A stretch of DNA of 10,108 bases from Promethearchaeota archaeon. GTDB lineage: Archaea; Asgardarchaeota; Lokiarchaeia; Sigyniarchaeales; SOKP01. Where the stretch lies: the NCBI GenBank assembly GCA_048941265.1, contig JBHLNT010000155.1, positions 1 through 10,108 of the forward strand, given 5' to 3'. Under the pieces are notes generated by a model. The model saw nothing but the letters and a program-made list of their open reading frames with translations. It did not search any database and was not told the origin of the DNA. Shown here piece after piece: positions 1-10,108 of the stretch (within the stretch, counting starts at the first letter, position 1; every line of letters starts with the position of its first letter). A program made the translations under genes and the position numbers.

Positions 1-130
1 ATTTTAATTTTATAAATTTATTTGGATATATTATTCCATTAATAATTTTGACAAAGAAGTAATATATTAAAAATCATTGTTAATTTTATATAATTAGAAA
101 TCAAAATAAAAATCCTAAGGCAGAAGTTTT

Positions 131-1063
131 ATGGTTTTAAAAGACAATATTGAATATTGGGAAATTTCTTTAACTTATCCAGAAGTGAAGGATGATCCTT
201 ATTATATTCATAATGAAATAATTATTAATGATGATTTATTTGTTAAAAAGGTTGAAGAACTACGAGATTTAATTAGAAATTATTGTGATAGTAAAAATGA
301 AGAAGAGAGAGAGGTAATTTTTGATCGAATCTTTTTATTAATTAAAAATACAGAAAATATTCAGTATCATGAATTCATTGCTTTTTGGAAAGCTCATGAT
401 TTCACTTTCTCTACATATGACACACTTATGGAATCAAAAAAAAAAGAGTGGTTAAAAGATTTATTAATTAAATATTGTCAAGAAAGGAGAGAGCTCTTTG
501 ATGAGTTTGGTTATACAAATTTAATAGTACAGTCTTTATATGATAATAGTGCATCAAAAAGGACTGGAGGTTCCACTCAGAAAAAAATTATAGATCTCAT
601 TATTGATAATTTTGATCACATTCAAAGTGTTAGAAATTTAAGCGAATTTGACAGTTTGGGAAAATGTTATTTTTCTCTAGATAGCACAACAGAAGAATTA
701 TTTATTACCTTATGCTATAGAAAAAATATAGAATTACCCTTTAGAAAGAAGAATTTAATTATTCTAAAAGTAGGACAAATTATCATTTTCATTAAGGCAA
801 ATCACATAAAAGAAGGAGGAGGAGCTCAAAATAGAAAAGTGGATGACTTAATAAATTTTATTGATACCACAATTGATGATAAAAATTTTTTTCTTATTTC
901 TTTTTTGGATGGTTTTTATTTTAATCGTTTTATTAGGGAAGATTCAACTGGTAAGGTAAAAGAATATAAGGAAAATATAATGAGATTCTTAAAAAATCAT
1001 AAAAATAATTATTTTGTTAATACTGAAGGATTAAATTTACTTTTTAAAGATATATCTGGTTAA
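131..1063 (+). CDS. Type II restriction endonuclease-like protein (PD-(D/E)xK fold), catalytic motif apparently degenerate
   Basis: 310 aa soluble ORF, visibly more AT-rich than the metabolic genes. The segments S-K-R-T-G, IFI-KANHIKEGGGAQN-RKVDDLINFI and ISFLDGFYFN resemble the 'ExK-H..E.GG.Q' and 'LDG' layout I recall for restriction-endonuclease-like proteins. It sits next to a methyltransferase-like fragment. Confidence 0.55.
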   Translation: MVLKDNIEYWEISLTYPEVKDDPYYIHNEIIINDDLFVKKVEELRDLIRNYCDSKNEEEREVIFDRIFLLIKNTENIQYHEFIAFWKAHDFTFSTYDTLMESKKKEWLKDLLIKYCQERRELFDEFGYTNLIVQSLYDNSASKRTGGSTQKKIIDLIIDNFDHIQSVRNLSEFDSLGKCYFSLDSTTEELFITLCYRKNIELPFRKKNLIILKVGQIIIFIKANHIKEGGGAQNRKVDDLINFIDTTIDDKNFFLISFLDGFYFNRFIREDSTGKVKEYKENIMRFLKNHKNNYFVNTEGLNLLFKDISG

Positions 1064-1090
1064 TTCGTAGTAAAATTCATAAAAATTAAA

Positions 1091-1112
1091 TTTTTTTTGC
1101 TAAAAAAGCAAA
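1091..1112 (+). terminator. T8 tract with small hairpin downstream of ORF 131..1063 (possible archaeal oligo-T terminator)
   Basis: TTTTTTTT at 1091-1098, about 28 nt after the stop. Inverted repeat TTTGCT (1096-1101) / AGCAAA (1107-1112). The AT-rich background weakens this. Confidence 0.3.
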
Positions 1113-1128
1113 CGATATTTTTTTATAA

Positions 1129-1536
1129 GTTCAAACCGTCGATAAAGGTTCAGCTCAAGGAAGAGTTGGATTGGGAATTATCTCAGATGATTTTAAAGTG
1201 GCAGGAATTTATGTTTCATCTAATACTTACCGCACGCATCCTATACAAATATTTTTAGAACCTCAAATCTCCATTGAAGACCAAATACTATTGAAGAATT
1301 ATTTTAATTTTATTTTAGAGCATTTTCGTAAAGAGTTAGATAGCGAATTCTTAACCACGTATAAATATTCAAACGCAGACTATACTAGAAAATACTTAGG
1401 TTTAACTCAAGTACGCAGTCTTATTGAAACTTTTCCAATAATAAATTTTGACGAAGTAAATAAGAAAAAGCTTATACAAACTGTAGATCAAAAAGATCTC
1501 TACGAAATATTTAATATATTAAAAAAAAAAGAATGA
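1129..1536 (+). pseudogene. 5'-truncated C-terminal fragment of a probable adenine-specific DNA methyltransferase / R-M protein
   Basis: The frame is open from 1129, after TAA at 1126-1128, and reads VQTVDKGSAQGRVGLGIISDD... with no ATG. The track's TTG start at 1171 lies inside protein-like sequence. The motifs D.GS..GR..L, YRT, DQ..L...FN..LE..R and FLTTYKYS...Y.RK resemble C-terminal regions of MTase-like proteins as I recall them. No SAM-binding (FxGxG) or NPPY/DPPY motif is present. Confidence 0.5.
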
Positions 1537-1549
1537 TTAATTATTCTTT

Positions 1550-2428
1550 TTATATAATTAATTCTGATTCAGCTAATCTCTTAGCTTCAGGAAGTTCTTT
1601 CCTTAGATATGCGAATTTCCCTTTAGTGATTCCGTAAATTAGATACGATGGGACGGCATTTATAATACTAAATAAGGGGATCAATGTTACCATCATAACA
1701 TCTTCTACGCGTCCCTCAAATCCGGCAAAATATATTATCATTGAGATTAAAAATACTACAGATGAAATTCCAGCATAGCCTTTCAGATAACCATTATATC
1801 TTAAATGTATCGGTTCAATCTCAAATAATTTGTCCCATCTCTGTTTTTGACCATCCAGTCCTGAATAGTGAATCAGTCCAGAATCTTCTAGAGCCCAGCC
1901 GACTGACCATAGTCCTATTACGATTGGAAATATAAAGACAAAAGTTATAGCAAAAACTGTCGGAAGAGCAAATCGAATATCTAATCCTTCCTCTTTATAA
2001 TATTTGACGTTCGTAGCGGTATTGAACATTTTTGCCACTTGGGTTGACAATACAGGTATAATTATGGCAAGAAATCCTAGAGTCAAGAGAAATATATAGA
2101 TAAAACGAAGAATAAATTTTTTTGCGGCAAATATTTCAACGTTAGTATCAACATAGGCATCATTATACTTACGAAAAACTATTTTTTTACTCTTGAAAAT
2201 CAATGGTGTTAGAATGCGAGGAAATACAATAACTGCAGCTATGGTGAGAATTGGAGGGAAAAGAAAATAGAATACAATATAATGTAGCGTTTGAGGAAGC
2301 CCTAAAATTGGCACTATATCATTTGGTCTTTCACGAGTTAACAAAAAAAATAGCATTCCAATGTTGGCTATAATATATATAATTACAAGGACTAAAAATG
2401 GCTTTAAAGATTCCTTTTTTTGCGACAT
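1550..2428 (-). CDS. Hypothetical multi-pass membrane protein (about 6 TM)
   Basis: Long ORF with about six hydrophobic segments and the conserved-looking stretches GWALEDSGLIHY and EIEPIHLRYNGYLKGYAGIS. I prefer ATG at 2428 over the track's GTG at 2437 because that GTG is part of an SD-like GTGATC. Confidence 0.8.
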   Translation of the reverse strand: MSQKKESLKPFLVLVIIYIIANIGMLFFLLTRERPNDIVPILGLPQTLHYIVFYFLFPPILTIAAVIVFPRILTPLIFKSKKIVFRKYNDAYVDTNVEIFAAKKFILRFIYIFLLTLGFLAIIIPVLSTQVAKMFNTATNVKYYKEEGLDIRFALPTVFAITFVFIFPIVIGLWSVGWALEDSGLIHYSGLDGQKQRWDKLFEIEPIHLRYNGYLKGYAGISSVVFLISMIIYFAGFEGRVEDVMMVTLIPLFSIINAVPSYLIYGITKGKFAYLRKELPEAKRLAESELII

Positions 2429-2431
2429 AAG

Positions 2432-2437
2432 GATCAC
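2432..2437 (-). promoter_or_regulatory. Shine-Dalgarno-like GTGATC
   Basis: The minus strand reads AAAGTGATCCTTATG. GTGATC is complementary to GAUCAC at the 16S rRNA 3' end and lies 3 nt before the ATG at 2428. Confidence 0.45.
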
Positions 2438-2488
2438 TTTTTTTTTATTAATTTTAGTTGTTGAATAGATTATTATTAGATAAATAAA

Positions 2489-2502
2489 TAATAAGGTTTC
2501 TC
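2489..2502 (-). promoter_or_regulatory. Candidate archaeal BRE/TATA promoter
   Basis: The minus strand reads GAGAAA-CCTTATTA, a purine-rich BRE-like element followed by a TATA-like box, about 60 nt upstream of the membrane protein start. Confidence 0.3.
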
Positions 2503-2557
2503 AAATAATGATTTAAAAAATTTATCAATTATCTGTATTAAATTATTTTACTATGTG

Positions 2558-3460
2558 CTAGATACTAGCAAAAATAAATGCAATTAAGCCAAGAAATGCC
2601 CCAACTTTTAATAAAAGACTTATTTTCTTGAAATCTTTTTGTTGCAAATTTTTACGTAATGACAATACTACTGCTAATGCTACATCCGCTAATCCGAAAA
2701 TCATTGAAATCAAAAAGAGTATTGGATTTATAATATTCGTAAATATAGGTAAAATAAAGAATATTATGGCCAATATTTCAAATAAAATCGAAAATCCAGT
2801 AGCTTTTTTAATTCCCAGTTTAATTGCTAAGGTTTTTACTCCCTCTTCCTTATCTCCCTCAATATCTTCACAACCCTTCACAATTTCGCGGGAGAGTAAT
2901 AGAAAGAATGAAGTAAAAAAGAAATAATAGATATAAGCTGGAATTACAATGCTATTTAAGACAGCCCCATAGATAAGCCCGATAGAAAAAGACACACTGA
3001 CCATCAAATTTCCATAAAAACCTGATTTCTTTCCCCAAGCAGCATATAACCATCCAATAAAACCAAAAAAAATCACTAAAAGTACATTTAAACCGCTAAG
3101 GGCGAAAAATAGCCAATGAATCACTGATATTAAAATACCAATTCCGAAAGTAAGAGCAAATAAGATTTTTGCTTGAGTTAGACTTAACTCACCTCTCGGT
3201 AGAGGACGGTTAGGTCTATTTATCTTATCAATTTCAATATCATATATATCATTAATTATCATCCCACTGGCTGCTACAGCGAAATAAGTTAACACCCCAA
3301 GAATTATATTTATGAGCAATGTGTTAAGAGGGATACCCGTTCTCGTATTCAGGAGTCCAATAATTACTGTTAGAGATCCCATTATACAATTGACGGGCCT
3401 TATAATATTAATGCTAGCTGAAATAAGACCTCTCTTTTCAGAATTATTTTTAGTTAACAT
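2558..3460 (-). CDS. Digeranylgeranylglyceryl-phosphate synthase (DGGGPS; UbiA prenyltransferase superfamily)
   Basis: N-terminal IIRPVNC, first Asp-rich motif INDIYDIEIDKINRPNRPLPRG, LYAAWGKKSGFYGNL, and second motif REIVKGCEDIEGDKEEGVKTLAI. It has about 9 TM segments. Confidence 0.88.
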   Translation of the reverse strand: MLTKNNSEKRGLISASINIIRPVNCIMGSLTVIIGLLNTRTGIPLNTLLINIILGVLTYFAVAASGMIINDIYDIEIDKINRPNRPLPRGELSLTQAKILFALTFGIGILISVIHWLFFALSGLNVLLVIFFGFIGWLYAAWGKKSGFYGNLMVSVSFSIGLIYGAVLNSIVIPAYIYYFFFTSFFLLLSREIVKGCEDIEGDKEEGVKTLAIKLGIKKATGFSILFEILAIIFFILPIFTNIINPILFLISMIFGLADVALAVVLSLRKNLQQKDFKKISLLLKVGAFLGLIAFIFASI

Positions 3461-3630
3461 CGGTAATATTATGAAACTTCATTATTTTTTAATTATTTCG
3501 ATTCAAATTGGAAAATTAAATTAGCAATTATCAAATTAGTATTAATAATAATTATAAATTAAAAATTTAAATTCAGCGAGTTTAAGTATAATATAGATGT
3601 TTAATGATTAAATGAAAAGAGATTAAAAAA

Positions 3631-4518
3631 ATGCCTAAAGCAAACATTAATGATATCCAAATAGAGTATGAGACCTTCGGAGACTCATCATCAAAACCAT
3701 TACTTTTGGTAATGGGACTTGGTTCTCAGATGATTCGATGGCCTGATGAATTTTGTAAATTACTAGTTAAAAAAGGATTCCATGTTATTCGATTCGATAA
3801 TCGAGATGTTGGTCTATCTACAAAATTAGAAAAAGCGGGAGTACCAGATATAAGATCAGCAATCCTGGCAGCTCAAAAGGGAGAAGAAATAAAAGCACCT
3901 TATTCATTAGAAGATATGGCGGATGATGCGATTGGTGTTTTAGATGCTCTAAATATCGACAAAGCTCATATCTGTGGGGCATCGATGGGAGGGATGATTG
4001 TGCAAATAATTGCATATCGCTATCCAACCCGTGTGTTAAGTCTTACGTCTATCATGAGTAGTACAGGAAATCCTGAGCTTCCTCAAGCAAAACCAGAAAT
4101 TATGCAAATACTTTATACACCTGTACCAAAAAAACGTGAAGCATATATTATAGAATCTATAAAACGGAGACGTATTATTCACGGCTCTGGATTTCCTTTT
4201 GATGAAGAATTAGCACGAAATATGGCAGCTAAAGAATATGATCGTAATTTTTACCCCGTTGGATTGATGCGCCAATTAATAGCTATTATGGCAAATGGAA
4301 ATCGAAAGGTTTCTTTAGCGTCGATTAAAGTGCCAACTCTCGTAATACATGGAAGTGACGATCCCTTAGTTCCAGTAGAAGGAGGAAAAGATACTGCAGA
4401 AGCAATACCAGATGCAGAATTATTAATAATAGAGGGAATGGGCCATAGTTTACCACCGGAAACTTGGTCACAAATTATAAATGCTATTACTTTAAATGCA
4501 TCAAAAATAGACAAATAA
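3631..4518 (+). CDS. Alpha/beta-fold hydrolase (esterase/lipase; LipG/RdmC-like)
   Basis: MGLG oxyanion loop, FDNRDVGLS, nucleophile elbow GASMGG (Ser118), HGSDDPLVP (Asp244) and GMGHSLP (His272). The catalytic triad is complete. Confidence 0.92.
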   Translation: MPKANINDIQIEYETFGDSSSKPLLLVMGLGSQMIRWPDEFCKLLVKKGFHVIRFDNRDVGLSTKLEKAGVPDIRSAILAAQKGEEIKAPYSLEDMADDAIGVLDALNIDKAHICGASMGGMIVQIIAYRYPTRVLSLTSIMSSTGNPELPQAKPEIMQILYTPVPKKREAYIIESIKRRRIIHGSGFPFDEELARNMAAKEYDRNFYPVGLMRQLIAIMANGNRKVSLASIKVPTLVIHGSDDPLVPVEGGKDTAEAIPDAELLIIEGMGHSLPPETWSQIINAITLNASKIDK

Positions 4519-4616
4519 AAAAACTAATTTAGAAAATTAGTAAATAGAGATTTTTCTTTTATTCTTCCAAGATAAAATCGTAAGAAACCATTTTTATTAA
4601 TTATAAAGAAGAAGAA

Positions 4617-6014
4617 TTATAATTTTGATTTTTTCTCAGCGTGAAGTACTTCTAATTTTTCTTTTACATTTTTAAGCTTTTCACCATCTAAAGGATATTT
4701 GTACATAGATAAGAAACCAATTAATAAGGCCATGATTGGAAAAACTGCCATTAAAATCCTTAATCCTAATATAACTTGCGAAGTTACGTTTTTCGGTTCA
4801 TAGACCGCCCATCCGACATTTGTAAACACCAGACTTATAGCAAGGAAAACCAAAATTGTGGTAAATCGAAGACAAAGAGCGTTTACACCATAATATCCCG
4901 CTTCCCTGCGCATACCTGTAATCACCTCATCCTCATCTATGATATCGGCAACAACAATGTCAATTATATATATGGTACCTCCAAATCCCAATCCAAGGAG
5001 TATGAAAATAACATACCCTAATATTGGATCGGTTATAAATATAAGAGGAATAAAGGTCGCAATCCATATCGCAATTGACAATAACCAAGCGCGTCTTGGT
5101 CCCATTTTTTGTACTAACGGTTTCCATAATAGATTTATAAAAATTGCGGCTGAAATAAATGTAAGGCCTATCATTAGAGAAATGAATAATGAATCATTTA
5201 TGCCCAATACAAATTTACCGTATAAAGGCAATAAAGTAGGGACCATCCCAAAAACGAACCATACTGCTACTTCCGTTGGAATATACCGCCTAAAAGACTT
5301 ACTTTTCAGGCACATTTTTACGGACTTCCCTAAACTAGGAGCATTTTTATAGTCTTCCTGAAACTCGGGTTTTTCTTTCGGACCGAATTTTAAAAAAATG
5401 AGACCGGTTATTAGAACGATTATTGTCAAAGTAATTCCAAGAATAGAATATTCCCTTATAAATTTAGGATCGCTATAATCTGGAATGATAAATCCCGGTA
5501 AGAGAAATGCGAATAATAGAGCAATAATCGTAAACGTCTGTCTTATATTATTAGCTTTCGTTCTTTCATTTAAGGTAATAAAAGCCTCCGGAAACAAGGA
5601 AGTCAAATTAAGGCTGAACATCGTATAAAACAGCTCAAATATAATTATGATTAAAATAAAAAAGAGTAAATTTGTGGTTAAATCTGTTATACCGAAAGTC
5701 TTCGGAGGGCTGAATACAAAAAACATAACTATAGCTAAAGGGATTAATCCGGCCGTTATGTAAGGATAGCGACGGCCCCATTTGGTATGAGTTCTATCCG
5801 ACAAATAGCCCAGTAATGGGTCATTAAGTGCATTCCAGACTGACCAGATCATAAAGCCAATTGAAATATAGAGCACGGGAAGTCCTATAATAGCAAAATA
5901 AAAAGTAAATGTGAGAAAAACAAAGCTCTGATACGCCGTGACATCCGCAACTTGTCCAAAACTATATGCAACAGCTTTTTTGTTTGAATATTGATTATCA
6001 TTTTCAGCAATCAT
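4617..6014 (-). CDS. MFS transporter, glycoside-pentoside-hexuronide (GPH / MelB-like, MFS_2) cation symporter
   Basis: 465 aa with about 12 TM. Signatures are WNALNDPLLGYLSDRTHTKWGRRYPY, ERTKANNIRQ, ADIIDEDEVITGMRREAGYYG and C-terminal YPL. Confidence 0.9.
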   Translation of the reverse strand: MIAENDNQYSNKKAVAYSFGQVADVTAYQSFVFLTFTFYFAIIGLPVLYISIGFMIWSVWNALNDPLLGYLSDRTHTKWGRRYPYITAGLIPLAIVMFFVFSPPKTFGITDLTTNLLFFILIIIIFELFYTMFSLNLTSLFPEAFITLNERTKANNIRQTFTIIALLFAFLLPGFIIPDYSDPKFIREYSILGITLTIIVLITGLIFLKFGPKEKPEFQEDYKNAPSLGKSVKMCLKSKSFRRYIPTEVAVWFVFGMVPTLLPLYGKFVLGINDSLFISLMIGLTFISAAIFINLLWKPLVQKMGPRRAWLLSIAIWIATFIPLIFITDPILGYVIFILLGLGFGGTIYIIDIVVADIIDEDEVITGMRREAGYYGVNALCLRFTTILVFLAISLVFTNVGWAVYEPKNVTSQVILGLRILMAVFPIMALLIGFLSMYKYPLDGEKLKNVKEKLEVLHAEKKSKL

Positions 6015-6239
6015 GATAAATTTAAAACCTTTTATTTATGTGTACTTTTTTTGAATAAACAAACAAGGTAAATTAAAGTAAAAAATTACGCTAATCTTAT
6101 TAAAATTATTTAATCCTAATTTTAGAATTTTCTAATAAGACAGAATTTTTATTTTATTAGCTAGTTAAAAAATATGAACTATTAAATAAGTTAGTACCTA
6201 ATAATTTTTTATCACGAAATTAAAAATTACTCTAATATT

Positions 6240-6896
6240 ATGGAAGATAGAGAATTAAAACGGAAGAAAGCACTAAAATTATTTAATATTTATATTGCCA
6301 TTGATCTAGTAATTTTAATTCTATCAATAATGATACCCTATCTCCTTGTTAGGTTAAACCAAGAAATTAACGGTTGCGGTCATCATTCATTTAGCAGTAC
6401 TGGAGCCGGTGCTACTTTCTGGATATGGGGAAGATCGCTCGGATTTACTTGCCTTATTTGGTTTTTCATATCAATTTTTCGGGGCTACACTACGAAAATA
6501 AACGCGACAAAATTTAAGAGTATAGAAAAAGCTAAAAATTTGCACTGCTACGAAGCTTTACTTACTATTATAATCCTTGCATTTCACATAATATTCCTAG
6601 TCACGTCTGAACCATGGAGATCATTAATAAGAGGGAGGAAAGTAGCTCATTTTTCATTTTATTTTTTCAGTTTAAAAATTTGGACGGGAATATTCTATGG
6701 TATTATTATGGTGGGAGCCTCAATGTTATTTTTCTCTTTAAAAAACATAAAAAATCTTAAAAGATTCGGTTATAAAAAGATGATCTGGGTTCATAGAATT
6801 ATGCTTTTATTCTCAATTGTTCTGATAATTCATATATCCTTAATAAACACCGAACTTTGGCTAATGTCCGGAGAAATTGGCGAAGCTGACGATTAG
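6240..6896 (+). CDS. Stand-alone ferric reductase-like transmembrane (di-heme b; FRD/MsrQ/NOX-type) protein
   Basis: About 5 TM with two transmembrane His pairs, H102/H116 (spacing 14) and H185/H198 (spacing 13). LKRFGYKKMIWVHR resembles the R.LGY..W..LH.. loop of this superfamily. There is no FAD/NAD(P)H domain. Confidence 0.7.
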   Translation: MEDRELKRKKALKLFNIYIAIDLVILILSIMIPYLLVRLNQEINGCGHHSFSSTGAGATFWIWGRSLGFTCLIWFFISIFRGYTTKINATKFKSIEKAKNLHCYEALLTIIILAFHIIFLVTSEPWRSLIRGRKVAHFSFYFFSLKIWTGIFYGIIMVGASMLFFSLKNIKNLKRFGYKKMIWVHRIMLLFSIVLIIHISLINTELWLMSGEIGEADD

Positions 6897-7165
6897 TGAT
6901 AAAACAAAAGTTAAATGTAATAATATTTAATTTTCTAAAAACTATAAATAGATAAAGAGGTTGAGAAAGTACCTAAAACATAGGTTATTAGAATCCACAT
7001 TGAGGTTGATGGCTTTGGATATCCATCCTCGAAAATGATGTTATTAGTAATAGGGTTTTGTTTTTAGTTTCTGAAAAAATATAAGTTATAGAATAATAAT
7101 AGATCTTCTAATTTTTAAATTGAAAAGATTCTTTAATAAGATAACTATATAATATAATTTTATTT

Positions 7166-7171
7166 GAGGAG
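7166..7171 (+). promoter_or_regulatory. Shine-Dalgarno GAGGAG
   Basis: GAGGAG lies 6 nt upstream of ATG 7178. A BRE/TATA-like GAAAAG..CTTTAATA lies at about 7122-7138. Confidence 0.55.
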
Positions 7172-7177
7172 AGATTA

Positions 7178-8215
7178 ATGAATTCAAGAGTTTTAACCTT
7201 TGGAGAGATAATGCTTAGATTTTCACCTCCTGGTTTTCAACGTATAACACAAGCAAGGAATTTTGATATAATTTATGGAGGTGGAGAGGCGAATGTTGCA
7301 GTTTCATTAGCTAATTTTGGTATTTCAGTTGATTTTGTGACCAGATTACCAAATAATGAAATTGGAGATGCATGTATTCAATATTTACGACAATTCGGAG
7401 TAAATACAAATAAGATCATAAGAGGTGGTGATCGATTGGGGATATACTTTCTTGAAATTGGAGCTTCAGTACGTCCTAGTAAAGTAATATATGACAGAGC
7501 AAACTCTTCTATTGCAACGGCTAAACCGGATATGTTTGATTGGGACCATATTTTTGAAGGAATCACATGGTTCCATTGGACAGGAATTACCCCAGCAATT
7601 TCTCAAAATCTCGCTGATATCTGTTTAGAAGCTGTGAAAATAGCTAAAGATAAAGGAATTACCATCTCGTGTGATTTGAATTATAGGAGTAAATTATGGA
7701 AATACGGTAAGGATCCATCTGAAATTATACCAGATTTAGTAAAATATTGTGACGTAGCCATCGGGAATGAAGAAGATGCAGATAAAGTTTTAGGAATTAA
7801 GGCTCCAGATATAGATATAACTTCTGGTGATATGGATGCAGCCAAATATGAATACGTGGTGAAAGAGGTTATGAAGGCGTTTCCTAATTTGAAATATGTG
7901 GCAATTACTTTAAGAGGTTCCATTTCAGCAAGTCATAATACTTGGTCGGGTGTTCTCTATGATGGTAAGAAGATGCTAATAGGCCCCCAATATGATATTA
8001 CTTATATCGTCGATCGAGTTGGGGGAGGCGATTCCTTTATGGGCGGTTTGATTTACGGCCTATTAACCAATAAAAATGATCCATATTACGCTTTACGGTT
8101 TGCTTTAGCAGCATCCTGCTTAAAACATACTATATTTGGCGACTTTAATCTAGTTAGTTTAGAAGAAGTCACTAAATTAATGGAAGGAGATACATCGGGA
8201 AGAGTATCAAGATAA
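7178..8215 (+). CDS. kdgK: 2-dehydro-3-deoxygluconokinase (PfkB/ribokinase family sugar kinase)
   Basis: FGEIMLR, YGGGEANVAVSLA, RLGIYFLEIGASVRPSKVIYDRA, FHWTGITPA, DLNYRSKLW, GNEED, TLRGSISASHNTW, PfkB signature DRVGGGDSF and LKHTIFGD. This is a close match to the Bacteroides/Thermotoga/clostridial-type KdgK. Confidence 0.88.
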   Translation: MNSRVLTFGEIMLRFSPPGFQRITQARNFDIIYGGGEANVAVSLANFGISVDFVTRLPNNEIGDACIQYLRQFGVNTNKIIRGGDRLGIYFLEIGASVRPSKVIYDRANSSIATAKPDMFDWDHIFEGITWFHWTGITPAISQNLADICLEAVKIAKDKGITISCDLNYRSKLWKYGKDPSEIIPDLVKYCDVAIGNEEDADKVLGIKAPDIDITSGDMDAAKYEYVVKEVMKAFPNLKYVAITLRGSISASHNTWSGVLYDGKKMLIGPQYDITYIVDRVGGGDSFMGGLIYGLLTNKNDPYYALRFALAASCLKHTIFGDFNLVSLEEVTKLMEGDTSGRVSR

Positions 8216-8277
8216 AATATAATTATAATAAAAACCAACTTAATTAATTATAAAAGTATTTAATGAAGTGAAAAAAA

Positions 8278-9072
8278 GTGGTATTTGAAAAACTAATAAT
8301 AACGGCAACCACCGCCAATTCTTGGATATATCCTGTTGTGAAAAATTGGCCTCAAACCACAGACCAGCTAATTGAGGAGGTGGTGAAGTGTTATGAGGCA
8401 GGAGCTGCCATAGCACATATTCATCTTCCTAGAGGTCAAGAGGTTGAAGTTGTCAAAAAAATCCGGGAACGTTGTGATATTATCATACAAGCAGGTATGT
8501 CAAGTGAATCTATCCCTAAAAGAAAGGGTGATTTTGAAGCGAAACCCGATATGCTGTCTGTGATTTTAAATCATCATGCCGAATATTTTACTAATATCAA
8601 TGTTAACGTTTTACATCCACTTGAAGAACTGGAAGAATATTGTAAAAAATGTAAAAAATATCAGATAAAACCAGAGTGGGAAGTTTGGCATACGGGTTCT
8701 TATTGGAATTTACAACAGTTAATTGACAAAGGATTGATTGATGGACCACACTATTTAACTCTATTCTTTAACTGGCCTGGAGGAACATGGTCTCCTCCTA
8801 CATTTGAAGAATATATGCATAGAGTTAGAAATATGCCCAAAAATTGCTTATATTCAATTAGCACGATGGGTGAAGAACAAACTAAAATTGCGGTGCTATC
8901 TTTAAGTCGCGGTGGTAATATTCGTGTCGGAACCGAAGATTATCCATTTATTGAGAATGAAGTACCCGCAAAAAACAATGCTGAAATTGTTGAAAAATTC
9001 GTAAGCATAAGCAAATATGTAGGAAGGGAAATTGCTGATCCCTCTGAAGCCCGGAAAATTATTGGTATCTAA
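8278..9072 (+). CDS. Beta-keto acid cleavage enzyme family (BKACE / DUF849; 3-keto-5-aminohexanoate cleavage-like)
   Basis: KLIITA, P.T..., CYEAGAAIAHIH (Zn-binding H47/H49), KPEWE, GGNIRVGTED, NAEIVE and GREIADPSEARKIIG. It has a GTG start. The substrate cannot be assigned. Confidence 0.88.
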   Translation: MVFEKLIITATTANSWIYPVVKNWPQTTDQLIEEVVKCYEAGAAIAHIHLPRGQEVEVVKKIRERCDIIIQAGMSSESIPKRKGDFEAKPDMLSVILNHHAEYFTNINVNVLHPLEELEEYCKKCKKYQIKPEWEVWHTGSYWNLQQLIDKGLIDGPHYLTLFFNWPGGTWSPPTFEEYMHRVRNMPKNCLYSISTMGEEQTKIAVLSLSRGGNIRVGTEDYPFIENEVPAKNNAEIVEKFVSISKYVGREIADPSEARKIIGI

Positions 9073-9152
9073 TTTAGATATGATGAGATTAGAAGAAACT
9101 AAATATAAATTTATTTAAATAATTTTTTAAATAATTTGATTATTCCTTACTT

Positions 9153-10108
9153 ATGAACAATGATATTATAAATCTGCATACTGTTTTCATTGGAAAACCA
9201 CAATGGGAAGCTGGATGGCCATATATAGGTTATGATAATGATAAATTAATAGAAAATATAATTAATCATCTTAAACAGAAATTCCCTCTGATTAATTTTA
9301 CCTATAATGAAGTTGTTGGCATATATGACAAAGATTTAATAAAAAAAATCAAGGAAGATATAGTAAAAGCAGATGGAGTAATAATTTTTACTATAGGGCA
9401 TTATGGTTATCCTGGGATTATAAAAGCCGGAATAGAATTTATTGAAATCGGAAAGCCTGTTATTTTAGCAAATTTAATTTATGCTGGAGATCATACATTT
9501 ACAAAAATTTATGTTAGTATAAAAGAAAAGAATTATCATGTTTATCCCATATCTTCCAAAAATATTGAAGATTTCGACAAACCCATCGCAATTTTATCTA
9601 ATCTTTTACGACTTAGAGGTACAAATGTTTTAGTTTATGCTAGTGATAAAATTAAGATGGATTGGGAAATAATTCTTGGATTATTTAATCCAGAGCGAAA
9701 AAAACTTAGAAAAGAAAGCCCTGAATTTATTGAGCAAATAGGTAAAATGAGCGGAAATGCTAATTTTGAATTCTATACCGATACAGAGGGATTTGATCAA
9801 GCTCATCAATGGAGAAAAGATGAAATGAAGTATAGAGAAAATATGAAAAATATCTTTGATGTAGGGATGATAAGGGGAGATCCAGATGAGATTGTTAAGT
9901 ATTACAAAAAGGTCGACGAAGAGGAAGCAAATGTAATTGCGGATAAATGGATTAAAAATGCTAAAAAAATTGAACCAACCGAAAAAACTATATTAAATTC
10001 AGCAAAGTTATATATCGCTTTTAAAAATATTTTAAATGATAAAAATTGCAGGATATTTGCTCCAGATTGTGGTACTTTTCTTTTAACAGGGAAATTACCT
10101 GCTTATCC
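9153..10108 (+). CDS. L-fucose/L-arabinose isomerase-like protein, 3'-truncated by the window edge
   Basis: Translated by hand, absent from the ORF track. ATG at 9153, open for 318 codons to the edge: MNNDIINLHTVFIGKPQWEAGWPYIGYD...ADGVIIF...GKPVIL...YAG...VDEEEANVIADKWIKNAKKIEPTEKTILNSAKLYIAFKNILNDKNCRIFAPDCGTFLLTGKLPAYP. The 'SA.LY.A.K.....DC.......AYP(C)' pattern is typical of FucI/AraA-like isomerases. The metal-binding residues would lie beyond the window. Confidence 0.72.
   Translation, partial: MNNDIINLHTVFIGKPQWEAGWPYIGYDNDKLIENIINHLKQKFPLINFTYNEVVGIYDKDLIKKIKEDIVKADGVIIFTIGHYGYPGIIKAGIEFIEIGKPVILANLIYAGDHTFTKIYVSIKEKNYHVYPISSKNIEDFDKPIAILSNLLRLRGTNVLVYASDKIKMDWEIILGLFNPERKKLRKESPEFIEQIGKMSGNANFEFYTDTEGFDQAHQWRKDEMKYRENMKNIFDVGMIRGDPDEIVKYYKKVDEEEANVIADKWIKNAKKIEPTEKTILNSAKLYIAFKNILNDKNCRIFAPDCGTFLLTGKLPAY

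Follow-up and report, generated by a model that had tools for sequence, protein, structure and literature searches.

A conserved five-enzyme module around a divergent BKACE-family protein in Asgard archaea and its possible link to sugar-acid catabolism

Results and discussion

Genomic organization of the locus

The window analyzed here, a stretch of 10,108 nucleotides, is the entire contig C165 of an Asgard (Promethearchaeota-type) MAG whose genome is 91% complete. The end of the window shares an exact 77-nt overlap with the start of contig C303, which carries the remainder of the gene cut at the window end (C303:1-618), and the genus-mate genome G001 has the identical gene order, unbroken; on the basis of this overlap and of the uninterrupted order in G001 we take the locus to run on into C303. 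The features of the window are the following.

4617..6014, minus strand: GPH-family sugar:cation symporter, divergent from the cluster (MFS_2, 188.5 bits; TIGR00792 gph, 137.7 bits, below the cut-off of 231)
6240..6896, plus strand: predicted membrane ORF of 218 aa, no known family; membership in the system doubtful
7178..8215, plus strand: KdgK-type PfkB sugar-acid kinase, 345 aa (PfkB, 109.7 bits)
8278..9072, plus strand: BKACE-family (DUF849) Zn TIM-barrel protein, 264 aa, GTG start (PF05853, 173.2 bits)
9153..10108 (ORF 9153-10106), plus strand: AraA/FucI-fold protein, N-terminal 318 residues of about 498 aa, open at the window end

The initial annotation had described the last three genes as lying in one orientation, 62 and 80 nt apart, and had placed a GPH sugar symporter about 1.2 kb upstream on the other strand. 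The ORF coordinates confirm this arrangement: the spacers occupy 8216-8277 (62 nt, between kdgK and the BKACE gene) and 9073-9152 (80 nt, between the BKACE gene and the AraA/FucI-fold gene), and the symporter gene lies 1163 nt upstream of kdgK with the 218-aa membrane ORF between them. Its identification of the BKACE family is borne out by the Pfam score given above, its KdgK label is likely right, and carbohydrate genes do surround the cluster. The 218-aa ORF gave no Pfam or NCBIfam match. An ortholog of the symporter (88% identical) adjoins kdgK in G001, the closest relative seen, and this position is kept only there; the spacing in G001 is just 130 nt, so that the 218-aa ORF and its spacer are absent. 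Both spacers within the trio are AT-rich, with TATA-like strings all along, and a T6 run lies between the BKACE gene and the AraA/FucI-fold gene.

The kinase and the aldolase

The best NCBIfam match of KdgK is to the kinase half of a KHG/KDPG-aldolase/sugar-kinase fusion (NF041633; 517.6 bits, model positions 242-580), for which the cut-off of 700 bits is set for the whole fusion. The scores against the KDG/KDGal kinase equivalogs, 217 bits (cut-off 440) and 111.8 bits (cut-off 400), are both below the cut-off, and a GGGD motif is present in the translation. Judged from these matches the product of 7178-8215 is probably a 2-keto-3-deoxygluconate kinase, although every equivalog cut-off is missed. 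It is the sole close KdgK found in the host genome, where the remaining PfkB genes are at most 30% identical.

Gene neighborhoods were compared in the loci of the best 80 of 241 relatives, with ORFs and labels assigned by a custom script, and adjacency was counted over 77 of these loci, for KdgK the 77 that have an upstream gene; ortholog content was compared among 41 related genomes, which are kin, so that the counts are mutually dependent. The BKACE-family protein had been proposed to fill the slot where an aldolase is expected. This proposal is not supported, since a canonical Eda is encoded in the host genome (PF01081, 232 bits; C50:5606-6229) and, among the best 80 of 241, an Eda gene falls within the stretch examined in 7 loci, and in 4 of these it alone separates kdgK from the BKACE gene; one in-locus Eda was confirmed with PRK07114 (320.9 bits against a cut-off of 275). 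The aldolase is not missing, and the BKACE is no stand-in for it.

The host genome also encodes KDG-making proteins, namely UxaC, UxuA, an altronate-dehydratase-like protein, one MR_MLE member and two IlvD/EDD, and the canonical hexuronate genes sit on other contigs. Two further roles for the BKACE were set aside. As a missing KDG-forming dehydratase it is not required, because UxuA, the altronate-dehydratase-like protein, MR_MLE and IlvD/EDD are encoded elsewhere. As a substitute for KduI in the use of unsaturated uronates it would serve a step that is not needed: no KduI was found in the host genome, but no host-genome gene scored above the cut-off for GH88/GH105 either.

The BKACE-family protein

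The match to PF05853 covers model positions 2-274 and lies well above the gathering cut-off of 24.8 bits, and the scores against the NCBIfam BKACE equivalogs (Kce, 3-oxoadipate and 3,5-dioxohexanoate types) are all under the cut-off (145.2 against 382, 102.9 against 430, 102.9 against 350 and 84.1 against 725 bits). Identity is 60-87% to orthologs, does not exceed 36% for paralogs and is 22-27% to solved BKACE structures. At E <= 1e-20 the protein is matched by 1294 clusters of 90% identity, paralogs included, and its identity to the best 120 of them does not fall below 66%. By sequence, the BKACE of the window belongs to a divergent, distinct subfamily found mostly in Asgard archaea. Five further BKACE matches (Pfam 143-304 bits) were found in the host genome, and contig ends truncate two of these.

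Fifteen orthologs show no variation at H47, H49, E135, R216, E220 and D221. In the alignment with Kce these positions coincide with its Zn ligands (His-x-His and Glu) and its catalytic residues, which include the Glu and the Arg. We take the Kce counterparts of the catalytic Glu and Arg to be E143 and R226 (E171 and R254 in BKACE15). In the part of PMC11961710 available to us, the equivalent Glu of BKACE15, E171, is reported as needed for activity. The AlphaFold model (pLDDT 87.8) has Kce, BKACE15 and DUF849 structures as its neighbors in Foldseek (2Y7D, 8RIP, 3LOT and 3C6C; TM 0.84-0.86, E about 1e-18). The subfamily carries a 3-residue deletion at the 'IST' loop of Kce, which presumably holds Ser82, together with six invariant Trp that have no Trp counterpart in the Kce alignment and an invariant N-H-H-x-E stretch. 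The BKACE of the window may cleave a beta-keto acid in an acetyl-CoA-dependent reaction that yields acetoacetate and an acyl-CoA. The fold also includes cis-epoxysuccinate hydrolase, a Zn-dependent epoxide hydrolase; the NetSyn preprint describes a catalytically inactive 'G7' group that shares it, and groups members known to lack BKACE activity as missing a catalytic residue.

The AraA/FucI-fold protein

Neither the window part of this protein nor its full-length ortholog gave a Pfam, NCBIfam or PDB sequence match; the full-length ortholog matches the sulfoquinovose isomerase SftI faintly (24 bits against a cut-off of 700), and the phmmer search of the PDB reached E 0.78 with AraA. The structure was modeled on a full-length, 86% identical ortholog (L037:8065-9567, 500 aa; pLDDT 91.8), and Foldseek aligned the model over its whole length with L-arabinose isomerases (E 4e-21 to 1.2e-20, TM 0.62-0.65) and L-fucose isomerases (E 2e-12). 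The product of 9153-10108 is thus predicted to have the three-domain AraA/FucI fold, with likeness at the fold level only (about 12% identity), and the earlier label 'FucI/AraA-like' holds for the fold and not for the sequence families. The catalytic Glu pair and Mn ligands of E. coli AraA are presumably E306, E333, H350 and H450. In a weak hhalign match to that enzyme (probability 20%, E 1e-3) the invariant E336 aligns with Glu306, Glu333 falls opposite Ser359 in a low-confidence alignment, and the His ligands lie beyond the aligned part.

The family comprises 130 clusters without Pfam assignment, in which all given names are 'hypothetical protein' and all named organisms are archaea. Its gene is present in 10 of the best 80 loci and directly beside the BKACE gene in 4 of 77. 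Thirteen of the 41 relatives have it, 4 of these without a BKACE ortholog, and 5 BKACE-positive genomes are without it; its usual place is elsewhere, beside a GPH symporter and often a sulfatase. The kdgK-BKACE-AraA/FucI-fold trio recurs in G001 and G008. Because the gene is rare in the loci and decoupled from BKACE across the 41 relatives, it is an accessory neighbor outside the conserved core, and the proposed route from isomerase to kinase to C-C cleavage is not supported.

The conserved module

The conserved core is a five-enzyme module of Asgard archaea that consists of BKACE, the classical SDR encoded immediately downstream of it (SDR1), a dinuclear M24 metallohydrolase that pairs with a second SDR (SDR2), and a Gfo/Idh/MocA dehydrogenase (GFO). 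The trio of the window is not this core, although it includes the BKACE gene; we tentatively regard it as the 5' part of a catabolic locus spanning some 19 kb. Within 6 genes on either side of BKACE in the best 80 of 241 relatives, M24 was found in 53 loci, SDR1 and SDR2 in 47 each, GFO in 46 and KdgK in 42. SDR1 is the downstream neighbor of BKACE in 40 of 77 loci, with a gap of 3-45 nt in 37 of the 40, and among 41 relatives BKACE orthologs (identity of at least 60%) and M24 orthologs occupy one and the same set of 14 genomes. The M24 protein retains all five prolidase metal ligands (D, D, H, E, E) and matches solely 'Peptidase M24' clusters in the ESM Atlas; SDR1 and SDR2 resemble the beta-hydroxyacid/hydroxyacyl dehydrogenases DHRS6, 3-hydroxybutyrate dehydrogenase and MFE-2 dehydrogenase. 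Downstream of the window, where the initial annotation had suggested looking, C303 completes the third gene, and SDR1 lies beyond the three genes that in the host are inserted between it and the BKACE gene.

Other recurrent neighbors in the best 80 of 241 are GH5 (19 loci), GH20 (12), PIG-L (18), a DMT-type transporter (23) and SCP2 (22), and sugar-type transporters go along with the module. Among 150 of the 169 otherwise unlabelled neighbor clusters, the 25 commonest Pfam families include no CoA-transferase, thiolase or acyl-CoA dehydrogenase, and Succ_CoA_lig occurs in 2 clusters; with no CoA-handling families among the commonest neighbors, an acetyl-CoA-dependent step is without contextual support.

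The initial annotation had further proposed to check whether the linkage is conserved in other genomes, and for the first two genes it recurs. KdgK is the upstream neighbor of BKACE in 37 of 77 loci, or 41 when the 4 with Eda in between are added, and the gap is at most 26 nt or an overlap in 25 of the 37 adjacent cases; the other 36 loci have a BKACE gene with no adjoining KdgK. The adjacency spans BKACE identities of 63-87% with variable flanks. In a quick tree it is absent from all Thor-, Hel- and Atabey-labelled loci and from three high-GC bacterial loci (L115, L117 and L125), and at least seven gains or losses are needed on well-supported branches. A Dehalococcoidia-labelled contig (54.5% GC) carries Eda and a KdgK-like gene two genes upstream of BKACE. 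Among the 41 relatives, KdgK orthologs occur in 26 and BKACE orthologs in 14, and 12 genomes have the former without the latter.

Two Spirochaetota contigs (55-56% GC) contain BKACE (63-66% identical) and SDR1 (58-60%) in a single co-oriented gene string that also includes M24 and GFO proteins; these are only 27-28% identical to the Asgard ones, which suggests that the same families were put together independently. In L125, the only one annotated for these features, the string holds sugar-type ABC transporter genes, a GntR/FCD-type regulator gene follows SDR1, and MR_MLE dehydratase and KDGal kinase genes lie beside the operon.

Comparison with known systems

The literature search found no paper describing the combination of KdgK, BKACE and an AraA/FucI-like protein, in agreement with the initial annotation; the pairing of an SDR with a BKACE, by contrast, is described in the oxidative 2-deoxy-D-ribonate pathway of Pseudomonas simiae, Paraburkholderia and Burkholderia (Price et al. 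2019, PMC6365646). According to the portion of that paper available to us, both enzymes are needed for deoxyribonate use in three bacterial genera, and the proposed logic leads from a sugar acid through a beta-keto acid and its acetyl-CoA-dependent cleavage to acetoacetate and a hydroxyacyl-CoA, the cleavage step resting on genetics rather than on an assay. The Asgard loci share with that pathway the side-by-side SDR and BKACE genes and the sugar-type transporters. The lactonase, molybdenum dehydrogenase and glycerate kinase of that pathway were not seen in the Asgard module, where M24, GFO and a second SDR come in addition and KdgK and Eda are neighbors; the BKACE of the module belongs to a separate, mostly Asgard subfamily, and the likeness is one of families and gene order.

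The anaerobic phloroglucinol pathway (PGR, DPGC, TfD, TAL; PMC10470551) likewise has an SDR reductase and a BKACE-family lyase in one cluster. Membership in it was ruled out, as far as the accessible part of that report describes the pathway: its ring-opening enzyme is of the 'cyclase' family where the Asgard module has M24, its second dehydrogenase is of the 3-hydroxyacyl-CoA-dehydrogenase type, and the triacetate-lyase model gives 102.9 bits against a cut-off of 430.

With characterized BKACEs the protein of the window shares the Pfam family, TIM-barrel fold, Zn ligands, catalytic Glu and Arg, and differs in its low identity, sub-threshold Kce-type score (145 against 382 bits), loop deletion and Trp-rich pocket; no genes of lysine fermentation, the setting of Kce, lie near it. 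The KdgK-Eda funnel of hexuronate and semi-phosphorylative Entner-Doudoroff catabolism has in common with the locus a KdgK-type PfkB kinase and an Eda in the genome and in some clusters, whereas the KdgK of the window stands apart from Eda, beside enzymes of no described KDG route. Finally, the AraA/FucI-fold family is partnered by a GPH symporter, in many cases together with a sulfatase, and not by the FGGY kinase of AraA and FucI.

Possible metabolic roles

The reading we favor, tentatively and at somewhat less than an even chance, is an SDR and BKACE step on a sugar-derived beta-hydroxy or beta-keto acid with KdgK/Eda as funnel. The M24 hydrolase, with the PIG-L deacetylase where present, would act on a glycoconjugate that bears an amide and free from it a carboxylic acid of sugar origin, and SDR1 would oxidize its beta-hydroxyl to give a beta-keto acid. 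BKACE would hold this acid through Zn (His47, His49, Glu220) and, with Glu135 as base, cut the C2-C3 bond with acetyl-CoA to give acetoacetate and a shortened hydroxyacyl-CoA. KdgK and Eda (elsewhere in the genome, or in the cluster in some cases) would process a 2-keto-3-deoxy sugar-acid branch, so that in Promethearchaeota-type genomes KdgK, sometimes with Eda, would be the exit of the module to central metabolism. The stretch between the BKACE gene and SDR1 would be an insertion at the level of the lineage; it encodes the AraA/FucI-fold protein, a URO-D-like protein, a second GPH symporter and a sulfatase, which would probably bring in an extra sugar. Against this scheme, its acetyl-CoA-dependent step lacks contextual support, and it is difficult to see how a molecule that is cleaved could also supply KdgK with a C6 product; no characterized BKACE is close to the subfamily, its fold also houses other chemistry (cis-epoxysuccinate hydrolase, the inactive 'G7'), and the Thor-, Hel-, Atabey-labelled and three high-GC bacterial loci lack the KdgK adjacency.

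A CoA-independent role is somewhat less probable. Here the BKACE-fold protein would act on a keto or amino sugar acid, and its product or that of SDR1 would be the 2-keto-3-deoxy acid used by KdgK; the reaction may be the decarboxylation of a beta-keto acid of the 4-keto-uronate type, a dehydration or a deamination, or the opening of a ring or an ether. The tight KdgK/Eda adjacency of Promethearchaeota-type loci, the lack of a recurrent CoA-handling neighbor in the clusters surveyed, a pocket strongly unlike that of Kce, the epoxide hydrolase of the same fold and the regulator, dehydratase and kinase flanking the L125 operon all agree with it. The full BKACE catalytic set, Glu base and Arg included, is nevertheless invariant, whereas the members without BKACE activity are those grouped in the NetSyn preprint as missing a catalytic residue; the KDG-making enzymes already encoded leave no missing step that calls for a new enzyme, and the version in which KduI is replaced meets no need in a genome with no GH88/GH105 above the cut-off.

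It is less likely still that KdgK and the module are mere neighbors, adjacent through shared ancestry or general clustering of sugar genes and acting on different substrates, with KdgK as the single KDG funnel for hexuronate and aldonate routes encoded elsewhere. The one close KdgK copy, the hexuronate genes on other contigs, the wider distribution of KdgK and the confinement of the adjacency to one part of the tree would fit this; its persistence over a wide range of BKACE identity despite variable flanks, the repeated gains or losses, the Dehalococcoidia-labelled contig and the short or overlapping gaps argue against it.

That BKACE replaces Eda and cleaves KDG, KDPG or another isomerase/kinase-derived keto acid is highly improbable: the trio is co-oriented, closely spaced and found in two further genomes, but Eda is present in the genome and in some of the loci, KDG and KDPG are alpha-keto-gamma-hydroxy acids and not beta-keto acids, nearly half of the loci have no adjoining KdgK, the AraA/FucI-fold gene is decoupled, and KdgK occurs in genomes without a BKACE ortholog.

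A bolder proposal, which we consider unlikely, is that M24-GFO-SDR-SDR-BKACE would constitute a catabolic pathway not described so far, widespread in Asgard archaea, for a sugar acid or glycoconjugate that bears an amide. In it the BKACE-fold Zn enzyme would cleave a C-C bond of a keto sugar acid, or decarboxylate it, in a new reaction and carbon would pass to KdgK/Eda, and the BKACE-SDR pair would have been exchanged with Spirochaetota and Chloroflexota. The N-acyl or peptide-linked amino- or uronic-acid sugars of cell-wall polymers or glycolipids may be one candidate substrate class.

Significance

No known prokaryotes are more closely related to eukaryotes than Asgard archaea, whose diet in sediments is known mainly through annotation. 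For the original claim the lesson is mainly negative, in that Eda exists and the isomerase-like gene lies outside the conserved unit. The module itself is common and strongly conserved, yet annotations everywhere make its BKACE an enzyme of lysine fermentation, a role that its context contradicts. Knowing the substrate would extend the BKACE family by one reaction or class of substrates, would put right a systematic mis-annotation on which metabolic reconstructions draw and would account for a gene pair common to Asgard archaea and bacteria.

Organization of the locus

The window is the whole of contig C165 (10,108 nt) in a host MAG of 5.0 Mb in 361 contigs that is 91% complete, 4.8% contaminated and has ~30% G+C. 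Close homologs of the proteins in this MAG are named Promethearchaeota, Lokiarchaeota or other Asgard, and its archaeal lipid genes include a UbiA-type prenyltransferase in the window and PcrB and a geranylgeranyl reductase on the next contig, C303. The last 77 nt of the window (10032-10108) are identical to the first 77 nt of C303 (L015, 1-77), and the end of C303 shares 77 nt with the start of C100, which allowed the three contigs to be chained (C165-C303-C100). Since these are assembly-graph overlaps, the locus was split by assembly and not by biology. The open reading frame calls confirmed the three genes of the initial annotation, separated by gaps of 62 nt (8216-8277) and 80 nt (9073-9152), the second of which has a T-run near 9124. 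The features are:

Window 2558-3460, - strand: UbiA-type prenyltransferase
Window 3631-4518, + strand: alpha/beta-hydrolase, best match to macrolide-esterase models (224 bits, under the cut-off of 420)
Window 7178-8215, + strand: KdgK, a PfkB kinase; best match by far to the kinase half of an Eda-KdgK fusion model (517.6 bits)
Window 8278-9072, + strand: BKACE (Pfam BKACE, 173 bits; under the cut-off of every NCBIfam BKACE equivalog)
Window 9153 to the window end, + strand: gene 3, an AraA/FucI-fold protein; matched no sequence families
C303 (L015) 626-1951: URO-D/MtaA-like protein (PF01208, 38 bits)
C303 (L015) 3458-4219: SDR1
C303 (L015) 6605-7738: M24 hydrolase
C303 (L015) 9086-11323, - strand: PcrB/GGGP synthase and geranylgeranyl reductase

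After gene 3, C303 encodes the URO-D-like protein, a second GPH symporter, the short-chain dehydrogenase SDR1 and a sulfatase; the opposite strand encodes a second short-chain dehydrogenase (SDR2) and an M24/creatinase-type hydrolase, followed by a Gfo/Idh/MocA dehydrogenase (GFO) and the lipid genes. The catabolic locus lies between archaeal membrane-lipid genes, with the UbiA-type prenyltransferase before it and PcrB/GGGP synthase and the geranylgeranyl reductase after it. The alpha/beta-hydrolase gene is an insertion here, because the UbiA and GPH genes are adjacent in G001, a genome of the same genus. The 1.16-kb stretch between the GPH gene and kdgK (6015-7177), which contains a 218-aa membrane protein frame (6240-6896) of no family, corresponds to a spacing of 130 nt in G001.

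Conservation of the genomic neighborhood

Orthologs of the window BKACE (60-86% identical) were found in 13 genomes besides its own among 41 relatives searched, all other BKACE matches in these relatives being paralogs of at most 36% identity. The recurring order in 12 ortholog loci is KdgK-BKACE-SDR1, then SDR2-M24, then GFO. Only the genus of the window has gene 3, URO-D, GPH and sulfatase as an insertion separating BKACE from SDR1, and one of its genomes has URO-D and lacks gene 3. In the phyletic profile of the 41 genomes, BKACE and M24 orthologs have identical distributions (14 genomes), while KdgK is present in 26, of which 12 have no BKACE ortholog; as these genomes are kin, such counts overstate independence. 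No ortholog was found in the three single-contig relatives, G032, G033 and G038 (best match 32-34% identical, or no match), and the module may be absent from the most complete, possibly cultured, representatives.

A wider scan of species-representative genomes yielded 241 relatives, and the neighborhood analysis used the best 80 loci among them. Reading frames of at least 80 aa were called with a simple non-overlap rule and labeled through BLAST matches to proteins of the window and C303 and by clustering at 45% identity, the Pfam name of each recurring cluster being taken from one representative.

Genes neighboring BKACE in the best 80 loci (many loci are cut by contig ends; the genomes are kin, and the counts overstate independence)
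Directly upstream (77 loci with a neighbor): KdgK 37; Eda with KdgK before it 4
Directly downstream (77 loci with a neighbor): SDR1 40; URO-D-like 11; DMT-type transporter 9; gene 3 4
Within 6 genes on either side (80 loci): M24 53; SDR1 47; SDR2 47; GFO 46; KdgK 42; DMT transporter 23; SCP2 22; GH5 19; PIG-L deacetylase 18; URO-D-like 15; Asp/Glu-racemase family 12; GH20 12; gene 3 6

The linkage of three genes in the initial annotation therefore holds in part: KdgK-BKACE recurs (41/77, counting those with Eda in between) but gene 3 adjoins BKACE in only 4/77. In a quick maximum-likelihood tree of the 80 BKACEs, adjacency to KdgK changes at least 7 times on well-supported branches; within this set it occurs in none of the Thor-, Hel- or Atabey-labeled loci nor in the three high-GC bacterial loci.

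KdgK and the KDPG aldolase

The initial annotation had proposed a sugar-acid pathway in which BKACE takes the place of the Eda aldolase. This is unlikely, as the MAG contains one canonical Eda (contig C50; PF01081, 232 bits) and a gene for a PRK07114-type Eda separates kdgK from the adjoining BKACE gene in 4/80 loci (confirmed for one of them, with 320.9 bits where the cut-off is 275). In 3 further loci of the 80, the fetched stretch includes a C50-type Eda at another position. Other contigs of the MAG encode UxaC, UxuA, an altronate-dehydratase-like protein, an MR_MLE member and two IlvD/EDD proteins. Because these genes and Eda are present and the genome has no close KdgK other than that of the window, this KdgK looks like the general funnel for 2-keto-3-deoxygluconate (KDG).

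The BKACE protein

Fifteen BKACE orthologs share a mean column identity of 73%. In sequence alignments with the characterized BKACE Kce, H47, H49 and E220 correspond to the Zn ligands and E135 to the catalytic Glu, while R216 and D221 align to Arg226 and Asp231 of Kce; all six residues are invariant in the orthologs. The equivalent of E135 in BKACE15, E171, is reported as required for activity (PMC11961710). In structural superposition the BKACE model (pLDDT 87.8) reaches a TM of 0.84-0.86 with Kce, BKACE15 and DUF849 structures and of 0.81 with a cis-epoxysuccinate hydrolase. Compared to Kce, the protein lacks three residues in the 'QISTGG' loop and has six invariant Trp residues (W16, W24, W137, W143, W166 and W171), none of them paired with a Trp in the Kce alignment, and an invariant N98-H99-H100-x-E102 stretch located in a low-confidence loop of the model. 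Such a Trp- and Asn/Ser-rich pocket would suit a polyhydroxylated substrate. On contigs C61, C24 and C330 the host genome has five more BKACE matches, with much higher Pfam scores (143-304 bits). Two of the five are truncated at contig ends and two lie in tandem on C61; as a group they probably represent the organism's canonical amino-acid or keto-acid BKACEs.

The AraA/FucI-fold protein

The reading frame of gene 3 runs on for 205 codons in C303, which gives a full protein of ~498 aa, and G001 has an uninterrupted 500-aa ortholog in the same gene order as the window. Gene 3 was modeled through this G001 ortholog, which shares 86% identity with the part in the window, from an alignment of 31 sequences (pLDDT 91.8, pTM 0.92). 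The 'FucI/AraA-like' label stands at the level of the fold, where a Foldseek search with the predicted structure retrieved, as matches over its whole length, L-arabinose isomerases (E 4e-21, TM 0.62-0.65, ~12% identity) and L-fucose isomerases (E 2e-12), but not at the level of sequence, where phmmer against the PDB gave AraA at E 0.78 and hhalign with E. coli AraA a probability of 20% (E 1e-3). In the latter alignment invariant E336 pairs with AraA Glu306 and AraA Glu333 pairs with a Ser. The sole family hit is the sulfoquinovose isomerase SftI, at 24 bits against a cut-off of 700. The family comprises ~130 clusters, all source-given names being 'hypothetical protein' and all named source organisms archaea.

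Gene 3 is present in 10/80 of the best loci and in 13/41 relatives, 4 of which have no BKACE ortholog; it is absent from five BKACE-positive genomes and on a different contig in six. At ten fetched places away from BKACE (L131-L140), a GPH symporter is adjacent in 5/10 and two genes off in 2 more, and sulfatase-like genes adjoin it at 2/10. The AraA/FucI-fold protein with GPH, and at times sulfatase, looks like a portable unit for the uptake and isomerization of a possibly sulfated sugar, and gene 3 is best regarded as an accessory of the locus.

Partner enzymes

SDR1 and SDR2 are classical SDRs; among the named proteins closest to them are 3-hydroxybutyrate dehydrogenase, DHRS6, glucose 1-dehydrogenase and the MFE-2 hydroxyacyl-CoA dehydrogenase. 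In alignment, M24 keeps all five prolidase metal ligands and matches an ectoine-hydrolase model end to end, at 70.7 bits far under its cut-off of 575; GFO is nearest to inositol 2-dehydrogenase and 1,5-anhydrofructose reductase types, under their cut-offs. The URO-D/MtaA-like protein, found in 15/80 loci (directly downstream of BKACE in 11/77 and upstream in 2), might act on a methylated or decorated sugar. Among 150 of the 169 unlabeled neighbor clusters, which were scanned for families, transporters were the commonest.

Bacterial copies

Five of the 80 records carry bacterial labels. Two, L096 (Ignavibacteria) and L111 (Nanopelagicaceae), have ~31.5% G+C and the gene order of Promethearchaeota, among whose sequences their BKACEs are nested; both probably come from Asgard archaea and were mis-binned into bacterial MAGs. 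The other three, two from Spirochaetota (55-56% G+C) and one from Dehalococcoidia (54.5%), appear genuinely different. The Spirochaetota contigs hold, in one co-oriented string, M24-like, GFO-like and ABC sugar-type transporter genes, BKACE, SDR1 and a regulator-type gene. In L125 an SDR2-like gene follows GFO, the transporter comprises an SBP_bac_1 binding protein and two permeases, and the regulator is a GntR/FCD protein; the permeases and regulator of L115 were placed by sequence clusters shared with L125, from which alone the annotation comes. On the other strand next door, L125 encodes an enolase-superfamily dehydratase, a KDGal kinase, an IlvD/EDD dehydratase and an FGGY kinase. Identity between Spirochaetota and Asgard is 58-66% for BKACE and SDR1 but only 27-28% for M24 and GFO; therefore the same enzyme families were assembled twice, which argues for a functional unit, and the BKACE-SDR1 pair is the part that moved. 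The Dehalococcoidia contig, L117, holds the whole module (GH5, BKACE, SDR1, GFO, SCP2, M24 and SDR2) with Eda, a KdgK-like gene and an ADP-forming acyl-CoA-synthetase-like gene upstream, and is a candidate for inter-domain transfer of the full cluster.

Proposed function of the locus

We favor a route in which an SDR would make a beta-keto acid that BKACE would then cleave with acetyl-CoA, because the catalytic set of BKACE is intact, SDR is its tightest partner and the SDR and BKACE pairing is reported as genetically validated for deoxyribonate (PMC6365646). The main rival, a CoA-independent BKACE chemistry giving the substrate of KdgK, is nearly as likely, since the pocket is very unlike that of Kce and no CoA-handling partner recurs: CoA-transferase, thiolase and acyl-CoA dehydrogenase are all missing from the top 25 families of the scanned neighbor clusters. 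The NetSyn preprint analyzes BKACE genomic contexts, mostly in Pseudomonadota, and we found no description of this module in the literature on BKACE/DUF849, deoxyribonate, Asgard BKACE/KdgK, or Kce with KDG kinase. The best-supported statement is a structural one: the window holds the start of a conserved Asgard carbohydrate-catabolic locus with a core of BKACE and SDR1, M24 and SDR2, and GFO, to which KdgK, alone or together with Eda, frequently provides an exit.
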